From an uncultured Actinomycetes bacterium (GTDB lineage Bacteria; Actinomycetota; Actinomycetes; UBA12327): a DNA stretch of 64,000 nt. Positions 1 to 64,000 of the stretch are shown piece by piece; within the stretch, counting starts at the first letter, position 1, and each line of letters opens with the position of its first letter. Where the stretch lies: positions 27,165-91,164 of the forward strand of contig CAIXNN010000036.1 of NCBI GenBank assembly GCA_903920865.1, written 5' to 3'. The position numbers and the translations under genes are program-made. A model generated the notes under the pieces. The model made no database searches, was not told the origin of the DNA, and saw only the letters and a program-made list of their open reading frames with translations.

Positions 1-2
1 AG

Positions 3-2549
3 GTGCTCCTAGAGAACATGCTGCGCACCGAAGACGGGGCAAATGTCACCGCTGGCCACGTTCGCGCGTTGGCGTCCTGGGATCCAACGGCTGAGCCAGA
101 CACGGAAATTCAATTCAGTCCAGCTCGAGTGATCATGCAGGACTTCACCGGCGTTCCCTGTGTCGTTGACCTGGCCACGATGCGTGAGGCCGTGCGCGAC
201 CTTGGTGGCGACGAATCAAAGGTCAACCCGCTAGCGCCAGCAGAACTTGTCATTGACCACTCCGTGATCGCAGACCACTTTGGCACCCCTGAGGCTTTTG
301 GACTGAACGTTGCGTTGGAATATGAACGCAATCAAGAGCGCTACCAGTTCCTGCGCTGGGGACAAGGCGCCTTTGATGAATTCAAAGTTGTTCCTCCCGG
401 CACCGGGATCGTGCACCAGGTCAATATTGAATACCTTGCCCGCGTGGTGATGGTCCGCAATGGTCAGGCTTACCCCGATACGGTCGTGGGAACTGACTCG
501 CACACCACGATGGTCAATGGTTTGGGTGTGCTTGGTTGGGGAGTGGGTGGCATTGAAGCTGAAGCGGCGATGTTGGGCCAGCCCGTTTCAATGTTGATTC
601 CGCGCGTTGTTGGATTCAAACTCTTTGGTGAACTGCCAGCCGGCGCCACGGCTACCGACCTTGTGTTGACCATCACCGAGATGTTGCGTGCCCATGGCGT
701 GGTCGGAAAATTTGTCGAGTTCTATGGTCAAGGAGTTGGCGCGGTTCCGCTGGCAAACCGGGCCACCATTGGAAATATGAGCCCGGAGTTTGGCTCAACG
801 TGTGCAATCTTTCCCATCGATGGTGAGACCACCACCTACCTGCGTTTGACCGGCCGTACCGAGGAGCAGATCGCACTCGTTGAGGCTTACGCCAAGGCTC
901 AGGGCTTGTGGCACGACCCAGCCCACGAACCGACCTACTCGGAGTATCTCGAACTAGACCTATCGAGCGTCGTACCTTCCATTGCAGGGCCCAAGCGTCC
1001 GCAAGATCGCGTGAGTTTGTCTGCGTCCAAGGAAAAGTTTGCGGCTGCGCTCCCGACCTACACAACCGAACCCAACAAAACTGTTTCGGTGACTTACGCT
1101 GACCAAACATTTGACCTGCGTAGCGGGGCAGTAGTGATCGCTTCGATTACCTCATGCACCAACACGTCAAACCCATCCGTGATGCTCGGTGCAGCCCTGT
1201 TGGCCAAGAAGGCCGTCGAAGCGGGATTGGCCAGTAAGCCGTGGGTTAAGACCACCTTGGCGCCCGGTTCAAAGGTTGTTACCGACTACTACGAGCGTTC
1301 GGGCTTGCAGCCGTACATGAACAAGCTGGGTTTTGATCTGGTCGGTTATGGCTGCGTGACCTGCATCGGAAACAGTGGGCCATTGCCGGCTCCGATTTCG
1401 GCCGCGATCAACGAAGCAGACTTAGCAGCCGTGTCCGTGCTTTCAGGAAACCGCAACTTTGAAGGTCGGATCAACCCCGATGTGAAGATGAACTACCTGG
1501 CGTCGCCGCCGCTAGTCGTGGCTTATGCTTTGGCCGGAACGATGGACTTCGACTTTGACACTGATCCATTGGGTCAGCGTGAAGATGGCAGCGATGTGTT
1601 CCTGCGTGATATTTGGCCAACACCGAGCGAAATTGAAGCCACGATTGCGCAAGCCATTGGCTCTGATTTGTATCGAGACCGCTATGCGGATGTTTTCGCT
1701 GGCGATGCTCGTTGGCAGGGGCTTCAGACGCCCAAGGGAAACGTTTTCCAGTGGGATCCGAAGTCAACCTATGTTCGTAAGCCCCCATATTTTGACGATA
1801 TGCCCCGCACTCCTGCGCCGGTTGTTGATATTTCTAGTGCACGCGTGCTGGCCAAGTTGGGTGATTCGGTAACCACCGACCACATCTCCCCAGCAGGTTC
1901 AATTAAGGCCGATTCGCCTGCGGGTGCTTACTTGGCAGAGCACGGCGTTGATCGCAAGGACTTCAACTCCTATGGATCACGCCGCGGTAACCATGAGGTC
2001 ATGATTCGTGGCACCTTTGCCAACATCCGTTTGAAGAACCTCCTCCTTGACGGTGTTGAGGGTGGATTCACCGTTGACTTCCTGGATGCAGACAAACCAC
2101 AGACAACCATTTACGAAGCCGCTGAGAACTATCAAGCACACGGTGTGGACTTGGTGATTTTGGCGGGGAAGGAATACGGCTCCGGTTCTTCACGTGACTG
2201 GGCCGCCAAGGGCACCGCGCTGCTGGGTGTCAAAGTGGTCATCGCTGAGTCCTATGAGCGCATTCACCGCTCGAACCTGATCGGCATGGGTGTGCTGCCG
2301 TTGCAATTCCCGGCAGGACAGACCGCAGATTCCCTCGGACTTACCGGCGAAGAGTCGTTCACGATTAAGGGCGTTACAGCTCTCAATGATGGGGTTACGC
2401 CAAAGAGTGTGGACGTGGAAGCGATCAAGGAAAATGGCGATGTGACAGCCTTCAGCGCTCCGGTTCGCATTGATACCCCCGGTGAGGCGGACTACTACCG
2501 TCATGGGGGGATTATGCAGTTTGTCTTGCGAAGCCTGCTGGAGTCCTAA
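3..2549 (+). CDS. acnA: Aconitate hydratase A, 5' end cut by the window edge; the C-terminal 848 aa are present
   Basis: Long ORF in frame from the window start. Translation has aconitase family hallmarks ([21 protein letters not shown], swivel-domain C-terminus). Typical length is ~890-940 aa, so the N-terminus lies outside the window. Confidence 0.93.
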
Positions 2550-2671
2550 TTTAGGCTCAGATGTGCTCGCTTTAGGCACGAGATTGTGGTGCCGTTGGTT
2601 GAGCACACGCCTAGACTTAGGGCAGACCGCAGGCAGCTAGCGCAATAGTGATTCAGAAGGGGCTGGTGGGC

Positions 2672-4591
2672 ATGAGTTTGCTTGAGACCATCCGCAGTCC
2701 CCGTGATCTTCGTGATCTCAATGAGGACGAGTTGCGCCAACTCTCTCGTGAGATTCGTGCTTTTTTGGTTGATGCGGTCTCGGCTACCGGGGGACACCTG
2801 GGACCCAACCTTGGCGCGGTGGAATTAACCATCGCACTTCATCGAGTTTTCGAATCTCCAAATGATGCGATTATCTGGGACACCGGTCACCAAACCTATG
2901 TCCACAAGATGTTGACCGGACGTGCAAAAGACTTTGATCGATTGCGTGCCAAGGGTGGTTTAAGTGGTTACCCAAGTCGGGCTGAATCTGAGCATGACAT
3001 CGTCGAAAATTCGCATGCATCAACATCGCTGAGTTATGCCGATGGGCTGGCCAAAGCCTGGGAACTGCGCGGTGAATTGAGCAAGCGTCATGTGGTGGCC
3101 GTTATTGGTGATGGGGCATTGACCGGTGGAATGGCCTGGGAGGCGCTGAACAACATTGCTGGCGCCAAGCATCGTCCGCTCGTGATCGTGGTCAATGACA
3201 ACGAACGCTCCTACGCACCAACCATCGGCGGCCTGGCCGATCACTTGGCTGCATTGCGGACCACCAGCGGCTATGAACGATTCCTGGACTGGGGTCGGCA
3301 GCGACTTGAACGGGTTCCTATGGGCTCGCCCATCTACGAAACGTTGCATGGCATGAAGAAGGGCATCAAAGATGTCATCGCCCCGCAAGGCATGTTTGAG
3401 GACCTTGGTTTGAAGTACGTCGGACCCGTTGATGGTCATGACTTGCCCGCTCTTGAGCGCGCATTGAGTCGGGCTAAAGGATTCGATGGTCCGGTGATTG
3501 TGCATGCGATCACCACAAAGGGTTACGGGTATGCACCGGCGGAAAATGACGAAGCAGATCGATTCCATGGCATTGGTGTCATCGATCCAATGACGGGTCG
3601 CTCAACGGTGACCAGTGGACCAACGTGGACCGGTGCGTTCTCCGATGAGTTAGTGCGCATTGGTGACCAACGAGAAGATGTCGTAGCTATCACGGCGGCC
3701 ATGATGGCGCCTACGGGTTTGACAGACTTTGCGCAACGTTTTCCAAAGCGAGTTTTTGACGTCGGAATTGCTGAACAGCATGCTGTTACTTCGGCTGCTG
3801 GAATGGCTTTGGGTGGCCTACATCCCATTGTTGCCGTGTATGCAACCTTCCTTAATCGCGCGCTAGACCAGGTGTTGATGGATGCGGCCTTGCATTCGGC
3901 CGGCGTAACTTTTGTTTTGGATCGGGCCGGCATTACCGGTGATGACGGGGCAAGCCATAACGGCATGTGGGACATGTCGATGCTTCAAATGGTGCCGACC
4001 TTGCGCCTTGCAGCCCCACGAGATGGCGCAAGTTTGCGTCAGGAGCTTGGTGAGGCTCTCGATGTCGATGATGCGCCGACGGTTGTGCGCTTTCCCAAGG
4101 GTGCGTTGCCGGAGGATATTCCGGCCATCGCGCGGGAAGGTGAGGCCGATATTTTGCGTCGTGGCGAGAATGATCGGGTGCTCATCGTGGCCGTTGGCGG
4201 CTTAGTGGGCCTGGGCCTTGAAGTGGCGCACACCTTAGAACAGCAAGGAATTGGAGCCACCGTCGTGGACCCACGTTGGGTCAAGCCAGTGGATCCGGCT
4301 CTTGTGACCATGACGAAGAAGTATGAAGCCGTGATCACGATCGAAGATGGGGTTCGGGTCGGTGGTGTGGGGTCCACGATTGCGCAGGCTATGCGCGATG
4401 CGCAGATTACAACTCTGATCAATAACCACGGAATTCCGCTGGCTTTCCTTGATCAAGGTAAACGTGCTGAGATTCTTCTCGAATGTGGTTTGACTGCCGA
4501 ACACATTGCACAGTCGATCACCAAAACGCTGCTCTCAGATTCTGGGTTACCGATCCAAAAATCCACGAAGAGCGAATTCAACCAAGTTTGA
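2672..4591 (+). CDS. dxs: 1-deoxy-D-xylulose-5-phosphate synthase
   Basis: 639 aa from the ATG at 2672 (the ORF track begins at GTG 2648). The N-terminus [16 protein letters not shown]...[18 protein letters not shown] is the canonical DXS TPP-binding start. A purine-rich stretch precedes the ATG. Confidence 0.93.
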
Positions 4592-5386
4592 TCCATCCTT
4601 GGCCGGCCACACCCCATCGGCGGTGACCAAAACGGCTACCGAAAATCCTCGGTCCTGTGCTGTGGTGGCCGCGGCGGCGCCACGAGTAAAGGCTGAATCA
4701 AGGTGGTTGGGATCAACCCAGCCCCGCGTTCGCATCGGAACCGCTAGAGCTCGCATCCCCACCTCATGGTGGCTGGCCAAGGCCGTGCGGAAAGTCGTTG
4801 AGCCCAGCAAAGTGATCACATCGCACGAACCCATCGGGCGCAAGGTCTGGGACGGGTCACTCTTGTGGCGCTTCGAAGCCAACTGAGCCATCGTGTCCAA
4901 GTAGTCCAGAGCCGATTCCCAGCATCGCTGTGGATCAAGGTCCAGGATCTCCAACAGTCCGGCCGGGACCACCGTGGCCTGTCGTTGCAGGTGCAACTGT
5001 TCTTTGATGCCTAATCCACGATGGATTAGTTCACCCGGGACTACATCGCGCACCCATTCCTGGCCTGGGTGATTGTCACAGTCATGGGGAAGGGCAATGA
5101 CGCAAAACTGATCAAAGAAAGCAGAGCTTTCAAGAGTTACTGCGCTGTCACACAGATCCCGAGCCAACGTGAACCATTGAGTAAGTGCCGAGCGAGTAGC
5201 TGTATTTGTTGGATCGTCGGTTTCCCCAACGATGCCGGCCACGCGCTCCCAGGAAATGAAAATGTCTTTGCTTGCATTGGTTCCCGGTGTTGCCGGAAGA
5301 ACGACGCCACCTGCATGGGGCGTGAGATCAACGCCATCAAGGACGCAGACCATCAGGACGGCCTGGCGCAATTGGGTAGGGGTCAT
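4547..5386 (-). CDS. Hypothetical protein; true start uncertain, may be an internal Met
   Basis: The only protein-like ORF in the dxs-FTR1 gap. Composition is consistent with coding, unlike the Arg/Pro-rich shadow ORFs on the other strand. No motif I can assign. Its 3' end overlaps the dxs 3' end by 45 nt, convergently. Confidence 0.35.
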
Positions 5387-5455
5387 GTCAACACGGTAGC
5401 AAGGTGCAGCGCAGATTCTTACTCAACTGCTTGCGCCAAATTAGTGATTGACTCA

Positions 5456-6322
5456 TTAAGACTTCACTGCTTTGGGGGATTTAGCCGGCGAATCCGGCGA
5501 ATCTGACGCCTTCGACGACGACGCCGCTGACATTGGCCGGAAGTAGGCAAAGGTCACTGATGCAACAAAGCACACCCAGACCACGACTTGGAGGACGGTG
5601 GTCTTGGCGTTGAAGTTGATCGTGCCTTCAAGCAGAGCCCCGTACCAAGAATTCGGATTGATGGTCGAGCTGACATCGAACGCCAAATTTTCTGCGCCAG
5701 GCAGCCAGCCAATTTCTTGGAATTCGTGGACTGCGGCACTGAGCACTCCGGCTGCAACGATGATTAAGAATGCTCCAGTCCAGCGAAAGAATACGGAAAG
5801 GTTGATCTTTACCGTGCGCTTGTAGAGCAGGTAGCCAAGTACCACCGAAGTAGCAAGCCCAAGGGCTGCGCCAATGATGGGAATGGCGGTATCCCCGGTG
5901 GCTTTGATCGCCGACCAGATGAAGATGGCGGTTTCAAACCCTTCGCGGGCCACAGCGATAAAAGCAAGGGTGATCATCGCGGAGGTGCCGACCACGAGCG
6001 CTTCATCAACCTTTTCTCGAAGTTCACCGCTAATGGTTGCCGACACCTTCCGCATCCAAAAAATCATCCAGGTGACGCCGGCAACGGCGAGCAACGAAAC
6101 CGTGCCTGTGAAGGCTGGTTCGAACTTAGCGGGAAGGTTGGTTGACGTCAGATCGATCAGGGCTGCGAAGATCAAGCAGGCCACGATGGCCAAACTCACG
6201 CCGGTCCACACCGCTCGCACCTGTTCGCGGCGATCAATTTTGATCAGATGGGCGATCAAAATTGACACCACGATGGCCGCTTCGAGGCCTTCACGAAGCC
6301 CGATCACGAAGTTGCCCAGCAT
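5456..6322 (-). CDS. FTR1/EfeU-family high-affinity iron permease
   Basis: 288-aa polytopic membrane protein with two RExxE motifs (REGLEAA near the N-terminus, REGFETA mid-protein), diagnostic of the FTR1 iron permease family. No efeO/efeB partner genes are adjacent. Confidence 0.8.
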   Translation of the reverse strand: MLGNFVIGLREGLEAAIVVSILIAHLIKIDRREQVRAVWTGVSLAIVACLIFAALIDLTSTNLPAKFEPAFTGTVSLLAVAGVTWMIFWMRKVSATISGELREKVDEALVVGTSAMITLAFIAVAREGFETAIFIWSAIKATGDTAIPIIGAALGLATSVVLGYLLYKRTVKINLSVFFRWTGAFLIIVAAGVLSAAVHEFQEIGWLPGAENLAFDVSSTINPNSWYGALLEGTINFNAKTTVLQVVVWVCFVASVTFAYFRPMSAASSSKASDSPDSPAKSPKAVKS

Positions 6323-6351
6323 GTGTTCCGCCTATGGTTAAAACGCTCTAC

Positions 6352-6370
6352 TTAGGTAATCCTAAGTTTA
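6352..6370. promoter_or_regulatory. Candidate DtxR/IdeR-type iron box upstream of the FTR1 permease gene
   Basis: Sequence TTAGGTAATCCTAAGTTTA (local palindrome CTTAGGTAATCCTAAG) lies 30-48 nt upstream of the permease start codon. It matches about 14 of 19 positions of the consensus iron box TTAGGTTAGCCTAACCTAA, recalled from memory. Confidence 0.35.
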
Positions 6371-6372
6371 TG

Positions 6373-7680
6373 TCATTCAGGTGCGGATTGCCCATCTGGC
6401 TGGCTTGATGGGCTTGGTAGCGGCTGCGGTGCCTGTCCGGTCTGGCTGGCCGTGGCGATGGCGCTGCAGATGGCTTCCACGGTCAAGTTGCGCTGCCAGG
6501 GGCGGGCTCCCCAGGTGGTGAGAAATTCATCGGCTGCCTGGGCATCGGGGTTGTCATCGTTAGACCACGGGGGAGTCCAACAAAGCCGCCGCAGATAGTC
6601 AGGAGTGAGCAGATTTTCCACCGGAATGTTGTGCCGTTCACCAAGTTCTGTTACGACGTGGCGAGCGGCAGCCAATCGCAGCGCCGCTGACTTGTCGCGC
6701 TCAGGCCATGCGCGCGCAGGGGGCGGACTATCGGAAGGAACTGAGGGAGCCGGCCACTGTTGCGCTGAAAGTTGGAGGGCGGCGTTAACTGCGCCCAGCC
6801 ACTTGCGCGTATTGCGTTGCGCACCTTTGCCTTTAAATCCATCAAGCACGATCAGCTCGGCTTCGGTCTTGGGTGCGGCCAGAGCAGCCTCAACGATGGC
6901 GATGTCTTGCAGGATTCGCCCAGGAGCGATGTCTCGTTGTTGCGCAATCTCATCGCGGGTTTGCCAAAGCTGCCTAACGATGGCAAGTTGCTGGCTTTGA
7001 CGCACCCGATGAAGACCAGAGACTCGTCGCCAAGGATCAACTCGAGGTTCGGCTGGCGGGGCATTGACGATAGCTTCGAATTCTTCTTGCGCCCATTGGG
7101 TTTTCCCTTGATCTTCAAGGTCTTTGGCTAACGCATGGCGCAATTCGATAAGCACCTCAACATCGAGCACGGCGTAGCGCAACCACGGCGCCGGAAGCGG
7201 GCGGGTGGACCAGTCTGCGGCGCCGTGCCCCTTTTCAAGTCGAAGGCCTAAGACCTCCTCAACGAGTGGTCCGAGCCCAACTCTTGCCTTGCCGGCAATG
7301 CGGCCGGCAAGCTCGGTGTCGAATAAAGAGGTCGGACTCATGTCAAGTTCACGCAGGCAGGGAAGATCTTGCGAAGCTGCATGCAAAATCCACTCGGTTC
7401 CTTCAAGTGCGTCATGGACCGAGCGAAGGTGATCGAGATTGATCGGGTCGATCAGGAAACTTCCGGCACCTTCGCGCTTAAGTTGCACCAGGTAGGCGCG
7501 TTGCCCGTAGCGATAACCAGACGCCCGCTCGGCGTCAATGGCAACCGGACCGGTCCCGCCGGCAAGCGCGCGGGCTGCTGCCTCAATTTCTGATGCATTT
7601 GAGAGAACCAGTGGCACCCCGCCGGCTGGTTCGAGCAAAGCAAGCTCAACAGCTGCTGGTACGGGCTGAACTTCGGTCAT
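6373..7680 (-). CDS. rnd: Ribonuclease D-like 3'-5' exonuclease with HRDC domain
   Basis: 435 aa. The N-terminal DEDDy-type exonuclease region (AIDAERASGYRYGQRAYLVQL) is followed by an HRDC-like helical region. Its position next to dxs matches the Rv2681/Rv2682c arrangement. Confidence 0.8.
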   Translation of the reverse strand: MTEVQPVPAAVELALLEPAGGVPLVLSNASEIEAAARALAGGTGPVAIDAERASGYRYGQRAYLVQLKREGAGSFLIDPINLDHLRSVHDALEGTEWILHAASQDLPCLRELDMSPTSLFDTELAGRIAGKARVGLGPLVEEVLGLRLEKGHGAADWSTRPLPAPWLRYAVLDVEVLIELRHALAKDLEDQGKTQWAQEEFEAIVNAPPAEPRVDPWRRVSGLHRVRQSQQLAIVRQLWQTRDEIAQQRDIAPGRILQDIAIVEAALAAPKTEAELIVLDGFKGKGAQRNTRKWLGAVNAALQLSAQQWPAPSVPSDSPPPARAWPERDKSAALRLAAARHVVTELGERHNIPVENLLTPDYLRRLCWTPPWSNDDNPDAQAADEFLTTWGARPWQRNLTVEAICSAIATASQTGQAPQPLPSPSSQPDGQSAPE

Positions 7681-7785
7681 TGGACAAACTTAGGTGCAGG
7701 CGTGGTGGAGATTGTTCAGGCGCACCCACGCGGCTCAACGGCCTCAGTGCTAAGGCAAGGTGGTTGACTGACGTGAGGTCGGGCC

Positions 7786-8418
7786 TTAGGTGATTAAGCC
7801 GGCTCGAAGAGCCAGGACCACCATCTCGGCGCGGTCTCCAGTTCCAAGCTTGCGGGCAATGCGCGCAAGGTGACTTTTAACCGTCAATGCTGACAGACCC
7901 AAGGCTTGTGCGACGTCGCGATTTCCTTGACCTTCTGCCACAAGATGTAGAACTTCAATTTCTCGATCTGAGAGTCCATCGGGTCCGATCGGATCACTGG
8001 TTTGGGGAGTGATGATGGTGACGTTGCCCGATAGTGGACGCGCTTGAATGCGTTCTGGATGGGTCACAACGTAACCGTGGATGCCAGCAGCTAAGGCAGT
8101 GCGCACCGAGGATGCGTCATCACTTGGCCCTAGAACAACCCCGCGCTGCCAGCCAGCTCGTCGAAGTTCGGTGACCAGTGCCACTCCACTTCCATCGATC
8201 AACGTGCTATCTGCAATGACTAAATCACCTGGATCAATGGTCAAAGATTGGGAACGAGCTCCGGCCAGGCTTGTGGTTTCAAAGATTTCTCGGGCCCCAA
8301 GGGAGTGCAACCGACGAACCAGCGCACCACGAACGGCAGGGCGACTAACTGCAACAAGGGCAGTAAATTGGCCCGCACGATTGACCGGGATCAGAGGGCG
8401 CTCCGACAGGGCGGTCAT
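7786..8418 (-). CDS. LuxR-family transcriptional regulator (GerE-type HTH, receiver-like N-terminus)
   Basis: C-terminal LSDREIEVLHLVAEGQGNRDVAQALGLSALTVKSHLARIARKLG is a classic LuxR/GerE HTH. The N-terminal ~120 aa are receiver-like, but I could not confirm a phospho-acceptor Asp. Confidence 0.75.
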   Translation of the reverse strand: MTALSERPLIPVNRAGQFTALVAVSRPAVRGALVRRLHSLGAREIFETTSLAGARSQSLTIDPGDLVIADSTLIDGSGVALVTELRRAGWQRGVVLGPSDDASSVRTALAAGIHGYVVTHPERIQARPLSGNVTIITPQTSDPIGPDGLSDREIEVLHLVAEGQGNRDVAQALGLSALTVKSHLARIARKLGTGDRAEMVVLALRAGLIT

Positions 8419-8504
8419 AGGGCTCCTCCCAAACTGATGGACAAACGTGTCACGGTGTCACGTCGCCTAACCAGTATCGGCATGAGCAGGAGGGTTCTTG
8501 AGGC

Positions 8505-9098
8505 CTAATTCCGCCGTGGTTGAAGGGGAATGGTGGCCACACCAGGCGGCAAATTCTCAAGCCCTGCGGCGGTGGCCATCAGGTCAATCCACGCGCTCAG
8601 GTGCCCACCCATGGTGGTCGGGGCGGTGAGCCCGTCGGGGGTCCAAGATGCCCGCACCTCAAGGTTGGCTTCCGGGGAGCGGTCTTCAAGTTCCCCAAAG
8701 GATTGGGAGCGCACCTGAGTCACGGTGCCACCCAACATGGAAAATTCGCATTCGTGAGTTTCTAACGCTTCAGTAAGCCACGACCAGCCAACCTCATGGG
8801 CCATGGGATCGGCGGCCATTTCGGCTTCTATGTCTGCTCTTACAAAGGTGACAACGCGAAATGTTCCGTTCCATGAACTGTGCCCATCGGGATCATGCAG
8901 TAGAACAAATCGTCCCGTGCCGATGTCTTGATCATCGATGACAACATCTGCGGTGAGTGCCACCGAAAAGGGAGCAAGTCGTTGTGGGGCTGGCGCTTCA
9001 TCAAGCAAAATTTCTGGACGAACTCGCACCGATCGCATGCCATCAAGGGCAACCCGAAAAGGCTCTGGAGCATCTTCTTGTGGGGCCGGCGCGTTCAT
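8505..9098 (-). CDS. Conserved actinobacterial hypothetical protein (DUF3000-like)
   Basis: 197 aa. Motifs LAPFSVALTADV...GRFVLLHDPDG...VVTFVRADIEAEM resemble the DUF3000 family, which lies near rnd/dxs in mycobacteria. This assignment is from memory. Confidence 0.5.
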   Translation of the reverse strand: MNAPAPQEDAPEPFRVALDGMRSVRVRPEILLDEAPAPQRLAPFSVALTADVVIDDQDIGTGRFVLLHDPDGHSSWNGTFRVVTFVRADIEAEMAADPMAHEVGWSWLTEALETHECEFSMLGGTVTQVRSQSFGELEDRSPEANLEVRASWTPDGLTAPTTMGGHLSAWIDLMATAAGLENLPPGVATIPLQPRRN

Positions 9099-9200
9099 TA
9101 CTCACAGAGTAGGTCGCGCTGGCTGTTGAACTGTAGAACCGACCGTGTCGCAGGGGTGCGGCGTGTCGGATCAACCGGTGGCCGCCGATAGCCTCAGGGC

Positions 9201-10088
9201 ATGCCAGTCCTGCTTGCTCTGTTCTCAAGTGCATTGTGGGGAACTGCTGACTTCCTTGGTGGGAACCTGACCAAGAGGATGTCCAGCTATGTGGTGGTCG
9301 GCTGGTCACAAGCCTTCGGTCTGGCTTCTGTAGTCCTGATTTGCTCAACCTTCCATGGCTGGGGTAACTGGGCCTCGGTGCTGTGGGTGGGCGTAGGCAC
9401 CGGCGTCAGCGCGTACTTCGCGTTGGTGTTCTTCTACTCAGCGTTGAGTCAGGGAACGATGGGTGTGGTTGCTCCTATTACGGCAACAGGTGCCGTGGTT
9501 CCGGTGCTCTTTGGCCTACTCACCGGCGATAAGCCTTCTTGGTTGCAGGGGGCCGGAATAGCCGTGGCTTTCATTGGAGTCATAGCTGCTAGCGGCCCAG
9601 AAATCTCCGGTCGGAACGAATCGGGATGGCGGCCACTTGTTCTAGCTGGTTTATCGGCCATCGGATTTGGAGTGGCTCTAAGTTTTCTTGCCGTCGGCAG
9701 TCGCACAGACGTGGTGGCCACCCTTGGTGTTGAACGCGTAGTCACTGTTGGATTAGCTCTGGGCAGTTTGGCCGTTGCACTGATTCGCCAGCGATCTGGT
9801 CATGGTGGAAAAGGTTCAGTTCTGACTCGGGCTCGAGATTTAGTTGCACTGTCGAGGCCGGACGTGGTGGCCACAGCCGCTATTGGAATCTTTGACATCG
9901 GCGCAAACATTGCTTTTGGTGTCAGTACGACTTTGGGTCTTTTGTCCATTGTCGCCATTGGCGGATCGCTTTACCCGGTGGTGACGGTGATTTTGGCCGG
10001 AATTGTTTTGAAAGAGCGATTGGCCAGAATTGAAAAAATCGGTGTGAGTTTGGCGTTACTTGGAGTGTTGTTGATCTCGGCTGGCTGA
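9201..10088 (+). CDS. EamA/DMT-family transporter
   Basis: 295 aa with ~10 hydrophobic segments in two repeated halves, typical of the drug/metabolite transporter superfamily. Confidence 0.75.
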   Translation: MPVLLALFSSALWGTADFLGGNLTKRMSSYVVVGWSQAFGLASVVLICSTFHGWGNWASVLWVGVGTGVSAYFALVFFYSALSQGTMGVVAPITATGAVVPVLFGLLTGDKPSWLQGAGIAVAFIGVIAASGPEISGRNESGWRPLVLAGLSAIGFGVALSFLAVGSRTDVVATLGVERVVTVGLALGSLAVALIRQRSGHGGKGSVLTRARDLVALSRPDVVATAAIGIFDIGANIAFGVSTTLGLLSIVAIGGSLYPVVTVILAGIVLKERLARIEKIGVSLALLGVLLISAG

Positions 10089-10090
10089 TC

Positions 10091-10564
10091 TCAATCCGAA
10101 GTCTGTTGGTCGGATGGCGATGTCGCTTCAGTTTCCAAACTGATGCTCAAGGAATTAATGCAGTACCGAAGGTCAGTGGGTGTGGGGTAGCCCTCACCGG
10201 AAAAGACATGGCCCAGGTGCGATCCGCAGGCCGCGCACCGGACCTCAGTGCGCGACATTCCCATCGAGCGATCAACAATTTCCTCAATGCGCTCCTGTGC
10301 CAGCGGGCTGAAAAATGAGGGCCAGCCACAGTGGCTATCGAATTTTGTCTCGGATCGAAACAGCTCGGTTTGGCAGGCCCGACACCGGTAAACGCCATCG
10401 GTCTTGGTGTCGGTGTACTCGCCCACCCATGCTGGTTCGGTTCCGGCTCGACGCAAGACCTGATACTCAGCCGCAGTGAGCAGTTCTTTCCATTGTTCAT
10501 CGGTGCGTTCAATGGGGTAAGAACGCTTGTCGGAACTTGGCTTGTCTGAACTGAAAAATCCCAT
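10091..10564 (-). CDS. msrB: Peptide-methionine (R)-S-oxide reductase MsrB
   Basis: SelR domain with two CxxC zinc pairs (CRACQ, CAACG) and the catalytic region RYCINSLSI, HLGHVF. Confidence 0.9.
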   Translation of the reverse strand: MGFFSSDKPSSDKRSYPIERTDEQWKELLTAAEYQVLRRAGTEPAWVGEYTDTKTDGVYRCRACQTELFRSETKFDSHCGWPSFFSPLAQERIEEIVDRSMGMSRTEVRCAACGSHLGHVFSGEGYPTPTDLRYCINSLSISLETEATSPSDQQTSD

Positions 10565-10610
10565 GACTTAACCCCTAGAGGTCGAAACTCAAATTTGCTC
10601 GCGCAGGAAC

Positions 10611-11126
10611 CTACGGACCAGTGGGAACGACAAATCCAGGGTTTTGACCACCTGGATTAATTGATCCGCTCTGGGCTGGTACCTGAATCGGTGCTTGGGT
10701 TTGCGCCGGGGCAGGGGTCGAACTTCCACCGGTCAGTGCGCGAATACCAAAAAATGCGCCAGCGATAACGGCGATTGCCACCAGCGCTGTCACGATGATG
10801 TTTCCGCGCGAGAAGCGAGATTTTTTCTTGACCGGAGCCAGCTGACTTGCTGCTGGAGCTGCACCTGACTCGTCAGGTGAACTAAATGGACTGGCCGGCG
10901 GCGCAGGCGCAACGGGCGGAGGCAACGTTGATGTGGCTACAGCTGTCGCTGGTGTGACCGCTGGCGCTGCCAGCGGGGCGGGCTCGGCTTGATGACCGGT
11001 CCAGTCATTGCCATCCCAGTACTGAATCAGGGCAGGGTTGTCTGGGTCTTCATACCAGCCAGGAATAGGCGCTTGCTGTGTGTCGCCCATCTTTACTTCC
11101 TCCCCATTGGAGTGCCTAGGTAACAA
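10611..11126 (-). CDS. DUF2510-like motif protein with C-terminal transmembrane anchor
   Basis: N-terminal GWYEDPDNPALIQYWDGNDWTG motif, then a Pro/Ala-rich linker and one hydrophobic helix. The start is probably the Met at 11090 (MGDTQQ...). Confidence 0.6.
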   Translation of the reverse strand: MLPRHSNGEEVKMGDTQQAPIPGWYEDPDNPALIQYWDGNDWTGHQAEPAPLAAPAVTPATAVATSTLPPPVAPAPPASPFSSPDESGAAPAASQLAPVKKKSRFSRGNIIVTALVAIAVIAGAFFGIRALTGGSSTPAPAQTQAPIQVPAQSGSINPGGQNPGFVVPTGP

Positions 11127-11190
11127 GAGTAGAGCGATGGTGTTGCGTTAGGTCAAGACCTATTTGGACACAATTTCGCATCCGCTAGTT

Positions 11191-11931
11191 CTAGCTGAGC
11201 AAATACCGGACCATAACAGTGTCGGCGTCAGCAAGTACATGGCTGATCTCAAAGGTTGATTCTAGGTCCTGGCCGCTGATCAGCGACGGCGAGATGCTGC
11301 CGACCAAGGTGGGGCTCAGGGTGAGGCAGAGTTCATCAAGGACCTGCTGCTTGAGGCACTGGGCCAACAATTGGGCACCGCCTTCAGTCAAGATCTGGTT
11401 CAATCCCCGCTCACGTAATAGGTCGACCACCTGATGTAGGGAAATTTCCTGACCGGGTAGCTGGATCACTTCAACGCGTTGACTCAGAGCCTGGACAGCA
11501 TTGCGATCAGCGGTGGAGTCGGTGATGACGATGGTGGGGGACTGGATTGCCAGGATGTTCTGCTCGAACGCGCAGGAATGAGAAACGACCACAAGAACAG
11601 GCGGGTTCTCTCGGCCTTGTTCGGCTCGCATGTGCGCGAAGCGTTCATCAACAACCGGTAGCCGGTAGTTCTCGGCGCGCACCGTTCCAGCGCCGACAAC
11701 GATGGCATCACTGAGGCTTCTTAAAAGGTGGAAGATGGTCCGATCGCTTGTCGTAGACAAACTGGCTGAAAGTCCATCGGCTCCGCTGACCTTTCCATCA
11801 AGTGAGGTCACAAGGTTGGCACGCACGCAAGGCACGGTTTCGTCCACTGCGTACAGCCGCACTAGATCCTCAAGGGTCAGCTCAAGTGGAGAATCAATAG
11901 CGGTGGTTTCAGGCGCGGTGAGCAAATACAC
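11191..11931 (-). CDS. RibD C-terminal-domain / dihydrofolate-reductase-like reductase
   Basis: 246 aa. LVTSLDGKVSG...DRTIFHLLRSLSDAIVVGAGTVRAENY...LTEGGAQLL matches the RibD_C/DHFR-like fold signature. Confidence 0.7.
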   Translation of the reverse strand: MYLLTAPETTAIDSPLELTLEDLVRLYAVDETVPCVRANLVTSLDGKVSGADGLSASLSTTSDRTIFHLLRSLSDAIVVGAGTVRAENYRLPVVDERFAHMRAEQGRENPPVLVVVSHSCAFEQNILAIQSPTIVITDSTADRNAVQALSQRVEVIQLPGQEISLHQVVDLLRERGLNQILTEGGAQLLAQCLKQQVLDELCLTLSPTLVGSISPSLISGQDLESTFEISHVLADADTVMVRYLLS

Positions 11932-11985
11932 GGATACACCTTGACATAGCAGCCATTGGACTTCTCGCTCGCGTAGAGTTGGGCC

Positions 11986-12450
11986 ATGGTCTTGTTCACT
12001 GATCGGTTAGCGCCATCACTTGTGGTGATCGGGCTGGTGTTGACCTTGGCTGGTTGCGGTCAGGCTCAGATGGTTGTCGATCAAGCCGGTGCAGTGGCTA
12101 AGAAGGCCGCTGAGACGGCCACCAAAGATGCGGCCACGGCAGCGGTCTCAACTGCGGCTACATCGGCCCTGACGAGCGCGGGAATTTCCCTAGTTTCATC
12201 CCCAGACTGCAAGAGCAAGTTTTCGCTCAATGCAGCTGCCGTTACTGCCACCGGGGATGTGACCTGCGTGGGACGAACGACCGAAAGTAAGGCGGTGCGC
12301 ATTACTTTTACCGGGACCCTTTCGACCAGTGCATGTGAGGGACCGTTAACGATCGTGGTTGAAGATCGCGCCCCCATTGTCGTCAAGACCCTTAAGAATT
12401 GTTCAATCAAGCAACTTGTTGGTGGCTCATCGCAAGGATCACAGTCCTGA
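11986..12450 (+). CDS. Putative lipoprotein
   Basis: Signal peptide with lipobox LTLAGC, an Ala/Thr-rich linker and 4 further Cys. No family assigned. Confidence 0.5.
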   Translation: MVLFTDRLAPSLVVIGLVLTLAGCGQAQMVVDQAGAVAKKAAETATKDAATAAVSTAATSALTSAGISLVSSPDCKSKFSLNAAAVTATGDVTCVGRTTESKAVRITFTGTLSTSACEGPLTIVVEDRAPIVVKTLKNCSIKQLVGGSSQGSQS

Positions 12451-12869
12451 TGATTCAAGTAACCATGATGCTGTGTGACTACGCCCAAGTTGCAGATGGC
12501 AAGTTGTTCATCAACGGAGCCGGTTGGTCGCTGGTTGATTCGCATACTCCACCGTGTGCCATCGCCATGATCGTGATGGTTCCTTGGGATCGCGCTGGCA
12601 CCCCTTTGGAACTTGACCTGGCCCTGATTGATGAAGATGGCAGGGCCGTGGTGCAAGGCACTGATGAGGCTGTTAATCCGATCCGCATTAATGTGCGCAT
12701 TGAAGTCGAACGGCCGGCGGCACAACCTGCTGGCGTTCCTATTGATGTTCCGCTCGCGCTCGGGATTCCGCCGCTTCAGCTATCGCCCTATGGCCGCTTT
12801 GCGTGGCAATTAAGCATTGATGGCCAACAGCGGGAGGAATGGAATTTAGCCTTCTCCACCCGCGCCTAA
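12450..12869 (+). CDS. Hypothetical protein, translationally coupled to the lipoprotein gene
   Basis: The ATG at 12450 overlaps the upstream stop (TGATG). The 139-aa product has a coding-like composition (MIQVTMMLCDYAQVADGKLFINGAGWS...). No assignable family. Confidence 0.45.
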   Translation: MIQVTMMLCDYAQVADGKLFINGAGWSLVDSHTPPCAIAMIVMVPWDRAGTPLELDLALIDEDGRAVVQGTDEAVNPIRINVRIEVERPAAQPAGVPIDVPLALGIPPLQLSPYGRFAWQLSIDGQQREEWNLAFSTRA

Positions 12870-13681
12870 TGCTCTGATTCGACGTGAGCTAGGAACTGGC
12901 CAATGGCGTCCGAAAAGAGCTTCTTGTGCTCGCGGCCGGCCACCACGTGGGGGAGATTGGCAATGACCAAACCTTGGGCACCAGGGATGGCCTGTTCGAG
13001 AGGCGTAGTCAGACGCGTACCTGTGAGAAGGTCCGCGTCCGCGTGGATGACAAGTGTGGGCGCGGTGATTTCTGACAGTCGCGAGCGTGCATCGTGGGTC
13101 ACCGTTGCTTCCACGATGCGGGCCATGCCCTCAAGGTTGTTGTTTAAGTGCGACCACGGGCCCTGTTCACCCAGAAATGAGTCGGCGCGTTCGTTGTAGT
13201 AGTCCGGGTCAAAACACCATTGCGCGCACAGTTGTTGAAATTTTAAGAACCCTTGAGTTTGTGCAATCTCAAGCAAGGTGTTCATTTGATCAGTGAAGAG
13301 TCGATCCGGGCCGACCCAACCGCCCGACATGGTTAACGACCGCACAAGTTCTGGATGGTCGATGGCTAGCCACTGTGCAACGCACGCGCCAATGCCCACA
13401 ATGCCGACGATGTGCGCGGGTGTTCCGCCGACGTGGTTCAGCACCGCGGCTGCATCAAGGGCATGCGCGCGCGTGGTGGCTGCGATCTGCGCGCTGTCTG
13501 TGCTTTGTCCCAGCCCGCGCCAATCGATCAAAACCACGCGTCGGCCCTCAGCTACGGCCCAGGGAACTTGGGCAAAAGCGCCATCGGTGTAGGTGCCCCA
13601 GCCGACCATGACCAGAACCGTGGGACCTTCGCCGTGGACCTCGTAGTAGATGTCCACACCTTGGCTGCTAATCGTTGGCAT
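12866..13681 (-). CDS. Alpha/beta-fold hydrolase
   Basis: Start taken at the internal Met (MPTISSQGVDIYYEVHGEGP...). HGEGPTVLVMVGWG and the nucleophile-elbow-like GIVGIGACVAQ are typical alpha/beta hydrolase features. Confidence 0.75.
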   Translation of the reverse strand: MPTISSQGVDIYYEVHGEGPTVLVMVGWGTYTDGAFAQVPWAVAEGRRVVLIDWRGLGQSTDSAQIAATTRAHALDAAAVLNHVGGTPAHIVGIVGIGACVAQWLAIDHPELVRSLTMSGGWVGPDRLFTDQMNTLLEIAQTQGFLKFQQLCAQWCFDPDYYNERADSFLGEQGPWSHLNNNLEGMARIVEATVTHDARSRLSEITAPTLVIHADADLLTGTRLTTPLEQAIPGAQGLVIANLPHVVAGREHKKLFSDAIGQFLAHVESEH

Positions 13682-13786
13682 GGGGCAATTGTGCCGACCG
13701 CCTGATCTGGCTGTGATCGTGCCTAGAAAAAAAATTCGGCGGCCAAAACAGGGATCACTGTCAGTGGGTCCTGTCATGATTTGGAC

Positions 13787-13806
13787 TTAGCGCAAATCTG
13801 CGCTAA
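13787..13806. promoter_or_regulatory. 20-bp palindrome TTAGCGCAAATCTGCGCTAA abutting a TAACAT -10-like hexamer
   Basis: Perfect 8-bp inverted arms with a 4-bp spacer, 43 nt upstream of the 13850 ATG. GGGAGGAG RBS follows. Candidate operator overlapping the promoter. Confidence 0.4.
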
Positions 13807-13849
13807 CATGGTCTAGCTGGCACAAGCTGGTCAGACGGGAGGAGCACAG

Positions 13850-14731
13850 ATGAAATTTCCAACGTTGCATGTGGGTCGGGGTAGCCAAGTCGGGCCTTTG
13901 ACAGTTTTCCCACTGTGGGCAAACAAGCCCGCGCCGACGAAGCGCTTTTTCAGCAACAAGTCAGGGTCCTTGGCGGTCGCCGAACGCGAAGGCGCACCGG
14001 TGGTTGGCGAACTAGTAGTGAGCAACAACAGTGACGCGCCGGTTCTGCTGTTGGCTGGCGATTTACTTGAGGGTGGTTGGCAGCATCGTGTGATTTCCGA
14101 GCCAGTGCTCATCGCGGCCGGTGCATCAGAAGTAGTCAATGTCAATTGCGTCGAACGTGGTCGTTGGTCTGGTGCCGGGGAGCAGATCAACCGTGGACGT
14201 AAGACTGGTCCACGCCTTCGTTCCAAACTTGAAGCGTATGAACAACTCAAGCAACAAGAAGTCTGGGCAGAAGTTGATCGTTTTTCCACCTCCCAATTCA
14301 CTTCCAAGACTGCCTCTTACATTGACTACTTGAACTTGGTGGAGGAGCAGGCCGTGGGTAGCGACGTACGCCCGCTCGATGGTCAAGTAGGAGTTGTTGT
14401 GGCGGCAAATGGTCACCCGGTCATGCTTGAGGTTTTCGCCACGCACGAAGATTTGGTGCAGGCCTGGGACGCGCTCATTGGCGGCGCCTTGGCAGATACT
14501 CGTGGGGTTCGCTCCGTGCGCACTCCGTCTCGACGCATCCACCGCTTCATTGACGGTTTGGAGTCCGTTGAGCTCAGCCGCAGTTCCAAAGCTGGTTTGG
14601 CCGACAAGGTGGTCGGTCAAGGTGAGGCCGAGGGCTTATTCACCTCGATTTCGTGCGTGGAATGGGATGAGGAATTGGTGCACCTGCTGGTTCTGAATCA
14701 GCGCCACGATCTGTTTGCTGACGCGATCTAA
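13850..14731 (+). CDS. Hypothetical protein (293 aa), family unknown
   Basis: ATG with strong RBS GGGAGGAG. Coding-like composition. No catalytic or binding motif I recognise; no TM segment or signal peptide. Confidence 0.6.
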   Translation: MKFPTLHVGRGSQVGPLTVFPLWANKPAPTKRFFSNKSGSLAVAEREGAPVVGELVVSNNSDAPVLLLAGDLLEGGWQHRVISEPVLIAAGASEVVNVNCVERGRWSGAGEQINRGRKTGPRLRSKLEAYEQLKQQEVWAEVDRFSTSQFTSKTASYIDYLNLVEEQAVGSDVRPLDGQVGVVVAANGHPVMLEVFATHEDLVQAWDALIGGALADTRGVRSVRTPSRRIHRFIDGLESVELSRSSKAGLADKVVGQGEAEGLFTSISCVEWDEELVHLLVLNQRHDLFADAI

Positions 14732-14769
14732 GACCCAGGTCCTAGAGTGTTTGGACAAGGGAATGGGGG

Positions 14770-15141
14770 TTGGTTGTGGGCTGGCAAATTAGGCGCTCAA
14801 AGTACTTTGGGCCATTTCGAGTTTCGCTGACCAAGCGTGGTCTTTCGGGTTCGGTTGGTATCCCAGGTTTTCGGATGTCAACAAATACCCGTGGCCAGGT
14901 GCGGCGAACTGTTCGCATTCCTGGAACTGGTATTTACAACACCAAAATTCTGAACCCCAAAAGCTCTTCGAGTGCGGCCCGAAAGTCCAAGGCGCCAAAA
15001 AGGGCACCTGCCACTGCCACGCAGGCACACCCCGAACAACCACCACCGCCATCGGCACCAGCCAGTTGGTATCCAGATCCGCAGGGGGTTGCCACCTGGC
15101 GCTGGTGGGATGGCCAGGTCTGGACTCAGCACACGGCCTAA
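14770..15141 (+). CDS. DUF4236-like N-terminal domain fused to a DUF2510-like C-terminal motif
   Basis: TTG/GTG start region 14770-14776. N-terminus RRSKYFGPFRVSLTKRGLSGSVGIPGFRMSTNTRG...IPGTGIYNT fits the DUF4236 pattern. C-terminus WYPDPQGVATWRWWDGQVWT is the DUF2510 motif. A Pro/Lys-rich linker separates them. Confidence 0.65.
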   Translation: MVVGWQIRRSKYFGPFRVSLTKRGLSGSVGIPGFRMSTNTRGQVRRTVRIPGTGIYNTKILNPKSSSSAARKSKAPKRAPATATQAHPEQPPPPSAPASWYPDPQGVATWRWWDGQVWTQHTA

Positions 15142-15276
15142 AGAAACTCCTGTGCTGTCGGACCCTTGTTCTATAGTTGCAAACAGGTTATGAGTGAGCG
15201 TCGCATGTGGCCCCTTGGCCTTGTCGCTTCAGCAACCGCGCTTTCCCGCGCACGGTGCTTCCAAGGGTTAAACCGG

Positions 15277-15302
15277 CCGGGGAAGCCAATTGGCTTCCCC
15301 GG
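15277..15302. promoter_or_regulatory. Perfect 26-bp palindrome CCGGGGAAGCCAATTGGCTTCCCCGG; a second hairpin follows at 15309-15330
   Basis: Reverse complement is identical to the forward sequence. It lies 48 nt upstream of the phosphatase ATG and 135 nt downstream of the preceding stop. The next hairpin is GGGTTTTCTGCTGTGAAAACCC. Confidence 0.5.
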
Positions 15303-15350
15303 AAGCGCGGGTTTTCTGCTGTGAAAACCCTGATCGAAAGTTGATTTGTT

Positions 15351-15887
15351 ATGTCATCTGATGATGCTTTAGATGGTTTGTCCCCGCAATGGGTCGGCGC
15401 TGAAGACCTGGAATGGCTGCCTCATGAGATCTTGCCGAATCTGTTTATGGGCGGCACCGGTGATCTTGATGTGGTCACGGTTCCTAAGGACAATCCGGAC
15501 CTTATCGCCAATCATGGCTTTGACGCGGTGGTGACTTTGTATGCGCGAGCTCAACCGGTTGGCTGGGGAGTGGTGGAGCATCGTTTTGGTTTTCCCGATT
15601 CAATGCTCGCTCCCAAGGACAAGGGTCGAATCATTCAAGCTGCTCGCTGGACTCATGAACGTTGGAGTTCAGGCGATCGTGTCTTGGTTCGCTGTCAGGC
15701 GGGTTTGAATCGTTCGGGATTGGTCTTAGCTCTTGCATTGATGATCGAGGGATACACGGCCCAGGATGCAATCGAGTTGCTACGCCAACAGCGTTCGGAG
15801 TTCGTGCTGTGCAATCGCCAATTTGAACGCTGGGTGCAGACCGACGCACATGCTGACCTCTTTGGACAGGATGCGGACGGTGAGTGA
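15351..15887 (+). CDS. Small dual-specificity/tyrosine-type protein phosphatase (CX5R)
   Basis: 178 aa. The active-site P-loop VRCQAGLNRSG is C-X5-R followed by S/G. A candidate general-acid Asp sits in GFPDSM ~36 residues upstream of the Cys. Confidence 0.7.
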   Translation: MSSDDALDGLSPQWVGAEDLEWLPHEILPNLFMGGTGDLDVVTVPKDNPDLIANHGFDAVVTLYARAQPVGWGVVEHRFGFPDSMLAPKDKGRIIQAARWTHERWSSGDRVLVRCQAGLNRSGLVLALALMIEGYTAQDAIELLRQQRSEFVLCNRQFERWVQTDAHADLFGQDADGE

Positions 15888-16254
15888 AGTTTTGACGAAC
15901 TGTCGAGTCCATGGGGCGGGGCACTTCGGACACATGATGCACGAGTGGAAGGTGGTGGGGCCACTTACTGCCAAGCCCCTGCACAAGCGTGGTGTTGAAG
16001 TGCTCTGCCTTGAGGTGGTCGATGTGGTCAGCGACGAAAAAGGGGAATTCGCCATCGTCGAACTCGAGCGCATCGACGGCAAGCTCTTTGCTGGCTTTAC
16101 CCATCGGCCGGCGGACTTGATCAAACACATTGAACACGGGCACCCAGCGGTGTTTAAGAAGGGGATCGGGCGCCTGTTTTTTGAAACCGAGCACTTCATG
16201 ATCTCGAAAGTTCGTGATTTTAAGGATCGTGTGCCCTGCGCCCATGACGTCTAG
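15871..16254 (+). CDS. Hypothetical His/Cys-rich protein, translationally coupled to the phosphatase
   Basis: ATG 15871 overlaps the phosphatase 3' end by 17 nt. The 127-aa product has CRVHGAGHFGHMMHEW, HIEHGH and a C-terminal CAHD, suggesting metal binding. The antisense ORF 15631-16245 has a shadow-like Arg/Pro/His composition. Confidence 0.4.
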   Translation: MRTVSEVLTNCRVHGAGHFGHMMHEWKVVGPLTAKPLHKRGVEVLCLEVVDVVSDEKGEFAIVELERIDGKLFAGFTHRPADLIKHIEHGHPAVFKKGIGRLFFETEHFMISKVRDFKDRVPCAHDV

Positions 16255-16314
16255 CCCAATAAGAATAGCGATGCCGGATAACCAGCATCGCCTTTCTTAT
16301 TAATGGGTCGGGAG

Positions 16315-16602
16315 TTATTCCTGTTCGACGTACAGCTCAACGCGGGGGATGCCAATGACTCCGATGTTGTGCATGCGCTCGCGAAGCAGCGGATCATCGC
16401 GGAAAGCGGCGGCCTGGTCGCGGTTGGCAAATGTGTGGATCGCTGCGATGGTGTTGGGCGAGCCTTCCAAGCGGTACAGGGACTTGGAAATGTAACCGTG
16501 TGCTTGACGAAGGTCCTCTGCGCTCACATAGCCGGCGTACCAGATGTCGTAATCTTCGACGTCGTGTTGGATGAAAAGTGTTGCCATGATGTGTCCGCTC
16601 AT
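16315..16602 (-). CDS. Hypothetical small protein (about 90-95 aa)
   Basis: Coding-like composition (MATLFIQHDVEDYDIWYAGYVSAEDLRQAHGY...). Convergent with the phosphatase pair. A small alpha+beta stress-protein-like fold is a guess only. Confidence 0.4.
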   Translation of the reverse strand: MSGHIMATLFIQHDVEDYDIWYAGYVSAEDLRQAHGYISKSLYRLEGSPNTIAAIHTFANRDQAAAFRDDPLLRERMHNIGVIGIPRVELYVEQE

Positions 16603-16671
16603 TGCGATAGGAAATGTTGCGAACTTTCAACGTATCGGCAATAGGTTGCAGGCGAGGGTAAACACTTACTT

Positions 16672-16749
16672 TGGTGGGCGATACAGGACTTGAACCTGTG
16701 ACCTCTTCCGTGTCAGGGAAGCGCGCTAGCCAGACTGCGCCAATCGCCC
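16672..16749 (-). tRNA. tRNA-Val (anticodon GAC), CCA encoded
   Basis: Cloverleaf read by hand: acceptor GGGCGAU/AUCGCCC, anticodon stem-loop CUUCC-CUGACAC-GGAAG, T-arm GGUUCAAGUCC, discriminator A plus CCA. Confidence 0.85.
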
Positions 16750-16750
16750 G

Positions 16751-16821
16751 AGGTGGAGACGGGATTTGAACCCGTGTAGACGGCTTTGCAGGCCGTTGCC
16801 TCGCCTCTCGGCCACTCCACC
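16751..16821 (-). tRNA. tRNA-Cys (anticodon GCA)
   Basis: Acceptor GGUGGAG/CUCCACC, anticodon loop CUGCAAA, T-loop GGUUCAAAUCC, discriminator U. No encoded CCA. Confidence 0.85.
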
Positions 16822-16848
16822 GCAGAATAAGCCCGAAGGCTTCATCCG

Positions 16849-16921
16849 AGCGGACGACGGGATTCGAACCCGCGACCCTCACCTTGGCAAGGTGATGCTC
16901 TACCAACTGAGCCACGTCCGC
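16849..16921 (-). tRNA. tRNA-Gly (anticodon GCC)
   Basis: Acceptor GCGGACG/CGUCCGC, D-arm GCUCAGUUGGUAGAGC, anticodon loop UUGCCAA, T-loop GGUUCGAAUCC. The spurious ORF 16394-16915 runs through the cluster. Confidence 0.85.
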
Positions 16922-17042
16922 ATAGCACCACCGATGAGAACCATCATCTGGCCAAATCGTGCGTAAGTGCGTCCCGAACCCTAGCCCATAAGCCCCTGCG
17001 CCCGCACAGCGGTCTGCCTGCTCGTGGGAACATCAACGCCTG

Positions 17043-18068
17043 ATGACGCAACAATTTCCGCTCGCAAGTTTCGGTGGCCGCATCGCCACCGGATTGTGCG
17101 ATGTCACCTCTGACTTGTCTGCTTTGGATTCAGCCGGCTGGTGGGCGGTAGCCATCACCTTTGAAGGCGAAGCCTTGTGCGCTCGCTTTGACGATGTTCG
17201 TGAAGGCTCGGCGCCGGTAACTGATTGGGTTGGACCGCCGCGCTCGTCATGGACTACGTCGATGGATCAGATTGCCTATGTCAAAGCTGTTGAGCATGTG
17301 CGAGAGCTCATCGCCGCCGGAGATGTGTATCAAGTCAATGTGTGTCGGATCATGTCAGCGCCACTTCCAGATCCAACAAGTACCGATGTTGTCGGTTTGG
17401 CTCAAGCCTTGCGTGGGGGAAATCCGGCTCCGCATCAAGGCGTGATTCGTTTGCCCGAACACGGTGTTCATGTAGTGACCGCGTCGCCGGAGTTATTCCT
17501 CAGTCGTGAGGGTGATCACATCATCACTCGACCAATCAAGGGAACCGCAGCTGAAGGTGAAGATTTTCTTGCTAAGGATTATGACGAAAATGTCATGATT
17601 GTCGATTTGATGCGCAATGACCTTGGAACGATTTGCCAGACTGGATCGGTGCACGTTGATGCATTGTGCGCCGTTGAGCAGCACCCGGGATTAGCGCATT
17701 TAGTGTCAACGGTCAGTGGCACTTTGCAACCAGACCTTGGTTGGTCGCAGATTTTGGCCACCACCTTCCCGCCGGGTTCAGTATCTGGGGCACCTAAGTC
17801 CAGTGCACTTCGAGCTATTCGCGCACTTGAGCCGGTTCCTCGCAGTTCCTATTGCGGGGCGGTGGGTTGGGTCGATGCCGATAACAAGACCGCGGAACTC
17901 GCGGTGGGAATTCGAACATTTTGGCTAGAGGGCGGTCGATTGAACTTTGGTACCGGTGCGGGGATCACTTGGGCCAGCGATCCCGATGCCGAGTGGGCCG
18001 AAACCGAACTGAAAGCATCGCGGCTACTGACGGTGGCCAGTGGTACGTGGAAGGGTTCTAATTCGTGA
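17043..18068 (+). CDS. pabB: Chorismate-binding enzyme, aminodeoxychorismate synthase component I-like (short form)
   Basis: 341 aa. The C-terminal catalytic region MIVDLMRNDLG...PGSVSGAPK...YCGAVGW...AVGIRT...GAGIT matches the anthranilate/ADC synthase chorismate-binding domain. It is shorter than canonical PabB. Confidence 0.75.
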   Translation: MTQQFPLASFGGRIATGLCDVTSDLSALDSAGWWAVAITFEGEALCARFDDVREGSAPVTDWVGPPRSSWTTSMDQIAYVKAVEHVRELIAAGDVYQVNVCRIMSAPLPDPTSTDVVGLAQALRGGNPAPHQGVIRLPEHGVHVVTASPELFLSREGDHIITRPIKGTAAEGEDFLAKDYDENVMIVDLMRNDLGTICQTGSVHVDALCAVEQHPGLAHLVSTVSGTLQPDLGWSQILATTFPPGSVSGAPKSSALRAIRALEPVPRSSYCGAVGWVDADNKTAELAVGIRTFWLEGGRLNFGTGAGITWASDPDAEWAETELKASRLLTVASGTWKGSNS

Positions 18069-18901
18069 GTATCAAAGTGTGGTTCGATTCAGAGTTGATA
18101 GCGGCCGATGCTGCCCACGTCAGCGTGTTCGATCGCAGCTTTAGTGTGGGCGATGGTGTGTTTGAAACGCTCAAGGTAGACCACTCCACTGCGTTGGCTT
18201 TGACTCGACACGTGAGACGACTTGCACGCTCTGCAGCTGGTTTAGGTTTACCTGAACCTGATCGTTTTTTGATAACCAACGCCGTTGCTGAGCTAATTGA
18301 TGCAAACAGTGCCGAGTTTGGATCAATGTCACGGTTGCGGATTCAGTATTCGGCTGGAACTGGGGGAGCTGGGTCGGAGCGCGCAAGTGAGCGCACGCGC
18401 ATCGTCATTACCCAAACCAAAGCCACGCAATGGCCGGCCACCACGCAGGTGATCACAGTGCCGTGGGCTCGCAACGAAAAGAGTCCCGTTGTTGGCTTGA
18501 AGACCACCTCCTATGCGGAGAATGTGGTGGCCCTCGCGCGCGCCAATGCGGTGGGCTCAGGGGAGGCTCTGTTCGCTAACACTGTGGGAGATCTATGTGA
18601 AGGCACCGGCTCGAATGTTTTTGTTGTTCTGGCTGGTCAGTTGTTAACCCCGCCGATTTCAAGTGGTTGCTTGCCAGGCATCACTCGCGAACTAGTTCTT
18701 GAATGGGTCGGTGCCCGGGAAACGGACTTGCCGATGTCGGCACTGGCGGATGCGCAAGAAATTTTCATCACGTCCTCAACGCGAGATATTCAACCGGTAA
18801 GTCACGTCGATGGACGGCTGGTAGAAATGGCGCCAGGGCCTGTAACCGTGCGTGCGCAGGAGATATTTGCACAACGCATGGCCCAGACCCCGGACCCCTG
18901 A
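18065..18901 (+). CDS. pabC: Class IV aminotransferase / aminodeoxychorismate lyase-like
   Basis: 278 aa. 4-nt overlap with the upstream gene. Fold-type IV PLP motifs (FDRSFSVGDGVFETLKV, ...ITSSTRDIQPV). Confidence 0.75.
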   Translation: MSIKVWFDSELIAADAAHVSVFDRSFSVGDGVFETLKVDHSTALALTRHVRRLARSAAGLGLPEPDRFLITNAVAELIDANSAEFGSMSRLRIQYSAGTGGAGSERASERTRIVITQTKATQWPATTQVITVPWARNEKSPVVGLKTTSYAENVVALARANAVGSGEALFANTVGDLCEGTGSNVFVVLAGQLLTPPISSGCLPGITRELVLEWVGARETDLPMSALADAQEIFITSSTRDIQPVSHVDGRLVEMAPGPVTVRAQEIFAQRMAQTPDP

Positions 18902-18917
18902 TCACCCCCTCAAGCGA

Positions 18918-19328
18918 TCAGGCAGCACCAAAGAGTTCAGCGATAGTTCGATCAAGATCGTTATCTAGGACTGCATCTTCGCGACCACGCTCAACAATGG
19001 TGTTCGTCTTATCAAGAAACCGTGCCAGGTCAACCACGTCAATGGCGAAGTGTGCAGTGCCACCAGGGGTGTGAAGGAGAAGGTGTACACCATCCTCATG
19101 TGGCTCTACGTGAACATCGCCATCGCCCACGGGGGTCTTCATCCCGTCCCACAGGAGGTCGCGCGCAATAGTCCAACGAACTCCGTGGTCGGCGGCCATA
19201 AAGGTCATGGTCACGGCAAGTGGATCCTCACCGGCATAGGCCACTTTGGTGCGAACAGGTAGAGCTGGTTCGTTGTCAACAACGAGCAGGACATCTAAGT
19301 CTTGGCTCAGGCTGGCTTGCGTACTCAT
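18918..19328 (-). CDS. ssgB: SsgA-like protein (SsgB-type cell-division/sporulation family)
   Basis: 136 aa. The pattern LLVVDNEPALPV...DPLAVTMTF...WTIARDLLWDGM...GDGDVHVEP...HLLLHTPGGTAHF parallels SsgB of Streptomyces, recalled from memory. Confidence 0.65.
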   Translation of the reverse strand: MSTQASLSQDLDVLLVVDNEPALPVRTKVAYAGEDPLAVTMTFMAADHGVRWTIARDLLWDGMKTPVGDGDVHVEPHEDGVHLLLHTPGGTAHFAIDVVDLARFLDKTNTIVERGREDAVLDNDLDRTIAELFGAA

Positions 19329-19418
19329 GTCCCCTCCTTAGGGCGTTCACCGCGGTCACGGTGTCTCAAAGTCCTTATTCCCCAATCGGCACGGTTTATG
19401 CAGTGCAACAATAAAAAA

Positions 19419-19853
19419 ATGGAAAATTTTGAATCCGAGTCGATAAAGGCACAAAGGGACCGCAAAAAGTACCTGCGGCCTGGCTGGTTAGAGGCCCTGC
19501 GACTCAAGATTGCCCGAAACCGGGTGCTCGAGATCGTTTACCGAGTAGCGGTTTTGGTCGTGGGTTTGGCGATCTTGCTTGCCGGCCTTGCGATGCTGAT
19601 CCTGCCTGGACCGGGCTGGGCGGCCATTGTGTTGGGATTGTTGGTGCTTGCTACCGAGTTTGTCTGGGCAGAGGTCTTATTGGAACCTTTGCAGCGTTTC
19701 ATTCAATGGCTAGCTAGGCGGGCCAAGGACCCCAGGGCTCGCGCACAAAACATTGTCTTTGTCGCCTTGGTGCTGGTATCCCTAGCCTTGGGCCTGTGGT
19801 GGTACCTGAATCGCTACGGCCTCACGCTTGAGCCGCTTCCCTTTTTCAACTAA
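19419..19853 (+). CDS. PGPGW-motif small membrane protein
   Basis: Start taken at ATG 19419 (MENFES...). Two hydrophobic helices with LILPGPGWAAIV between them. Confidence 0.6.
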   Translation: MENFESESIKAQRDRKKYLRPGWLEALRLKIARNRVLEIVYRVAVLVVGLAILLAGLAMLILPGPGWAAIVLGLLVLATEFVWAEVLLEPLQRFIQWLARRAKDPRARAQNIVFVALVLVSLALGLWWYLNRYGLTLEPLPFFN

Positions 19854-19908
19854 GCGTTGCCCGATTGGCGAACTTCTGCTTGCGCTAACATCAGCAATCC
19901 GCATTAGC

Positions 19909-19983
19909 GGGCGATTGGCGCAGTGGTAGCGCGCTTCGTTCACACCGAAGAGGTCACTGGTTCGAACCCAGTATCGCCCACCA
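19909..19983 (+). tRNA. tRNA-Val (anticodon CAC), CCA encoded
   Basis: Acceptor GGGCGAU/AUCGCCC, anticodon loop UUCACAC, T-loop GGUUCGAACCC, ACCA 3' end. The spurious ORF 19923-20156 covers it. Confidence 0.85.
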
Positions 19984-20080
19984 TTACAGCCATGTGTACC
20001 AAGGCTTGTCGCACCTTGAAACCATTCGCACCATGGGGAAGTCTGACTAAATTAAACGGCGGGAACTCGCGGCTTAGCTC

Positions 20081-22273
20081 CTACACCGCTGAAGCTTTCG
20101 CGCGGGCCTGCGCGGCAAGTGCTGCGCAGTGCGGGCAGTTATCGCCGCGCACATGAATATCCACGGGGCGAGGAGTCCACGATCCGTCGGCACCGTTTTC
20201 GCACGCCAGACAGCGCGCCGCAGTTGGGGTGTCATCGCTCTTGGGGTTTGCCAGCCACGTGAACGCCCCGTCGAGTGGGTCCTCTTTCGGCGTTGGTTGC
20301 CGCGCGCGCGAGACCAGATCGGCCACGACCGCAGCATTTTGAAGCGTGGTGATATCGCCCAAATCTCGACCTTCGCTGATGTCGCGCAGAAGACGTCTCA
20401 TGATCTTGCCCGAACCGGTCTTGGGCAGTTCATCGGTGATCACAATGGAGGACGGCCTGGCAAAGCGACCGATCCGACCGGCCACGTGATCGCGCAGTTC
20501 GGTGATCAATTCATCGCTTGGTTCAACCGAGTTCTTGAGCGTGACGAAAGCCGCGATTGACTGACCCGTCATTGGATCTGCACGACCAACTACCGCCGCC
20601 TCTGCCACCGCGTGGTGATCTAGAAGAGCGGCTTCGAGCTCAACGGTTGAGAGGCGATGGCCTGACACGTTCATCACGTCGTCGATGCGACCGACAACCC
20701 AGATGTAGTCATCGTCATCACGCCTTGATCCGTCGCCGGCTAGGTATCGCCCTGGGTATTGCGACCAGTAGGTCTTCAGATAGCGCTCGTCGTCACCCCA
20801 CAGCGTTCGCATCATCGCTGGCCATGGGCCATCAAGCATGAGCAAACCGCCCTGGCCTGATTCGACACTTGTGCCATCCTCATTGATGACGTCTGCGCGG
20901 ATGCCCGGCAGCGGGAATGTGGCTGAACCAGGCTTGAGTGGAACCGCCCCTGGAAGCGGAGCGATCATGATCATGCCGGTTTCGGTTTGCCACCACGTGT
21001 CGACAATGGGACAGCGCCCACCGCCGACGTTGGTGTAATACCAGTCCCAGGCTTCGGGCTTGATCGGCTCACCCACCGAACCCAGCAGACGCAGTGACGT
21101 GAGGTCGTGCTTCTGGAGGTGTTCAACCCCCCACTTCATGAAGGTGTGGATAGCAGTAGGCGCGGTGTACAGGATCGTCACGCCGTAGCGCTCGATGATG
21201 CTCCAAACGCGATCTTTGTCCGGTGTGCCAGGTGCGCCTTCGTACATGACTCCTGTGGTGCCGTTGGCTAGCGGGCCGTAAACGATGTAACTGTGACCGG
21301 TAATCCAACCGATGTCGGCCGCACACCAGTAAATGTCATCACTATGGATGTCGAAGACCTGGCGATGAGTCGTGGAGACACCGACGAGATATCCGCCGGT
21401 GGTGTGCAAGATGCCTTTGGGCTTTCCAGTGGTGCCGGAGGTGTAGAGCACGAAGAGGGGATCTTCGGCATCCATCGGTTCGGGATCACAGGTGTCAGGC
21501 TGGTTCGCAACGAGCTCGTGGTACCAGTGATCGCGTCCATCAACCCACTCAACGGGGCTGCCCGTTCGTCGAGTGACAACGACGTTGGTCACTGAAGGAC
21601 AGGTCAGGAGCGCTTCGTCAACTGGCCCCTTGAGCGCAATTGAGCGGCCGTGCCGCCACGACTCGTCCTGCGTGATGACTGTGGTGCAGACCAGGTCGTT
21701 GATCCGGTCAGCGATTGCGGTGGGACTGAATCCAGCGAAGACGACGGTGTGAGGTGCCCCGATGCGTGCGCAGGCCAGCATGGCAACCGGTAGTTCAGGG
21801 ACCATGCCCATGTAGATCGCCACGGGGTCGCCCTTGCGAACGCCCAATTCCCGCAGCGCGTTGGCCATGCGACAGACGCGAGCATGCAGGTCCAGGAAAG
21901 TGATCGACTCGGTTTCGCCGGGCTCACCTTCCCAAAAGTAAGCAACCTGGTCACCCTTGGTGGGAAGGTGACGATCAAGGCAGTTCACCGACACGTTCAA
22001 TTTTCCATCGACAAACCACTTGTAGAACGGAGCATTGGAGTCATCGAGCACCTGAGTCCAAGGAGATATCCAGTCGATGCTTTGAGCCTGTTCGGCCCAG
22101 TAGCCCGTGAGGTCCTGTTCGGCCTGCTTGTAGAGCGAGCGGTCGGTGATCGCCGAGTGGGAGACGAACTCGGCCGAGGGCGCAAACATGTGATCATCGG
22201 TTTGGATGACTTCGATCAGTGGACCGCTTTGCGTTGTCAAATCTGGCGCATCGGAGCCGGGCCTTTCAGCCAT
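20081..22273 (-). CDS. acs: Acetyl-CoA synthetase (AMP-forming) with a ~70-aa C-terminal Cys-containing extension
   Basis: AMP-binding core (YTSGTTGKPKG, PKTGSGKIMRR with the conserved regulatory Lys). After LGDITTLQNAAVVADLV the ORF continues ~72 aa with CLACENG...(21 aa)...CPHC. Confidence 0.9.
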   Translation of the reverse strand: MAERPGSDAPDLTTQSGPLIEVIQTDDHMFAPSAEFVSHSAITDRSLYKQAEQDLTGYWAEQAQSIDWISPWTQVLDDSNAPFYKWFVDGKLNVSVNCLDRHLPTKGDQVAYFWEGEPGETESITFLDLHARVCRMANALRELGVRKGDPVAIYMGMVPELPVAMLACARIGAPHTVVFAGFSPTAIADRINDLVCTTVITQDESWRHGRSIALKGPVDEALLTCPSVTNVVVTRRTGSPVEWVDGRDHWYHELVANQPDTCDPEPMDAEDPLFVLYTSGTTGKPKGILHTTGGYLVGVSTTHRQVFDIHSDDIYWCAADIGWITGHSYIVYGPLANGTTGVMYEGAPGTPDKDRVWSIIERYGVTILYTAPTAIHTFMKWGVEHLQKHDLTSLRLLGSVGEPIKPEAWDWYYTNVGGGRCPIVDTWWQTETGMIMIAPLPGAVPLKPGSATFPLPGIRADVINEDGTSVESGQGGLLMLDGPWPAMMRTLWGDDERYLKTYWSQYPGRYLAGDGSRRDDDDYIWVVGRIDDVMNVSGHRLSTVELEAALLDHHAVAEAAVVGRADPMTGQSIAAFVTLKNSVEPSDELITELRDHVAGRIGRFARPSSIVITDELPKTGSGKIMRRLLRDISEGRDLGDITTLQNAAVVADLVSRARQPTPKEDPLDGAFTWLANPKSDDTPTAARCLACENGADGSWTPRPVDIHVRGDNCPHCAALAAQARAKASAV

Positions 22274-22377
22274 CAGTTACCTCGTAGGGTCATCGTTCCC
22301 GTACGAGAGACCGTCCGGCTCTCCCGTTGATTCTCATTCAATCGGAAATGCAAGGACGGCGCAAGCAGGTTGGCAAT

Positions 22378-23073
22378 CTACGACGATGTTGAGGAAACTG
22401 CTCGAGCGATAAGTACCGTCAGCATGCTCACGGCTAACAGCACTTGGAATGCCATAACGAGTTTGCCCACGCGAGACATGATCGCCTCAGAGGTTGGCCC
22501 ATAGGTTGAGTTGACGTTGAGGGAAATAAATAAGTAGTCAAGGAAGTTTGGTGTGGGCGGCTTTTCGCCTTCGCGCGCGGGCCAGACGAATGCTCCACCC
22601 GGGGTGGTGACGTCAATAAAGATGTAGACGAACGTAAAGACCAGCACGCTCATCAGGTAGACGAGGCCGACGTCCCACAAAGAGGTGAGTCCGCCACCTT
22701 GATGGGCGTTGGCGGTTCCCAACATGGAGATCACGTTAAGCACAACCTGGAAAACGGCGTATGCCAAGTAAACGGCAATGAATTTCGACAACGTGACAAA
22801 TTTGTCAGCCAGAATCGCGTAGATCATGATGCAGCTCGAAATGACGAAAAGGAACGTCCCGAAGAGTTCAAGGTTGTCGAAAAGCTTCAGCTCTGAGGTG
22901 ATGTAGCCACCATGAATCAAGTGTCGAGTCAGCAACGTATGGAGAAACCAAATCAGAACCAAGGCGCCAACAAGTCCAAAGCGGCCTTTGCCGTGGTGCA
23001 GTTGAGCCCAAAATTCTTGTGCGGGTGCTAACTCGGAGGTCATGGCAGCGCTGTCGTCTTTATCGTGTTCCAC
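22378..23073 (-). CDS. Hypothetical integral membrane protein
   Basis: 231 aa with about 5-6 hydrophobic segments. Lower-GC codon usage than its neighbours, judged by eye. Family not assigned. Confidence 0.5.
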   Translation of the reverse strand: MEHDKDDSAAMTSELAPAQEFWAQLHHGKGRFGLVGALVLIWFLHTLLTRHLIHGGYITSELKLFDNLELFGTFLFVISSCIMIYAILADKFVTLSKFIAVYLAYAVFQVVLNVISMLGTANAHQGGGLTSLWDVGLVYLMSVLVFTFVYIFIDVTTPGGAFVWPAREGEKPPTPNFLDYLFISLNVNSTYGPTSEAIMSRVGKLVMAFQVLLAVSMLTVLIARAVSSTSS

Positions 23074-23141
23074 CTCCTCAGCCTAGGGCTTTTGTGTCAG
23101 GTAGGCAGGGCTTCGAGGTGCCACCCGCCAAATCTTGCGCT

Positions 23142-24368
23142 CTAGAGCCTGGCTACAAAGTCAAAACTGTCGCGCTTGTAGCGCTTGAGGAAGCGGCTGC
23201 AGCCTTCTTGAATATTGGGATCCAACTTGGCGCAGATCGGGTCGCCATTGGATGCATGCCGAAAGTAGAAGCCGGCCACCCACCAGTTATTCATGTCCAA
23301 AACCATGGCCCGCTTAACACCTGCGTTGACCATCGTGTTGGCCATGCCTTGCGCACTTAAGCCGGGTGAACCGATGTAGATGATGCTGCCGTCGGCTCGT
23401 TGGCCAATGGCCGACCGCCAAGCAAAGGTTTCGCCGTGGGTGGTGGCACCCCACTGGAAGCTGTTTCCTGATTGAACTCGAGACGATCCGCCATCAATGA
23501 TCAAGGCCAAATTTTGTCGAGCGATCTCAACGTCTTTGGTCATGTTGACATCGCGTCCCCACTTACCGATCTTGATGGATCCATCGTTGTAAATCACCGC
23601 TGTTGCTTTACCTGAAACCAGAGGCCGCACCGTGGTGCCTTTGTAGTAGTACCCGCCACGGGTGTCATCGAGGCGAAAGGCGCCGTTGAAGTTCGCCAGC
23701 ACGCGAGATTGAAGGGATTTGCTCAATGCGCCGTTGGTAGGTGAGGGGCCACCGGGCTCTATGTAGCCGGGAACAAAGACTGCCTTGGCCAGATCAGTGT
23801 TGATCCACATCAGTGAGGCAAAAACCGAGGTGTGAATGTTGTCGGCACGAACTCGTGTCACATAGATCGCCGGTTTTCCGTTAACCGTCGAGCCAACGGG
23901 CACCCATGCCCCTTCACCCTTGAGTTTTTTTGACACCGGGGAGTCGACGGTGGCTGGGGGAGCAAGGTTTGTGGTGGCCAGCGAGTCAAGGTTCGAGCTC
24001 AAGGAAGAAGTTTGACTGGCTTGTGTCGATTGATCATTAGATGCACGAGTTGATTTTTGGCTTGATGCGGTCGCTCCGGGCTGCGTTGGCTCTGGAGTCG
24101 GGTCGGTCGTGGCCGCCGGTGATTGGACTTCGTTAAAACCTGGAACAGCGGTAGGTGATCCACCAACCGGCACCTTATTGATGTGGGCGTAATAGAAATC
24201 TTCTGCCTTCGCCACAACCGGACCTAAGTGGTGGTCGCGACCCCATTCGGCCAGGAGGACATTTTTCGGTTCGCCTTCAGAGTTTTGCACATAGCTAGAA
24301 AACGATGCAACAAAGCCGATGGCCGCAAGTGCTGCAATCCCAAGAATTGCGAAGACGATTCGTTTCAC
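23142..24368 (-). CDS. Phosphodiester glycosidase-family protein (NAGPA-like), N-terminal signal/anchor
   Basis: 408 aa. N-terminal hydrophobic helix, Thr/Pro/Ser-rich linker, then the domain with ANFNGAFRLDDTRGGYYYKGT...WRSAIGQRADGSIIYIGSPGLSA...AMVLDMNNWW. Paralogous to 25376-26569. Confidence 0.7.
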   Translation of the reverse strand: MKRIVFAILGIAALAAIGFVASFSSYVQNSEGEPKNVLLAEWGRDHHLGPVVAKAEDFYYAHINKVPVGGSPTAVPGFNEVQSPAATTDPTPEPTQPGATASSQKSTRASNDQSTQASQTSSLSSNLDSLATTNLAPPATVDSPVSKKLKGEGAWVPVGSTVNGKPAIYVTRVRADNIHTSVFASLMWINTDLAKAVFVPGYIEPGGPSPTNGALSKSLQSRVLANFNGAFRLDDTRGGYYYKGTTVRPLVSGKATAVIYNDGSIKIGKWGRDVNMTKDVEIARQNLALIIDGGSSRVQSGNSFQWGATTHGETFAWRSAIGQRADGSIIYIGSPGLSAQGMANTMVNAGVKRAMVLDMNNWWVAGFYFRHASNGDPICAKLDPNIQEGCSRFLKRYKRDSFDFVARL

Positions 24369-24371
24369 TAG

Positions 24372-25364
24372 CTACACCTGATAAATCTCTCCGGTTGTCT
24401 TATCAATGCTTACTTTGATCGCACTAAGTGGCGATGGTGCTGGTCCACCTGTGACTTGGGCTCCATGAGCTGGGTCGTAGGTGGCGCCATGACAGGGACA
24501 AATGAGTTGTTTGGAGCTCGGATCAAAATCCACGCTACAGCCCGCATGCGTGCAAACTCGTGAGTACGCCGCAACCGCGCCGCCACCTAAGCTGACGACC
24601 ACCGCCGGACTTCCGTTCGCATCTTGAAATCCAACAGCTCCTTGGCTCTGTACATCGGCAAGGCTTGCCACCACGGTGCCATTGGGCTGGTTGGCGCCTG
24701 AGGCCTTCTTAGCGGACGCCCTTTTAGTTGTTACCTTCTCTGGAGGTTTGCCCAAGGCAGAGGCGATTCCCCCGACCACAAGAGAAATCGCGATGATGAC
24801 ACCGCCACCGAGTAATTGGCGTCGATCGGTAAGCGATTGCTGAAGTGTGGGCGCTGTCTTGTTCTTTGCTCGTTCTTTAGTGGTGGTCGTCGGTTGTTTT
24901 GAAATCAAAGCAAGCACCATAGGAAAGGAGACGAGGTAGGCAAGCCAGGCGATCGTGTAGATCGAATCCGAACCGAGGAAGTAAGGACGAACATGCCAGG
25001 TTGCCGAAAGCCAAAGAGTTAGAGATAAGCCCATCCCTAGAAGTGCGGCAAGTTCGGGCAGGATCCCAGCCAAGGTGGCAAGGCCAATGGCGATCTCGCT
25101 TAATGCGGTGCCAACTCCAGCAAGAACGGGAGCATGACCTGCGGCATGTAAGAACGGCGCGATTGGACTTCCCTTGGCGAAGTTGGACAGCTGTAATCCG
25201 ATGTAGCTGGCCGTACCGGATTTCAAGAATCCTGGGTCAGACAACTTTTGCCAGCCGGCGTAAACAAAGGTGCCTCCAAGCCAACCCCGCAAGATGCGGG
25301 CCGTCCAGGATTGCTGGGGCCAACTCAGCAACTGAACGGTTGGTGGACTTGTGGCGTTACTCAT
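24372..25364 (-). CDS. DoxX-like membrane domain fused to a C-terminal Rieske [2Fe-2S] domain
   Basis: N-terminal ~150 aa has 4 hydrophobic helices (DoxX/TQO-small-subunit-like). A DRRQLLGGGVIIAISLVV Tat-like motif plus helix follows. The C-terminus carries CTHAGCSV...(16)...CPCHGATYD, the Rieske boxes CxH and CxxH. Confidence 0.7.
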   Translation of the reverse strand: MSNATSPPTVQLLSWPQQSWTARILRGWLGGTFVYAGWQKLSDPGFLKSGTASYIGLQLSNFAKGSPIAPFLHAAGHAPVLAGVGTALSEIAIGLATLAGILPELAALLGMGLSLTLWLSATWHVRPYFLGSDSIYTIAWLAYLVSFPMVLALISKQPTTTTKERAKNKTAPTLQQSLTDRRQLLGGGVIIAISLVVGGIASALGKPPEKVTTKRASAKKASGANQPNGTVVASLADVQSQGAVGFQDANGSPAVVVSLGGGAVAAYSRVCTHAGCSVDFDPSSKQLICPCHGATYDPAHGAQVTGGPAPSPLSAIKVSIDKTTGEIYQV

Positions 25365-25375
25365 GAGGATTCCCC

Positions 25376-26569
25376 TTATTTTGAATAAACCGCGAAGAAG
25401 TCGCGACTTGTTGGTGTGAGGTAGCGATTGACGGGGCGTTCAAAGGGAACGAGTTTGTGTGGTTGCAACGAACCACCTCCGTCGGTGAAATACATGTAGG
25501 AGATCCACGCTTTGTTGATGTCCAATTGCATGCCGCGAACCGCACCCGCGTGTAACAGGAGCGTGGCTAGGCTCTTCACCGACAGGGCGTCGCCGGCAAC
25601 ATAAACGAGGTCACCGCGCTTGGTGATTCCAATGCCAGAGCGCCACACAAAGTAGGCACCGCCCAGAGTTGCGCCCCACTTGGATTCCACATTCTTAGTT
25701 AAGTCTGAAGTGACTTGTCCGTTTTCAATCAGTGGTTTCAAACTTTGACGAACCGAGACCACAGCTGGGCTCATGCGGACGTCTTTATCCCAGGATCCAA
25801 CATCGGCATGACCGTCCCGATAGACCACCAGAGATGCCGCTCCTGGTTGCAGAGTGCCAGCTGTTTTCCCATCCTGGTAGTAGCCACCTTTCGCGTCCTT
25901 GATCTTGAATCCGCCATTAAAGGTTGCGATCAGGTTTGATCCAGGAGCTGCAGAAACAAAATCGCGATTGGACCAACTGGAAACATTTCCTGGATCTTCA
26001 TGACCTGGGTGCTGTACAAGGGCTGTGTGAGTGTGATTGAGCCACACCACTCCCGCCAGATAGGACGAATGTTGATTGTCGGGGCGGAGGTAGGCGATAG
26101 CCGATGTGGGATCGCCATTGTGGCTAGTAACCGTGTGGAAGATGCCTTCACCAGAGACAACACCGCTGGCGAAGGGCCGTAGGCGAGTTGGGTAAAACGA
26201 AGTATGCGTAGGTGAGCTGCCGGAGGCTGAGTTACTTTGCGTCGCGGCTTGTTGCGGAAGTGCGTTGATGATTGATGTATCGGGAGCGCCACCGATTTTT
26301 GGAGGATGCAAGCGATAGAGAGCAGATTCTGCACCTGTAACGACAAAACCTAGTTGGTGATCACGGGCCCACTCAGCCAGCTTTGCGCTCGTGGGGTCAG
26401 CGCTGGGAGATCGCAGCGCATTGACCGGGCCGATGGCAACGAGCACCACGACCACGAGAGCAATGGTTCGCAGCAGCCGAGCAATCCTTTTTCGCTTGCC
26501 TGGTTTCGTTAACCGACGGTCTTGACCGAGGCTGCGGATAGGAGGTTGTTGAGCAGGTGCAGGAGTCAA
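25376..26569 (-). CDS. Phosphodiester glycosidase-family protein (NAGPA-like), paralog 2
   Basis: 397 aa. Basic N-terminus plus one TM helix. Domain motifs ATFNGGFKIKDAKGGYYQDGKT...WRSGIGITKRGDLVYVAGDALS...GMQLDINKAW parallel the 23142-24368 product. Confidence 0.7.
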   Translation of the reverse strand: MTPAPAQQPPIRSLGQDRRLTKPGKRKRIARLLRTIALVVVVLVAIGPVNALRSPSADPTSAKLAEWARDHQLGFVVTGAESALYRLHPPKIGGAPDTSIINALPQQAATQSNSASGSSPTHTSFYPTRLRPFASGVVSGEGIFHTVTSHNGDPTSAIAYLRPDNQHSSYLAGVVWLNHTHTALVQHPGHEDPGNVSSWSNRDFVSAAPGSNLIATFNGGFKIKDAKGGYYQDGKTAGTLQPGAASLVVYRDGHADVGSWDKDVRMSPAVVSVRQSLKPLIENGQVTSDLTKNVESKWGATLGGAYFVWRSGIGITKRGDLVYVAGDALSVKSLATLLLHAGAVRGMQLDINKAWISYMYFTDGGGSLQPHKLVPFERPVNRYLTPTSRDFFAVYSK

Positions 26570-26726
26570 CAGTGCTCCCGTCGGATTGAAGTGTTACGTG
26601 CGTTGGATTCCGCTTTGCGACCCTAACTTTAGGTCCGAGTCGATGAATCGCGCTCACCCAAATCACTCATTTAGGCTTGAGAGAGCCATTCATATGGCGT
26701 GCTTAGGTTGTGGTTAGCATTGGGGA

Positions 26727-28012
26727 ATGTCCTTGCCTCCTACATCAGTGCACTCGGGGCGAGTCGTTGTCTTGTCGGCCAGCATTGGCGATGGACACAA
26801 TAGGGCAGCTCGAGAGTTGGCCAGGCGATTAACCGCGCGAGGCCAAGACGTCGATGTTCTGGATTTTTTAGAGCTGCTTCCGCTCAAGCTCGGTTCCTTG
26901 CTTCGCCGAATCTATGCGCTCCAGTTGAGTATTTGCCCACGTTCCTATGGTTCGCTCTATGCCGGTCTGGAAGACAGTAGTCATGCGATAAGCGTCGTTC
27001 GCTGGATGTTGAGTCTGGGACGACGCCGGTTTCTCAAGGCGCGCAAGGATGTTCTGGCGTCGTAGTGACCTATCCGCTTGCCGGACAAGTCCTAGGCAAA
27101 CTGCGGTCACAATCCAAACTTGAAGTACCGCTGTGGATTTATCTGACGGACTTCTCAGTTCATCCTCTGTGGGTTGTTCCTGAGGCCGACATGCACTTGG
27201 TTTTGCATCAAGTTGTTGCCGATCAGGTGCATGCCTTGAGTGTGTTTGCAAAGGTTCGAGTCAGCGGAAGTTTAGTTTCGCCAGCTTTCACCCGTCGACC
27301 GGCTGACAAAGAGCCAAAGCACGAGCTTCGATCTTCCCTCGGGCTGCCTTTGAAGCAGCCGATTGCGCTCTTGGTCGCGGGTTCTTGGGGTGTGGGCAAA
27401 GTGGTCCAGACTGCGCAGGAAATTCTGGCCAGTGGCCGAGCTATACCGGTGGTCATGTGCGGTCGCAACGCTAAATTGGTAACCGATATTAAACGCCGAG
27501 GACTGGGCATCGCCATTGGGTGGACCAACGCCATGCATGACTATATGAACGCAGCTGATGTTCTTGTTCACAATGCCGGGGGAATGAGTTCGTTAGAGGG
27601 ACTGGCCAGCGGCCTTCCGGTCCTCAGCATGAATTGCTTACCAGGGCATGGCCAAGCAAATGCAGCGGCGATGGAATCGGCTGGGCTCGCTCGCCATGTA
27701 GATACAACCCTGGGATTTGCAGCGATCTTCGAACAGGTACTTGATAAGCCAGTCATCGCACCAAGATCACTATTTGGTGACGATCCCAGTGACGACGTGT
27801 GTGACTTTCTTGAACGCGATGCTCGGGCCAAGCCGCTGCACACGCAGCCAGTACAGCCGTCCCGCGGGATGCGTCGAAAGGTTGCGGTAGGCGCACTGGG
27901 TGTCACCTTGATTGCAGTTTTTGCTGTCAGTCCGATCGGAGTTGCGGTCGCTAAACCGATTTATCGATCCCACCCGAACTTGACACCGCATCCAAGTTTT
28001 AGGCATTGGTAA
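26727..28012 (+). pseudogene. UgtP/MGDG-synthase-like glycosyltransferase split by a frameshift into 112-aa and 315-aa ORFs
   Basis: ORF1 (26727-27065) carries the family N-terminus VVVLSASIGDGHNRAARELARRL. ORF2 starts at 27065 overlapping the ORF1 stop and continues in another frame with the rest of the family architecture (TYPLAGQVLGKL...WIYLTDFSVHPLWV...LLVAGSWG...HNAGGMSSLEGLASGLPVL). The junction DVLAS|TYPLAG fits a single indel. Confidence 0.6.
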
Positions 28013-28017
28013 TTTAG

Positions 28018-28737
28018 GTGGGCGCTTCATCCAAGTCGTTCCTCTGTTTGATGGCCGTTGCAGCGCTGGGTCATGTTGGCCCGGCAGTAACGTCAATTGG
28101 CCCTTTGCGAAAAAAACTGTGGCCGCAACTGTGCGGTGTCGGCAATACGCACAGCATTGGTCTCACGTTTGATGATGGACCAGATCCGGCCTCAACGCCC
28201 TTGTTTCTCGCAGCGCTGTCTGAAATGGGCGTGAAAGCAACTTTCTTCGTCCTGGGTGAAATGCTGGACAAGGCACCTGAGCTTGGCCGGCAGATTGCGG
28301 CGGAAGGCCACGAGATTGGGATTCACGGGTGGACTCATCGCAACCACTTGCTGCTGAGCTACCCGCAAATCCGCGATGAGATTCGCCGCACGAAAGCCCG
28401 GATTCAAGACATCGCCGGCGTGACGCCGCGCTTTTATCGACCCCCGTACGGCGTGGTGACGGGCGGAGATTTGCTCGCCGTCAGGACACAAGACATGGAA
28501 CTTGTCTTGTGGACATCCTGGGGGAAGGACTGGCAGGCGCGAGCCACCGGAGAGTCTGTCATTGAGGAACTTAAGAAGGGCGGCGTGGTGGGTGGGGCAA
28601 CACTTTTGCTCCACGACAGTGACTGCACATCGGCTCCCGGCTCGTGGAGGTCGTCGTTGTCTGCCCTGTCCGAGTTGTCTAGTTATTGTGTGGAACAAAG
28701 GCTTGATCTAGTTCCACTTGCGGAACACATGAAGTGA
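28018..28737 (+). CDS. Polysaccharide deacetylase (NodB-homology)
   Basis: Signal peptide, then LTFDDGPDP, HGWTHR and RPPYG motifs of the carbohydrate esterase 4 family. Confidence 0.8.
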   Translation: MGASSKSFLCLMAVAALGHVGPAVTSIGPLRKKLWPQLCGVGNTHSIGLTFDDGPDPASTPLFLAALSEMGVKATFFVLGEMLDKAPELGRQIAAEGHEIGIHGWTHRNHLLLSYPQIRDEIRRTKARIQDIAGVTPRFYRPPYGVVTGGDLLAVRTQDMELVLWTSWGKDWQARATGESVIEELKKGGVVGGATLLLHDSDCTSAPGSWRSSLSALSELSSYCVEQRLDLVPLAEHMK

Positions 28738-28742
28738 ACCAG

Positions 28743-29138
28743 TTATTTTGAAGAGGTGTCATCCGTCCACGATGAGCCATCCCAAAACCGATTAATGGTC
28801 GAGTCACTGGGGTCTGCGTACCAACCGGCTGGTGTGGGGGAGTGTTGAGTTAGGGCAGCGGCGAGGCCCTGTAGATCCTTGCGCTGTTTGCGACGGAAGT
28901 GCAGTTGGATCCTGCGGCCATCGGTGGTGAACAAGTCAATGCGCCCATTGACCAGCATGAACATAAATGCGTTGGGTTGCTTAACTTTGACGTCAGCAAC
29001 TTGATTGCGCTCCAAAATCAAGGGCTGATCCCATGACTGACCTGCCAAGGCAATCTTTGACATCTTGTTGGTTCCAACGATGTTGATCGCATGTCCGTCA
29101 TAATCAATGGTCACCATGTACCCCGTGAAAGTTGTCAT
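28743..29138 (-). CDS. Bacterial PH-like N-terminal domain with DUF2510-like C-terminal motif
   Basis: 131 aa. The C-terminus GWYADPSDSTINRFWDGSSWTDD is the DUF2510 motif. The N-terminal ~95 aa are beta-rich (MVTIDYDGHAINIVG...NGRIDLFTTDGRRIQLHF), like bPH/DUF4429-type domains. Confidence 0.55.
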   Translation of the reverse strand: MTTFTGYMVTIDYDGHAINIVGTNKMSKIALAGQSWDQPLILERNQVADVKVKQPNAFMFMLVNGRIDLFTTDGRRIQLHFRRKQRKDLQGLAAALTQHSPTPAGWYADPSDSTINRFWDGSSWTDDTSSK

Positions 29139-29253
29139 AGACCCACGCTAACCCCGTGGGCAGACAGGTTCTGGGCGCCTTGCTCGGTAGGCTGAGGGCA
29201 TTCCCACAGGTAGGCGTGGGATTCACTGCTGGTTCAAGGCCTGGGAGAGCGCT

Positions 29254-31248
29254 GTGTCAACGCTGAGCGTCACGATCGATGGAGTGCCAAGCGAGTGTGC
29301 TGCTGGCGCGACCGGTCTGGATGTCTTTGCCGAGCGCCGTGAAGTAGTAGTCATGCGCATCGATGGCGAATTGCGCGACTTGCATTTGCCCATTGAAGCC
29401 GGTCAGGCCATTGAAGCGGTCACCATTGATTCACCCGATGGCCTGATGGTGATGCGCCATTCAACGGCTCACGTTTTGGCCCAAGCCGTTCAGCAGATCA
29501 ATCCGAGCGCGAAGCTAGGCATCGGACCGCCGATTGACAACGGTTTCTACTATGACTTTGACGTGGAAACGCCATTCACGCCCGATGACCTCAAGGCCAT
29601 TGAAAAGCGCATGGAACAGATCGTTAAACAGGGTCAACGCTTTGCTCGTCGAGTTGTGACCGATGAAGCGGCCCGTACTGAACTGGCTCACGAGCCGTAC
29701 AAATTAGAGTTGATCGGCCTTAAGGGTGGCGCGGACCTAGACGGCGATGTGATGGAAGTTGGCGGCGCGGAATTGACGATGTATGACAACGTCAATGCCA
29801 AGACCGGCGAGCGCGAATGGTTTGACCTGTGCCGCGGCCCGCACGTGCCCACCACGCGGTTGATCCCAGCCTTTAAGTTGATGCGTTCGGCGGCGGCGTA
29901 TTGGCGCGGGAGCGAAAAGAATCCGCAGCTGCAGCGAATCTATGGCACCGCGTGGGCTAGCCGCGATGACCTCAAGGCGCACCTGACCTTTTTGGAAGAG
30001 GCGGAAAAGCGCGACCACCGTCGCCTAGGCACCGAGCTTGACCTGTTTTCCTTCCCTGACGAAATCGGTTCAGGCTTGGCGGTGTTCCACCCCAAGGGCG
30101 GAATCATCCGTCGCGTCATGGAGGACTACTCGCGCAAGCAACACGAAGCCGCGAACTATGAGTTTGTGTACAGCCCGCACTTGACCAAGTCGATCTTGTT
30201 TGAAAAATCAGGTCACTTGGACTGGTACTCCGAAGGCATGTACCCACCGATGGACTTGGACACCGAGTACGACGCCGATGGTCAGGTCAAACGCCAGGGC
30301 GCTCAGTACTACATGAAGCCCATGAACTGTCCGTTCCACAACTTGATCTATAGCGCGCGCGGACGCTCCTATCGCGAACTGCCGTTACGCTTGTTTGAAT
30401 TCGGAACGGTGTATCGCTACGAGAAGTCCGGTGTGGTCCATGGCTTGACCCGCGCCCGCGGATTTACCCAGGACGATGCGCACATCTATTGCACGCGCGA
30501 ACAGATGGCCGAAGAACTTGATCGCTTGTTGACCTTCGTGCTGGACCTGTTGCGCGACTACGGGCTCGATGACTTCTACCTTGAGTTGTCCACCCGCGAT
30601 CCGAACAAGTCCATCGGCAGCGATGAGGTGTGGGAGGAAGCCACTGAGGTTTTGCGCTCGGTAGCGCAGAATCAGGGACTGGAATTGGTCATGGACCCTG
30701 AAGGCGCTGCCTTCTACGGCCCGAAGATTTCCGTCCAAACGCGCGACGCCATTGGCCGCTCATGGCAAATGTCCACCATTCAGGTTGACTTCAACTTGCC
30801 CGAGCGCTTTGACCTTGAATACCAAGCATCTGATGGCTCTCGCCAACGACCGGTGATGATTCACCGCGCGCTCTTTGGTTCCATTGAGCGCTTCTTTGCG
30901 GTTTTGCTTGAACACTATGCCGGGGCTTTCCCTCCGTGGTTAGCTCCCGTTCAAGTTGTCGGGATCCCGATTGCCGACGAACACGTTCCGTACTTGGAAG
31001 GCGTAGCTGAAAAACTTCGCGCGGCCGGCATTCGCGTTGAGGTGGATGCATCAAGCGAGCGGATGCAAAAGAAAATTCGCAATGCGCAAAAACAAAAAGT
31101 CCCTTACATGCTTATCGCCGGTGATGAAGATGCGGCTGCGGGCGCAGTCTCATTCCGTTTTCGTGATGGAACCCAAGACAATGGCGTTGTCGTCGATGAA
31201 GCAATCGCGCGCGTAGTCGATGCGGTTAACCGACGCATCCAGGTGTGA
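29254..31248 (+). CDS. thrS: Threonine--tRNA ligase
   Basis: 664 aa. TGS N-terminus, second additional domain, class II core ([11 protein letters not shown], motif 2/3) and the anticodon-binding C-terminus. Confidence 0.95.
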
Positions 31249-31775
31249 TGATGAGTTACACGGATGCCTTTGATCGCCTCTGGACGCCACATCGAATGGC
31301 GTACATCAAGGGTGAAAACAAGCCGAGCACAGCCGATGCTGGTGATCACTGTCCCTTTTGCAGTTCACCGCACGACCCCGCTGAGGAATCACTGGTCATA
31401 GCAACCGGACAGCACGTTTATGCGGTTCTCAATCGCTACCCCTACAACGCCGGTCACCTTTTGATCTGCCCCTTTGAGCACCTGGCTGATTACATTGACT
31501 TGCCAACGGGAGCATTAGCTGAGTTCACCGAGTTCACGGTTACTGCGATCAATGTTCTTAAGGAAGTCTCACGTCCTGCTGGCTTCAATATCGGGATGAA
31601 TCAGGGCGGTGCTGCAGGTGCCGGAATTGCCGCACACCTGCACCAACATGTGGTGCCTCGCTGGGGCGGGGATACAAATTTCATGCCCGTGGTTGCCGGG
31701 ACCCGCATATTGCCCGAGTTATTAGTACAAACCCGTGAGCTTTTGTCGCAGGCCTGGAGTCAGCATGCTGGCTAA
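31245..31775 (+). CDS. HIT-family protein (histidine triad)
   Basis: [10 protein letters not shown] is the HxHxHxx triad. 4-nt overlap with thrS, as in the mycobacterial thrS-HIT-pgsA operon. Confidence 0.85.
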
Positions 31776-31807
31776 CATCGTTGCTGTAAACCATCAAGGG
31801 TCGGGAG

Positions 31808-32437
31808 GTGGAGCCAGTGAGTCAGCCAGCTGAACTCGAGCGGAAAGCAAAAGCTAAGGACCTTGCTTCACGTGCCATTGATCCGATCGCGCGGGGCCTG
31901 CTAAAGCTTCATGTCTCTGCTGACGCGGTAACAATCACTGGAACCCTGGGAGCGGTGGTTGCCGCTTTGTGGTGCTTTCCAACCGGCCACCTTGTTGCGG
32001 GAGCAATCATCGTCTCACTCTTCGCTTTCAGTGACATGATTGATGGCTCCATGGCCCGGCAAGCTGGGAAGGTTTCGGAGTGGGGAGCCTTTCTCGATTC
32101 GCTCCTTGATCGCGTAACCGATGCGGCTATTTTTGCCGGCTTGACGATTTGGTTTTTGGGAAATGGCAATGAGCCAATTCTTGGATACGCATCGCTTTAT
32201 TGCTTAGCCGCCGGCCAAGTCATTAGTTATGCGCGCGCCCGAGCTGAAGGTTTGGGTCTGAAAGCTTCAGGTGGCATTGCCGAGCGAACCGAGCGCCTTG
32301 TTCTTGTCCTGACAGTGACCGTGTTCTCAGGTCTTGGGGTTCCTTTTGTCCAGGCCATTGGTTTGTGGGTCTTGGTTGCGGCCATCACCGCTACCGTCAT
32401 TCAACGCATGATCATGGTTCGTCGGCAGGTTTCCTAA
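31808..32437 (+). CDS. pgsA: CDP-alcohol phosphatidyltransferase (phosphatidylinositol phosphate synthase-like)
   Basis: The DMIDGSMARQAGKVSEWGAFLDSLLDRVTD motif is D-x2-DG-x2-AR...G-x3-D-x3-D. Positioned between HIT and the acyltransferase. Confidence 0.8.
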   Translation: MEPVSQPAELERKAKAKDLASRAIDPIARGLLKLHVSADAVTITGTLGAVVAALWCFPTGHLVAGAIIVSLFAFSDMIDGSMARQAGKVSEWGAFLDSLLDRVTDAAIFAGLTIWFLGNGNEPILGYASLYCLAAGQVISYARARAEGLGLKASGGIAERTERLVLVLTVTVFSGLGVPFVQAIGLWVLVAAITATVIQRMIMVRRQVS

Positions 32438-33343
32438 GTGGGCAATGTGCGCGATCGCGCCGTGGATCTGGCGTATGCAGCTGGCTGGAGTGTGGCCGGA
32501 GCGGTTCCGGAGCGCCTGGTTCGTAAGTCATTTTCGGTGCTTGCTGATCAAACCTGGGCACGCGATGGGGATGGCGTACGACGACTCAGTTCGAATCTGG
32601 CACGCGTGGTTGACCCGAACACCTCTCCTGCTGAGCTTGCCGAGCTAACTCGCCTATCGATGCAGTCCTATATGAGGTACTGGCGCGAAACGTTTTCATT
32701 GGCGCAATGGAGTCGCGAAGAGGTCCTTTCTCGCATTCATGTTGTCAATCCAGAGGTGGTTCAAACTCTCGTTGATGATGACCGTGGCTTGGTGATTGCT
32801 CTATCTCACAGTGGCAACTGGGATTTAGGTGGTGCGTGGCTCGGCATTGCCCATGGCGCCTTCACAACCGTTGCTGAACGCCTCAAGCCAGAAGCACTCT
32901 TTGAGAGATTCAAAGCCCATCGTGAGTCTTTGGGGATGGAAATCTTGGCTGCTGATGGTGGGCCGAGAGTTTTAGCCACCATGAAAACTCGACTGCGTGA
33001 AGGTGGCATTGTGTGCTTGCTTGCCGATCGTGATCTGAGTGGAAATGGAATCCCAGTCAATTTCTTCGGCGCCCCGGCCCACTTTCCGGCCGGTCCTGCT
33101 GCGCTGGCCACAAGCACCGGCGCTGCTTTGCTTACCGTGCGGTTTTATTACAAGGGCGAGCAGATGGCCATTGAGTTTGATGAACCATTGCGTGAAGTAT
33201 TGCCGGCGACAGCTCCTAGGCATGATCGAATTCAGGTGTTGACTCAGCAGATGGCCGATGCCTTCCAAGCAAATATCAGTGCCCATCCCACGGACTGGCA
33301 CATGATGCAGCCGTTCTGGGATGAGGATCGGGGATTGTTGTGA
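32438..33343 (+). CDS. Lipid A biosynthesis-type (LpxL/HtrB family) acyltransferase, PIM acyltransferase-like
   Basis: 301 aa. HSGNWDLGG is an HX4D-like acyltransferase motif variant. Location matches the Rv2611c-type gene. Confidence 0.75.
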   Translation: MGNVRDRAVDLAYAAGWSVAGAVPERLVRKSFSVLADQTWARDGDGVRRLSSNLARVVDPNTSPAELAELTRLSMQSYMRYWRETFSLAQWSREEVLSRIHVVNPEVVQTLVDDDRGLVIALSHSGNWDLGGAWLGIAHGAFTTVAERLKPEALFERFKAHRESLGMEILAADGGPRVLATMKTRLREGGIVCLLADRDLSGNGIPVNFFGAPAHFPAGPAALATSTGAALLTVRFYYKGEQMAIEFDEPLREVLPATAPRHDRIQVLTQQMADAFQANISAHPTDWHMMQPFWDEDRGLL

Positions 33344-34584
33344 GCGAATCTGAGTTGATCAGTGCGGAGGGGACCGATTCCAGCGGCCCATCGCCCACGC
33401 ACCAATTTCGACGAATCGGGATCGTGTGCCCATATTCCTGGGATGCGCCCGGTGGGGTGCAGACTCATGTTCGCGACTTAGCCCATGCCCTGATCGCCAA
33501 GGGGTACGAAGTTTCGGTGCTGGCTCCTGGTGATGATGAACCAGATGAGGATTTTGTGGTCTCGGCCGGACGAGCAATTCCCATTCGCTACAACGGTTCG
33601 GTCGCCCGCTTGATTTTCGGGCCACTGTCCACGCAGCGAGTGCGCAGGTGGATTGATGAAGGTCACTTTGACATCTTGCACGTGCACGAACCGGCCGCAC
33701 CAAGTTTGTCACTAGTTGCAACGTGGGCGGCCGAAGGTGCAATCGTTGGCACGTTCCACACCTCAAATGAAAACTCACGAATGATGTCCGGCACCGCGAG
33801 AATCTTGCGATCAGCCCTAGAGAAACTCAATGGGCGCATTTCGGTCAGCGAGTATGCGCGTGAAACCTTGCGCGAGCACATCGGATTTGATTCAGTCATC
33901 GTTCCCAATGGAGTTGATGTTGCGTTTTATGCCGACGCTGAGCCGATGACTTCCACTCCTGTTGACGCTGAAGTGGTCACCTTCTTGGGCCGGGTTGATG
34001 AACCACGTAAAGGTTTTCAGGTATTTGCTCAAGCGATGCAGGCCATTGCGCGAGAGCGGACCGAGGCGGTGTTTTACGTTGCCGGGCCAGGTGATGTGGA
34101 TTCTGCCCTGAAGTTAGTCCCGCGCTCACTCCATGGGCGCATCCATTTCATGGGTCGAATATCTGATGGGCAAAAGGCTGCTCTGCTTCGTCGAAGCAAC
34201 GTATTTGTTGCCCCCAACACCGGCGGAGAGAGTTTCGGAATTATTTTGCTTGAGGCCATGGCCGCCGGTGCGTGCGTGGTGGCAAGCGACCTTGAAGCCT
34301 TCGTCAAGGTGCTGGGAGACGATGGCGCTGGGCGCCTTTTCCCCAATGAGGACTATGAAGCATTAGCACGTGAAGTCATTGAATTATTGACGGACAAGGC
34401 TGTCCGAGAGCGCATTGCTCATCACGGTCGCGATCGGGCGTATTCCTACGATTGGAATGCGGTGGTCAATGAAGTCATAGAAATTTATGACACGGTTTAT
34501 GTGCCCGGTGAGGTTGTTCGTGAAGATGTAGGTGCAACCGCACTTGGTCGCGCAAAACTTTGGGGCAGGGGTGATTCATCGTGA
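33340..34584 (+). CDS. pimA: GT4-family phosphatidylinositol alpha-mannosyltransferase
   Basis: 414 aa. N-terminal GIVCPYSWDAPGGVQTHVRDLA and the C-terminal GT-B nucleotide-sugar domain (ESFGIILLEAMAAG). Confidence 0.8.
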   Translation: MSESELISAEGTDSSGPSPTHQFRRIGIVCPYSWDAPGGVQTHVRDLAHALIAKGYEVSVLAPGDDEPDEDFVVSAGRAIPIRYNGSVARLIFGPLSTQRVRRWIDEGHFDILHVHEPAAPSLSLVATWAAEGAIVGTFHTSNENSRMMSGTARILRSALEKLNGRISVSEYARETLREHIGFDSVIVPNGVDVAFYADAEPMTSTPVDAEVVTFLGRVDEPRKGFQVFAQAMQAIARERTEAVFYVAGPGDVDSALKLVPRSLHGRIHFMGRISDGQKAALLRRSNVFVAPNTGGESFGIILLEAMAAGACVVASDLEAFVKVLGDDGAGRLFPNEDYEALAREVIELLTDKAVRERIAHHGRDRAYSYDWNAVVNEVIEIYDTVYVPGEVVREDVGATALGRAKLWGRGDSS

Positions 34585-35165
34585 ACTGGTCTACCTGGGC
34601 ATTACTTGCCGCGGTAATCATTGGTGTGTATTTGAGTCAGCTGGCCGGGCGCCTTGACCGTTTACACATCAGAGTTGATCGCGCCGAAGCAGCACTTCGC
34701 GCGCAACTCTTGCGCCGAGCGAGCGAAGCCATCGAGCTGGCAGCCATGGACGGGCCCCTTGATCCAGCTGCTCGTATAACCATCGATGGCTTTGCTCATG
34801 CAGCCCGAGATTTTGGCGAAACAGATCTGGAGAAGGATCACCGAGCTCAGCGACTCGAGCAAGCTGGACGAAACGAAGCTGAAGGTGAATTGACACAAGC
34901 CCTGCAGGCGGCTTTGCCCGATGAGCAAAGTGTCATGGAGTATGCGGCCATAGGCGGGGGTTCCGAGTTGATGGAAGAGCTCGATTCGACCACTCGCAGA
35001 GTTGAACTAGCCAAGGGCTTTCATGCCGACGCGGTTGCCCAGTGCCAAAAGATGAGGCGACGAGCAATCGTGCGGTTCCTGCACCTACAAGGACGCGCCC
35101 CGTGGCCGGAGTTTATTGACATTAACCTGGCTCAACCGACTGGTTTCGCGCATCGTTCGCGTTAA
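34581..35165 (+). CDS. Hypothetical membrane-anchored protein (LemA-like, tentative)
   Basis: N-terminal TM helix, then a helical region whose spacing (LxxLxxRLDR...RAQLLRRA...EAEGELTQAL) resembles the LemA family. 4-nt overlap with pimA. Confidence 0.4.
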   Translation: MNWSTWALLAAVIIGVYLSQLAGRLDRLHIRVDRAEAALRAQLLRRASEAIELAAMDGPLDPAARITIDGFAHAARDFGETDLEKDHRAQRLEQAGRNEAEGELTQALQAALPDEQSVMEYAAIGGGSELMEELDSTTRRVELAKGFHADAVAQCQKMRRRAIVRFLHLQGRAPWPEFIDINLAQPTGFAHRSR

Positions 35166-35244
35166 GGCTCCAACGTCAGACTCCTGAATTTGCCGATTGC
35201 GCCATCGCCTACGATGGACACCTAGGGCCATCAACTGTTGAGGT

Positions 35245-36147
35245 TTGAACGTGACTGAGAATCAAGGAACCACCGGCACCAGCGCCGTCAAGCGCGGTAT
35301 GGCAGACATGCTCAAGGGTGGCGTCATCATGGACGTTATTGACGCGCAGCAAGCGCGCATTGCCCAAGATGCTGGTGCGGTAGCAGTCATGGCCCTTGAG
35401 CGCGTTCCGGCCGACATTCGTCGCGACGGGGGCGTAGCTCGGATGTCTGATCCAGACATGATCGAGTCCATCATCGAAGCAGTGTCCATCCCGGTGATGG
35501 CAAAGGCGCGAATTGGTCACTTTGTTGAGGCCCAAGTCCTTCAATCACTTGGCGTGGACTACATCGACGAATCGGAAGTGCTCACGCCGGCAGATGAGGT
35601 CAATCACATCAATAAGTGGAACTTCACAGTTCCCTTTGTTTGCGGAGCCACCGACCTAGGTGAAGCCCTTCGGCGCATCGGTGAAGGTGCGGCCATGATT
35701 CGTTCAAAGGGTGAGGCCGGCACAGGAAATGTCGTTGAGGCCACGCGTCATATGCGCCAAATTCTTAACGACATCCGCCGACTAAGCACTTTGGATGAGG
35801 ACGAACTTTTTGTTGCAGCCAAGGAACTTCGCGCACCAGTTGGATTGGTTCAAGAAGTGGCCGAGAAGGCAGCCTTGCCCGTGGTGCTCTTTACTGCAGG
35901 AGGAATTGCCACCCCAGCCGACGCGGCCATGATGATGCAACTGGGAGCTCAGGGAGTTTTCGTGGGCTCGGGAATCTTCAAGTCGGGGGACCCGGTAAAG
36001 CGCGCCGAAGCAATCGTTAAGGCAACCACTTTTTACAACGACCCTGACGTTATCGCGAAGGTCTCTCGCGGCTTGGGTGAGGCGATGGTGGGAATCAACA
36101 TTTCGACCTTGCCCACGGACCAGCGTTTCGCCGACCGCGGCTGGTGA
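35245..36147 (+). CDS. pdxS: Pyridoxal 5'-phosphate synthase lyase subunit
   Basis: [43 protein letters not shown] is near-identical to PdxS/SNZ family proteins. Confidence 0.95.
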
Positions 36148-36746
36148 GTCCGGTCATTGGAGTTCTCGCACTCCAAGGTGATGTAGCAGAACACATTCGC
36201 GCGGTAGCAAGTCTTGGCGAAAGTGTTCGCGAAGTACGCACCCCCGAAGAACTTGACTCGGTTGACGCATTGATATTGCCCGGTGGTGAATCCACCACCA
36301 TTGCTCGGTTGGCGACAACCTTTTTACTCGCGGATCCAATTCGTGAGCGGATCGCCAACAACATGCCGTGCTTTGGATCCTGTGCTGGGATGATTTTGCT
36401 GGCTGATCGCATTCTTGATGGCGAAGCAGATCAAGAAACCTTTGGCGGGATGGACATCACCGTTCGTCGCAATGCCTTTGGTCGCCAAGTTGATTCATTT
36501 GAAACTCAAGTGGCAGTTGAGGGCATTGCGGGGGAGAAGGTGCATGCAGTCTTCATCCGTGCCCCCTGGATTGAGGCCATTGGACCCAAGGTTGAAGTCC
36601 TCGCCACGGTCTCAGATGGGCCGGCCGAGGGTAGGATTGTGGCTGCATCGCAAGGCGCGTTGATGGTGTGTAGCTTCCATCCAGAGCTGACCACCGATAC
36701 GAGACTTCATGAACTTTTTGTACGCAGGGTGAAGGGGCAGTCATGA
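36144..36746 (+). CDS. pdxT: Pyridoxal 5'-phosphate synthase glutaminase subunit
   Basis: [10 protein letters not shown]...[10 protein letters not shown]...[10 protein letters not shown]...HPE is a class I glutamine amidotransferase triad context. 4-nt overlap with pdxS. Confidence 0.9.
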
Positions 36747-37495
36747 GTGGCCATTCCAAATGGGCGACAACCAAACACAAGAAGGCAGTTGTCGATGCCA
36801 AGCGCAGCAAGCTATTCGCGAAGTTAATTAAGAACATTGAGGTTGCGGTTCGCGTGGGTGGTCCAGACATCAATGGCAACCCGACCTTGTATGACGCGGT
36901 TCAAAAGGCCAAGAAGAATTCGGTTCCTAACGACAACATTGATCGAGCACTCAAGCGTGGATCCGGCGTTGAGGCAGGTGGTGCTGAATGGCAAACCATC
37001 ATGTATGAGGGATACGGACCCAACGGTGTTGCTGTTCTCATCGAGTGCCTTACCGATAATCGCAATCGTGCGGCCTCCGATGTTCGGGTCGCCATGACTC
37101 GTAACGGTGGATCGATGGCCGACCCTGGCTCGGTGTCCTACTTGTTCAATCGCAAGGGCGTGGTCATCGTTCCCAAAGAATCGCTAAGCGAAGACGACAT
37201 TTTGCTGGCTGTCCTTGACGCCGGCGCGGAGGAAGTCGTTGACCTTGGCGATCAGTATGAAGTCATTTCAGAGGCAAGCGATCTGGTGGCGGTGCGTACC
37301 GCGCTAGTCAATGCCGGCATTGACTACGACTCGGCAGATCCCACCTTCCTGCCCTCGGTGAGCATCGAGCTGGATGAGGACGGTGCTAGGCAGATCTTCC
37401 GCCTGATTGATGCCCTTGAGGACAGCGACGATGTCCAGAACGTTTGGGCCAATTTTGACGTGTCGGATGAGGTACTTGAGGCCGCGGCAGGCTAA
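36743..37495 (+). CDS. yebC: YebC/PmpR-family transcriptional regulator
   Basis: [40 protein letters not shown] is the highly conserved YebC N-terminus. Confidence 0.9.
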
Positions 37496-37504
37496 CGTTC
37501 ATCC

Positions 37505-37516
37505 GAACACCTGTTC
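37505..37516. promoter_or_regulatory. Cheo-type SOS box GAAC-N4-GTTC upstream of ruvC (extended TCCGAACACCTGTTCGGA, 37502-37519)
   Basis: Matches the Gram-positive/actinobacterial LexA box TCGAAC-N4-GTTCGA at 10-11 of 12 defined positions. It lies 16 nt upstream of the ruvC GTG start. Confidence 0.5.
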
Positions 37517-37534
37517 GGATCGAAAGGGCTTATC

Positions 37535-38047
37535 GTGCGTGTTCTAGGCGTAGATCCAGGTTTGACCCGCTGTGGAGTCGGCGTGGTTCAGGCACGCCCA
37601 GACCGGTCCTTGGCTCTGGTGGACGTGGGGGTCATCACCACTAGTGCGTCCATGGCCTTGGAGCAACGCTTGCTCGTGGTTGCCGATGAGTTGCACCTTT
37701 GGATTGAGAAATATCAACCCGATGCCATTGCTGTGGAACGAGTTTTTAGTCAGCACAATGTCAGCACCGTGATGGGCACCGCTCAAGCTGGTGCGGTGGC
37801 ACTGTTGGCTGCGGCTCGGGCCGGAATCCCCGTTGCGCTACACACGCCCAGTGAGGTCAAAGCCGCAGTGTCGGGATCTGGTCGAGCAAACAAGGCTCAA
37901 GTCGGTGCCATGGTGGCGCGATTGCTTCGACTTGATGCACCGCCGAGTCCAGCTGATGCAGCCGATGCGCTGGCGCTAGCTATTTGTCATCTCTGGCGAA
38001 GTCCGGCTCAGGAAAGACTTCAAGCTGCAGTCAGGGCCACCAAATGA
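37535..38047 (+). CDS. ruvC: Crossover junction endodeoxyribonuclease RuvC
   Basis: [18 protein letters not shown] with the catalytic Asp. 170 aa. GTG start. Confidence 0.9.
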
Positions 38048-38628
38048 TCGCAACCGTTTCCGGCATCGTTGCTGATGTTCGCCTTGACTGCGTGGTCGTT
38101 GAAGTCGGCGGAGTGGGTCTGGTGGTGAACACGGCCCCCAATACCTTGGCGGAGCTTCGGGTAGGAACCCCAGCGTGTTTACACACCACCCTTGTAGTGC
38201 GTGAGGAATCCCTTACGCTGTATGGCTTTTCCTCATCTGATGAGCGGCGCACGTTTGAGATTTTGCAGACTGCAAGCGGGGTCGGTCCCAGATTAGCGTT
38301 GGCGATGCTGGCGGTGTATTCCCCTGATCAACTACGCCATGCCATTGGTGGCGCCGATCACGCAATGTTGACAGCAGTTCCTGGAATTGGCAAAAAGGGC
38401 GCAGAAAAAATTGTGCTCGAGCTGCGGGATCGACTCGGTCCAGCACTGAGTCCGGTAGGCGGCAAGCCAAGCACTGCTCACCCGGATGAGGACCAAGTCA
38501 TTGAAGCCCTTGTTGGTTTGGGTTGGAACAACAAGGACGCCCGCAGTGCGGTGGAGTCAGCTAAGCGATCCGGCGAGCAATCTGTACCAGAACTCTTGCG
38601 CGCCGCTTTACAGGAGTTGAAGCGCTAA
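38044..38628 (+). CDS. ruvA: Holliday junction DNA helicase subunit RuvA
   Basis: ATG 38044 overlaps the ruvC stop (ATGA). [26 protein letters not shown] is the canonical RuvA OB start. HhH motifs ([13 protein letters not shown]) are present. Confidence 0.9.
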
Positions 38629-39659
38629 TGGATGAAGACTTTGTCACCGCTCAAGCTGACCCGATTGAACGTGCAGCTGAATCTGCACTGCGTCCGAAAA
38701 GTTTGCAGGAGTTTGTCGGTCAACAGCGAGTGCGCGATCAACTATCGCTGGTCTTGCAAGCGGCTCTGGCCCGTGGGGGAACGGCTGACCACGTGTTGTT
38801 CGCTGGTCCTCCTGGCCTGGGTAAGACCACCTTGGCCATGATCGTGGCCCAAGAAATGGGTATGCCGCTGCGGATCACCAGTGGTCCTGCCTTGCAGAAC
38901 GCAGGAGATCTCGCGGCGCTGCTGTCCGATATTCGTGAAGGTGAAGTTCTCTTTGTTGACGAGATTCATCGCATGGCTCGAACTGCTGAGGAAATGCTCT
39001 ACATGGCGATGGAGGACTTCCGAGTGGACATCGTGGTCGGCAAAGGGCCAGGTTCGACAAGCATCCCGCTTGAGGTACCGCGCTTTACGCTCATCGGCGC
39101 GACGACCCGATCGGGATTATTGCCAGCACCATTGCGAGACCGGTTCGGTTTTACTGCGCAGCTTGACTTTTATGAACCAGCAGACTTGTCATCGATCATC
39201 GTTCGCTCAGCTGGCCTGCTCAATGTCGACATTGACGACTCATCAGTGGTGGAGATTTCCACCCGAAGCCGTGGAACTCCGCGCATCGCCAACCGGTTAC
39301 TGCGTCGAGTGCGTGACTATGCACAAGTGCATGCGGATTCTCGCATTAGTCAATCGGTGACGCAGCAGGCATTGGAGCTCTTTGACGTTGACGAGATAGG
39401 CCTGGACCGCCTTGACCGTTTAGTGCTTACTGCCCTGATTGATTCCTTCGCTGGCGGACCGGTGGGGCTATCGACCTTGGCTGTGGCCGTTGGGGAAGAG
39501 CGTGAGACGGTCGAAGAGGTGGCCGAACCGTTCCTGGTGCGCTCGGGCCTGTTGGCGCGCACCTCTCGAGGCCGGGTGGCTACGCCGGCTGCATGGGTGC
39601 ACCTTGGGCGCACACCACCTGCTCCCACGCCCGATTTTTCGCTATTTGAGTCTCAATGA
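38628..39659 (+). CDS. ruvB: Holliday junction DNA helicase subunit RuvB
   Basis: Walker [10 protein letters not shown], Walker B LFVDEIHR, sensor and arginine-finger regions. 343 aa. Confidence 0.95.
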
Positions 39660-39757
39660 CGCGCCGAATCTGACCTACCGCTACCTATTGGTGGGGCGGT
39701 CGGCGATACTTGGCATCCCCCTGCGCAAGTAGCGCGTGGGCAGGTGTCCCCATAAGG

Positions 39758-41320
39758 ATGGCGAGCGTGGCTTCCTCTGCTTATCGTCCGTCAAGAACTC
39801 TAGGCATTCTCGCCGCCGTTTTATTGGCGCTTGCGGCGTGGTTGCTCTGGCCCTTGGCTAACGAATCGTTGACCCCCAACCTTGGTCTGGACCTTCGCGG
39901 TGGCACCTCGGTCACGTTGAAGCCCAATGTGGCGCAGGGATCATTTACCCAAGACCAGATTGATCAAGCTGTTCAAATCATTCGTCAACGTGTTAACAGT
40001 CTCGGTGTTGCAGAAGCTGAGGTTACGACGCAGGGCAATGGCGCTAACTCCATCGTGGTTGTGTCAATCCCAGGTGTTAATCAAAAGCGCATCGTTGACC
40101 TGGTCGGTCAAACCGCGCAACTGAACTTCCGTCCCGTGATTGAAGAAGCAGCTGGCACGCCAACCAAGGTCAAGGGCAAGACGGTGAAGGTCAAGCCGCT
40201 TCCGATCCAGACCTCATCGCCATCGGCGGCCTTCCAGGCGCAATTTGTGGCGTTGGATTGCACCAACCCCAAAACGCGCGTAAGTACTAAGCCCGATGAC
40301 CCCAACCAGTACTTGATTACCTGTTCGCAGCAAGGCGAGGCCAAGTATTTGCTGTCCAAGACTGCGGTCAAGGGCGAGAACATCTCTGATGCTTCGGCTA
40401 CGTTGCGCCAACAGGGGGTGGGCGAGTGGATCGTCAACCTGTCCTTTGATGGAACCGGAACCAAGCAGTTTGCCGAGACCACCCAAAGTTTGACCAGTCA
40501 AAAGGCTCCGCAGAACCAGTTCGCCATTGTTTTGGACGGGCTTGTGGTTTCGGCTCCATCAGTGAATGAAGCCATTACCGGTGGGCGTGCTGAGATCTCT
40601 GGCAAGTTCACCCAACAGTCGGCGACCGACCTGGCCAACGTGTTGAAGTTCGGTGCACTCCCGGTGGCCTTCGATATTCAATCCATTGACTCAGTCTCGG
40701 CCACACTTGGACAAGACCAACTCAAGGCCGGATTGATCGCTGGTGGCCTTGGTCTGCTGCTCGTGGTCGTGTACTTGTTGCTCTACTACCGCGCATTGGG
40801 ATTGGTTGCTGTTGCCAGCCTTGCGGTGGCGGGATTCCTTACCTACACCTTGTTCGTCCTGCTGGGCCGAACGATTGGTTTCACTTTGACGCTGGCCGGT
40901 GTTGCTGGTGCCATTGTCGCCATCGGTATTACCGCCGACTCGTTCATTGTCTACTTCGAACGAATTCGTGATGAAGTACGAGATCGCAAGTCGTTGCGAG
41001 TGGCCGTTGAGTCAGGTTGGTTGAGGGCTCGTCGGACGATCTTGGCTGCCGACTTTGTGTCCCTGCTGGCTGCCGGAGTGCTCTACTTCGTATCGGTTGG
41101 CAATGTCCGAGGATTTGCGTTCGTTCTAGGGCTGACCACCATCATTGACATTGTCGTGGTGTTCACCTTCACGCGACCGTTGATCGCGATCTTGGCTAAC
41201 CGTCCGTTCTTCGCCCAGGGCAATAGCTTGTCCGGTGTTGATCCACGCAGATTGGGTGTTGATGTTCCAGAACCTGCCCAGACACAAGCCGCTGTCACTG
41301 CCAGCTCTGAGGAGGTCTGA
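39758..41320 (+). CDS. secD: Protein translocase subunit SecD
   Basis: Start taken at the Met at 39758 (the ORF is open from 39710). One TM, a large periplasmic domain (LGLDLRGGTSVTL), then 5 C-terminal TMs. Confidence 0.9.
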   Translation: MASVASSAYRPSRTLGILAAVLLALAAWLLWPLANESLTPNLGLDLRGGTSVTLKPNVAQGSFTQDQIDQAVQIIRQRVNSLGVAEAEVTTQGNGANSIVVVSIPGVNQKRIVDLVGQTAQLNFRPVIEEAAGTPTKVKGKTVKVKPLPIQTSSPSAAFQAQFVALDCTNPKTRVSTKPDDPNQYLITCSQQGEAKYLLSKTAVKGENISDASATLRQQGVGEWIVNLSFDGTGTKQFAETTQSLTSQKAPQNQFAIVLDGLVVSAPSVNEAITGGRAEISGKFTQQSATDLANVLKFGALPVAFDIQSIDSVSATLGQDQLKAGLIAGGLGLLLVVVYLLLYYRALGLVAVASLAVAGFLTYTLFVLLGRTIGFTLTLAGVAGAIVAIGITADSFIVYFERIRDEVRDRKSLRVAVESGWLRARRTILAADFVSLLAAGVLYFVSVGNVRGFAFVLGLTTIIDIVVVFTFTRPLIAILANRPFFAQGNSLSGVDPRRLGVDVPEPAQTQAAVTASSEEV

Positions 41321-42426
41321 TGTCTCGCCTTGGTGATTTGGGTAACCGCCTTTACCGCGGTCAGTTGCAATATGACTTCATTGCACGCCGACGTCGCTGG
41401 TATGCCATCAGTGGACTCATCGTCGTGATCTGCGCTCTCTCATTGGGTATTCGTGGCCTGAATTTTGGGGTTGAGTTCACCGGAGGAACTGTCTTCCAGG
41501 TTGAGGCGCAACAAGGCACGATTGAACAGGCGCGCACCGCCATGACTAAGGCTGGCGTGAACAACGCCGTTGTGCAGCGGATCAATGGCAACAAGTTTCG
41601 GATTCAAACCGAAGCACTGACCGAGTCTGAGCGAAACAAGGCAGTTACGTCTTTGAGCAAAACACTCTCGGTCAAAGAAGACACGGTTACGGTCCAGTTC
41701 GTTGGTCCGTCCTGGGGATCTGAGATCACTAAGAAGGCTGTTACCGGCTTAGTGGTGTTCTTGATCTTGGTCGTGATCTTCCTCAGTATTTACTTTGAGT
41801 TCAAGATGGCCATGGCTGCTTTGGTGGCGCTGATTCACGACGTCTTGATCACGGTCGGGGTGTATTCGTTGCTTGGTCTTGAAGTCACGCCAGCTACCGT
41901 CATTGGAGTGCTCACGATTTTGGGTTATTCCCTTTATGACACCGTGGTGGTCTTCGACAAGGTTCGGGAAAACACCAAGGGCCTTGCTGGTAGCAGCCGG
42001 ATGACCTATAGCCAAGCGGCCAATCTGGCTGTTAATCAAACCTTGGTTCGGTCCATCAATACTTCGGTGGTGGCCTTGCTACCCGTGGTTGCGATCTTGA
42101 TCGGTGCGGTTGGACTCTTGGGAGCAGGAACGCTCCAAGAACTCGGTGTGGCTTTGTTCGTTGGAATCGCTGCTGGTACTTACAGTTCCATTTTCATCGC
42201 CACACCACTGCTTACTGACTTCAAAGAGCGCGAACCGGCGATGCAGGCCCTTGCTCGTCGGGTCGAACAAAAGCAAGCAGCCGGACCGAAGGCAGACAAG
42301 AAGGCCAAAGGCACAGCAGCAACCACACCCGGGGAACCGGTAGCGGCGGTTGCATCGGCGCCTGCTCAAGCAGCCGGAAAGCGTCAGCAGCCAGCACGGA
42401 AGTCTCGGTCCAAGAAGCGTCGCTGA
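41320..42426 (+). CDS. secF: Protein translocase subunit SecF, with a Lys/Ala-rich C-terminal tail
   Basis: 1-nt overlap with secD. GLNFGVEFTGGT and the SSD-type 6-TM core. The last ~70 aa are a basic low-complexity tail. Confidence 0.9.
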   Translation: MSRLGDLGNRLYRGQLQYDFIARRRRWYAISGLIVVICALSLGIRGLNFGVEFTGGTVFQVEAQQGTIEQARTAMTKAGVNNAVVQRINGNKFRIQTEALTESERNKAVTSLSKTLSVKEDTVTVQFVGPSWGSEITKKAVTGLVVFLILVVIFLSIYFEFKMAMAALVALIHDVLITVGVYSLLGLEVTPATVIGVLTILGYSLYDTVVVFDKVRENTKGLAGSSRMTYSQAANLAVNQTLVRSINTSVVALLPVVAILIGAVGLLGAGTLQELGVALFVGIAAGTYSSIFIATPLLTDFKEREPAMQALARRVEQKQAAGPKADKKAKGTAATTPGEPVAAVASAPAQAAGKRQQPARKSRSKKRR

Positions 42427-42487
42427 TCTGACTTGTGCATGGGCGCTGGCCGGTGTGACCTTCTAGGATGTGTTCAGGGAGGTTGCC

Positions 42488-44758
42488 ATGTCTGATGACT
42501 CCGTGACCTTGCCTGTCAGCGATTCGAGCGCCTCAAGGCTCACCCGCTTGACGCGCCGTGGTCGTAGTGCGGTTACCTCCCCTGAACTTGAGGCCGTGTC
42601 GAAGTCCATTCGTCAGCATTACCCCAAAGCCGATCAACGTGACTTGCAGTTGGCCTTTGAGATTGCAGAAGGCAGTCATCGCGGACAAACCCGAAAATCG
42701 GGGGAGCCCTACATCACTCACCCGGTTCAGGTGGCGGAAATTCTGGCTGATCTGGGGATGCCCGTACCTGTGCTGGTCGCAGCACTGCTGCACGACACTG
42801 TTGAGGATACGGACTATTCCCTTGAGGAATTGCGACAAACTTTTGGCGATGAGGTCGCTGAACTTGTCGACGGCGTAACCAAGCTGGACAAGTTGCGCTA
42901 CGGCAAGGCAGCCCAAGCCGAGACTGTTCGCAAAATGGTCGTTGCCATGGCGCGAGATATCCGAGTCCTGGTGATCAAACTTGCTGATCGCCTGCACAAC
43001 ATGCGCACGCTCGGTGTTCTTCCCATTGACAAGCAGGAAGCAAAGGCGCAAGAAACCCTCGAAATCTATGCCCCACTTGCTCATCGCTTGGGAATGAATG
43101 CGATCAAATGGGAACTCGAAGATCTTGCCTTTGGGACGTTGTATCCAAAGATGTTTGACGAAATCAAAGAGTTGGTAGATCAGCGTGCACCCGAGCGCGA
43201 TCAATACTTGGCCGATGTGATTGCTCAGGTCAGTCACGACCTAGGTGATGCTGGGATTAAGGCCACTGTGACCGGCCGGCCGAAGCATCTGTACTCGGTG
43301 TATCAAAAGATGATCGTTCGGGGACGCGATTTCACTGACATCTACGATCTCGTGGGCGTGCGAATTTTGGTTGAGGACCTACGCGATTGTTATGGAGCCC
43401 TCGGCGCAGTGCATGCGCGGTGGAATCCGGTACCTGGTCGCTTCAAGGACTACATCGCGATGCCGAAGTTCAACATGTATGAATCTCTGCATACGACCGT
43501 GATCGGCCCATCGGGCAAGCCGGTGGAGCTACAGATTCGCACCTATGCCATGCACCGTCGGGCCGAGTACGGCATCGCATCGCATTGGAAGTACAAGGAA
43601 GATTCCGATGGCCGCACCACCGGAGTGCGCGATGCCGCAGACATGTACTGGCTTAAGCAACTGCTGGATTGGCAACAAGAAACAGCCGACCCCAGCGAAT
43701 TCCTTGATGGGCTTCGGTACGACTTGGGAGCTGCTGAAGTCTTTGTGTTCACCCCCAAGGGCGATGTCCTGGCGCTGCCCGTGGGGTCCACGCCTGTTGA
43801 CATGGCCTATGCGGTGCACACTGAAATCGGCCACCGCTGTATGGGCGCTCGGGTCAATGGTCGGTTGGTGCCGCTGGAGTCGGTACTTGAAAACGGCGAT
43901 GTTGTGGAAATTTTCACGTCAAAGGGCGAAGGGGCCGGTCCGTCAAGAGATTGGCTGAACTTTGTTGGAAGTACACGGGCAAAGAATCGCATCAAGTCGT
44001 GGTTCTCCAAGGAGCGTCGTGAAGAAGCCAGCGAACATGGTCGTGACGAGCTTGCCAAGGCGATTCGAAAAGAGGGCCTGCCGTTGCGTGTGATGTCCGG
44101 CGATGCACTTGATTCTGTTGCTACCCAAATGCATCACGGTGATATCCAGGGCCTGTTTGTGGCCATTGGCGAAAACCACGTAGCAGCATCCACCGTGGTT
44201 GCACGTCTAGTGGCAGCTCTGGGTGGGACCCAAACCCTGGCCGAGGACCTCACCGAGACCGACCTCCCAGCCGTTGAGGCGAGGATTTCGCGGTCCCGCG
44301 GTGAATCTGGGGTGGACGTAGTCGGCGCCAGCGATGTCTGGACCAAGCTGGCGCGTTGTTGTACGCCGGTGCCAGGAGATCAGGTCGTAGGTTTTGTCAC
44401 CCGTGGCAGTGGGGTCTCCGTGCACCGAGCGGACTGCTTCAATATTGAAAATATTCATGCGCTGGGGGACCAAGAGGATCGCTTCGTCGACGTTGAGTGG
44501 GCACTGACAGCTCAGTCGATGTTCTTAGTCAATATCCAAGTTGAGGCGCTAGATCGTGCTCGCCTGCTCTCTGATGTGACTCGAGCCTTGTCCGATCAAC
44601 ATGTCAATATCTTGTCGGCTTCAGTGAGCACGTCAAAGGATCGTATTGCTTTGAGTCGCTTTACTTTCGAAATGGCCGACCCGATGCACCTAGATGCGGT
44701 GCTACGAACAGTGCGAAGCGTGCCGGGAGTATTTGACGTCTACCGCGTTACTGGCTGA
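42488..44758 (+). CDS. relA: Bifunctional (p)ppGpp synthetase/hydrolase RelA/SpoT
   Basis: HD hydrolase domain (HDTVEDT), synthetase domain ([18 protein letters not shown]), TGS and ACT C-terminus. GGGAGG RBS precedes the ATG at 42488. Confidence 0.93.
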
Positions 44759-45977
44759 ATTCGTTTAACGCCTGTTGAGCTTGGGCTAGCCATTCTTGGC
44801 GAGCATCGATAGATGCTTGGGCATCGGCAACCCCGCGCTCGTTGCTCTTACTGGCAGCTTCATCTCGCTTCTTTTCAAGCTTGGCGATGGCGGCGAGAAG
44901 TTGATCCACCGCATCTTGCGCGCGTGCCTTGGCTGCTGGGTCCTGACGGGTCCATTGGTCTTCTTCGGCGCGCCGGATTGCGTCTTCGACCTTCTTTAGG
45001 CGCTGTTCAAGTTTGGCTTTATCCTCGCGGGGGACATGACCGATGGCTTCCCATTGGCGAGTAATTTCGCGCAGCGATCCCTTGGCTGGTCCGATCTCCG
45101 TAATAGGCAAAAGTGCCTCGGCTTTAACCAGGAGTTCCTGCTTGGCGGTCAAATTGCTGGCCTGCTCGATGGCATCGCCGGCCTCTTTCTCGTTCTTACG
45201 CGCAAAAAATGCATCTTGAGCTGCCTTGAATCGCAGCCACAACAGTTCATCATCACCCTTGCCGGCACGGCCAGCTCGCTTCCACTGCGCCATCAAGTCC
45301 CTGAAACCGCGTGCGGTCTCTGTCAGGTCGGCGCTGTCCTTGAGTGATTCGGCTTCGGTTGCAAGGCGTTCCTTGATCACCTTGGCCTGTTCGCGTTCAA
45401 CATCAAGGGCTGCAAAATGTGCACGACGTGCGCGATCAAATGCGGTGCGGGCTGCGCTGAAGCGCTTCCACATGGCTTGTTCGGCGGAGCGGTCAACGCG
45501 GGGCGCATTTTTCCATTCATCGAGCAGCACCTTGAAGCGATCGCCAGAAGATTTCCATGACGTCGTTTGAGCAAGTTTCTCGGCCTCAACCACAATGGCT
45601 TCTCGATTGACAAGGGCCTGTGCCTTCTCAGCCTTTCGCTGTTCCTTGACCTCAGCCTTGCGCTGGTCAACAAGGGCAACTGACTGATCTAGGCGCTTGA
45701 TCAACGTGGCTAGGTCGCCAACGGCCGCTGCATTTTCGATTTGCTCCCGCAGTCGGGCAACGGTAGTCATGGCGGTTTCTGGGTCAACCCCGCCGGCCTT
45801 CAGGCGCTTTTCCAGCAGAGTCACTTCAGCGGCTAGACCATCAAAGCGTCGTTGGTAAAAGGACAAGCCTTCCTCAGGGGGGCCTGCTTGCCAGGAGCCA
45901 ATCAGACGCTCTGAGTCCTGAGTTCGGACATATACGTTGCCCGAATCGTCCACTCGACCCCAAGGAGCCTCAGTCAT
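44748..45977 (-). CDS. DUF349-domain protein
   Basis: 409 aa with repeated ~75-aa helical units containing W-x-R/K-F ([22 protein letters not shown]). It is the usual neighbour of relA in actinobacteria. 11-nt convergent overlap with relA. Confidence 0.8.
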
Positions 45978-46048
45978 TAACGTCCTCTACTTCTGTCGGT
46001 AGCTCTTGCCTAACTGCTTGTCAGGGTAAGCCTACGGGCGTGGGGGAA

Positions 46049-46963
46049 TTACCCCGCTTTGCCACCGATTATGTTCGGATTATTGACGCTTTGGGTCTGG
46101 AATGAGTCAACCTTTTTCAAAATGAGACTTAATTTGGGATTGCCGTCCGTGCCGCCCCCTTGAACCCCACCCTTGGCGATCGATTCGACGATGTTGAGCC
46201 CCTTGGTGACTTCGCCAATCACGGTGTAATTAGGCGGTAGCGGGGAATCCTTGTACACAATGACGAACTGGCTGCCATTGGTGTTGGGACCGGCATTGGC
46301 CATGGCCACGATGCCTCTGGGGTAGATGACCGAACTTCCTGTGCCCAATGCGGTGAGGTTTTCATCTTTTGTCTTAAATCCCGGACCACCGCCACCGGTA
46401 CCAGTGGGGTCGCCACATTGCAGGACATAGATGCCAGCGGTGGTGAGGCGATGGCAGGCAGTGTTGTCAAAGTAGCCCTCTACCTGTCGAACTCCGCTGT
46501 TTTGGTCACCAGGCACGAGCACCTGAGAGGCGCCAGTGTTAGCAAGGAAGATCAGGGCCTTGGTATTTTCAGGAGCGCTCTGCGATTCAAGGTCGATCGT
46601 GATATCTCCGCAGTTGGTCTTCAGTTTTACACCCAGCGTTAGACCTTGGGCAAGAGTGATGTTTTCGGGCCCATTGGGGTATTGCTTGGCCACCGTCTGG
46701 AGTTTGGTAACCGGGGTGCACTTGTAGGCAACGGGAGCACTCGAGATGGTCGGGGTGGGCCTGCTAGCAGTGGTCGAGCCCGAGTTCGCCTTGGCAATAA
46801 CGGCTCCAATGACGATCAAGGCAATCACGACAACTCCGGCGATAACGGCGATGGTTCGGCCCCGGGACTTGGTGGCCGTAGCCGCTTGCTTGTCGAGTTG
46901 GCGTTGAAGTTTTTGCTTAGCCAACTCGCGTTCGCGCCTACTACCGGCCACTTTTCCTCCCAA
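46049..46963 (-). CDS. ppiB: Cyclophilin-type peptidyl-prolyl cis-trans isomerase, membrane-anchored
   Basis: N-terminal basic region plus TM helix. C-terminal cyclophilin domain (FHRLTTAGIYVLQCGDP, MANAGPNTNGSQFVIV). Confidence 0.8.
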   Translation of the reverse strand: MGGKVAGSRRERELAKQKLQRQLDKQAATATKSRGRTIAVIAGVVVIALIVIGAVIAKANSGSTTASRPTPTISSAPVAYKCTPVTKLQTVAKQYPNGPENITLAQGLTLGVKLKTNCGDITIDLESQSAPENTKALIFLANTGASQVLVPGDQNSGVRQVEGYFDNTACHRLTTAGIYVLQCGDPTGTGGGGPGFKTKDENLTALGTGSSVIYPRGIVAMANAGPNTNGSQFVIVYKDSPLPPNYTVIGEVTKGLNIVESIAKGGVQGGGTDGNPKLSLILKKVDSFQTQSVNNPNIIGGKAG

Positions 46964-47033
46964 TTACCGAGCGCCTTAATGCCGGTTACAGCTTGAGCCG
47001 CAACTGCCCGTCAAGGCCTAAGTCTAGAGCCGC

Positions 47034-47798
47034 GTGGGACTGCAGCCAATCCTGCCTGCCTCGGTAGGCTTGCAGGGAATTGACGGATCGAACCATCGGA
47101 GGGTTCCTGTGCTCGTAGCTGGCTTTCCAGCCGTAGCTTTTGGCACAAATTGCTATGTGCTGGCCACTGGCCCTGGGCAAGAGTGCGTTGTGGTCGATCC
47201 TGGCACCGATGTCACAGCGCAACTCGATGAGATCATCGCTGATAATCGGCTGAAGCCAGTCGCGGTGCTCTTGACCCATGGGCACTTGGATCACACTTTT
47301 TCCGTCACGCCGGTGTGTGGGGCTCGCGGCATTCCAGCATGGATTCATTCGGGGGATCGTCACCTGTTGTCCGACCCGATGGCCGGACTATCGGCAGAAT
47401 CGCGCGAGTTTTTCGGCGGCCGCTTAACGTGGAGCGAACCGGAGGATATTAAGGAACTCATTGACGGTGCGGTGATGGATATCGCTGGGATGCAGATAAC
47501 CGTTGATCATGCGCCTGGCCACACGTCAGGATCAGTGATGTTTAGGCCAGCTATGGGCTCAGACGAGTCGCCTCTGTTAATTTCGGGCGATGTGTTGTTT
47601 AAGGAGGGCATTGGTCGCACCGATTTGCCCGGTGGTTCACCCGAACTCATGCAAGTGAGTTTGCGGACTAAGTGCTTAACCCTTGACGATGCCACGGTGG
47701 TTTTGCCTGGACATGGAGATGCCACCACCATCGGATCCGAACGCGCAAATAATCCCTTTATTGACGGTGCCGGCACTGGTCCTTCACGAGGTCTGTGA
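47034..47798 (+). CDS. MBL-fold metallo-hydrolase (glyoxalase II-like); start probably downstream of 47034
   Basis: [11 protein letters not shown] is the HxHxDH zinc motif, with further His/Asp ligands downstream. Confidence 0.75.
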
Positions 47799-49090
47799 TG
47801 ACTGAATTTTTGAAGGCTCCAAAGGGCACCTTTGATGTACTGCCGCCTGATGGCCAAGAGTTGCTTCGCGTGCGATCGGTGCTTGGCGAGCACATTCAGG
47901 CCGCGGGCTACAGCTACATCGAAACACCAACCTTCGAAGATACTTCGCTCTTCGTTAGAGGTGTTGGCCAATCAACCGATGTTGTTTCCAAAGAGATGTA
48001 CTCCTTCACGACTAAGGGTGATGACGACCTGACCTTGCGTCCTGAAGGCACCGCATCGGTTATGCGAGCTGTCCTCGAGCACGGGATCCACAAGGGCGCG
48101 TTGCCAGCCAAGTTGTGGTACTCGGGCTCGTTCTACCGATATGAGCGGCCCCAGGCCGGTCGTTTCAGGCATTTTTCGCAAGTCGGTGCTGAGGCAATTG
48201 GCAGTAATGATCCCGTTCTCGATGCCGAACTCATCGTCGTGGCGATGGACTCCTTCAAGGCACTAGGCCTAAAGCGAGTGAACTTGTTGCTCAACTCGTT
48301 GGGGGATTCCTCTGATCGCCCTGCCTATCGACAAGCACTTGTTAAATTTCTTTCCGGACTAGATCTTGATGAAGCTACCCGCGAGCGGGCCGCCATTAAT
48401 CCCTTGCGAGTTCTCGATGACAAGCGAGAGGTTGTGCGTGCGCAACTACTTGATGCGCCAGTGATGACCGATTTTCTCTCCGATCACAACCGTGCGCACT
48501 TTGACAAAGTCCAAGCCTTGCTCACTAGCGCGGGGATTGAGTGGACTAAAGCACCTCACCTGGTCCGCGGACTTGATTACTACACCCGTACCGCATTTGA
48601 ATTTGTCCATGATGGTCTAGGTGCTCAGTCTGCCGTTGGTGGTGGCGGTCGCTATGACGGTTTGAGTGGGTCCCTTGGCGGACCGGACTTGCCTTCCGTT
48701 GGCTGGGCCATCGGCGTGGATCGAACATTGCTGGCCATGCGTGCCGAAGAAGTATTAGCTCAACAATCGGCCGTGCCGGTCGTTGACGTATTTGCTGTTC
48801 CCATTGGCCAGGCTGCTAGCGATCTGGCATTTGACATTGTTACGGCCTTGCGAAGAGCTGGAATTAGTGCTGACCTGGCCGTGGATGGGCGCGGTTTGAA
48901 GGGCGCGATGAAGTCTGCAGACCGAACTGGCGCAAAAATCGCCATTGTCATGGGGGAGCGCGACTTGGAGCAAGGTGTTGTTCAACTCAAGACAATGGAA
49001 ACCGGTGAACAGGTGTCGGTGCCGATCGCAGATGCCGTTAGTGGTGTCATTAGTGCTTTGAAAAGTGCACCCGGAAGGAAATCTTTGTGA
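47795..49090 (+). CDS. hisS: Histidine--tRNA ligase
   Basis: Class II motifs plus HisRS-specific RPEGTAS and GGGRYDGL. 4-nt overlap with the upstream gene. Confidence 0.95.
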
Positions 49091-50835
49091 TTCGCACCCG
49101 CGAAGCCGGCACGATTCGCCGCAATGATGATGGCGGCTCCGTAGTCCTGGCCGGCTGGATTGCGCGCCGTCGAGACCACGGTGGCGTGGCTTTCTTTGAC
49201 GTTCGCGACGCATCGGGCGTAGTCCAGGTGGTTGTTCATGACGCAGATATTGCCCATGGCTTGCGCAACGAAACCTGCGTAAAGATTGCCGGGTCCGTTC
49301 GAGTGCGCCCCGATGGCAACGAAAACGCAGATCTGCCCACGGGTGAGATCGAAGTCGTTGCGCAAGACGTTGAGGTGCTTTCTCAATCTGCCCCATTGCC
49401 CTTTCAAATTGATGATCAAATTGAAGTGGGCGAAGAGGCACGTCTGAAGTGGCGTTACTTGGATCTGCGTCGAAGCGGTCCCTCACGTGCACTGCGGATG
49501 CGAAGTGAAGCCAATCGGATCGCGCGAGATGTCTTACATAAGCACAACTTCGTAGAGATTGAAACGCCTACGCTCACCGCCTCCACTCCTGAAGGTGCTC
49601 GAGACTTCCTGGTACCAGCTCGGCTCAAGCCCGGAACCTGGTACGCGCTGCCGCAGTCACCTCAGTTGTTCAAGCAACTGCTGATGGTTGCGGGCATGGA
49701 GCGCTACTACCAAATTGCCCGTTGCTATCGCGATGAAGATTTCCGTGCAGATCGTCAACCAGAATTCACCCAACTTGATATTGAAATGTCCTTTGTTGAG
49801 CAAGATGACATCATCGCCTTAGGTGAAGAAGTTGTTCGCGCCCTTTGGCAGGGGACTATTGATCACACCATCGGTGAAATTCCACGCATGACCTACGCCG
49901 ATGCAATGAACAGGTACGGCACGGACAAGCCCGATCTGCGCTTTGACCTTGAATTGACTGACCTGACTGCCTACTTCGCAGACACTGAGTTCAGGGTTTT
50001 CCAGGCCGAACATGTGGGCGCTGTGGTGATGCCCGGTGGGGCAGATCAGCCACGTCGCCAATTTGACGCTTGGCAAGAGTGGGCCAAGCAGCGTGGAGCC
50101 CGCGGTCTTGCCTATGTCAGCTTTGACGAAAGCGGAGAGCTGACAGGTCCGGTTGCCAAGAACCTTTCGGATACTGAACGTGCGGGATTGATGGCAGCGG
50201 TCGGTGCCAAGCCAGGGGACTGCGCGTTCTTTGCCGCCGGTAAGCGTTCGGACGCGCTAGGTCTTCTTGGTGCGGCGCGCCTAGAAATTGGTAAGCGCTG
50301 TGAGCTCATCGATGAAAGTCAATGGTCATTTGTCTGGGTCGTAGATGCACCCATGTTTGAAGCCATTGTCGATGATGACGGCAATGACGGTTGGACCGCT
50401 GTTCATCATCCATTTACTGCTCCCAATGCGCACTGGGCCGACACGTTCACGCAACAACCCGGTGAAGCGCTTGCTTGGGCCTACGACATTGTCTGCAACG
50501 GCAATGAAATTGGTGGTGGATCTATCCGAATCCACCAACCCGGTATGCAGGCCGACGTCTTTAATGTTTTGGGAATCACTTCGGAAGAAGCCGAAAGTAA
50601 ATTTGGGTTCTTGCTCGAAGCCTTTAAGTACGGTCCGCCTCCGCATGGCGGCATTGCACTGGGTTGGGATCGCATTTGCATGCTCCTTGCTGGAGCAAAT
50701 TCATTGCGCGAAGTCATTGCCTTCCCCAAGACCGGTGGGGGACACGATCCACTGACGGGTGCACCAACGGTGATTACGCCTCGTCAGAGGTTGGAAGCCG
50801 GCATTGACGCAAAGCCTGAGCTGAACCAGGAATAG
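49087..50835 (+). CDS. aspS: Aspartate--tRNA ligase
   Basis: N-terminal OB anticodon-binding domain, class IIb core ([18 protein letters not shown]), GAD insertion and C-terminal motif 3 (GGGSIRIH). Confidence 0.95.
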
Positions 50836-51629
50836 TCACAGCGATATCCCAGCTTTTCGTAGACCTTTCGCGCCGAATCATTATCGGCATGCATGCCAAG
50901 GGTGACGATGGGAAATTCCTGCAGGAGTTGCTGCGTGATCCAGCCGGTCACAGCAACAGCGAGTCCTTCTCCCCGATGATCTGGGTGGGTAGCCACTGAG
51001 GCCAAGTGCGGCTTACCCGGAAGGCGCATGGTCTGCGCCGCACAGCACAGAACTGCGCCTGAAGAATCCACGATGCCCGCCCATCGAGTGGCCACGGGAT
51101 TTTCCGGTCCTGCCCAGTGCGTAGGGGAAGCAAGGTTGAGAAGTTCTTTGATCTTCGATGCGACGCCCTGCTCGCGGCCATCAAGCCACTGGACCTTGTC
51201 AAAGAGCGGTGTTGGTGTCGGTGCGGTGTCGGTCCACCACCAATCCCAGGGCGCCCCCTGATCTTCGTGGGCCCAGGAGATCCCACGTAGATCAAGAAAT
51301 GCTCGAAGTGATTCATACGCTGCTCGAGGGATGGTGCAGCCAGATAGTTGGCCACCATCGGGCACGCTGGGGTGATCAGCTAGGCAAGCAGAGATCAAAG
51401 CAACACTTGCACTCGGTTGACCAACCACGGTGGCCCACGGTTGATCGCGCATGTTGGACGAATCCTTAACAAAGCACACCGCCACGATCTGGCCCGCTTG
51501 GGTTGCGGAGTAGGCGCTGAGGAGTTCACCGGCGGCAAGTTCGCAGGACAAGTAGGGCTGACCTGCTGGCCAGGCCACGAGGGAGTCCGGATCCTCAACG
51601 GTTCGGATGTCCAATTCGGGCGTGCTCAT
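50784..51629 (-). CDS. GNAT-family N-acetyltransferase; the ORF is open to 51938 but the start is probably Met 51629
   Basis: The C-terminal acetyl-CoA motif [22 protein letters not shown]...[20 protein letters not shown] is GNAT motif A/B. The upstream part may be a second, degenerate GNAT lobe. Its 3' end overlaps the aspS 3' end by ~50 nt. Confidence 0.6.
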
Positions 51630-51648
51630 ACCTACTAGTGTGACGGCA

Positions 51649-52998
51649 ATGTCCTCCGACGACCTGTTTGGCGCTGCAGCTGATGCTCGTGTCCGGCTGC
51701 CCTTGGCCGCGCGAATGCGCCCTCGAACCTTGGACGAGGTGGCTGGGCAGTCACGTGCCACCGCAGTAGGCAGCCCGTTACGTCGATTGGTAGAGCCCAT
51801 TGCCGAACAGGGCGTGACGCCGGCGTCGGTTGTGCTGTGGGGACCGCCTGGATGTGGCAAAACAACGATCGCTTCAATTGTTGCTAACGCTCCCGGTCGT
51901 CGATTTATTGAACTGTCTGCTGTCTCGGCAGGGATCAAGGATGTTCGCGCGGCGATTGATTCGGCTCGTCATTTCCTGGGAGCCGATGGCTCGGAAACCG
52001 TGTTGTTCGTTGATGAGGTGCACCGGTTTTCCAAAACGCAACAAGACGCGTTGTTACCGGCAGTGGAAAACCGATGGGTCACACTGATTGCCGCAACCAC
52101 AGAAAATCCCGCCTTTTCGGTAGTCACCCCCTTACTGTCGCGATCATTAGTGGTCACGCTCGAACCGCTCGCCGATGAGGTGGTGTCTCAGGTGCTCCAG
52201 GACGCCCTCGTGGATGAGCGCGGTCTGCGCAATGCACTGACGGTTGACTCAGAGGTCTTAAGCCAGTTGGTGCGGTTGGCCTCAGGTGATGCGCGTCGTG
52301 CGCTTACCGCGCTGGAGGCATCAGCAGGGGCGGCTCAGGATCGCGGTTCGGTCGTTATTGAGCACACCGATGTGGAGCGAGCCGTTGATCGCGCCCTGGC
52401 TCACTACGACCGAGCCGGCGACCAGCATTACGACGTCATTAGTGCCTTCATTAAGTCCATTCGCGGCTCAGATGTTGATGCGGCGCTGCACTATTTGGCA
52501 CGGATGGTCGATGCTGGCGAAGATCCGCGATTTATTGCCCGGCGACTGGTCATCTTGGCTTCTGAAGACATTGGCATGGCTGACCCAAGCGCCCTAGGTA
52601 TTGCAGTGGCTGCCGCGGATGCGGTGGCTTTCATCGGAATGCCCGAAGGTCGCATTCCGTTGGCCCAGGCCGTGATCGCGTTGGCGTTGGCGCCTAAGTC
52701 CAATGCAACCATTGTTGCCATTGATGCGGCCATCGCCGATGTTCAAGCAGGTCTGGGCGGAGCAGTTCCCAAGCACTTGCGAGACAACCATGGTGGACAA
52801 ATAGTTGGCGGATCGGAATATGTCTATCCGCACAATCTTTCCGCCGGAATCGCAGCGCAGCAGTATTTGCCGGATGAATTGATTGCTCGCCAGTATTACG
52901 AGCCGGGTTCTATGGGAAATGAATCGGCCCTATCTGATCGTTTGAACAAAATTCGCCAGATTTTGAGCGGCTCGCCGCGTCCGAAGGAGCAGAAATAG
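51649..52998 (+). CDS. rarA: Replication-associated recombination protein A (MgsA/WRNIP-type AAA+ ATPase)
   Basis: Walker [10 protein letters not shown], Walker B FVDEVHRF and the MgsA C-terminal domains ([21 protein letters not shown]). The ORF is open from 51607; the Met at 51649 is preferred. Confidence 0.9.
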
Positions 52999-53079
52999 CC
53001 CTGCCGGTAGGCTCAGCACAGCCGAAAACCTCAAGGTTTACGGATTTGTCATCGGAAAAGGAACAGGTGCGTCCAGACA

Positions 53080-55746
53080 ATGGATTCGGCCGAGATCGCT
53101 CGCCGCTGGCTGGCATTTTTTGAGCAACGCGGTCATGCCGTTGTGCCGTCTGCATCCCTTATTGCCGATGATCCGACGTTGCTTTTGGTCAACGCCGGAA
53201 TGGTGCCTTTCAAACCGTATTTTTTGGGTGAGTTAGCCCCTCCCTGGCCACGAGCGGCCAGCGTGCAAAAGGTTGTGCGCACACTTGACATTGAAGAAGT
53301 CGGTCGCACTACCCGCCATGCATCCTTCTTTCAAATGTGTGGGAACTTTTCCTTTGGTGATTACTTCAAAGAAGGCGCCATTCCGATGGCGTGGGAATTG
53401 CTCACCAGCTCAGTGGCTGATGGGGGATATGGGTTACCCGAAAGCAAACTGTGGGTCACGGTTTACGACGATGATGATGAGGCCGCGGACTTGTGGCACA
53501 ACGTGGTCGGCGTTCCCCGTGATCGCATCCAGCGTCGAGGTATGGCCGATAACTTCTGGTCGATGGGTGTGCCTGGGCCGTGTGGACCATGCTCTGAGAT
53601 TTACTACGACCGCGGACCGCAGTACGGCAAAGAAGGCGGGCCGGTGGTTGACGAAGATCGTTACCTTGAAGTGTGGAACTTGGTCTTCATGCAGTTTCAG
53701 CGCGGCGATGGTCAAGGTAAAGACGACTTCCCCATTCTTGGTGACCTGCCAGCGAAAAGCATTGACACCGGCCTAGGTCTTGAACGGATGGCCGCGCTCT
53801 TGCAGGGCGTTGAGAACATCTATGAGATTGACACCACGGGTGCCATCATCAAGCGCGCTAGTGAACTTGCCGGCGTTGCTTATGGCGCATCTGGTGAAGC
53901 CGACGTTCGACTTCGCGTTGTGGGGGACCATGCGCGAACGAGCGTGATGATGATTGGCGATGGCATTTTGCCCGGCAACGAAGGCCGCGGCTACGTATTG
54001 CGACGGATCATGCGACGGGTGGTGCGCTCGATGCGCCTTCTCGGTGCCCCTGATCAGACCATGAGTGAACTCGTTAACGCGACCATCGATGCGATGGGGA
54101 GCCAGTATCCGGATCTGCGAGTAGATGCTGAACGAATTTTGGGTATTGCTCAAGCCGAAGAGGATGCCTTTGCTCAAACTCTGCGCACCGGAACCACAAT
54201 TTTGGATACAGCAGTTGCACAGGCCAAGTCCAAGGGTGAAGCTTCACTAGGCAGCGAGCAGGTCTTTGCTTTGCATGACACCTACGGCTTCCCCTTTGAC
54301 CTAACCCTTGAGATGGCAGCTGAGCAAGGGCTCAGTGTTGACGAAGCGGGCTTTAGGTCGTTAATGGCTCAGCAACGCGATCGCGCCAAGGCCGATGCGC
54401 GAAGCAAGAAGACCGGTCACGCCGACCTAGCGCGGTATCGCACCCTGCTGGACAACGGTGGCCCAGTGCGATTCACCGGATACGACGAAGTTCTTACTAA
54501 TTCAACGATCCGCGGTCTGTTAGTTGACGGTGAATCTTTACCTTCAGTTTCCACCGGACAATTTGTTGATGTGGTGTTGAACGACACAGCTTTTTATGCT
54601 GAAGGCGGTGGGCAGCTAGCCGATGCAGGCATCATCGAGTTGGCCGATGGCAGCCAAATTCGCATCGACGATGTGCAAACCCCATTGCCCGGACTGGTGG
54701 TGCACCGTGGTGAGGTCATTAAGGGCGTCGTGGATGCTGGCTCAGCTGCGGTGGGTCAGGTTGATGTCAAGCGCCGTGCTGCCATCTCGCGAGCCCACAC
54801 CGCAACCCACTTGGTGCACAAAGCTTTCCGTGAAATTTTGGGTGAAGGTGCAACCCAGGCTGGTTCAGAAAATGCTCCTGGGCGATTTAGATTCGACTTT
54901 GCATCAACCTCAGCCATCCCCGATTCAGTGATGATGGATGTGCAAGACCGAGTTAATGAAGTTCTTGCTGCGGACTTAGCTGTTACAGCGCAGATCATGA
55001 CTCAAGAGGAAGCTAAGAATATTGGCGCGATGGCTTTGTTCGGGGAAAAGTATGGGGACCAAGTACGCGTTGTCTCGGTAGGGGATTGGGCTCGCGAACT
55101 GTGCGGTGGAACCCATGCATCGCGCTCAAGTCAGGTCGGCGTCATCTCCTTGCTTGGTGAATCCTCGATTGGCTCTGGGGTTCGTCGAGTTGAAGCTCTC
55201 GTCAGCACCGATGCCTATTCATTCTTGGCTCGTGAGCACGTATTGCTTCAGCAAGTATCACGGCTTGTTAAGGCCCGTCCGGAGGAACTGCCTGATCGGA
55301 TCAGCGCCTTGCTGGAACGCATGAAGGATGCTGAAAAAGATCTAGGCAAAGTCCGTGCCGAGCGCTTGAAAGCTGACACTGCCTCGCTGACAAGCAACGC
55401 AGTCGATGTCGGTGGTGTGATGGTGTTGCCGGTACGCGTTCCTGATGGATCTTCTGCTGCGGAAATTCGTCAAGTGGCCATGGATGCCAGGGGCAGCTTT
55501 CAAGGAACTGCGGCCATTGTTGTGGCTATGGGAATTAACGATGACAAAGTCTCTGCCGTGGCAGCGGCGACTCAGGCGGCCATGGACCGTGGAATATCGG
55601 CAGCATCGGTACTGCAGGCTGTCCTGGAGCCGATGGCTGGCCGTGGTGGTGGCAAGGCTGATGTTGCCCAAGGCGGAAGCGGGCAGATCGAAGGCATTGA
55701 CCAGGCCCTGGCCAGTGTCGTTGATGTCGTAACGCGTGATGTGTAA
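53080..55746 (+). CDS. alaS: Alanine--tRNA ligase
   Basis: 888 aa. Catalytic core ([15 protein letters not shown]), editing domain ([13 protein letters not shown]) and C-terminal DHHA1-type domain. Confidence 0.95.
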
Positions 55747-55755
55747 GGCACGCGG

Positions 55756-56211
55756 ATGCGAGCAGGAGTGCGAATCGGTGTAGATCTCGGTTCAGTGCGC
55801 ATCGGGGTGTGCATGAGTGATCGCGATGGCATCTTGGCCACACCGCTGGAAACGATCCCGCGCGGCGATGGTGACCTAGATCGGCTCGTGAGCCTGGCGC
55901 AGGAGCATCAGGCGTTGGAATTTGTTCTGGGGATGCCTACTTCGCTTTCCGGCGATGCAGGGCCAGCTGCCCAAGCCGTCACCGAGTTTGCCCAGCTACT
56001 TGCTGCGCGCTTGCACATTGATGTGCGTTTAGTTGATGAACGTATGAGCACTAACCAGGCCGCGCGCAGTTTGCAGTCAGCCGGTCGAAGCAGTAAACAA
56101 TCCCGCAAGATTATTGATCAACAGGCGGCCGTGGTCATTTTGCAGGCGGCCTTAGATCTGGAGCGAGCCTTAGGACGTCCAGCAGGTATCTGTGTGAAGG
56201 TTGAACAGTGA
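55756..56211 (+). CDS. ruvX: Putative pre-16S rRNA nuclease / Holliday junction resolvase-like YqgF
   Basis: IGVDLGSVRIGV N-terminus, 151 aa, in the conserved alaS-ruvX-mltG-aroE order. Confidence 0.85.
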   Translation: MRAGVRIGVDLGSVRIGVCMSDRDGILATPLETIPRGDGDLDRLVSLAQEHQALEFVLGMPTSLSGDAGPAAQAVTEFAQLLAARLHIDVRLVDERMSTNQAARSLQSAGRSSKQSRKIIDQQAAVVILQAALDLERALGRPAGICVKVEQ

Positions 56212-57284
56212 CCTCGCAAAGTTCAGAAGCTGTCAATCTCGGGTCTGGTCAGCGCCAACGCCGCCGGTCTCGCGTGGCACTTGGCCTTGGTTTGGTTGTG
56301 GTTCTCGGGGTTGTCATTGCTGCCGGCGTGGGCTTGTGGAACACCTTCGGTCCGCCGAAGGATTATTCAGGACCAGGTTTTGGGCAGGTAGATGTCACCA
56401 TCCCTAGCGGTGCCAGCGCAAAGCGCATCGGGACTATCTTGAATCAAGCAGATGTGGTGGCAAGCCAGAGAGCCTTTGTCTCGGCAGCCAAGGCCAATGC
56501 GGAATCGCGTTCGATCGGTCCTGGCACCTATTCCATGCTCAAACAGATGAAAGCCCAAGACGCTGTGGCGCGTTTGCTCAGCCCTTCCTCGCGGGTTACA
56601 GCGCGAGTGATCGTTCGAGAAGGTGCCTCTCTTCGCGAGATTAAGAATCAAATCATCACGAAGACCAAGATCTCCGCGGCCGATGTGGATCAAGTACTAG
56701 CCAACCCACAGGCGTTGGGGCTTCCGGTCTATGCCCAAAACAAGGCTGAAGGATTCCTTTTCCCTGCAACCTATGACGTCGAGCCAACCGATACGGCAAC
56801 AACCTTGCTGCAGGCAATGGTCAGTAAATTCAACGAAGTCAGCGCGCAAATAGGTTTTGAGCGTAAAGCTGCCGCCGCAGGGATTTCGCCCAAGGATGCG
56901 GTCACCATTGCAAGTCTGGTGCAAGCAGAAGTTTCACCGGCCGACTACTCCAAAGTTTCGCGAGTCATTCTCAATCGCGTATCAAAGGGTATGCGGTTGC
57001 AATTTGATTCCACTGTTGTCTATGCGCTCGGGGGAGTAACTTCTCGTTTGACGTCCAAGGACCTGCAGGTGGATTCCCCCTACAACATGTATCGCAATGA
57101 TGGGTTGCCGCCGGGCCCGATTAACTCTCCATCGGAACTGGCCCTCGAAGCAGCTGTTGCGCCAGCAACGGGACCATGGATCTACTTTGTCACGACAGAC
57201 ACCACAACGGGTTTAACGAAGTTCACTGACTCGTACGCTGAATTCTTGAAATTCAAGGCCGAATATAAGGGGAATCTGCGATGA
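56208..57284 (+). CDS. mltG: Endolytic murein transglycosylase MltG (YceG-like)
   Basis: N-terminal TM helix, then the YceG domain (LASLVQAEV...VILNRVSKGMRLQFDSTVVY...NMYRNDGLPPGPI). Confidence 0.85.
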   Translation: MTSQSSEAVNLGSGQRQRRRSRVALGLGLVVVLGVVIAAGVGLWNTFGPPKDYSGPGFGQVDVTIPSGASAKRIGTILNQADVVASQRAFVSAAKANAESRSIGPGTYSMLKQMKAQDAVARLLSPSSRVTARVIVREGASLREIKNQIITKTKISAADVDQVLANPQALGLPVYAQNKAEGFLFPATYDVEPTDTATTLLQAMVSKFNEVSAQIGFERKAAAAGISPKDAVTIASLVQAEVSPADYSKVSRVILNRVSKGMRLQFDSTVVYALGGVTSRLTSKDLQVDSPYNMYRNDGLPPGPINSPSELALEAAVAPATGPWIYFVTTDTTTGLTKFTDSYAEFLKFKAEYKGNLR

Positions 57285-58072
57285 CTAAACGGGTAGCAGT
57301 TCTTGGAACACCCATTACACACTCGCTGTCTCCTGCTTTGCATCGGGCGGCCTATGAAGAGTTGGGTTTGGACTGGTCCTATGAGGCCATTGAAGTTAGT
57401 GCCAATCAAGTCTGTGAATTTGTCACCGGATGTGGGCCCGAATGGGCTGGGCTCTCCTTGACCATGCCGCTTAAAGAGGCCGTACTTCCCGCGTTGAGCC
57501 AGCGCACTCCCGTTGTGGAGCTGACTCAAGCGGCCAACACCGTCGTCTTTGATGGCCAAAGTAGATCTGGGCATAACACAGATGTGAGCGGATTCGTCAA
57601 TGCTTTGCATGAGATTAATGTTGTCGCGGTCGGTGCTGTGACGTTGTTGGGTTCTGGCGCAACGGCGCGATCGGCTCTGGTGGCGATGCACGAAATGGGT
57701 GCGCATGCGATCACCGTTGTCGCACGCAACGGCACATCGGCGCAACGTTTAGTTGAGCTTGCCGAACTGCTTAATGTGCAGTGCGAGGTACTGGATTGGA
57801 CCAGCGATCGCGCGAAAAGTCATGTTCTAGGCGCTGAACTTGTGATCAACACCGCTCCGGCGGACGTGGCAGCTACCTTGGCTGGCAACGGTCAGGGACT
57901 GCTCTTTGACGCGATCTATAACCCGTGGCCAACACCCTTGGCGTCTGGGTGGGCCGGAACCATCGTCAGCGGACACGATTTGCTCATCCATCAGGCCTTG
58001 GGCCAAATTGCTCTCATGACGGGCTATGTCGTCGACGTTGATGTGCTCAGGGGCGCCCTGCCGGGCTCCTAG
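57281..58072 (+). CDS. aroE: Shikimate dehydrogenase
   Basis: VLGTPITHSLSP N-terminus, NTD... substrate motif and a Rossmann GSGATARSA. Confidence 0.85.
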   Translation: MTKRVAVLGTPITHSLSPALHRAAYEELGLDWSYEAIEVSANQVCEFVTGCGPEWAGLSLTMPLKEAVLPALSQRTPVVELTQAANTVVFDGQSRSGHNTDVSGFVNALHEINVVAVGAVTLLGSGATARSALVAMHEMGAHAITVVARNGTSAQRLVELAELLNVQCEVLDWTSDRAKSHVLGAELVINTAPADVAATLAGNGQGLLFDAIYNPWPTPLASGWAGTIVSGHDLLIHQALGQIALMTGYVVDVDVLRGALPGS

Positions 58073-58116
58073 CTCTGCCTTTTCCCAGGGCCTGTCTGGC
58101 CTCAGAGCTCAAGGTG

Positions 58117-58137
58117 TGCCCTATTTAAGGGCATTTT
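58117..58137 (+). terminator. Hairpin TGCCCT-ATTTA-AGGGCA followed by T-runs, downstream of aroE
   Basis: 6-bp stem, 5-nt loop, then TTTTGTGCCTTTTTGTGCC. Candidate intrinsic terminator separating the housekeeping operon from the pilus genes. Confidence 0.4.
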
Positions 58138-58154
58138 GTGCCTTTTTGTGCCTG
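58134..58154 (+). promoter_or_regulatory. Two overlapping copies of TTTTGTGCCT(G) upstream of pilB; a third copy lies upstream of the pilin gene at 62767-62777
   Basis: The 11-mer TTTTGTGCCTG occurs at 58144-58154 and 62767-62777, with TTTTGTGCCT at 58134-58143. Reading by eye I saw no other copy in the window. Confidence 0.4.
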
Positions 58155-58203
58155 AGCCTTCAGATTTTCACCCATCTGCCGATAACTGACCTGTGGATCA
58201 TTC

Positions 58204-59931
58204 GTGTCCGCCTGTTCAACAACGGTTGATCAGTTCGTGCGCCGGCAGGGAGTTGAGTCCGTGAAGCAATTGGGCGACATCTTGCTTGAGGATGGCCTGA
58301 TCACCAATGAGCAACTATCGGTTGCCGTTGATCAACATCAAAACCTTGGCCGAAGTTTGGGCCGAGTGTTGGTGGATCAGGGAATTTTGTCCGAAACCCA
58401 ACTTGTGGCAGCGCTGGCTCAGCAAATCGGATTGCGCTTTATCGACCTGAGTGATTACCCGGTGGACGGTTCTGCGCTAGCCCGAATTCCCGGTTCCGTA
58501 TGCCGCCAGCACATGGCGATCCCGATTGGCTTTGAAGACGGTCGCATTGTGGTGGCCATGTCAGACCCCGCAAACGTCTTCGCGGCTGATGACATTCGCA
58601 CCATCAGCGGATACGAAGTCATTCCAGCCGTTGCCACTCGAGCCGATGTTTCGGCAGCTATTGACCGTTATTACCGCGCTGATTCCGACCTTGATGACTT
58701 GACCACTGCCCTTGAAGATGCTGACGATGGTGGGGGAGATGACCTAGCTGGACTCAAAGAGGTCGTTGAAGATGCTCCCATCGTTAAATTTGTGAATCTG
58801 CTTATTACTCAAGCTATTCAGGACCGAGCCTCGGACATCCACCTCGAGCCCACCGAGTCCGATTTGCGCGTGCGATACCGCATTGACGGGGTTTTGCACG
58901 AGATTATGCGCTCACCTAAGTCCATTCAGTCCGGCGTTATCTCGCGTTTGAAGATCATGGCTGACATCAACATTGCTGAACGTCGAATCCCGCAGGATGG
59001 TCGTTTGTCTGTGTCTGCCCACGGCAAGAAGGTGGACCTGCGTGTTGCCACCTTGCCCACCGTGTGGGGCGAGAAGGTCGTCATGCGAATTTTGGATAAC
59101 TCCACCGCCCGTCTTGATCTTGCAGACTTGGGATTCACCTCGGCCAACTACGAGCGCTACAGCGAAAGTTTTGGCAAGCCCTACGGAATGATCCTGGTTA
59201 CTGGACCCACTGGTTCTGGTAAGTCGACCACGTTGTACTCAACGTTAAATATCTTGAACCGCCCTGAGGTCAACATCATCACCGTTGAAGACCCCGTCGA
59301 ATATCGCTTGCCTGGTATCAATCAGATTCAAACCAATGTCAAAGCAGGCTTGACCTTTGCGGCGTCCTTGCGCTCGATCCTTCGATCCGACCCAGACATC
59401 GTCCTCATCGGAGAAATCCGTGACCACGAAACGGCTCAGATCGCAGTTGAGGCCGCCCTGACCGGTCACCTCGTCCTATCAACCCTGCACACAAACGACG
59501 CTCCATCGGCCATAACTCGACTGACAGAGATGGGTATTGAGCCATTCCTGGTCGGTTCAGCCGTGGACGCGGTCTTGGCCCAGCGGCTAGCTCGTCGGTT
59601 GTGCGTCAAATGCAAAGAGGCTTACCTGCCAACGGATGAAACCTTGACCGCAGCCCGAGTTAACTGGGATCTGGCTGCCGGGATGCCCACGCTTTACCGA
59701 CCAATTGGCTGCCCATCCTGCTCAGGCACTGGGTACAAGGGTCGATTGGCGCTGCATGAAGTGATGATGGTCAACGAGGAAATTGAGCGTTTAGCGGTTG
59801 AACACGCGCCCGCCACTGAGATCACTGCGGCTGCTTTGCGGTCAGGGATGGTCACGCTTCGCAATGACGGTTTGAACAAGGTTCTTCAAGGTGTGACCTC
59901 TATTGATGAGATTTTGCGAGTGGTGGTCTAG
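58204..59931 (+). CDS. pilB: Type IV pilus assembly ATPase PilB / GspE family
   Basis: GTG start at 58204 (an alternative GTG at 58261 has a GGGAG RBS). N-terminal GSPII_E N-domain, Walker A GPTGSGKST, Asp/His boxes and the tetracysteine CVKC...CPSC motif. Confidence 0.85.
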   Translation: MSACSTTVDQFVRRQGVESVKQLGDILLEDGLITNEQLSVAVDQHQNLGRSLGRVLVDQGILSETQLVAALAQQIGLRFIDLSDYPVDGSALARIPGSVCRQHMAIPIGFEDGRIVVAMSDPANVFAADDIRTISGYEVIPAVATRADVSAAIDRYYRADSDLDDLTTALEDADDGGGDDLAGLKEVVEDAPIVKFVNLLITQAIQDRASDIHLEPTESDLRVRYRIDGVLHEIMRSPKSIQSGVISRLKIMADINIAERRIPQDGRLSVSAHGKKVDLRVATLPTVWGEKVVMRILDNSTARLDLADLGFTSANYERYSESFGKPYGMILVTGPTGSGKSTTLYSTLNILNRPEVNIITVEDPVEYRLPGINQIQTNVKAGLTFAASLRSILRSDPDIVLIGEIRDHETAQIAVEAALTGHLVLSTLHTNDAPSAITRLTEMGIEPFLVGSAVDAVLAQRLARRLCVKCKEAYLPTDETLTAARVNWDLAAGMPTLYRPIGCPSCSGTGYKGRLALHEVMMVNEEIERLAVEHAPATEITAAALRSGMVTLRNDGLNKVLQGVTSIDEILRVVV

Positions 59932-60007
59932 ATGACCTTAAGAAACCATTTTCGCAGGCCGATACTTTCAACCGTATGCATCGTTAAGTGCGCACTAGGA
60001 GGTAGCA

Positions 60008-61426
60008 GTGGAGATTAGCGGGTTTGTACCACCTGACACTGACACTGACACTGATACTGACACCCAAGCTTGGGCTGCGCCTACTGATGACTTTTTCGCA
60101 GGTGCACCGATAGCTCATGATCGTTTCGCTCCAGCCAGCGCTGGTGCGCCGGCCGCTTCCCTTGCTCCTGTTGTCACGCCAGCGATGGTTACGCACGTTG
60201 CTCCTGCGCCGCAGACGGCGCCTGAGATTCCCCTGGTGGAACCAGAACTGCCTAAGCCGCCGGTTGCGCTCGAGCCGGCCCCGGCCGATCAGGTCAGCGT
60301 TGAGCCCACCTTTAGCGAGGAATACCGCCGTGCCACGACCGAAAAGGAAGCGGCTGAAGAAGATCTGAATCTTCAAGACCTGCTCGTTGAAGTCTTAACT
60401 GCAGGCGCTTCAGACCTGCACCTGACCATTGGGTCTCGCCCTGTTGTTCGCCTACGCGGAGACCTGGTCCCGTTGGAGCACTACCCGGTGTTGTCCGCAG
60501 CCGTTATCCAGCGCGTTATGTATGCCGCCATCACTCAGCGTCAGCGCGAAAAATTTGAGCGCGAGCTTGAATTGGACTTTGCCTACTCGGTTCCTGGGCG
60601 CGCTCGATTCAGGGTGAACCTGTACCGCCAACGTGATGCGCTCGGTGCCGCCTTCCGATTGATCCCTTTTGAGATCAAGTCCCTTGAAACCTTAGGTGTG
60701 CCGGCAGCGGTTTCTAACTTTGCGATGCTGCCTCGGGGGTTCGTTTTGGTCACCGGACCAACGGGTTCGGGCAAATCAACAACCTTGGCTGCCTTGATCG
60801 ACTTGGCCAATCGGAACCGACGCGACCACATTTTGACCGTTGAGGACCCGATTGAATTCCTCCACGGACACCAGAACAGCATCGTGAATCAACGTGAAGT
60901 TGGCGAAGACACTCACAGTTTCACCGATGCCCTCAAGCACGCCTTGCGCCAAGACCCCGACATCATCATGGTCGGCGAAATGCGTGACCTTGAGACGATC
61001 TCCGTGGCCTTGACCGCTGCCGAGACCGGCCACTTGGTCTTTGCCACTTTGCACACCCAAGATGCGGCCCAGACCATCGACCGTGTCATCGACGTTTTCC
61101 CACCGCACCAGCAGCAACAGGTGCGGGTCCAGCTCGCTGGCGCCCTCCAGGGCGTGGTCTGCCAGAACTTGGCTAAAACCAAGGACGGCGAAGGCCGAGT
61201 AGCCGCGACGGAAGTTTTAGTGGCCACCCCCGCGATCAGGAACTCGATTCGTGAAGGAAAGACCCACCAGATCTATTCGGCGATGCAAGCTGGTGCCCAA
61301 TATGGCATGCACACGATGGATCAACACCTCGCCGAGTTAGTCAATAACGGACAGGTCGCGTATTCAGTCGGACTTGAAAAGTGTCACCACGTCGATGACT
61401 TCAACCGTTTGACCGGACGCGGGTGA
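60008..61426 (+). CDS. pilT: Twitching-motility (retraction) ATPase PilT with ~120-aa low-complexity N-terminal extension
   Basis: GTG 60008 lies 6 nt downstream of AGGAGG. The PilT core runs from DLLVEVLTAGASDLHLTIGSRP (Walker A GPTGSGKST, AIRNSIREGKTHQI). The preceding ~120 aa are Pro/Ala-rich with PPDTDTDTDTDTQ. Confidence 0.85.
   Translation: MEISGFVPPDTDTDTDTDTQAWAAPTDDFFAGAPIAHDRFAPASAGAPAASLAPVVTPAMVTHVAPAPQTAPEIPLVEPELPKPPVALEPAPADQVSVEPTFSEEYRRATTEKEAAEEDLNLQDLLVEVLTAGASDLHLTIGSRPVVRLRGDLVPLEHYPVLSAAVIQRVMYAAITQRQREKFERELELDFAYSVPGRARFRVNLYRQRDALGAAFRLIPFEIKSLETLGVPAAVSNFAMLPRGFVLVTGPTGSGKSTTLAALIDLANRNRRDHILTVEDPIEFLHGHQNSIVNQREVGEDTHSFTDALKHALRQDPDIIMVGEMRDLETISVALTAAETGHLVFATLHTQDAAQTIDRVIDVFPPHQQQQVRVQLAGALQGVVCQNLAKTKDGEGRVAATEVLVATPAIRNSIREGKTHQIYSAMQAGAQYGMHTMDQHLAELVNNGQVAYSVGLEKCHHVDDFNRLTGRG
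60035..60064 (+). repeat. Hexanucleotide tandem repeat (GACACT)x5, in-frame in pilT, encoding (DT)5
   Basis: The units read GACACT GACACT GACACT GATACT GACACC. In-frame, so copy-number change would alter repeat length without a frameshift. Confidence 0.8.
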
Positions 61427-62655
61427 TTGTGATGTCAACTGTTACCACTTTTCAATATTCGGTACGTGACCGATCCGGCAAACTAGTTCAGGGACAAATT
61501 GACGCCGATTCGCCCACGGCCGTTGCGACCAAGTTGAAGTCCATGGGCTATGCACCCTTGAGCATTACCGCCTTTAACCCGGGTATGAAGCGTGAACTCT
61601 CGCTGCCGAAGTTGGGTTCAAAGGTCAAGCTCAAAGACTTGGCGATCATGTCTCGTCAGTTCGCCACCATGATCAATGCCGGACTTTCTTTGCTACGTGC
61701 GCTGGTGATCTTGTCTCAGCAAACTGAGAACAAGGAGCTGGCAAAGGTGCTGACCAGTATCAGCTCGGATGTCGAAGAAGGACACTCGCTGTCGGCCTCC
61801 TTGGCCAAGCACCCACGGATCTTCCCGCCGCTGATGGTCAACATGTGCCGGGCCGGTGAGGTCGGTGGATTCCTGGATTCAGTGCTGCTCCAGATCGCTG
61901 AGAACTACGAAGCAGAGGTCAAACTTAAGGGCAAAATCAAGTCCGCGATGACCTATCCGGTGGTTGTTTTTGTGATGGCCATGCTTGCCGTGGTGGGAAT
62001 GCTCCTGTTTATCGTGCCCGTGTTTGCCAAGATGTTTACCTCCCTGGGTGGCGAACTGCCTGCTCCCACGAAAGTTCTGATTTTCCTTTCTACGGTCTTG
62101 AAGTACGGCACGCCGTTTTTCATTGTCTTCGGCGTTGCAGGTTTTGTTGTGTGGAATCGGGTCAAGCACACCGAGCAGGTACGCGGTTTCATTGATCCGC
62201 TGAAGCTGCGCATTCCTGTCTTTGGCGATCTATTCGCCAAGATCGCCTTAAGTAGATTTGCTCGAAACTTGGGGACCATGATGAGTTCAGGTGTTCCCAT
62301 TTTGCAGTCGCTGGACATCGTGGCCGAAACCACCGGGAACTCCGTTGTGGGTAAAGCCGTATTAGAGGTTCAAGAGTCGGTTCGTCAAGGTGAGTCCATG
62401 ACTGCGCCGCTGTCTCGGCACCCGGTGTTCCCACCGATGCTGGTGCAGATGATGGCCGTGGGTGAAGACACTGGAGCCCTTGACGTGATGCTGCACAAGA
62501 TCTCGGAGTTCTACGATCAAGAGGTCGAAGCCACCACTGAATCCCTCACAGCGCTGATTGAGCCGCTCATGATCGGATTCCTCGGTGGCATCGTGGGGGC
62601 CATGATCATCGCCCTGTACATGCCGATCTTTAAGATCTTCGATCTCATCAAATAG
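61423..62655 (+). CDS. pilC: Type IV pilus inner-membrane platform protein PilC / GspF family
   Basis: 410 aa. Two GspF repeats, each followed by TM helices. 4-nt overlap with pilT. Confidence 0.85.
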   Translation: MIVMSTVTTFQYSVRDRSGKLVQGQIDADSPTAVATKLKSMGYAPLSITAFNPGMKRELSLPKLGSKVKLKDLAIMSRQFATMINAGLSLLRALVILSQQTENKELAKVLTSISSDVEEGHSLSASLAKHPRIFPPLMVNMCRAGEVGGFLDSVLLQIAENYEAEVKLKGKIKSAMTYPVVVFVMAMLAVVGMLLFIVPVFAKMFTSLGGELPAPTKVLIFLSTVLKYGTPFFIVFGVAGFVVWNRVKHTEQVRGFIDPLKLRIPVFGDLFAKIALSRFARNLGTMMSSGVPILQSLDIVAETTGNSVVGKAVLEVQESVRQGESMTAPLSRHPVFPPMLVQMMAVGEDTGALDVMLHKISEFYDQEVEATTESLTALIEPLMIGFLGGIVGAMIIALYMPIFKIFDLIK

Positions 62656-62693
62656 GACAAAACGGACATCAGCAGTCCTTGACCCGAGGGTCC

Positions 62694-62737
62694 GGACCGA
62701 TTTTGGACCGATTGTGGATCGATTTGGGACCGATTTT
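62694..62737. repeat. Four tandem 11-bp direct repeats: GGACCGATTTT, GGACCGATTGT, GGATCGATTTG, GGACCGATTTT
   Basis: Read directly in the pilC-pilin intergenic region. The 11-bp phase is about one helical turn. Related half-copies (CCCGATTTTCG, GGATCGGGAAAATTTC) follow at 62783-62825, with A-tracts. Confidence 0.6.
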
Positions 62738-63048
62738 GACCAATTTAAGGCCGGCTTCGTGGCCACTTTTGTGCCTGCAGGGCCCGATTTTCGTGCCTAG
62801 CGGCTCGGATCGGGAAAATTTCTCAAAAAACTTGTGAAAAAGCACTCAAGGTTTTCACCCAACTGGGCGAAGTAATACCTGTCAGTGAGCTACCCGGCCA
62901 GAAAGGGCACACCCACCGAGAGGTGGGGTCGCAAAGCCAGGGGACCGCACCCGCGGTCAGCCCAGCTACCTCGGTTGGTACTTCGAAAGAAGCACCGGTG
63001 GGGACCAGAAGCCGAAGCTCTAGGTTCACCCAGAAAGGGACCATCCCG

Positions 63049-63474
63049 ATGCTCGCTCGCATCCGCAAGTCCATGGAGGAGAAGGACCAGGGCTTTACCC
63101 TGATCGAGCTCCTGGTGGTCATCATCATCATTGGCATCCTTGCCGCTATCGCAATTCCCGTCTTCCTCAATCAGCGCAAGAAGGCAACTGAAGCATCAAT
63201 GAAGGCAGACCTTCGTTCAGTTGCTAATGAGATGGAGACCTACTTCGTCGATAACCAGGCATATCCAGTTCCTGCTCAAGCAGCTGCAGGTGCCTCAGTC
63301 ACAGTGGGTACAACCACTGTCAAGGTGTCTTCACCTAACACCGTCGTCGCAAATCAGACCGGCACTGGCGTCGTCGCCGGTACCTACTGCCTCAAGGCCA
63401 CCAACAGTGGAGCCAGCGGTACGTGGTACTACGACAGCGACGGTGGAGGAATTAACAACACCGGTTGCGTCTGA
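63049..63474 (+). CDS. Type IV pilin (prepilin with class III signal peptide), probable major pilin
   Basis: The ORF is open from 62923; the start is taken at ATG 63049 after AAAGGGA. Leader MLARIRKSMEEKDQG, then FTLIELLVVIIIIGILAAIAIP (G-1/F+1/E+5). Cys pair in GTYCL...NTGCV. C-terminus TWYYDSDGGG. Confidence 0.8.
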   Translation: MLARIRKSMEEKDQGFTLIELLVVIIIIGILAAIAIPVFLNQRKKATEASMKADLRSVANEMETYFVDNQAYPVPAQAAAGASVTVGTTTVKVSSPNTVVANQTGTGVVAGTYCLKATNSGASGTWYYDSDGGGINNTGCV

Positions 63475-63494
63475 TCGATCTAGATAGTCCTCTC

Positions 63495-63522
63495 GGGGCC
63501 TGTCCTTCCAAGGGCAGGCCCC
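63495..63522 (+). terminator. GC-rich hairpin GGGGCCTGTCC-TTCCAA-GGGCAGGCCCC between the two pilin genes
   Basis: 11-bp stem with one G-U wobble, 6-nt loop, 20 nt after the pilin stop. AAAAAGTTTT follows within 12 nt. Candidate terminator/attenuator. The GCAGGCCCCGT 11-mer recurs at ~63580-63590. Confidence 0.5.
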
Positions 63523-63622
63523 GTAGGGCATCTAAAAAGTTTTCACTTCCGTCACACCAGTCCCACACCCGAGAAAAGGAGCAGGCCCCGTGTTCACCTT
63601 CCCCCGTCAACACCGCTCGTTG

Positions 63623-64000
63623 ATGCAACGCCTAGCTCCTACTCGCAAAGACTCTGGCTTTACCTTGATCGAGCTCCTGGTGGTCATCATCATCATTGGG
63701 ATATTGGCTGCAATCGCGCTGCCGCTGTATGTGGGCCAGAAGCGAAAGGCCTACGACGCCTCAGCCAAGTCTGGAATTCGCTCCTTGGCCGTCTTTGAAG
63801 AGGCCTACCTCAGCGACCATGGTTCCTACGGAGACATTTCCGGTTTGCAAGCTGATGGCTATGGCATTACGCCAAGCAAGAACGTCACGGTCACCGTGGT
63901 TTATCGAGCCTCAAGTTTGGGCTATTGCTTGTCGGCTAAGCACTCAGGTTCGAACACCACCTGGTACTACGACAGTCAAGCTGGCGGCCTGCTAGGTGCC
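63623..64000 (+). CDS. Second type IV pilin (prepilin), 3' end beyond window
   Basis: Not in the ORF track because it has no stop in the window. Read manually from ATG 63623 (alternative GTG 63590 after AAAGGAG). Leader MQRLAPTRKDSG, then FTLIELLVVIIIIGILAAIALPLY. Later ...TTWYYDSQAGG parallels pilin 1. Confidence 0.7.
   Translation, partial: MQRLAPTRKDSGFTLIELLVVIIIIGILAAIALPLYVGQKRKAYDASAKSGIRSLAVFEEAYLSDHGSYGDISGLQADGYGITPSKNVTVTVVYRASSLGYCLSAKHSGSNTTWYYDSQAGGLLGA

Follow-up and report, generated by a model that had tools for sequence, protein, structure and literature searches.

A variable tRNA-linked block with an ARPP-1 unit and a SAM-IV-led phosphatase unit, plausibly a reduced relative of predicted ADP-ribose-countering systems

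What kind of module is the five-gene block that lies between an alpha/beta-hydrolase gene and tRNA-Val(GAC) in the 64-kb stretch of DNA analysed here (hereafter, the window)? An earlier sequence-only reading had delimited the block, supposed it to be an accessory module, and concluded that no function could be assigned. Here, we show that more can be said than this conclusion allows, since known families or a recurrent motif accommodate two of the five proteins, the spacer RNA and the palindrome. The layout, in which every feature noticed earlier was found in its place, is as follows.

13787–13806, no strand: putative 20-bp palindromic operator TTAGCGCAAATCTGCGCTAA, composed of TTAGCGCA-AATC-TGCGCTAA; conserved element upstream of ARPP genes
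13804–13809, plus strand: candidate −10 hexamer TAACAT of the ARPP unit, read from the sequence and overlapping the right arm of the operator
13850–14731, plus strand: 293-aa ORF, the ARPP-1 gene (Pfam PF20208)
14770–15141, plus strand: 123-aa ORF with DUF4236 and DUF2510 (Pfam), 3′ of ARPP and on the same strand
15142–15350: 209-nt spacer containing the SAM-IV aptamer
15172–15177, plus strand: candidate −10 hexamer TATAGT, 8 nt before the riboswitch
15186–15313, plus strand: SAM-IV aptamer (Rfam RF00634) with helices P1, P2a/b, P3 and P5 and pseudoknots PK-1 and PK-2
15309–15330, plus strand: expression-platform hairpin GGGUUUUC / GAAAACCC, whose stem is conserved and whose loop varies in the related loci L005 and L006
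15351–15887, plus strand: 178-aa Cys-phosphatase ORF (DSPc, RCQAGLNRSG motif)
15850–16254, plus strand: orphan His/Cys-rich ORF of 124–134 aa, with candidate starts at 15850, 15871 and 15880
16258–16301, no strand: bidirectional terminator-like hairpin between the convergent genes, with 20-nt arms that are 85% complementary and T-rich sequence on both sides
16315–16602, minus strand: convergent 95-aa ORF, part of the variable block
16672–16921, minus strand: tRNA-Val(GAC), tRNA-Cys(GCA) and tRNA-Gly(GCC), a conserved cluster that bounds the insertion on the right

The block is a lineage-restricted accessory insertion beside tRNA-Val, because it is missing from two related lineages that have the same flanks. 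In these (L089 and L090; PabB 76% and 71% identical), the order p154, DUF6941, alpha/beta hydrolase, tRNA Val-Cys-Gly, PabB is kept, and the whole block is missing, with no remnant. In a third relative (L088; 87%), other genes occupy the same tRNA site and the block is absent; the 95-aa gene is found in none of the three. The tRNA cluster, which had been identified correctly, adjoins PabB in many Actinobacteria. Where the block is present, comparison with L005 and L006 gives dN/dS of 0.04–0.11 at dS of 0.76–1.8 for all five ORFs, including 0.05 for ARPP, 0.10 for the DUF4236/DUF2510 ORF, 0.05 for the phosphatase, and 0.11 for both the orphan and the convergent 95-aa ORF (the latter 83% identical in L006). 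All five are thus under purifying selection and look like real genes. A longer antisense ORF of 204 aa was rejected as spurious because its dN/dS exceeds 2. The idea of an accessory module is therefore borne out by the variable presence of the block and by content that matches a predicted conflict system, whereas a defence role gains no support: none of the block proteins matches a known or candidate defence model in PADLOC-DB 2.0, the block contains no integrase ORF (as had been noted), and a search for an att-like repeat or a direct copy of the tRNA 3′ end turned up only chance-level repeats of 11–13 nt. GC content is normal, with no compositional anomaly relative to the surrounding DNA.

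The 293-aa protein, previously thought to lack any recognisable motif, is ARPP-1 (PF20208, E = 1.5e-53, 182.5 bits against a cutoff of 27); its residues 6–281 align with positions 2–296 of the 297-position profile. According to Iyer et al. 2022 (PMC9503650), ARPP-1 is characterised by an absolutely conserved Cys and Gln. The window protein agrees with this description, since none of 43 ARPP sequences, itself included, departs from C100 (within a CVExGRW motif), Q78 or Q135; in all, it carries the family-invariant residues Q78, R80, C100, E102, R105 and W106. The fold given for ARPP-1 is a duplicated beta-meander sheet with an inserted beta-barrel, without known structural relative. Our search for solved relatives of the window protein (AF2 model, pLDDT 92.1) found none. 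Downstream, the 123-aa protein does combine DUF4236 (E = 9e-13) with DUF2510 (E = 1e-7), as had been proposed. Matches to its DUF4236 part come from nine phage families in PHROG, of unknown function (best E = 7e-19), and among ARPP loci the protein is seen only in the window lineage.

The palindrome ahead of the ARPP gene, rightly called operator-like, occurs once in the window and is unchanged in L005 and L006, whereas its flanks differ. A degenerate version of the motif has 12 matches in 1.49 Mb, and 11 of these lie upstream of an ARPP gene, 33–83 nt from its start. In most motif-bearing loci, the spacer that contains it separates divergent NrtR and ARPP genes (L010, L167, L169, L086 and L008 are examples), and from this sequence context the palindrome is probably an NrtR-type repressor site. 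A literature search found no description of the palindrome as a conserved element upstream of ARPP genes. The TAnnnT pattern of the adjoining −10 hexamer is retained in the relatives (TAAACT in L005, TAAAAT in L006); a sigma-70 consensus scan returned no promoter, and we infer this −10 from the sequence itself.

SAM-IV riboswitches, reportedly described by Weinberg and colleagues in 2008, account for the second regulatory element. The earlier reading had correctly seen a structured spacer with a perfect palindrome of 13+13 nt (26 bp, 15277–15302), which it left under-identified; the palindrome is helix P5 of a SAM-IV aptamer that scores 55.5 bits against RF00634 (gathering score 38) over model positions 1–116 of 116. 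Scores in L005 and L006 are 51.6 and 51.4, and the spacer is 93% identical across the three species-level genomes (window, L005 and L006), at synonymous divergence that is saturated (dS >1). Covariation lends further support. In 15 related copies, 96.1% of helix cells are paired, versus 33–43% in slid controls, and 25 of 32 helix pairs show compensatory changes; PK-1 and PK-2 covary as well, with 92.3% pairing and compensatory changes in 6 of 9 pairs. In its core nucleotides, the window aptamer agrees with the Rfam consensus, and it is from these conserved positions that SAM is predicted as the ligand. A cryo-EM structure of SAM-IV has been published (PMC6890682).

The candidate −10 hexamer TATAGT (TAGAGT in L005 and L006) suggests that the phosphatase unit has its own promoter. 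Beyond the aptamer, the 5′ arm of the expression-platform hairpin and the 3′ strand of PK-2 (GCGGG, 15307–15311) have GGG in common, and when GCGGG is blocked the fold becomes less stable (−6.4 instead of −16.5 kcal/mol). The same architecture is found in L045, L067 and L009. In sister riboswitch copies, PK-2 contains or adjoins the ribosome-binding site, or else this site is part of a sequestor hairpin whose formation requires PK-2. Folding of the window RNA did not clearly sequester the site, and the switch in the window is therefore given its direction by analogy.

SAM-IV riboswitches recur in this setting: they occur in 15 of 82 host phosphatase loci, although many of the SAM-IV-bearing loci belong to related Nanopelagicaceae/Planktophila genomes that share synteny, and are therefore not independent events. 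Of two control sets, one of 856 kb yielded no match and one of 483 kb at most a single weak one, a comparison that could be biased by the fact that the covariance model was trained on the loci under study. Genes 3′ of the related copies encode the phosphatase, HD_4, Fic, TPR and Rce1-like proteins, and orphans or small unknown proteins. A literature search found no report of SAM-IV in association with phosphatase islands.

The 178-aa protein, whose CX5R signature had already been recognised, is a dual-specificity-type Cys-phosphatase of the rhodanese-phosphatase superfamily, as judged from its match to DSPc (PF00782, E = 2e-9, 37.8 bits against a cutoff of 33.5). C115 and R121 of the P-loop (RCQAGLNRSG) and D83, the general-acid Asp, are invariant in a 28-sequence family alignment. 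Small archaeal PTPs are its closest solved structures (5z5b, E = 4.6e-7), and DUSP23 and PRL are also found. The family, with 1578 homologues, is common on predicted viral contigs, and its neighbours include vWA (38 loci), HDAC-like (28), sigma factor (21), TY-Chap3-like (21), ARPP (13), NrtR (12) and HD_4 (7) genes, along with four ARG-phosphatase fusions. In the window, the phosphatase lies 620 nt downstream of ARPP. ARPP adjoins phosphatase homologues in 11 further diverged loci; loci anchored on ARPP contain NrtR, ARG, ARG-DSPc fusions, DSPc and HD_4.

The ORF that follows overlaps the phosphatase stop by 8–38 nt depending on its start; the 127 aa reported earlier correspond to start 15871, and the translational coupling then proposed is probable. 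Only 11 homologues of this orphan were found, all at least 64% identical, with no others among 1.84 billion representative proteins, and its AF2 model has a pLDDT of 35. Profile and structure searches identified the 293-aa protein but gave no family for the orphan (no match in Pfam, PHROG or the PDB) or for the 95-aa product (none in Pfam, NCBIfam, PHROG or the PDB). A relationship of the orphan to TY-Chap3-like proteins was considered and dismissed (hhalign probability 0.1%).

Several of these parts appear in the ARG-centric ADP-ribose-countering systems that Iyer, Burroughs, Anantharaman and Aravind predict to process adducts of ADP-ribose in virus-host conflict (Viruses 2022, PMC9503650, section 3.8). 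As described there, the core enzyme is ARG (PF03747), the linked phosphatase belongs mostly to the rhodanese-phosphatase superfamily, a Nudix- or WYL-domain one-component repressor is present in about 42% of systems, a peptide-binding chaperone (vWA, SseB or TY-Chap1-3) is a further component, and no ADP-ribosyltransferase or sirtuin is coupled to the system. The window has the linked phosphatase, a DSPc protein near ARPP whose family elsewhere adjoins ARPP or is fused to ARG, and no block protein has an ART or SIR2 Pfam match. What the window lacks is the core enzyme itself: none of the five block proteins matches PF03747, and tblastn with two ARG proteins found nothing in the 64-kb window. 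Searches of the window likewise found no vWA, HDAC or TY-Chap gene and no NrtR homologue, only the operator motif; since only about 42% of systems have a Nudix or WYL regulator, this last absence is compatible with membership.

On balance, we consider it probable that the block is a reduced, ARG-less relative of the predicted NrtR/ARPP/rhodanese-phosphatase systems, organised as two separately regulated units. In the first, a promoter whose −10 overlaps TTAGCGCA-N4-TGCGCTAA would drive ARPP and the DUF4236/DUF2510 protein. The palindrome would be bound by an NrtR repressor of the Nudix type, whose gene would lie elsewhere in the genome; the appearance of an ADP-ribose-like ligand would release the repressor, and ARPP would thus be made as the NrtR ligand rises. 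In the second, another promoter would yield a leader RNA with the SAM-IV fold, followed by the phosphatase and the overlapping orphan. With SAM bound, PK-2 would hold the GCGGG strand; with SAM scarce, this strand would instead join the GGGUUUUC/GAAAACCC hairpin. By analogy with the sister riboswitches, SAM binding may switch expression off, in which case the phosphatase unit would be made when SAM falls. The anatomy, families, conservation, covariation, variable presence and co-occurrence are observed here, whereas the ligands, the direction of switching, the substrates and any part for the block in conflict are predictions.

Other explanations can be considered. The phosphatase and orphan may be ordinary members of a SAM, methionine or sulfur regulon, with the phosphatase acting, for example, on a sulfur-pathway or SAM-cycle intermediate, and with the ARPP unit functionally unrelated. 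SAM riboswitches are indeed described as regulators of sulfur metabolism (PMC6890682), the aptamer core is of the consensus type, and both the purifying selection, as for a useful gene set, and the ordinary composition of the block fit such a role. Against this, none of 19 SAM-IV copies in related loci precedes a recognisable Met/SAM gene, the constant partners of the phosphatase family are vWA, HDAC-like, NrtR, ARPP and ARG, and that family is frequent on predicted viral contigs; moreover, ARPP and phosphatase occur together in at least 11 diverged loci, and sister lineages do without the block. We therefore regard a purely metabolic role as unlikely. It is quite unlikely, too, that the window RNA is a SAM-IV-fold variant sensing another adenosine-containing signal (SAH, SAM-AMP or an ADP-ribose derivative), even though such a signal would suit the surrounding nucleotide-centred system. 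The other sensor of that system, NrtR, is predicted to bind ADP-ribose (PMC9503650), and SAM-derived immune signals exist (SAM-AMP, PMC10600005). The family does drift in its core, since in three island copies (L045, L015b and L044), all below the Rfam gathering score, CCCUCC replaces the conserved CCAACC; most island copies, however, retain the core. The window copy itself keeps nearly all highly conserved Rfam positions outside the covarying helices, including GAG, GCAACC, GGUGC and the P1 U-A pairs, and scores 17 bits above gathering.

A conventional Tyr/Ser/Thr protein phosphatase might instead reset a kinase pathway, with ARPP and the orphan as its substrates or adaptors and ADP-ribose not involved. 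The nearest solved relatives (5z5b, DUSP23 and PRL) are protein tyrosine or dual-specificity phosphatases, and vWA-phosphatase pairs are common in bacterial signalling. Neither the block nor the set of recurrent neighbours includes a kinase, though, and the recurrent partners ARG, NrtR-Nudix and HD_4 are nucleotide-directed, which makes this account rather improbable. Finally, the block could be what is left, in decay, of a larger ARG-centred island: with ARG, NrtR and the chaperones lost, it would no longer work as a system, and its genes would persist by chance or for unrelated uses. The missing ARG, NrtR, vWA and TY-Chap genes, an operator with no cognate regulator gene nearby, and the lack of integrase and att site would all fit. 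Such decay is very unlikely given five ORFs held at low dN/dS with dS of about 1, an invariant operator and a 93% identical riboswitch spacer in three species-level genomes, and predicted catalytic residues that are intact in both ARPP and the phosphatase.

The reduced ARG-less system that we favour can be set beside several known ones. Like tRNA-linked genomic islands, the block lies directly at the 3′ side of tRNA-Val, is variably present and is replaced by different cargo in L088; unlike them, it has no integrase, tRNA 3′-end direct repeat or GC anomaly. As in NrtR operators, the 20-bp palindrome overlaps a candidate −10 region, but no NrtR gene adjoins it or occurs anywhere in the window, and the site is putative. 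The riboswitch is a full-length, above-gathering SAM-IV with all five helices, both pseudoknots and the core conserved; in place of the usual sulfur or methionine genes, those that follow it encode a DSPc phosphatase and an orphan. The phosphatase shares the CX5R P-loop, general-acid Asp and size (~150–180 aa) of small archaeal and atypical dual-specificity phosphatases (5z5b, DUSP23), yet its similarity to 5z5b, the best PDB match, is detected only in residues 81–160 (E = 4.6e-7), and neither the N-terminal motifs of its family (LPxLFMGGT, WGVEELRYGF) nor its genomic partners are shared. With respect to the ARG-centric systems, the window differs in having no ARG, NrtR/WYL regulator gene or recognisable chaperone in 64 kb, and in adding the DUF4236/DUF2510 protein, the lineage-specific orphan and SAM-IV, which section 3.8 of PMC9503650 does not mention. 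It resembles them in the pairing of ARPP (PF20208) with an adjacent DSP-type phosphatase whose homologues are flanked by vWA, TY-Chap3-like, NrtR, HD_4 and ARG, and also in its variable accessory position and in an operator motif like that of the spacers between divergent NrtR and ARPP genes.

The five-ORF block at window positions 13787-16602 is a lineage-restricted insertion, and the tRNA-proximal site that it occupies is variable. When loci are compared from the PabB-like gene on the far side of the tRNA cluster, the order p154, DUF6941, alpha/beta hydrolase, tRNA Val-Cys-Gly, PabB is kept in two related lineages (PabB identity 76% and 71%), where 0-430 nt separate the hydrolase gene from tRNA-Val and no trace of a block remnant was found. 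In a third relative (PabB 87%), genes of dienelactone-hydrolase-like and SelO-like type occupy the site at this tRNA. It is these conserved flanks without the block, together with the other cargo in the third relative, that point to lineage-restricted insertion. The sequence-only reading had seen an accessory signature here and proposed a check of variable presence, and the two block-free lineages bear it out. It had also remarked on the lack of an integrase; none is present among the block ORFs, and neither an integrase, an att-like repeat nor a GC or compositional anomaly was found for the block. All of the block features described in that reading are present in the ORF listing, Pfam results and raw sequence.

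Features of the block and its flank (window coordinates)
13787-13806: palindrome TTAGCGCAAATCTGCGCTAA (raw sequence)
13850-14731: 293-aa ORF, ARPP-1 (ORF listing, Pfam)
14770-15141: 123-aa ORF, DUF4236 plus DUF2510 (ORF listing, Pfam)
15277-15302: perfect 13+13-nt palindrome inside a 209-nt spacer (sequence)
15351-15887: 178-aa DSPc phosphatase, motif RCQAGLNRSG (ORF listing, Pfam)
ending at 16254: orphan ORF, overlapping the phosphatase stop by 8-38 nt (ORF listing)
16258-16301: terminator-like hairpin between the convergent genes
16315-16602: convergent 95-aa ORF (ORF listing)
16672-16921, minus strand: tRNA Val-Cys-Gly

Gene order is common to the window and two related MAGs, L005 and L006, with proteins 88-90% identical. 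Against these relatives, all five block ORFs show dN/dS of 0.04-0.11 at dS of 0.76-1.8; a longer antisense ORF of 204 aa has dN/dS >2 and was rejected as spurious. Freshwater metagenome scaffolds in ENA, the longest of 688 kb, also come from the window's species. On an identical scaffold, the gene caller starts the flanking alpha/beta hydrolase (12866-13777, minus strand; longest ORF 303 aa) at ~13657, giving 263 aa and hence an ARPP upstream spacer of ~190 nt, not 72 nt. In L006 (2216-3078, minus strand) this hydrolase aligns as two pieces, residues 1-98 and 115-302, and the gene may be disrupted there. DUF2510 is not block-specific in this genome, since a second protein with the domain (159 aa, ~10611-11090, minus strand) is encoded 3 kb upstream of the block. 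Elsewhere in the window, a 425-aa protein without Pfam match and a 449-aa SNIPE/T5orf172/MUG113 nuclease-like protein (~20218-22848, plus strand) directly follow a second tRNA-Val, tRNA-Val(CAC) at 19909-19983 (coordinates transferred from locus L001); these two may form a further small accessory pair beside a tRNA gene. Far from the block, at 62896-62973 (plus strand), lies a c-di-GMP-I riboswitch (RF01051, 55.5 bits; gathering score 35).

The 293-aa protein, previously thought to have no recognisable motif, matches Pfam PF20208 (ARPP-1) over the whole domain with an E-value of 1.5e-53, and retains the family-invariant residues Q78, R80, C100, E102, R105 and W106. An AF2 model from a 43-sequence alignment is confident (pLDDT 92.1), and comparison with solved structures found no credible relative. 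This is consistent with Iyer et al. 2022 (PMC9503650), who named ARPP and described the domain as unrelated to characterised folds.

The palindrome upstream of ARPP recurs in the spacers of divergent NrtR/ARPP genes in distant genomes, for example as TTAACGCAAGTTTGCGCTAA in locus L010 and TTAGCGCAGTTTTGATCTAA in locus L169. Across all fetched DNA (1.49 Mb), a degenerate pattern has 12 matches, 11 of them 33-83 nt upstream of an ARPP start, covering 10 of 19 ARPP loci. This recurrence makes the element, earlier called simply operator-like, a conserved companion of ARPP genes. It is most simply read as an NrtR-type operator without a local regulator gene, at which we infer binding. Its right arm overlaps a TAnnnT candidate -10 element (13804-13809), a pattern shared by L005 and L006; the -10 elements listed in this work are candidates read by eye, and a sigma-70 promoter scan found no promoter. 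A fuller island occurs in L010 (2426-10008), where NrtR is divergent from ARPP, with two operator copies. It also contains two phosphatase paralogues, an ECF-like sigma factor, an FGase-family amidohydrolase, WhiB, a UPF0114 membrane protein, and a SAM-IV element ahead of two small ORFs and then HD_4.

With 1578 homologues, the actinobacterial family of the phosphatase is large; Cys, Arg and Asp are invariant in it, and among solved structures small archaeal PTPs are closest to the protein. The His/Cys-rich ORF that overlaps the end of the phosphatase gene (124-134 aa, depending on the start codon) is a true orphan: there are 11 close homologues, all in its own lineage, and neither a word-indexed search nor a full HMMER scan of 1.84 billion representative proteins found relatives beyond it. 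PDB profile search, Pfam (E up to 10) and PHROGs gave nothing, and AF2 on the shallow alignment gave an unusable model (pLDDT 35). A diverged TY-Chap3 chaperone, whose gene follows the phosphatase elsewhere, was ruled out for the orphan (hhalign probability 0.1%). The 95-aa protein has no match in Pfam, NCBIfam, PHROG or PDB.

The spacer ahead of the phosphatase had been described as structured, with a 26-bp palindrome. Both points stand: the spacer is a SAM-IV riboswitch (RF00634) and the palindrome its helix P5. It matches the model over its full length (positions 1-116) with 55.5 bits, where the gathering score is 38, and is 93% identical among three genomes, while synonymous sites of the flanking genes are saturated. 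The Rfam model scores above gathering upstream of the phosphatase in L005 and L006, and also in eight other compared loci (L010, L015, L009, L017, L053, L076, L042 and L018). A simple regular expression missed every diverged copy, and a covariance model from three near-identical sequences (R1) missed L010 at default filters, for which reason a second model, R2, was built. With these two models, which were trained on the loci searched, the count rises to 19 copies, spread over 15 of 82 host loci and never more than ~5.5 kb from the phosphatase gene; many of these loci are not independent, because they come from related Nanopelagicaceae/Planktophila genomes. Among 15 aligned copies, 96.1% of helix cells are paired (33-43% in slid controls), with compensatory changes at 25 of 32 pairs; covariation extends to pseudoknots PK-1 and PK-2 (92.3% of cells paired; compensatory changes at 6 of 9 pairs). 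As a control, the same model gave one weak match of 17 bits across 483 kb of actinobacterial loci anchored on PabB, and none in 856 kb of viral loci with the same phosphatase family.

Downstream of SAM-IV lies the phosphatase in the window lineage and in locus L067, where it ends a small-Cys-protein-TPR operon. Elsewhere, the element precedes small ORFs or a 198-aa unknown protein and then HD_4, a Fic protein, an unknown protein followed by a Rce1/CAAX-type protease, or other orphans. On the complete Nanopelagicaceae chromosome OZ254140 (L015), a stretch of 1.4 kb contains three minus-strand SAM-IV-like elements (2988-3105, 3788-3918 and 4248-4367), each ahead of a small cassette, beside an HD_4-sigma-vWA-phosphatase-HDAC core. 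A weaker match in L076 (8520-8626, plus strand; 48.7 bits with our own model) lies directly upstream of a Fic/DOC protein (8778-9965, plus strand).

In six sister copies, the PK-2 3′ strand contains, or is immediately followed by, a purine-rich ribosome-binding site, with the start codon 10-12 nt on. In three loci (L045, L067 and L009), the PK-2 3′ strand doubles as the 5′ arm of a hairpin, and when the strand is blocked, as in the SAM-bound fold, the computed fold places a small hairpin over AGGG before the start codon. Either arrangement amounts to an OFF switch. The window lineage shares this overlapping hairpin (15309-15330), with conserved stem and variable loop, and the fold weakens from -16.5 to -6.4 kcal/mol when GCGGG is blocked. 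Because thermodynamic folding of the window platform reveals no clear sequestor of the weak GAAAG ribosome-binding site, the OFF direction assigned to the window riboswitch is by analogy with the sister copies. A TATAGT hexamer 8 nt before the aptamer (TAGAGT in L005 and L006) suggests that the phosphatase unit may have its own promoter.

It has been proposed that 'ARG-centric' systems reverse viral ADP-ribosylation (Iyer et al. 2022, PMC9503650). Their predicted components are an ADP-ribosylglycohydrolase (ARG), a linked phosphatase that usually belongs to the rhodanese-phosphatase superfamily, a Nudix (NrtR) or WYL repressor, the chaperones vWA and TY-Chap1-3, and variable extras including ARPP (PMC9503650). 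A phosphatase-anchored genome scan, with ORFs clustered for neighbours, yielded 80 loci from freshwater and other Actinobacteria. vWA lies directly upstream of the phosphatase, on the same strand, in 38; other neighbours are HDAC-like (28 loci), ECF-like sigma factor (21), TY-Chap3-like (21), ARPP (13), NrtR (12), HD_4 (7) and an ARG-phosphatase fusion (4). NERD-helicase, HNH and a 351-aa family, suspected to be T5orf172-like, also recur. ARPP-anchored loci read NrtR-ARPP-ARG, NrtR-ARPP-(ARG+DSPc), ARPP-ARG fusions and NrtR-ARPP-DSPc-HD_4. The neighbour sets of both anchors thus assign the window phosphatase and ARPP to the predicted ARG-centric system. ARG, NrtR, vWA, HDAC and TY-Chap genes are all absent from the 64-kb window; the block is a minimal, ARG-less variant. 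Members of this phosphatase family (45-56% identical) are also found on 166 predicted viral contigs (IMG/VR). An HDAC-like gene is present in 56 of the 80 kept viral loci (L171-L250), none of which has vWA, NrtR, HD_4 or SAM-IV, and these contigs may carry a phage-borne phosphatase-deacetylase pair. The abundance of the family on predicted viral contigs fits a virus-host interface, but is not proof of one.

The best-supported explanation is a two-input accessory module derived from a predicted ADP-ribose-processing conflict system. An NrtR-type operator would control ARPP and the DUF4236/DUF2510 protein, and a SAM-sensing OFF riboswitch would control the phosphatase and the orphan. A rival is that the phosphatase unit has an ordinary role in sulfur or SAM metabolism. 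SAM riboswitches are described as regulators of sulfur metabolism (PMC6890682); no recognisable methionine or SAM gene lies downstream of the 19 copies in related loci. Alternatively, the aptamer may have changed its ligand. In favor of this, CCCUCC...CCGGUGG replaces the conserved CCAACC...ACGGUGG core in three island copies (L045 2736-2858, L015 4248-4367 and L044 4339-4460), which score under the Rfam gathering score and keep all helices; these may reflect an altered ligand or decay. The phosphatase could also be part of a conventional protein-phosphatase signalling pair. A decaying remnant is contradicted by the strong purifying selection on the block.

The two-input module admits a further reading, which we consider improbable: SAM-IV may guard the cellular SAM pool. 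Some phages encode SAM lyases that destroy SAM, disabling SAM-dependent restriction or BREX. Falling SAM would then be a danger signal, de-repressing riboswitch-gated phosphatase, HD_4, Fic and CAAX/Abi-like modules inside the NrtR/ARPP/vWA islands of freshwater Actinobacteria. If so, a metabolite riboswitch would serve as infection sensor for an immune or counter-modification system, and the viral phosphatase and HDAC-like pair would be the opposing side of the conflict.

What we find is a well-scoring SAM-IV, with at least 12 covarying relatives, inside islands that match a predicted ADP-ribose-centred conflict system. If the two-input module is correct, SAM level would be linked to a conflict/stress module, a link of which we found no report; literature searches on SAM-IV with such islands or with defence, and on ARPP experiments, yielded nothing beyond Iyer et al. 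The ARPP/phosphatase system would gain a defined operator and riboswitch as its two concrete regulatory handles, in a compact five-gene version small enough to synthesise. Should the ligand be other than SAM, an established fold would have a new ligand class.

The proteins of the block fall within the predicted ARG-centric kind. The block differs from that system in lacking ARG, in having a conserved operator without a local regulator, and in the addition of a lineage-specific orphan and a SAM-IV riboswitch; this combination is a new variant of the predicted system. Relative to described SAM riboswitches, the difference lies in what is downstream: here, phosphatase, HD, Fic and orphan genes, in variable islands.

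Follow-up and report, generated by a model that had tools for sequence, protein, structure and literature searches.

A conserved palindrome, predicted to be an NrtR-type operator, precedes an ARPP-1 family gene in an uncultured actinomycete

A stretch of 64,000 nt of DNA from an uncultured Actinomycetes bacterium (hereafter the window) carries a 293-aa ORF behind a perfect palindrome. Sequence comparison showed that the ORF encodes a full-length member of the ARPP-1 family (PF20208, alias DUF6569) and that the palindrome is one instance of a cis-element conserved among ARPP-1 loci. Taken as a whole, the best explanation is that an NrtR-type operator controls an ARPP-1 gene with a link to ADP-ribose, and its probability was estimated at roughly 0.7. 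The features of the locus are collected in Table 1.

Table 1. Features of the ARPP-1 locus in the window
Feature	Position	Strand	Remarks
Divergent alpha/beta-hydrolase gene	12866..13681	-	PF00561, E = 2.5e-14; context only
Putative -35, TTGGAC	13781..13786	+	predicted; 17 nt before TAACAT; TAGGAC in clade relatives
Predicted NrtR-type operator, 20 bp, TTAGCGCA-AATC-TGCGCTAA	13787..13806	.	perfect inverted repeat
Putative -10, TAACAT	13804..13809	+	predicted; first three bases overlap the end of the right half-site
Ribosome-binding site, GGGAGGAG	13837..13844	+	5 nt before ATG
ARPP-1 (PF20208/DUF6569) gene, 293 aa	13850..14731	+	ATG start; Pfam match
DUF4236 + DUF2510 protein gene, 123 aa	14770..15141	+	TTG start; PF14020, E = 9e-13; PF10708, E = 1e-7
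SAM-IV riboswitch aptamer (RF00634)	15186..15313	+	55.5 bits, gathering score 38; E = 2.2e-8
Cys-based dual-specificity/PTP-type phosphatase gene, 178 aa	15351..15887	+	PF00782 DSPc, E = 2e-9; PF00102
124-aa ORF	15880..16254	+	overlaps the phosphatase stop by 8 nt; cluster membership uncertain

Family and conserved residues of the 293-aa protein

The preliminary description of this DNA had called the protein orphan-looking, a reading refuted on its own terms, since a confident database match to a known family had been named there as the refuting condition. Pfam PF20208 was matched with E = 1.5e-53 (182.5 bits, cut-off 27), residues 6-281 covering profile positions 2-296 of 297. The first search for relatives returned 271 sequences, every named one of them annotated as ARPP-1/DUF6569, and at the level of representatives 4,876, 905 and 74 relatives were found at E <= 1e-3, 1e-10 and 1e-30, respectively. 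The ATG start and the length of the ORF were confirmed, and the lack of a transmembrane segment, signal peptide and nucleotide-binding loop is in keeping with both the sequence and a confident AF2 model of a compact globular fold (pLDDT 90.2, pTM 0.90).

Where no catalytic motif could previously be named, a conserved set is now recognized, made up of GGWQHR with the invariant Q78 and CVERGRW (family form CVExGRW) with the invariant C100. All 12 invariant columns of an alignment of 32 sequences (A1) are retained in the window protein, and the invariant residues G70, G75, Q78, R80, C100, V101, E102, G104, R105, W106 and G181 are kept. According to the secondary-structure string of the AF2 model, a beta-rich segment (41-100) bears Q78 to C100, and a four-strand meander occupies residues 242-283. 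The homology search and structure prediction that had been recommended returned a known Pfam family and no matching solved fold: Foldseek against the PDB gave no match at E <= 1e-3 and the PDB sequence search only noise (E >= 0.13). NCBIfam, PADLOC and PHROGs gave zero matches for the protein, and no literature was found under the names DUF6569, PF20208 or 'ARPP-1 family'.

Passages of Iyer et al. (2022; PMC9503650) name the absolutely conserved Cys and Gln as features of ARPP-1, and propose that the protein acts on ADP-ribose in systems undoing phage ADP-ribosylation. The same passages offer the SRAP domain, which captures a sugar lesion covalently by means of a Cys, as a functional analogy. 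By that analogy, the two would have in common a pocket-like conserved motif containing an invariant Cys, and a proposed action on ribose moieties; PDB sequence and structure searches found no relationship in sequence or fold between SRAP and ARPP-1.

The palindrome and its predicted promoter

The perfect inverted repeat noted earlier upstream of the ORF was confirmed. A repeat search placed its arms, TTAGCGCA and TGCGCTAA, at 13787-13794 and 13799-13806 (8 nt each, 100% complementary, 4 nt apart). The 20-mer occurs once in the window, where 0.26 chance matches would be expected at up to 3 mismatches. Markov-1 simulations gave about 12 perfect 8+8 inverted repeats per 64 kb by chance, or 0.03 per 168-nt intergenic region. 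On its own, the repeat is therefore only mildly unusual, and it is because of its conservation across relatives that it is regarded as more than a chance event.

The TAACAT hexamer reported at the end of the repeat is present and shares the last three bases of the repeat. TTGGAC-17 nt-TAACAT matches only 7 of 12 consensus positions, and the generic sigma-70 scan of the window called no promoter at the palindrome. TAACAT does fit T-A-N-N-N-T, the actinobacterial -10 consensus. This pattern is kept in relatives while the inner bases vary, as TAAAAT in L001 and L012 and as TAAACT in L005, L010, L011, L167 and L195. A like layout is seen in L006, in which TTGACG and TAACTT are separated by 17 nt holding the operator. 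A promoter is predicted at 13781-13809. The register of operator and -10 is not family-wide: a rule by which the -10 (TAANNT) always coincides with the end of the operator was rejected, as it held at 6 of 44 sites, which is about chance. The ribosome-binding site was confirmed and reads GGGAGGAG or GGCAGGAG within the clade. The suggestion of a repressor-controlled promoter gains support from phylogenetic conservation and from the placement of the repeat over the predicted core promoter in the clade.

Conservation of the operator across ARPP-1 loci

In the clade, both half-sites are invariant within a region of about 77% overall identity, and variation is found in the spacer (AATC or AAAC, one base) and in the flanks. 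In about 37-43 actinobacterial loci, 27-99 bp separate the motif from the ARPP-1 gene downstream of it, and the motif is often present twice in tandem, at a distance of about 24 bp. Within it, the half-site T-T-A-G-(C/a)-(G/t)-C-(A/g) occurs on either side of a 4-nt spacer. The motif recurs upstream of ARPP-1 genes with only 31-48% identity. In one such locus, L006, it stands twice ahead of an ARPP-1 gene of 48% identity that adjoins ADP-ribosylglycohydrolase (ARG) genes, with none expected by chance.

The enrichment is pronounced. At a PWM score of at least 20, 49 sites were found upstream of ARPP-1 versus 4 elsewhere in about 880 kb; with up to 4 mismatches, there were 55 matches in 26 kb of upstream DNA versus 28 in 888 kb of background. 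The 37 unique sites ahead of ARPP-1 genes had a median score of 31.9, and the window site reached 33.3. The search for further copies with which a regulon was to be defined yielded little: the 64-kb window holds no second site, and a metagenome-wide scan for the exact motif gave, among the matches listed, mostly unrelated organisms (GC 22-73%) and no regulon for the window genome.

Association with an NrtR-like regulator

The typical cluster consists of an nrtR-like gene, the operator, ARPP-1 and ARG, the latter often fused to a phosphatase of the rhodanese-phosphatase type. The motif of the window site is common to bona fide ARG-centred systems. In 26 of 32 site-bearing loci with at least 1 kb of upstream DNA, the operator lies in an intergenic region shared with a divergent gene for a Nudix and winged-helix protein (PF00293 NUDIX plus PF21906 WHD_NrtR). 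Among loci with that much upstream DNA, 26 had both site and NrtR-like gene, 6 the site only, 16 the NrtR-like gene only and 25 neither (Fisher odds ratio 6.8, p = 3e-4, kinship between loci being ignored). The motif also stands beside NrtR-like genes where no ARPP-1 was detected: between the NrtR-like gene and an ARG-phosphatase gene in L108 and L206, and adjoining the NrtR-like gene on the short contigs L174 and L209. Micromonospora-type NrtR clades carry a related variant with an N5 spacer at the same position.

The window operator is presumed from these comparisons to be bound by an NrtR-like protein. A profile of 36 such proteins, run against all ORFs, found no NrtR-like ORF in the 64-kb window at E <= 10; the family is abundant, with 3,668 homologues in the protein database. 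According to parts of Rodionov et al. (2008; PMC2330246), NrtR proteins leave DNA on ADP-ribose in vitro. The boxes given there and in parts of Gao et al. (2019; PMC6800001) are 21-bp palindromes with a GT-N7-AC core, in mycobacteria GTTTTCGA-N7-TCGAAAAC. The window site, 20 bp in an 8-N4-8 arrangement with the TTAGCGCA half-site, does not match this architecture. Parts of the former paper list an actinobacterial group 2b, 'nrtR2<#>nrtX-nrtY', of unknown function, and its Table 1 predicts for Streptomyces nrtR2 and nrtX-nrtY at separate loci with a site at each. Group 2b is probably the NrtR-like/ARPP-1 system. Section 3.8 of Iyer et al. (PMC9503650) describes ARG/R-P/ARPP systems under negative regulators of the Nudix- or WYL-HTH type.

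Neighbouring genes and a SAM-IV riboswitch

The gap of 38 nt between ARPP-1 and the DUF4236/DUF2510 gene is devoid of a terminator-like site, and the two are probably co-transcribed. The latter gene, called as such in L005, is found in the clade only and evolves fast (55-65% aa identity); its product matches phrog_33669 with E = 7e-19.

Further downstream, the match to RF00634 spans the full-length model (1-116) and ends 38 nt before the ATG of the phosphatase gene. The aptamer is conserved at 48-52 bits in four clade relatives (L005, L010, L012, L167), its region folds stably (z = -3.65), and very little change is seen in the spacer between clade members. The phosphatase was placed in the rhodanese-phosphatase superfamily; in an alignment with archaeal PTP 5z5b (E = 4.6e-7), its FPD loop and its intact CX5R loop (RCQAGLNRS) are both matched. 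This subtype adjoins ARPP-1 in L040 and L083 and occurs inside NrtR, ARPP-1 and vWA clusters in L078 and L079. In the window, too, ARPP-1 is linked to a gene of this superfamily, the DSPc phosphatase two genes downstream. The 124-aa ORF was called as a gene in metagenome assemblies, was found only in the clade and has no Pfam or PHROG match; an ORF downstream of SAM-IV in L078, considered as its homologue, showed no homology.

On the other side, the alpha/beta-hydrolase gene occupies the position held by nrtR in related loci. Clade members differ by one-base indels in 13682-13777, which argues for a hydrolase start at or below 13681 rather than at 13777. The locus as a whole lies among core genes (dxs, msrB, pabB, tRNAs) without compositional anomaly. 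An origin as a genomic island beside the tRNA cluster was rejected, as no compositional signal was seen.

With two ARG queries, tblastn gave no match to an ADP-ribosylglycohydrolase (PF03747) in the 64-kb window. The lineage has a reduced cluster, with neither ARG nor a regulator gene within 64 kb, and since ARG is absent, the locus misses the enzyme at the centre of the published model.

Proposed mechanism

In the clade, the operator would fill the spacer between the weak -35 TTGGAC and the -10 TAACAT and overlap the latter. A dimer of an NrtR-like repressor would bind the palindrome and, as the operator overlaps the -10, would exclude RNA polymerase. The repressor would have to act in trans, since its gene is not found within 64 kb. 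A ligand of the class known for NrtR proteins, either ADP-ribose or a nucleotide related to it, would free the DNA of the repressor and so switch on ARPP-1, probably together with the DUF4236/DUF2510 gene. Adopting the proposal made in passages of Iyer et al. (PMC9503650), ARPP-1 would then act on ribose or ADP-ribose moieties through the site of the invariant Cys100 and Gln78. Arg80, Glu102, Arg105 and Trp106 share with this site a predicted beta-rich insert. A terminal phosphate would be taken off the ARPP-1 product by the phosphatase. The notion of a single co-regulated unit is weakened by the fact that the phosphatase gene has a regulator of its own, SAM-IV.

Alternative explanations

It is unlikely that the operator, though real, is bound by something other than an NrtR-type protein, whether the LuxR/GerE protein encoded at 7786-8418 or an unrecognized factor. 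The missing NrtR-like gene and the mismatch with published NrtR boxes speak for this, as does the GerE-domain gene itself, 5.4 kb upstream and syntenic in the clade. Yet a GerE gene accompanies the motif at 5 loci, all of them synteny copies, and never outside the clade, and the LuxR-family protein, put forward as a candidate in the preliminary description, was set aside. Across genomes the motif instead tracks the Nudix and winged-helix gene, divergent from it in 26 loci and present even beside motifs without a detected ARPP-1, and it drifts along with the NrtR clades; the split layout predicted for Streptomyces provides a precedent for a regulator gene elsewhere. Still less probable, and in our view very unlikely, is a palindrome that binds no protein: a chance repeat, the remnant of a site whose regulator was lost, or a hairpin in DNA or RNA such as a terminator. 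Such a view could draw on the chance frequency given above, on the lack of a cognate regulator gene at the locus and on the exact copies of the 16 specified bases scattered, among the matches listed, over unrelated metagenomic organisms. It is opposed by half-sites that are strictly kept while the surroundings diverge, and by the presence of the motif upstream of distant ARPP-1 genes. The hairpin version was rejected: the stem is followed by no T-run, no terminator was called at the palindrome, and because the flanking genes diverge there is nothing to terminate.

The same mechanism could also serve housekeeping, dealing with endogenous ADP-ribose, NAD-derived metabolites or reversible ADP-ribosylation instead of countering phage ADP-ribosyltransferases. 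This is a real possibility, held at less than even odds. It fits the core-gene surroundings and normal composition of the locus, which has no effector nuclease, ARG or chaperone gene, and the control of the phosphatase by a metabolite riboswitch. A PADLOC match is absent as well, PADLOC having no model for the ARG-centred system, and NrtR regulons are mainly metabolic, with 'nrtX-nrtY' of unknown function among them, in the parts of PMC2330246 concerned. In the wider family, however, the gene contexts, with rapid turnover and with vWA, REase and chaperone modules that vary, are hallmarks of conflict systems according to passages of Iyer et al. (PMC9503650). L006 and L008 are surrounded by helicase, HNH and DUF4357 genes, and homologues of the fast-evolving DUF4236 partner occur in phages.

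Comparison with known systems

The window gene resembles other ARPP-1 genes in its full-length profile match, its invariant Cys and Gln, its actinobacterial host, the predicted negative-regulator operator upstream and the link to a rhodanese-phosphatase-type phosphatase. The modelled secondary structure is consistent with the beta-rich architecture described for the family, in which an inserted beta segment would hold the conserved residues. In contrast to the described systems, the locus has no ARG, chaperone or effector gene, and its divergent neighbour is the alpha/beta-hydrolase gene instead of a Nudix or WYL regulator. Its phosphatase, a DSPc subtype that stands alone and bears only weak similarity to the ARG-fused or L009-type domain, is under SAM-IV, and the DUF4236/DUF2510 gene is placed between it and ARPP-1. 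With the ARG-centred, Nudix/WYL-repressed system of Iyer et al. (2022) the cis-site is shared, whereas PF03747 and an adjacent NrtR-like gene are absent. ARPP-1 relatives followed by PF03747 genes, or apparently fused to them, under the same operator are found in L006, L008 and about 46 of the loci collected. Unlike DraG/ARH-type PF03747 clusters, such as nrtR1-draG of Streptomyces, the 64 kb of the window hold no PF03747 gene.

The locus shares with the NrtR family, as presented in parts of Rodionov et al. (2008) and Gao et al. (2019), a palindromic operator in the promoter region; related loci place it in a divergon with the Nudix and winged-helix gene. It differs in that its target is not an NAD-biosynthesis gene, in that no regulator gene was seen in the window, and in the architecture of the operator.

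Significance

Judged by its sequence, the locus is an ordinary case of a system that comparative genomics had already described, with a predicted function for ARPP-1. A further-reaching reading would see an ARG-less module of ARPP-1 and Cys-phosphatase whose halves answer to two sensors, a trans-acting, ADP-ribose-sensing NrtR-type repressor and the SAM-IV riboswitch. This is considered doubtful. If true, ARPP-1 would be an autonomous enzyme or binding protein rather than an accessory of the ADP-ribosylglycohydrolase, its Cys100/Gln78/Glu102/Arg105 site would lie in a fold without a solved relative, and the processing of ADP-ribose adducts would be coupled to SAM status.

What is added here is an explicit operator consensus, TTAGCGCA-N4-TGCGCTAA, often in tandem, for NrtR-like paralogues, which serves regulon prediction and EMSA design. 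Added are also an unexpected SAM-IV riboswitch ahead of the partner phosphatase and a naturally minimal ARPP-1 locus, free of ARG and of an adjacent regulator, which offers a cleaner start for studying the solo role of ARPP-1. ARPP-1/DUF6569 is a large family with thousands of representatives, an invariant Cys/Gln site and no solved structure. Current views of it are not overturned by this locus, the value of which is not that of a discovery but that of a well-defined test case.

ARPP-1 is a known family

The 293-aa ORF was found exactly as in the preliminary description, with its ATG start and ribosome-binding site (see table). It had been regarded there as orphan-looking; the protein belongs instead to ARPP-1 (PF20208, DUF6569), a known family characterised so far by computation alone. 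A word-indexed search returned 271 relatives, all with PF20208, the named ones always annotated as 'DUF6569/ARPP-1 family'. When 1.84 billion cluster representatives were searched exhaustively, 4,876, 905 and 74 relatives were obtained at E ≤ 1e-3, 1e-10 and 1e-30, respectively. In a 32-sequence alignment, the protein retained all invariant columns (G70, G75, Q78, R80, C100, V101, E102, G104, R105, W106 and G181), which build the motifs GGWQHR and CVERGRW. Among them are the 'absolutely conserved cysteine and glutamine', the residues used to characterise the domain in section 3.8 of Iyer et al. (2022, PMC9503650). Structure prediction produced a confident AlphaFold2 model (pLDDT 90.2, pTM 0.90), with the conserved residues in a beta-rich segment (41-100) and a four-strand meander at the terminus; as modelled, both elements are consistent with the domain description in that section. 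No mention of DUF6569 or PF20208 was found in the literature searched.

Features in the window
Feature	Coordinates	Strand	Details
Operator	13787-13806		Perfect inverted repeat TTAGCGCA / AATC / TGCGCTAA
Hexamer TAACAT	13804-13809		Putative -10
Ribosome-binding site of ARPP-1	13837-13844	+	GGGAGGAG
ARPP-1 gene	13850-14731	+	293 aa, ATG start
DUF4236 + DUF2510 gene	14770-15141	+	38 nt after ARPP-1
SAM-IV riboswitch (RF00634), full-length	15186-15313	+	55.5 bits (gathering score 38); within 209-nt spacer
c-di-GMP-I riboswitch (RF01051)	62896-62973	+	55.5 bits (gathering score 35)

The operator is conserved upstream of ARPP-1 genes

The palindrome and the TAACAT hexamer were both present as first described. 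The 20-mer occurs once in the 64-kb window, where further copies were sought for a regulon and none was found. Perfect 8+8 inverted repeats are expected by chance about 12 times per 64 kb (about 0.03 times per 168-nt intergenic region), and one alone is not very improbable. As a generic sigma-70 scan also called no promoter at the operator, the functional case rests on comparative evidence.

In relatives with an 89-91% identical ARPP-1, drawn from further metagenomes and MAGs (L005, L010-L012, L167 and L195), the region aligned around the operator is about 77% identical, yet both half-sites are invariant. One spacer base varies (AATC/AAAC), and the hexamer reads TAACAT, TAAACT or TAAAAT, its inner positions varying and T-A-N-N-N-T being preserved. 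In the more distant locus L006 (ARPP-1 48% identical, followed by ADP-ribosylglycohydrolase [ARG, PF03747] genes), two motif copies lie directly upstream of ARPP-1, with 0 expected by chance: aTAGCGCA-AGAG-TGCGCTAA, between TTGACG and TAACTT, and TTAGaGCA-AAGA-TGCGCTAA, shortly 5' of the ribosome-binding site.

Across 80 loci with ARPP-1 in named actinobacterial genomes, the motif (≤ 4 mismatches) had 55 occurrences in 26 kb of upstream sequence, compared with 28 in 888 kb of background DNA. A PWM of 37 unique sites gave the half-site T-T-A-G-(C/a)-(G/t)-C-(A/g), the 4-nt spacer being uninformative. At PWM ≥ 20, 49 sites were upstream of ARPP-1 versus 4 elsewhere, and some of the latter are meaningful: one in L020 is about 130 bp ahead of an ARG/phosphatase match, and two in L007 precede the gene before ARPP-1. 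Sites were present in 37 loci at PWM ≥ 20 and in 43 at PWM ≥ 14, with tandem sites in 12 loci, most often spaced by 24 bp. Of the earlier interpretation, the reading as an operator holds: the palindrome is a conserved operator with predicted repressor binding.

Several further observations were made. The same palindrome pattern occurs many times per contig in the low-GC metagenomic loci L119, L153, L157 (contig Ga0256405_10000826) and L208, where it is part of an unrelated dispersed repeat. The operator's intergenic region holds a second conserved feature (13707-13764): the block CGTGCCTAGAAAAAAA (~13718-13733), invariant in the clade, is bracketed by an imperfect inverted repeat, CTGGCTGTGATC / GATCACTGTCAG (13707-13718 / 13753-13764), and the feature may serve the divergent alpha/beta-hydrolase gene as its promoter or as a site of regulation. 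An apparent ARPP-1 + ARG fusion in L006 (8001-9413, P0004) has a low-complexity, frameshift-looking C-terminal half and is followed by a second ARG gene; it may be two neighbouring genes joined artificially by assembly or a frameshift. Freshwater actinobacterial MAG contigs with ARPP-1 (L010, L014, L016, L027, L040, L088) bear the public title 'Bifidobacterium breve', which looks like a taxonomic mislabel, since their gene content does not suggest it and they closely resemble contigs that carry the labels Actinomycetota or Nanopelagicales.

The motif tracks NrtR-like regulators

In the typical layout of a tblastn panel, a divergent gene of ~230-250 aa at -640 to -930 is followed by the operator(s), ARPP-1 and ARG, the last often ending in a rhodanese-phosphatase-type domain. 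The divergent gene encodes Nudix (PF00293) and WHD_NrtR (PF21906) domains, the architecture of NrtR. Among loci with ≥ 1 kb of upstream DNA, 26 had site and NrtR-like gene, 6 the site only, 16 NrtR only and 25 neither (Fisher OR 6.8, p = 3e-4, kinship among loci ignored). The six site-only loci are four of the window's clade, L006 and one weak case; the NrtR-only loci belong to divergent regulator clades, and in those of the Micromonospora type the corresponding position holds a related variant with N5 spacing, TTAGCGCG-N5-CGAGATAA. A metagenome-wide exact-motif scan gave, among the matches listed, mostly unrelated hits and at least four loci where the motif adjoins an NrtR-like gene with ARPP-1 not detected, two of them NrtR<motif>ARG-phosphatase; the motif thus tracks the regulator. 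The LuxR-family gene at 7786-8418, initially proposed as a candidate regulator, encodes a LuxR/GerE-type product and co-occurs with the motif through clade synteny only; it is not supported as the regulator.

In vitro, ADP-ribose releases NrtR repressors from their DNA sites (Rodionov et al. 2008, PMC2330246). The same paper describes an actinobacterial group 2b, 'nrtR2<#>nrtX-nrtY', split in Streptomyces and of function not known. This group is probably the same system as the ARPP-1 loci. The published NrtR boxes differ from the present motif. L008 and about ten Nocardioides/Janibacter-type ARPP-1-ARG loci have neither NrtR-like gene nor motif; directly upstream they share instead a co-directional gene (7216-7926 in L008) that is conserved, encodes ~236 aa and lacks a Pfam match, a candidate alternative regulator or partner.

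A reduced cluster with a riboswitch-preceded phosphatase

Despite the operator, no NrtR-like ORF was found within the 64-kb window, nor any ARG; the position divergent from ARPP-1 is taken by the alpha/beta-hydrolase gene. The DUF4236 + DUF2510 gene is fast-evolving (55-65% aa identity in the clade versus 88-91% for ARPP-1 and phosphatase), and the spacer 3' of it is better conserved than the gene. Homologues of its product occur in phages, where their function is likewise not known (phrog_33669, E = 7e-19), and the metagenome gene caller overlooked it in L001-L004.

The SAM-IV riboswitch, also detected in four clade relatives (48-52 bits), ends 38 nt before the phosphatase gene. This encodes a 178-aa DSPc/PTP-type Cys enzyme with an intact CX5R loop (RCQAGLNRS). 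In L040 and L083, the same subtype is the immediate 5' neighbour of ARPP-1, and L078 and L079 have it within NrtR<>ARPP-1-vWA-DSPc-...-deacetylase clusters; judged by this gene context, it is a genuine ARPP-1 partner. SAM-IV precedes it in the window's clade only, not at the other loci with this subtype. Since SAM-IV usually targets sulfur and methionine metabolism genes, a phosphatase looks unusual as a target. L078 has a SAM-IV (3774-3888) as well, there in front of an ORF of 137 aa that carries no annotation and lies some 2 kb 5' of the NrtR<>ARPP-1 cluster.

Base composition stays even along the locus and thus gives no sign of a recent island. A tRNA cluster, Val(GAC)-Cys(GCA)-Gly(GCC), lies directly 3' (16672-16921, -), with a further tRNA-Val(CAC) at 19909-19983 (+); the composition gives no indication of an integrated element there. 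In L001, a 449-aa gene with SNIPE / T5orf172 / MUG113 nuclease-type domains (17650-18999, ~7 kb 3' of ARPP-1; window ~21500-22850, estimated by offset alone) could be mobile or defence-related.

Proposed mechanism and role

A trans-encoded NrtR-like dimer would bind the operator and block a predicted promoter, whose putative -35 (TTGGAC) and -10 elements flank and overlap the site. Repression would be relieved by ADP-ribose or a related ligand. ARPP-1 may act via Cys100/Gln78 on a ribose or ADP-ribose moiety, and the phosphatase would trim a terminal phosphate. An antiviral role was proposed by Iyer et al. (PMC9503650). For the reduced version in the window, we lean towards housekeeping or a stress role, given the chromosomal core context, the missing ARG and effector genes and the riboswitch for a metabolite. 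The locus is a member of a known, computationally described system and departs from it modestly in two ways: it retains the operator with neither a regulator gene nor ARG beside it, and its partner phosphatase gene has a SAM-IV riboswitch.

Follow-up and report, generated by a model that had tools for sequence, protein, structure and literature searches.

The perfect 26-bp palindrome found in front of a phosphatase gene of an uncultured freshwater actinobacterium is P5, the 3' hairpin of a SAM-IV aptamer. We consider it very probable that the (5' or intercistronic) leader of the unit formed by this phosphatase and a 124-aa ORF contains a SAM-IV riboswitch, which is predicted to respond to S-adenosylmethionine (SAM). 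The leader adds a further member to the SAM-IV family; the RNA class as such is already known and was reportedly described by Weinberg et al. in 2008. In the following, the window denotes the whole 64-kb stretch of DNA (64,000 nucleotides) that was analysed.

The sequence CCGGGGAAGCCAATTGGCTTCCCCGG at 15277-15302 is its own reverse complement across all 26 bp, and with its 13-bp arms it is the longest perfect palindrome of the window. When the window was shuffled 100 times with preservation of its dinucleotides, the longest palindrome arm measured 6-11 bp and reached 11 bp in one shuffle only. The exact match and the shuffles thus bear out the original prediction, which had pointed to this palindrome as unlikely by chance. 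A search of the 64-kb window alone, allowing for up to 3 mismatches, gave no second copy; because it is present as a single copy there, the palindrome lacks the multiplicity by which a repeated element of the REP or MITE type is recognised. The spacer around it had been described as 209 nt long (15142-15350) and GC-rich. Its length stands, provided that the ORF at 14770-15141 is taken as a gene; this + strand ORF matches DUF4236 and DUF2510 in Pfam and is absent from the gene calls of the source contig. As for the GC-rich label, it fits the aptamer part alone (63%): the entire spacer has 55.0% GC, the window 56.0%.

Results of the Rfam scan of the whole window show a match to the SAM-IV model RF00634 with a score of 55.5 bits, where the gathering score of the model is 38 bits (E = 4.4e-7 for the whole window). 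The match spans model positions 1-116 of 116 and is untruncated, in agreement with the local cmscan alignment. When clan competition is applied in cmscan (CL00012), SAM-IV is retained over the other clan members. In the cmscan alignment the conserved core strings AUGAGU, GCAACC, GGUGC and AAGCGCGG are all found in the aptamer. The score is lower than that of another freshwater SAM-IV (locus L058, 70.3 bits). Among the readings that had been offered for the spacer, the third one, part of a structured RNA, is therefore the one that the Infernal/Rfam check supports, and the structure concerned is a full-length SAM-IV aptamer. Positions of its elements and of the neighbouring genes are given in Table 1.

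Table 1. Elements of the SAM-IV leader and adjoining genes, with their positions in the window.
Feature	Position	Strand	Basis or remark
ARPP-1 gene	13850..14731	+	Pfam PF20208, 182.5 bits; two genes upstream of the phosphatase; possibly the same operon
DUF4236/DUF2510 ORF	14770..15141	+	Pfam; between ARPP-1 and the riboswitch
SAM-IV aptamer, whole	15186..15313	+	Rfam RF00634 match
P1, 5' strand GGUU	15186..15189	+	pairs with AACC 15271-15274; cmscan alignment
P2a/P2b stem-loop with internal loop	15194..15230	+	cmscan; the local GGCC...GGCC repeat is P2b
PK-1, 5' strand CCCUUGG, in the P2b loop	15212..15218	+	pairs with CCAAGGG 15261-15267
P3 stem-loop	15231..15259 (strands 15231-38/15253-59)	+	conserved GCAACC and GGUGC core; invariant pairs
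PK-2, 5' strand CCCGCGC, in the P3 loop	15245..15251	+	pairs with 15305-15311
P5 hairpin (the 26-bp palindrome)	15277..15302	+	aligns to the 3' hairpin of the model
PK-2, 3' strand GCGCGGG	15305..15311	+	matches the conserved 3' tail of the model, CAAGcGcgg
Hairpin H2 (GGGUUUUC-UGCUGU-GAAAACCC)	15309..15330	+	putative expression-platform helix
Shine-Dalgarno-like GAAAG	15336..15340	+	10 nt before the ATG; invariant in 8/8 leaders; putative role
Dual-specificity / Cys-based phosphatase, 178 aa	15351..15887	+	DSPc match in Pfam (37.8 bits; cut-off 33.5)
Orphan ORF, 124 aa, GTG start	15880..16254	+	overlaps the phosphatase stop by 8 nt; present in the gene calls of the source contig

According to the fold prediction, P5 consists of an 11-bp stem closed by an AAUU loop (-23.6 kcal/mol). 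It is the combination of this long and perfect stem with a self-complementary loop of 4 nt that turns the DNA into a perfect palindrome. The partial inverted repeats that had been noticed upstream are PK-1: CCCTTGG at 15212-15218 is indeed complementary to CCAAGGG at 15261-15267. This pseudoknot is complementary at 7/7 positions where the Rfam consensus reads CCCGG...CCGGG, and it is 100% paired and invariant in 8 sequences. PK-2 is also 7/7 complementary, and its sole change among the orthologues turns a G-C into a G-U pair. Both pseudoknots are outside the Rfam structure line, yet they are present at homologous positions. The fourth pair of P1 is U-A in the window against C-G in the consensus, so that both sides have changed; the linker between PK-1 and P1 reads UUA here and uGAa in the consensus, and the P2a pairs are retained in 8/8 orthologous leaders. 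The distance from P3 to the 3' strand of P1 is a mere 11 nt, which excludes the P4 helix of SAM-I. The spacer was also folded by plain MFE, and 8 leaders by RNAalifold; P2, P3, P5 and H2 were found in this way, the pseudoknots being beyond both methods.

A comparison with the known SAM riboswitches leads to the same assignment. P5, PK-1 and PK-2 are features of the SAM-IV family according to its cryo-EM structure (PMC6890682). The window RNA shares with RF00634 the helices P1, P2a/P2b with the internal loop, P3 and P5, the pseudoknots PK-1 and PK-2, the actinobacterial host, the 5' leader position and the strand of the downstream gene. It differs in the length of PK-1 (7 bp, against 5 in the consensus), in the unusually long perfect stem of P5 and in an extra 22-nt hairpin between PK-2 and the ribosome-binding site. 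SAM-I (RF00162, clan CL00012) has the core strings AUGAG, GCAACC and GGUGC, P1 to P3 and PK-1 in common with the window RNA, and the binding pocket is common to SAM-I and SAM-IV (PMC6890682). However, SAM-I carries a P4 helix between P3 and the 3' strand of P1 and has neither PK-2 nor P5 (PMC6890682), whereas the window RNA has both of these and the short distance between P3 and P1 given above. SAM-I/IV (RF01725) resembles the window RNA in its 3' hairpin and its P3-loop pseudoknot (PMC6890682), but is without the P2 internal loop and PK-1 (PMC2864571; PMC6890682), both of which are present here.

Close relatives of the phosphatase (87-91% identity) occur in freshwater actinobacterial MAGs and metagenomes, and the orthologue of a sister lineage is about 88% identical. 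A SAM-IV match at the same position upstream of the orthologous gene is found in loci L001, L002 and L003 (48.2-51.6 bits), and SAM-IV also precedes the orthologous gene in L012-L015. Conservation of the palindrome in orthologous loci, on which the original prediction had made its case depend, was checked in this way, and the element is conserved there. Between the window and the sister lineage the identity amounts to 0.89-0.90 for the aptamer, approximately 0.91 for the first codon positions of the flanking genes and 0.54-0.58 for their third positions, and 0.66-0.68 for the 44 nt directly upstream of P1.

The pattern of substitutions follows the structure: in 8 distinct leaders, 6 out of 88 paired columns are variable against 11 out of 40 unpaired ones (Fisher p = 0.003). 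Two of the six changes at paired positions turn G-C into G-U, two make up a matched insertion, one is an A-C mismatch and one breaks the fourth pair of P1. The P5 helix of the sister lineage has one G more on its 5' arm and one C more on its 3' arm, by which the helix is kept and becomes one pair longer. The A-C mismatch of a P5 arm is seen in two sequences (L003 and L015), and the fourth P1 pair of the sister lineage is A-A or G-A, i.e. broken. Overall, 98% of the cells are paired in the 8 orthologues against 36-53% in slid controls. Pairs with changes on both sides number zero among the 8 orthologues, all of them close relatives; because these are too close for double-sided covariation, the structural support comes from the Rfam model together with the substitution pattern. 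These results show that the aptamer has been maintained by selection across two lineages.

Six nt past the palindrome there is a second hairpin (H2), at the place where it had been predicted, although with a computed stem of 8 bp rather than 7 bp. The stem (GGGUUUUC/GAAAACCC) closes a UGCUGU loop (-10.6 kcal/mol) and is retained in 8/8 leaders, a single leader having one mismatched pair; the loop varies in 5/6 columns. At the level of sequence, such a conserved stem with a variable loop is the signature of a functional helix. H2 is probably part of the expression platform, because GGG 15309-15311 is common to H2 and to the end of the PK-2 3' strand. When 15303-15311 is masked, the predicted energy of segment 15303-15365 goes from -16.5 to -6.4 kcal/mol and H2 is predicted to come down to five weak pairs. 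The aptamer ends 38 nt upstream of the phosphatase ATG on the same strand, and the GAAAG motif in between is predicted to pair with what we take to be the 3' tail of the 16S rRNA. In a degenerate SAM-IV-like element (L038) a Shine-Dalgarno-like sequence follows 8 nt past the PK-2 strand, where the window has its 22-nt hairpin in between. The expression platform is atypical for SAM-IV.

Binding of SAM would stabilise the aptamer fold and lock PK-2 (15245-15251 with 15305-15311). PK-2 and H2 are expected to compete for GGG 15309-15311 and would be partly mutually exclusive, so that the bound ligand would melt or shorten H2 and leave a remodelled stretch of 20 nt bearing the GAAAG site and the ATG. 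This competition is the reason to expect a SAM-dependent remodelling of the ribosome-binding region, and control would most likely be exerted at translation initiation. Known SAM riboswitches provide the analogy for repression at high SAM. Going by this analogy, it is somewhat likelier that the phosphatase unit is expressed less when SAM is high.

Other arrangements of the leader were considered and set aside. An anti-Shine-Dalgarno pairing of UUUUC with GAAAG comprises 9 bp and -6.5 kcal/mol in L001, and -2.7 kcal/mol in the lineage of the window; it is unconserved and is kept here as a possibility. An alternative helix between P1 and UGAUC (15331-35), into which MFE folding and RNAalifold wrongly put P1, has 5 bp, two of them G-U, shows partial covariation only (UG in 3, AU in 2, broken in 3), and was judged too weak. 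An upstream ORF of 7 codons could begin at GTG 15321, but the sister lineage has kept neither this codon nor the reading frame, and the ORF was rejected. No sigma-70-like promoter passed the scan of 14700-16700. A -10-like TATAGT is visible at 15172-15177 and reads TAGAGT in the sister lineage. Transcription may start just past TATAGT, or it may arrive by read-through from the ARPP-1/DUF4236 genes.

The gene behind the riboswitch had rightly been called a phosphatase, as shown by its match to the Pfam DSPc family. Its first possible start is ATG 15351, because an in-frame TGA is located at 15342-15344. The active-site motif VRCQAGLNRSG is of the CX5R form, 28 homologues share residues C115, R121 and D83 without exception, and among solved structures small archaeal-type PTPs (tyrosine phosphatases) come closest. 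The 124-aa ORF is probably co-translated with the phosphatase. Its homologues make up 11 clusters only, each with at least 64% identity and all metagenomic, and its conservation per codon position (0.84 / 0.92 / 0.58) is of the coding type. It has no match in Pfam, NCBIfam, PADLOC or PDB, and its AlphaFold model, with a mean pLDDT of 34.9, is unusable. Further downstream there is a 90-aa gene and then a tRNA-Val/Cys/Gly cluster, both on the - strand.

SAM-IV has been described as controlling methionine and SAM synthesis and transport (PMC3774663; PMC4607514), an example being O-acetylhomoserine sulfhydrylase in M. avium (PMC3774663). In contrast to this usual association with the 5' UTR of genes for the metabolism of sulfur, methionine or SAM, the window RNA precedes a dual-specificity (DSPc) phosphatase and an orphan ORF. 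The downstream phosphatase is without known link to SAM or sulfur metabolism. The usual gene association of SAM-IV is not a structural criterion for membership.

The neighbourhood recalls a different kind of system. In the excerpts of Iyer et al. 2022 (PMC9503650), ARPP appears as a partner of phosphatases of the rhodanese-phosphatase superfamily in predicted ADP-ribose conflict systems, and no mention of a riboswitch was found in these excerpts. The window is similar to such modules in that its Cys-based phosphatase has ARPP-1 as the second gene upstream, and one distant homologue adjoins Nudix/NrtR and TY-chaperone genes. It differs from them in that there is no ADP-ribosylglycohydrolase gene among the called genes within 10 kb and no PADLOC match at the locus, the link being one of context alone.

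The pairing of SAM-IV with the phosphatase is lineage-specific. A directly upstream SAM-IV is absent in 6 contigs from Demequina, Friedmanniella and MAGs, whose homologues are more distant (47-58% identity) and have VWA, sigma-70, HTH, Nudix/NrtR and TY-chaperone genes as neighbours. It is likewise absent in 76 further metagenome loci and in 80 viral-contig loci, which makes approximately 160 loci of more distantly related homologues, with viruses contributing many of them. Members of the phosphatase family are frequent in viral contigs, with 106 confirmed hits, and in actinophages. At two loci a SAM-IV-type element lies approximately 1.1 kb or less from a homologue on the opposite strand: a bona fide SAM-IV in L058, and the degenerate, sub-threshold element in L038, which has no gene behind it. 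The L058 lead, followed via the neighbouring 119-aa ORF, ended in phage-like contigs in which SAM-IV is absent. A pattern scan of viral contigs (GGTCAAGAN{55,85}GGAAGACC) yielded chance matches only, and blastn of the leader against phage genomes gave no match. Our own covariance model (R1) is narrow, being built from 8 near-identical sequences with an effective number of 0.97, and an empty search with it is weaker evidence of absence than an empty search with the Rfam model.

Two of the readings that had been proposed for the palindrome concern the DNA or the end of a transcript rather than an aptamer. As an intrinsic, possibly bidirectional, terminator of the upstream DUF4236 gene it would be well placed, since the hairpin is very stable and lies 136 nt past the stop codon of that gene; in some actinobacteria, terminators reportedly do without a T-run. 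Here a T-run is missing after the palindrome on both strands (AAGCGCGGG on the + strand, CCGGTTTAACCC on the - strand), and the terminator scan of 14700-16700 shows no terminator-like site on the + strand. Moreover, the neighbouring genes are both on the + strand, so that no transcript arriving from the other side would need a terminator, and the riboswitch model has a defined helix to which the hairpin aligns. A terminator is thus highly improbable. Alternatively, a dimeric transcription factor might bind the palindrome as DNA and thereby control the phosphatase operon, given that a perfect 26-bp dyad is located 49 nt upstream of the start codon and that its arms are conserved in the sister lineage. 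However, the centre AATT has become AATG in L001, L002 and L013 (3 of the 5 distinct sister-lineage sequences), which leaves the RNA hairpin intact but destroys the perfect DNA dyad and so argues against an operator. The arm mismatch of L003 and L015 is tolerated by the RNA hairpin as well. This helix is built from another sequence, one that is not a palindrome, both in the SAM-IV of L058 and in the Rfam consensus; the 64 kb hold no second copy of the site, and the riboswitch explains the full 128-nt block, which extends beyond the 26 bp. The chance of an operator is therefore slighter still. Both the terminator and the operator reading can be dropped.

The remaining alternatives accept the SAM-IV fold and question its use. 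It might be argued that a phage-derived phosphatase cassette came to lie behind the SAM-IV of a former methionine gene, and that the RNA is now a relic without useful regulation. The approximately 160 distant loci that have no directly upstream SAM-IV, the frequent occurrence of the phosphatase family in viral contigs and actinophages, the position of the locus next to the tRNA-Val/Cys/Gly cluster and the gene-less degenerate element near another homologue (L038) would all fit such a history. Yet the aptamer is conserved like first codon positions while third positions differ at approximately 45% of sites, substitutions avoid paired positions, and the H2 stem (apart from the one mismatch in one leader) and GAAAG are conserved. 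This pattern is unlike decay, and we regard a relic as improbable to a high degree. Much the same degree of doubt applies to a SAM-IV-fold aptamer that binds a ligand other than SAM, e.g. SAH or another adenosyl compound. The atypical, non-sulfur gene association, the moderate bit score, the PK-1/P1 linker that is off consensus and the fourth P1 pair that is broken in the sister lineage might point in this direction. Against it, the positions presumed to contact SAM, which we mapped after the crystal structure of SAM-I (U15188, G15192, C15233, A15234, U15256, G15257 and A15272), are all present, and they lie in strings that the model conserves.

Summarizing, for annotation purposes the palindrome, the inverted repeats upstream of it and the second hairpin are explained by one well-known element, the SAM-IV riboswitch. 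The interest of the finding rests entirely on the regulated gene, which encodes a phosphatase and does not belong to the methionine or sulfur genes. New enzyme functions have come to light before through known riboswitches that preceded unexpected genes, and for this reason the phosphatase and the 124-aa protein are reasonable targets for follow-up. Their association with SAM-IV suggests that what both proteins act on is connected with SAM or with the metabolism of methyl groups, or else that SAM serves as a general signal for a phage-derived module. A far-reaching version, to which we give little credence, is that SAM-IV was recruited in one freshwater actinobacterial lineage and placed a phage-related, ARPP-1-linked Cys-phosphatase module under the control of the SAM level. 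If this were true and the riboswitch an OFF switch, the module would be de-repressed whenever SAM drops, which might happen through starvation or, more speculatively, through SAM-degrading phage enzymes. The riboswitch would then act as the infection or stress sensor of a conflict-type system, and not as a feedback on methionine synthesis.

Besides the SAM-IV riboswitch, the window carries a c-di-GMP-I riboswitch with a score of 55.5 bits, where the gathering threshold is 35. Immediately downstream lies a type IV pilin-like ORF with the motif GFTLIELLVVIIIIGILAAIAIP, and the riboswitch is preceded by a gene for a multi-pass membrane protein of 410 aa, which by eye looks like a pilus or secretion platform protein. 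Pilus genes are among the gene associations listed for the c-di-GMP-I motif (PMC1950547), and the pairing of riboswitch and pilin found here fits these associations.

Features in the window and at two distant phosphatase-homologue loci
Feature	Sequence	Position	Strand	Family
DUF4236/DUF2510 ORF	window	14770-15141	+	Pfam DUF4236, DUF2510
ORF containing the 22-bp palindrome	window	36743-37495	+	
Perfect 22-bp palindrome	window	37305-37326		
Membrane-protein gene	window	61423-62655		
c-di-GMP-I riboswitch	window	62896-62973	+	RF01051
Type IV pilin-like ORF (frame)	window	62923-63474		
SAM-IV riboswitch	L058	12-127	-	
SAM-IV-like element	L038	1889-2005	-	

A second perfect palindrome, TAGTCAATGCCGGCATTGACTA, is located within an ORF; arms of 11 bp, as found here, were attained in only 1 of 100 dinucleotide-preserving shuffles. 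Upstream of the SAM-IV riboswitch, an ORF matches DUF4236 (48.9 bits) and DUF2510 (32 bits). This ORF is absent from the gene calls of the public source contigs, which leave a 620-nt gap in its place.

The orthologous locus L003 (CAMCVY010000097.1) bears the label of a 'Bifidobacterium breve' MAG. Its arrangement of ARPP-1, SAM-IV and phosphatase is the same as in freshwater actinobacterial MAGs, and its DNA is approximately 79% identical to the window. A mistake in binning or labelling probably accounts for this assignment.

Elements of the SAM-IV type also occur near two distant phosphatase homologues. The one at L058 is a bona fide SAM-IV (70.3 bits), situated approximately 1.1 kb from the phosphatase homologue on the opposite strand and preceded by a sigma-like gene and a 119-aa ORF; the gene downstream of it falls beyond the contig end. 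Homologues of the 119-aa ORF were found in phage-like contigs, where a lytic transglycosylase and several C5 DNA methylases are also encoded; none of these contigs carries a SAM-IV. At L038 the element is degenerate, reaching 14.8 bits with our own covariance model (under the Rfam threshold). Its sequence shows a clear relationship to that of the L058 riboswitch, and it may represent a copy in decay. The element is found 3' of a gene pair encoding the phosphatase and a histone-deacetylase-like protein, on the opposite strand, and is followed only by a 27-codon ORF.

The phosphatase family itself is common in viral contigs, with 106 matches confirmed by tblastn, of which 80 from IMG/VR (L097-L176; 40-56% identity) were kept. 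Members are also present in Gordonia, Mycobacterium and Rhodococcus phages (records H1-H15) at 32-47% identity. The chromosomal phosphatase copy in the window may derive from the phage gene pool.

Follow-up and report, generated by a model that had tools for sequence, protein, structure and literature searches.

Iyer, Burroughs, Anantharaman and Aravind (2022; PMC9503650, section 3.8) described ARG-centred systems, predicted to counter ADP-ribosylation, in which a phosphatase from the superfamily named rhodanese-phosphatase (R-P) occurs together with an ARPP protein. The component list of these predicted NAD/ADP-ribose conflict systems comprises ARG, the R-P phosphatase, ARPP, vWA and TY-Chap chaperones, NrtR and WYL repressors, nucleases and helicases (PMC9503650). 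The ARG-centred systems are computational predictions without experimental support.

The second described element that bears on our locus is the SAM-IV riboswitch, which reportedly goes back to Weinberg et al. in 2007/2008. Those SAM-IV elements that have been characterised lie ahead of methionine genes, such as the O-acetylhomoserine sulfhydrylase gene MAV_4315 (PMC3774663).

At the locus analysed here, a SAM-IV riboswitch stands ahead of a phosphatase gene and of an orphan partner gene that overlaps it (Table 1). We refer to the whole 64-kb stretch of DNA that was analysed as the window. An ARPP-1 gene lies 620 nt upstream of the phosphatase gene on the same strand, and the small DUF4236 gene that follows it is kept in all close relatives. 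The sequence-only reading had described the phosphatase frame (15351–15887) with its VRCQAGLNRSG motif and a downstream frame opening at ATG 15871, whose 127-aa product carries several His/Cys clusters; all of these are present in the DNA at those positions. The riboswitch, the ARPP-1 neighbour, the DUF4236 gene and the conflict-system and phage context were missing from it.

Table 1. Features of the phosphatase locus (positions within the window)
Feature	Coordinates	Strand	Evidence
ARPP-1 gene	13850–14731	+	Pfam PF20208, E 1.5e-53, residues 6–281
Small protein (DUF4236, DUF2510), flanked by ARPP-1 and the riboswitch	14770–15141	+	Pfam E 9e-13 and 1e-7; PHROG 33669, E 7e-19
Aptamer of a SAM-IV riboswitch (Rfam RF00634), forming the phosphatase gene's 5′ leader	15186–15313	+	Covariance model, conservation, covariation
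8-bp hairpin GGGUUUUC/GAAAACCC, overlapping the aptamer 3′ tail	15309–15330	+	Candidate expression platform
DSP-fold Cys-based phosphatase, 178 aa	15351–15887	+	Pfam, PHROG, invariant catalytic residues, AF2/Foldseek, dN/dS
Orphan partner gene, 124 aa	15880–16254	+	Codon-position substitutions, dN/dS, gene callers
Hairpin between convergent genes	16258–16301		20-nt arms, 85% complementarity, 4-nt loop

The assignment of the first gene of the pair is straightforward. The Pfam DSPc model (PF00782) matches its product at 37.8 bits (cut-off 33.5, E 2e-9), the Y_phosphatase model matches it as well (25.0 bits against a cut-off of 20.9), and PHROG 10650 does so with an E of 1.4e-16. The P-loop, RCQAGLNRSG, contains Cys115 and Arg121; a candidate general acid, Asp83 in the sequence GFPD, lies 32 residues N-terminal to Cys115 and is aligned with the IPD motif of Tk-PTP in a sequence profile comparison. 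The same spacing separates D92 from C124 in VHR. Across an alignment of 24 homologs the P-loop and Asp83 are invariant, with C115, R121 and S122 all fixed. The AF2 model has a pLDDT of 80.5 and a pTM of 0.79, and a Foldseek search with it retrieved DUSP15/22, DUSP5 and Tk-PTP at E ~1e-8 and TM 0.6–0.8, the top PDB matches being exclusively DUSPs or Tk-PTP at a probability of 1.00. The nearest sequences of solved structure are those of Tk-PTP and ShufPTP (profile E down to 9e-12). The gene evolves under constraint, with a dN/dS of 0.05–0.07 against the relatives L008, L009 and L011 (dS >1) and of 0.14 against the near-identical L005. Judged by its residues and its modelled fold, the 178-aa protein is a minimal DSP/PTP-type Cys phosphatase, predicted to be catalytically competent. 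Thus, the class and the upstream Asp proposed from the letters alone hold, and the Cys and Arg of the P-loop, on whose conservation in orthologs that proposal had staked itself, are invariant there.

Taken by itself, the phosphatase adds one more ordinary member to a large family, with more than 1500 homologs found, and by sequence it belongs to a family shared by actinobacteria and actinophages. We inspected 83 phosphatase loci and found a vWA gene directly upstream in 42, TY-Chap3 in 19, NrtR in 11 and FGase in 8; genes for a HAD-type 5′-nucleotidase (NT5C), helicases and HDAC-like proteins are further neighbours. ARPP-1 stands beside the phosphatase homolog in 13 of the 83 loci, with either gene coming first, and in four of these (L030, L039, L063 and L068) the two are direct neighbours; L068 has the order ARPP-1, phosphatase and an ARG::DSPc fusion. 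The nearest outgroups, which are 54–58% identical, have vWA, WYL, TY-Chap3, PDDEXK nucleases and helicases as neighbours, and the TY-Chap3 gene of L171 has a 4-nt overlap with the phosphatase stop. This neighbour set agrees with the component list of section 3.8 of PMC9503650. Elsewhere in the 64-kb window there is no ARG, vWA, NrtR, TY-Chap3, HDAC, FGase or NT5C gene; tblastn with the ARG protein of L068 gave zero matches in the window, no WYL domain occurs among the gene calls of the near-identical locus L001, and PADLOC has no model for any gene of the locus. Since ARG, NrtR, vWA, TY-Chap and HDAC are all missing from the window, the locus can at most be a reduced relative of the published systems, with ARPP-1, a DUF4236 gene and the phosphatase as its only members here.

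The leader of the phosphatase gene matches the SAM-IV covariance model over its full length (positions 1–116 of 116) with a score of 55.5 bits, against a gathering threshold of 38, and 37 nt separate the aptamer from the phosphatase ATG on the same strand. In L005 and L008–L011 the aptamer keeps about 95% identity, and over six loci it hardly varies, although the coding flanks have dS >1 and are saturated at synonymous sites; its P5 stem carries a compensatory G/C insertion among relatives. Over 14 SAM-IV instances, 95.8% of cells are paired, with compensatory changes in 24 of 32 pairs, compared to 35–45% paired in a slid-partner control; these figures lean towards the structure because the alignment was fitted to the model. 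On this evidence the element is a SAM-IV riboswitch aptamer, with SAM as its predicted ligand. A 26-bp palindrome at 15277–15302 was considered as an operator or terminator and rejected, being the P5 stem of the riboswitch. In the hairpin that overlaps the aptamer tail, the stem is conserved and the loop variable among relatives. No U-tract follows it and the terminator scan made no call there, so that control may act at the level of translation or by Rho-dependent termination.

The arrangement of riboswitch and then phosphatase was found at six loci only, representing about three species-level lineages of one narrow clade. Directly 5′ of phosphatase homologs outside this clade, L170 and L171 included, no SAM-IV element was found, and neither was any in 80 viral phosphatase loci (694 kb). 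One candidate, at L078, was discarded as a truncated 21-bit match with our own model that Rfam did not confirm. Separately, we observed that SAM-IV elements recur in Nanopelagicales islands, at no more than 5 kb from phosphatase homologs, where they precede further small genes that are uncharacterised. Such a pattern would be in keeping with a broader SAM-IV regulon, non-metabolic in nature, among freshwater Actinomycetota.

Our tentative explanation, which we hold to be quite possible while stopping short of calling it probable, is that two genes, for a conflict-system phosphatase and for a partner specific to the clade, make up a cassette that the riboswitch controls and SAM represses. As SAM riboswitches are OFF switches as a class, repression at high SAM is what we expect: the pair would be silent while SAM is plentiful and be made when SAM falls. 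The riboswitch would then fill the regulatory position of NrtR or WYL. The phosphatase may strip an ADP-ribose-derived sugar phosphate, or else a phosphoprotein, of its terminal phosphate via a thiophosphate intermediate at Cys115, and the orphan would serve it as a substrate adaptor or regulator, possibly within a physical complex of the two proteins.

As a counterpoint, the more natural role to read from a SAM riboswitch is one in methionine or sulfur metabolism. The cassette could belong to an ordinary SAM regulon in which, at low SAM, the phosphatase acts on an intermediate feeding methionine, SAM or sulfur metabolism, such as a methionine-salvage phospho-sugar, O-phosphohomoserine or pAp, with the His-rich partner as a second enzyme or a cofactor-binding subunit. 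The riboswitch directly 5′ of the cassette genes, the methionine genes that follow characterised SAM-IV elements and the composition of the partner (11 of its 124 residues are His, and 8 of these are conserved) speak for such a role, and DSP-fold enzymes can use non-protein substrates. However, a core metabolic pair of enzymes would not be confined to one small clade and have an orphan as its second gene. All other members of the phosphatase family that we examined lie in conflict-type or phage contexts, none beside methionine or sulfur genes, and the neighbours in the window are ARPP-1 and DUF4236 rather than met or cys genes. We therefore regard a metabolic role as unlikely, if deserving of serious attention.

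The second gene begins within the first. Its start common to relatives is 15880, a GTG in the window and an ATG in L006, L008, L009 and L011, and public gene calls place it there too. A second possible start, ATG 15871, lies 17 nt within the 3′ end of the phosphatase frame and occurs only in the window and in L005; this ATG, as well as the longer upstream starts of some database entries (MLTC...), was rejected because 5′ of 15880 the DNA follows the phosphatase frame in its evolution, synonymous changes there preserving HADLFG. The phosphatase stop and the partner start thus overlap by 8 nt, with the sequence GTGAGTGA in the window and ATGAGTGA in L006, L008, L009 and L011, and an AGGA lies 9 nt 5′ of 15880. 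Such an overlap implies one mRNA and probably coupled translation, and its retention across diverged relatives is consistent with translational coupling. Thus, the overlap noted in the sequence-only reading stands and is conserved, while the start that it had chosen moves downstream. At the other end of the cassette, the minus strand of the hairpin between the convergent genes was scored as terminator-like in a terminator scan; we consider this hairpin likely to be a bidirectional intrinsic terminator that closes the cassette. Its left arm codes for the last 9 partner codons in relatives, the window copy being shorter by these 9 codons via a TCG-to-TAG change.

The partner has very few relatives. 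A word-indexed search of 5.8e9 proteins gave 11 protein clusters, a profile HMM search of 1.84e9 representatives for distant homologs returned just 2 representatives, nothing other than the orphan itself, and a scan of JGI metagenomes gave 3 loci. It has zero matches in Pfam, PHROGs, NCBIfam, PADLOC and the sequences of the PDB. Judging by these searches, the partner is restricted to one narrow clade, whereas the phosphatase family is large. Conservation of the pair across genomes, which had been proposed as a check, is accordingly seen within this clade and is not general. Structure prediction, proposed for both proteins, succeeded for the phosphatase; for the partner, AF2 with 9 sequences reached a pLDDT of 36.8, an unusable model. 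In hhalign comparisons with 60 neighbour-gene clusters, which include TY-Chap3 and a 110-aa family following ARPP-1, its probabilities did not exceed 2.2% (0.1% for TY-Chap3). With no relationship seen by hhalign and no usable model, it is the position of the orphan that suggests a chaperone or adaptor role.

The His/Cys clusters of the partner had been taken as a sign of metal binding, which is at most a weakly supported candidate role. Ten of the 14 His/Cys positions are conserved (C11, H18, H21, H24, H38, H78, H86, H108, C123 and H125) and four vary (H14, C46, H89 and H91), the HIEHGH cluster being replaced by HIDDGD or HVEAGD in relatives. One could thus suppose a generic minimal protein phosphatase in a stoichiometric complex with a partner that binds Zn or Fe, in line with the conserved start/stop overlap and with a C-x6-H-x2-H-x2-H arrangement (C11, H18, H21, H24) and a C123-x-H125 pair kept in every sequence that covers them. 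However, HIEHGH, H14 and C46 are variable, and with a mean column identity of 82% over the partner alignment, 10 conserved His/Cys of 14 is not clearly an enrichment; this conservation is not discriminating because the family is only 74–88% diverged. The conserved set matches no metal-binding family in Pfam or PDB sequence searches, and the partner has no confident structure. A metal-binding complex of this kind therefore seems to us improbable, short of being far-fetched.

Homologs of the phosphatase also occur on 108 IMG/VR contigs, at 46–56% identity. The DSP phosphatases of actinophages (PHROG 10650, the 'PTPc tyrosine phosphatase' of Gordonia and Mycobacterium phages, and the phosphatase-HDAC pairs of freshwater UViGs) are of the same family, with 29–56% identity. 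In the freshwater viral copies, an HDAC-like deacetylase gene follows the phosphatase in 61 of 80, and in L093 the phosphatase-HDAC pair adjoins a large terminase gene; these copies, unlike our locus, are without ARPP, riboswitch or orphan. Together with the many PHROGs matched by DUF4236 and a tRNA-Val/Cys/Gly cluster 420 nt downstream, this could point to phage-derived cargo, an actinophage remnant or moron by the tRNA cluster that serves the element (superinfection exclusion or host takeover) rather than the host. Against such an origin, integrase and structural phage genes are absent nearby, the surroundings are of housekeeping type (SelR, RibD_C, pabB/pabC, SsgA) with synteny conserved in relatives, and GC content stays level along the region. 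The HDAC-like gene with which the phage versions are paired is missing from the window, and the 80 viral loci are devoid of SAM-IV. We consider phage cargo to be quite unlikely.

A bolder form of the conflict explanation would make the SAM-IV riboswitch the sensor of the system in place of NrtR or WYL. SAM depletion by a phage, be it through a SAM lyase that serves to evade restriction-modification or BREX or through heavy demand for methylation, would release the phosphatase-orphan cassette and so guard SAM homeostasis, while normal SAM would keep the cassette silent. A literature search for links of SAM riboswitches with phage defence or SAM lyase found nothing, and we rate this version as distinctly doubtful.

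The reality of the partner gene could be judged from its substitutions. In the + frame dN/dS is 0.09–0.11 at dS 1.2–1.4, compared to 1.1–2.3 in the minus frame and 1.3–7.6 in the shifted + frames; 53–57 of 82–86 substitutions fall at third codon positions of the + frame, which is open and indel-free in five diverged relatives. Identity to relatives over the same DNA is 75–77% in the + frame and 47–55% in the minus frame. A minus-strand frame of 204 aa (15631–16245) was examined as the true gene and, by its dN/dS and identity, rejected as a shadow ORF. The idea that the downstream frame arose by chance within a 3′ UTR, or gives way to this minus-strand frame, could draw on the failure of GC by codon position to separate the + ORF from the minus one and on a partner without family, structure or distant homolog, yet it is refuted by the dN/dS contrast between frames, the third-position bias and the intact frame, and has next to no chance of being right. 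By its pattern of substitution, ORF 15880–16254 is a real protein-coding gene under purifying selection; the downstream frame, on whose conservation the sequence-only reading also depended, is conserved and selected as a protein.

What is unusual here is the wiring. A riboswitch with a well-defined methionine regulon stands ahead of a phosphatase whose relatives all sit in predicted phage-conflict clusters or in phages, and a clade-specific, strongly selected orphan coupled to that phosphatase adds to the oddity. If the riboswitch truly gates the cassette, SAM status would be tied to a signalling- or defence-type phosphatase, and limitation of SAM or methionine would offer an experimental handle on the uncharacterised ARPP/R-P phosphatase systems. 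The partner, with a dN/dS of ~0.1 and relatives beyond detection, is also a clean example of a young, lineage-restricted coding gene.

Compared with known proteins, the phosphatase shares fold and size with atypical DSPs and small archaeal PTPs (human DUSP15, DUSP22/JSP-1 and DUSP5; Thermococcus Tk-PTP, PDB 5z5a/5z5b; ShufPTP), as well as the CX5R(S/T) P-loop with an Asp general acid 32 residues upstream that is common to DUSPs and Tk-PTP, but its identity to them is merely 16–25%. Where DUSPs and PTPs usually have His before the catalytic Cys, this family has an invariant Arg, and it differs further in an xAPRWV segment conserved at the N-terminus and in an insert, modelled with low confidence, at residues 41–53. 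The riboswitch resembles known SAM-IV elements in its full-length aptamer, conserved core, covarying helices and location 5′ of an actinobacterial gene. Known SAM-IV targets are methionine and cysteine biosynthesis genes, whereas here the target is a DSP phosphatase with its orphan, and neither of the two belongs to methionine, cysteine or SAM metabolism. With the ARG-centred systems the locus shares a phosphatase coupled to ARPP, and homologs of ~50% identity are embedded in such clusters; the window differs from them by lacking ARG, a protein transcription factor and any recognisable peptide-binding chaperone (vWA, TY-Chap or SseB). The regulatory position held by an NrtR or WYL repressor in relatives is occupied at our locus by a SAM-IV riboswitch, and the overlapping downstream slot, which is that of TY-Chap3 in relatives, by the orphan partner.

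The gene at 15351–15887 encodes a phosphatase of the DSP type, an assignment that is sound on both sequence and predicted structure. Its product matches Pfam DSPc (E 2e-9, 37.8 bits versus a cut-off of 33.5), Pfam Y_phosphatase (E 1.7e-5) and PHROG 10650, 'dual specificity phosphatase' (E 1.4e-16). A profile search against PDB sequences returned Thermococcus Tk-PTP (5z5b, E 9e-12) and ShufPTP as top matches, followed by DUSP22 and PRL phosphatases; the AF2 model (pLDDT 80.5, pTM 0.79) has DSP topology and matches DUSP15, DUSP22, DUSP5 and Tk-PTP (E ~1e-8, TM 0.6–0.8). The P-loop and upstream Asp that the sequence-only reading had noticed, R114-C115-Q-A-G-x-N-R121-S-G and D83, which precedes C115 by 32 residues, are invariant in orthologs (24-sequence alignment, members 42–87% identical to the query). 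Searching 5.8e9 proteins yielded 1578 homologs, mostly from freshwater metagenomes, and a few from named actinobacteria (e.g. Demequina and Friedmanniella). This phosphatase thereby adds to a known kind, and the association with ARPP has already been published.

The phosphatase ATG is preceded, at a distance of 37 nt, by the 3′ end of a full-length SAM-IV riboswitch. This leader lies outside the stretch covered by the earlier interpretation and played no part in its argument, but is central to the present one. A perfect 26-bp palindrome at 15277–15302 is its P5 stem. The leader is ~95% identical in close relatives (clade loci L005 and L008–L011) although synonymous sites in the flanking genes have reached saturation, and where one arm of P5 has gained a G, the opposite arm has gained a C. 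In a 14-sequence alignment, 95.8% of cells pair, compared to 35–45% when partners are slid, and 24 of 32 pairs have changed on both sides. A terminator scan revealed no terminator-type U-tract after the candidate expression platform, and we therefore infer translational control. The hairpin between the convergent genes likely terminates the cassette.

Features of the phosphatase cassette, its surroundings and SAM-IV elements of other compared loci (L-numbers)
Feature	Position	Strand	Remarks
ARPP-1	13850-14731	+	PF20208, E 1.5e-53; upstream of phosphatase
DUF4236+DUF2510 protein	14770-15141	+	after ARPP-1
SAM-IV riboswitch, full-length	15186-15313	+	Rfam, 55.5 bits vs gathering score 38
8-bp hairpin, candidate expression platform	15309-15330	+	overlaps aptamer tail; stem conserved, loop variable
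Phosphatase ORF	15351-15887	+	178 aa
Partner (orphan) ORF	15880-16254	+	124 aa
Minus-strand ORF	15631-16245	-	204 aa, same DNA as + ORFs
Hairpin between convergent genes	16258-16301		likely terminator of the unit
Convergent ORF	16315-16602	-	95 aa; 83-93% identity in all close relatives
tRNA-Val/Cys/Gly cluster	downstream of cassette	-	
SAM-IV	L014:1602-1720	-	Rfam-confirmed
SAM-IV	L024:2631-2749	-	Rfam-confirmed
SAM-IV	L062:2582-2703	-	Rfam-confirmed
SAM-IV	L086:9279-9400	+	Rfam-confirmed
SAM-IV	L087:3611-3732	+	Rfam-confirmed
SAM-IV	L051:818-933	-	Rfam-confirmed
SAM-IV	L021:1-105	-	Rfam-confirmed
SAM-IV	L026:7750-7866	+	Rfam-confirmed; before 56-aa ORF, then HD-type protein

The phosphatase ORF and an overlapping plus-strand ORF ending at 16254 both lie where the sequence-only reading had placed them. 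GC content by codon position does not separate the latter from the 204-aa minus-strand ORF because second positions of the two coincide. A protein search gave only 11 clusters of partner relatives (63–88% identity), whose contigs have a common gene order: DSPc, partner ORF, convergent 90-aa ORF, then pabB/pabC. In relatives with 87–88% identical phosphatases, the partner region is 75–77% identical in the plus frame versus 47–55% in the minus frame, and 53–57 of 82–86 differences in the nucleotide alignment fall at plus-frame third codon positions. Nei-Gojobori dN/dS is 0.09–0.11 for the partner (at dS 1.2–1.4) and 0.05–0.07 for the phosphatase; it is 1.1–2.3 in the minus frame and 1.3–7.6 in shifted plus frames. 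Being conserved and under purifying selection in its own frame, the downstream ORF is a real plus-strand gene; the minus ORF was rejected on its dN/dS and identity values.

The overlap with the phosphatase holds, but not the start proposed for it, ATG 15871 (17 nt within the phosphatase ORF, 127-aa product). The start common to all relatives is 15880, GTG here and ATG elsewhere, which forms ATGAGTGA with the phosphatase stop and is also used in public gene calls. Since DNA 5′ of this position evolves in the phosphatase frame, neither ATG 15871 nor the longer database N-termini are supported. At the 3′ end the window copy is 9 codons shorter than its relatives: its TAG stop (16252–16254) is TCG in relatives, followed by 9 further codons (MSxNEKSDAE), for which the terminator hairpin's left arm (window 16258–16277) supplies the coding sequence there. 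Locus L005 (1038-2008) shows a single difference from the window across the phosphatase 3′ end and partner 5′ half in the stretch compared, and turns L008/L011-type from about window 16085 on, which suggests a recombination breakpoint inside the partner gene, at about window 16090.

The partner has no match in Pfam, PHROGs, NCBIfam, PADLOC or PDB sequences; its profile HMM recovered only its own family among 1.84e9 representative proteins, and a JGI metagenome scan gave three loci. Comparison by hhalign with 60 neighbour-gene families of related loci, including TY-Chap3, was negative, and the AF2 model (9-sequence alignment) was unusable (pLDDT 36.8). By composition the partner is a soluble, near-neutral protein, and 11 of its 124 residues are His. 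Numbered on the 127-aa ORF, C11, H18, H21, H24, H38, H78, H86, H108, C123 and H125 are conserved, and H14, C46, H89 and H91 are variable. The His/Cys clusters noticed previously are present, but HIEHGH is not kept (HIDDGD in relatives). Given a mean column identity of 82%, Cys/His conservation speaks neither for nor against a metal site, and metal binding by the partner is a weak hypothesis.

The anatomy of the unit is secure: riboswitch, phosphatase, overlapping orphan and terminator, with ARPP-1 and DUF4236 genes upstream. The convergent 95-aa ORF has no match in Pfam, PHROGs or NCBIfam. Another small DUF2510 protein is encoded at 10611–11126 (-), within 5 kb of the one at 14770–15141 (+), and in L011 some 55 nt are duplicated in tandem within the DNA that codes for the C-terminus of the DUF4236/DUF2510 protein. 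Strains vary 3′ of tRNA-Val(CAC) (window 19909–22273 versus L001:10868–12537): compared locus L001 has a 425-aa ORF and a SNIPE/T5orf172/MUG113 nuclease-type gene, while the window and L002 directly continue with a 699–730-aa minus-strand gene (acetyl-CoA-synthetase-like in the window). The position resembles an insertion site whose content varies between strains. Elsewhere, a type IV pilin-like gene (N_methyl + ComP_DUS, listed ORF 62923–63474) has a c-di-GMP-I riboswitch at its 5′ end (62896–62973 (+), 55.5 bits versus gathering score 35).

Iyer, Burroughs, Anantharaman and Aravind (2022; PMC9503650, section 3.8) introduced ARPP as a protein that accompanies ARG and rhodanese-phosphatase-superfamily enzymes in systems predicted to act against viral ADP-ribosylation, which also hold NrtR/WYL repressors, vWA/TY-Chap chaperones, HAD-type 5′-nucleotidases, REase-fold nucleases and helicases. 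We clustered neighbour genes among 83 phosphatase loci from reference genomes. A 444-aa vWA protein is encoded directly upstream of the phosphatase homolog in 42 of them; TY-Chap3 (19/83), ARPP-1 (13/83), NrtR (11/83) and FGase (8/83) are further neighbours, and genes for WhiB, sigma factors, HAD NT5C, helicases and HDAC-like proteins were also recognised. An Aurantimicrobium MAG (L068:26-2970) ties the phosphatase family directly to ARG: ARPP-1 is followed by the phosphatase homolog and an overlapping gene for a 556-aa ADP-ribosylglycohydrolase::DSPc fusion. The nearest outgroup phosphatases (54–58% identical) lie beside vWA, WYL, PDDEXK nucleases, helicases and DUF6361. The 64-kb window contains no ARG, vWA, NrtR, TY-Chap3, HDAC or FGase gene.

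Phosphatase homologs (46–56% identity) were also found on 108 IMG/VR contigs, and in 61 of the 80 freshwater viral loci fetched (L090–L169) an HDAC-like gene directly follows. In one of them, L093 (4932-6372 and 6403-7797), this pair adjoins the gene for a large terminase subunit. The pair looks like a phage-borne phosphatase-deacetylase module. More distant DSPs occur in cultured Gordonia and Mycobacterium phages. No SAM-IV was detected in the 80 viral loci.

Our own covariance model, built from leader sequences of the window-clade loci, revealed further SAM-IV elements in other loci. Eight, all confirmed by Rfam, lie ≤5 kb from phosphatase homologs in Nanopelagicales/Planktophila loci. Because these loci are syntenic, they do not count as independent cases, and any enrichment is unproven. 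The genes 3′ of these eight elements are small uncharacterised ORFs (e.g. a family starting MEANERKYFEIPANFYDL), some for 111–161-aa Cys/His-containing proteins; behind none of the eight is there a methionine gene.

The unit is most likely a SAM-repressed cassette of a conflict-system phosphatase family. Its main rival, an ordinary SAM-regulon function in metabolism, is favoured by the riboswitch, but the narrow distribution of the orphan and the uniformly conflict or phage contexts of the phosphatase family argue against it. In a SAM-repressed conflict cassette, SAM would lower expression, and the phosphatase, possibly in a physical complex with the orphan, would act on a sugar phosphate derived from ADP-ribose or on a phosphoprotein. 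Literature searches found no earlier report of SAM-IV ahead of such a cassette or of the orphan partner. In locus L171, one of the outgroup loci, the phosphatase stop lies within a 4-nt overlap with a TY-Chap3 gene, which occupies the slot of the orphan in the window. The riboswitch and the orphan of the window take the places that a repressor protein and TY-Chap3, a chaperone, have in related systems.
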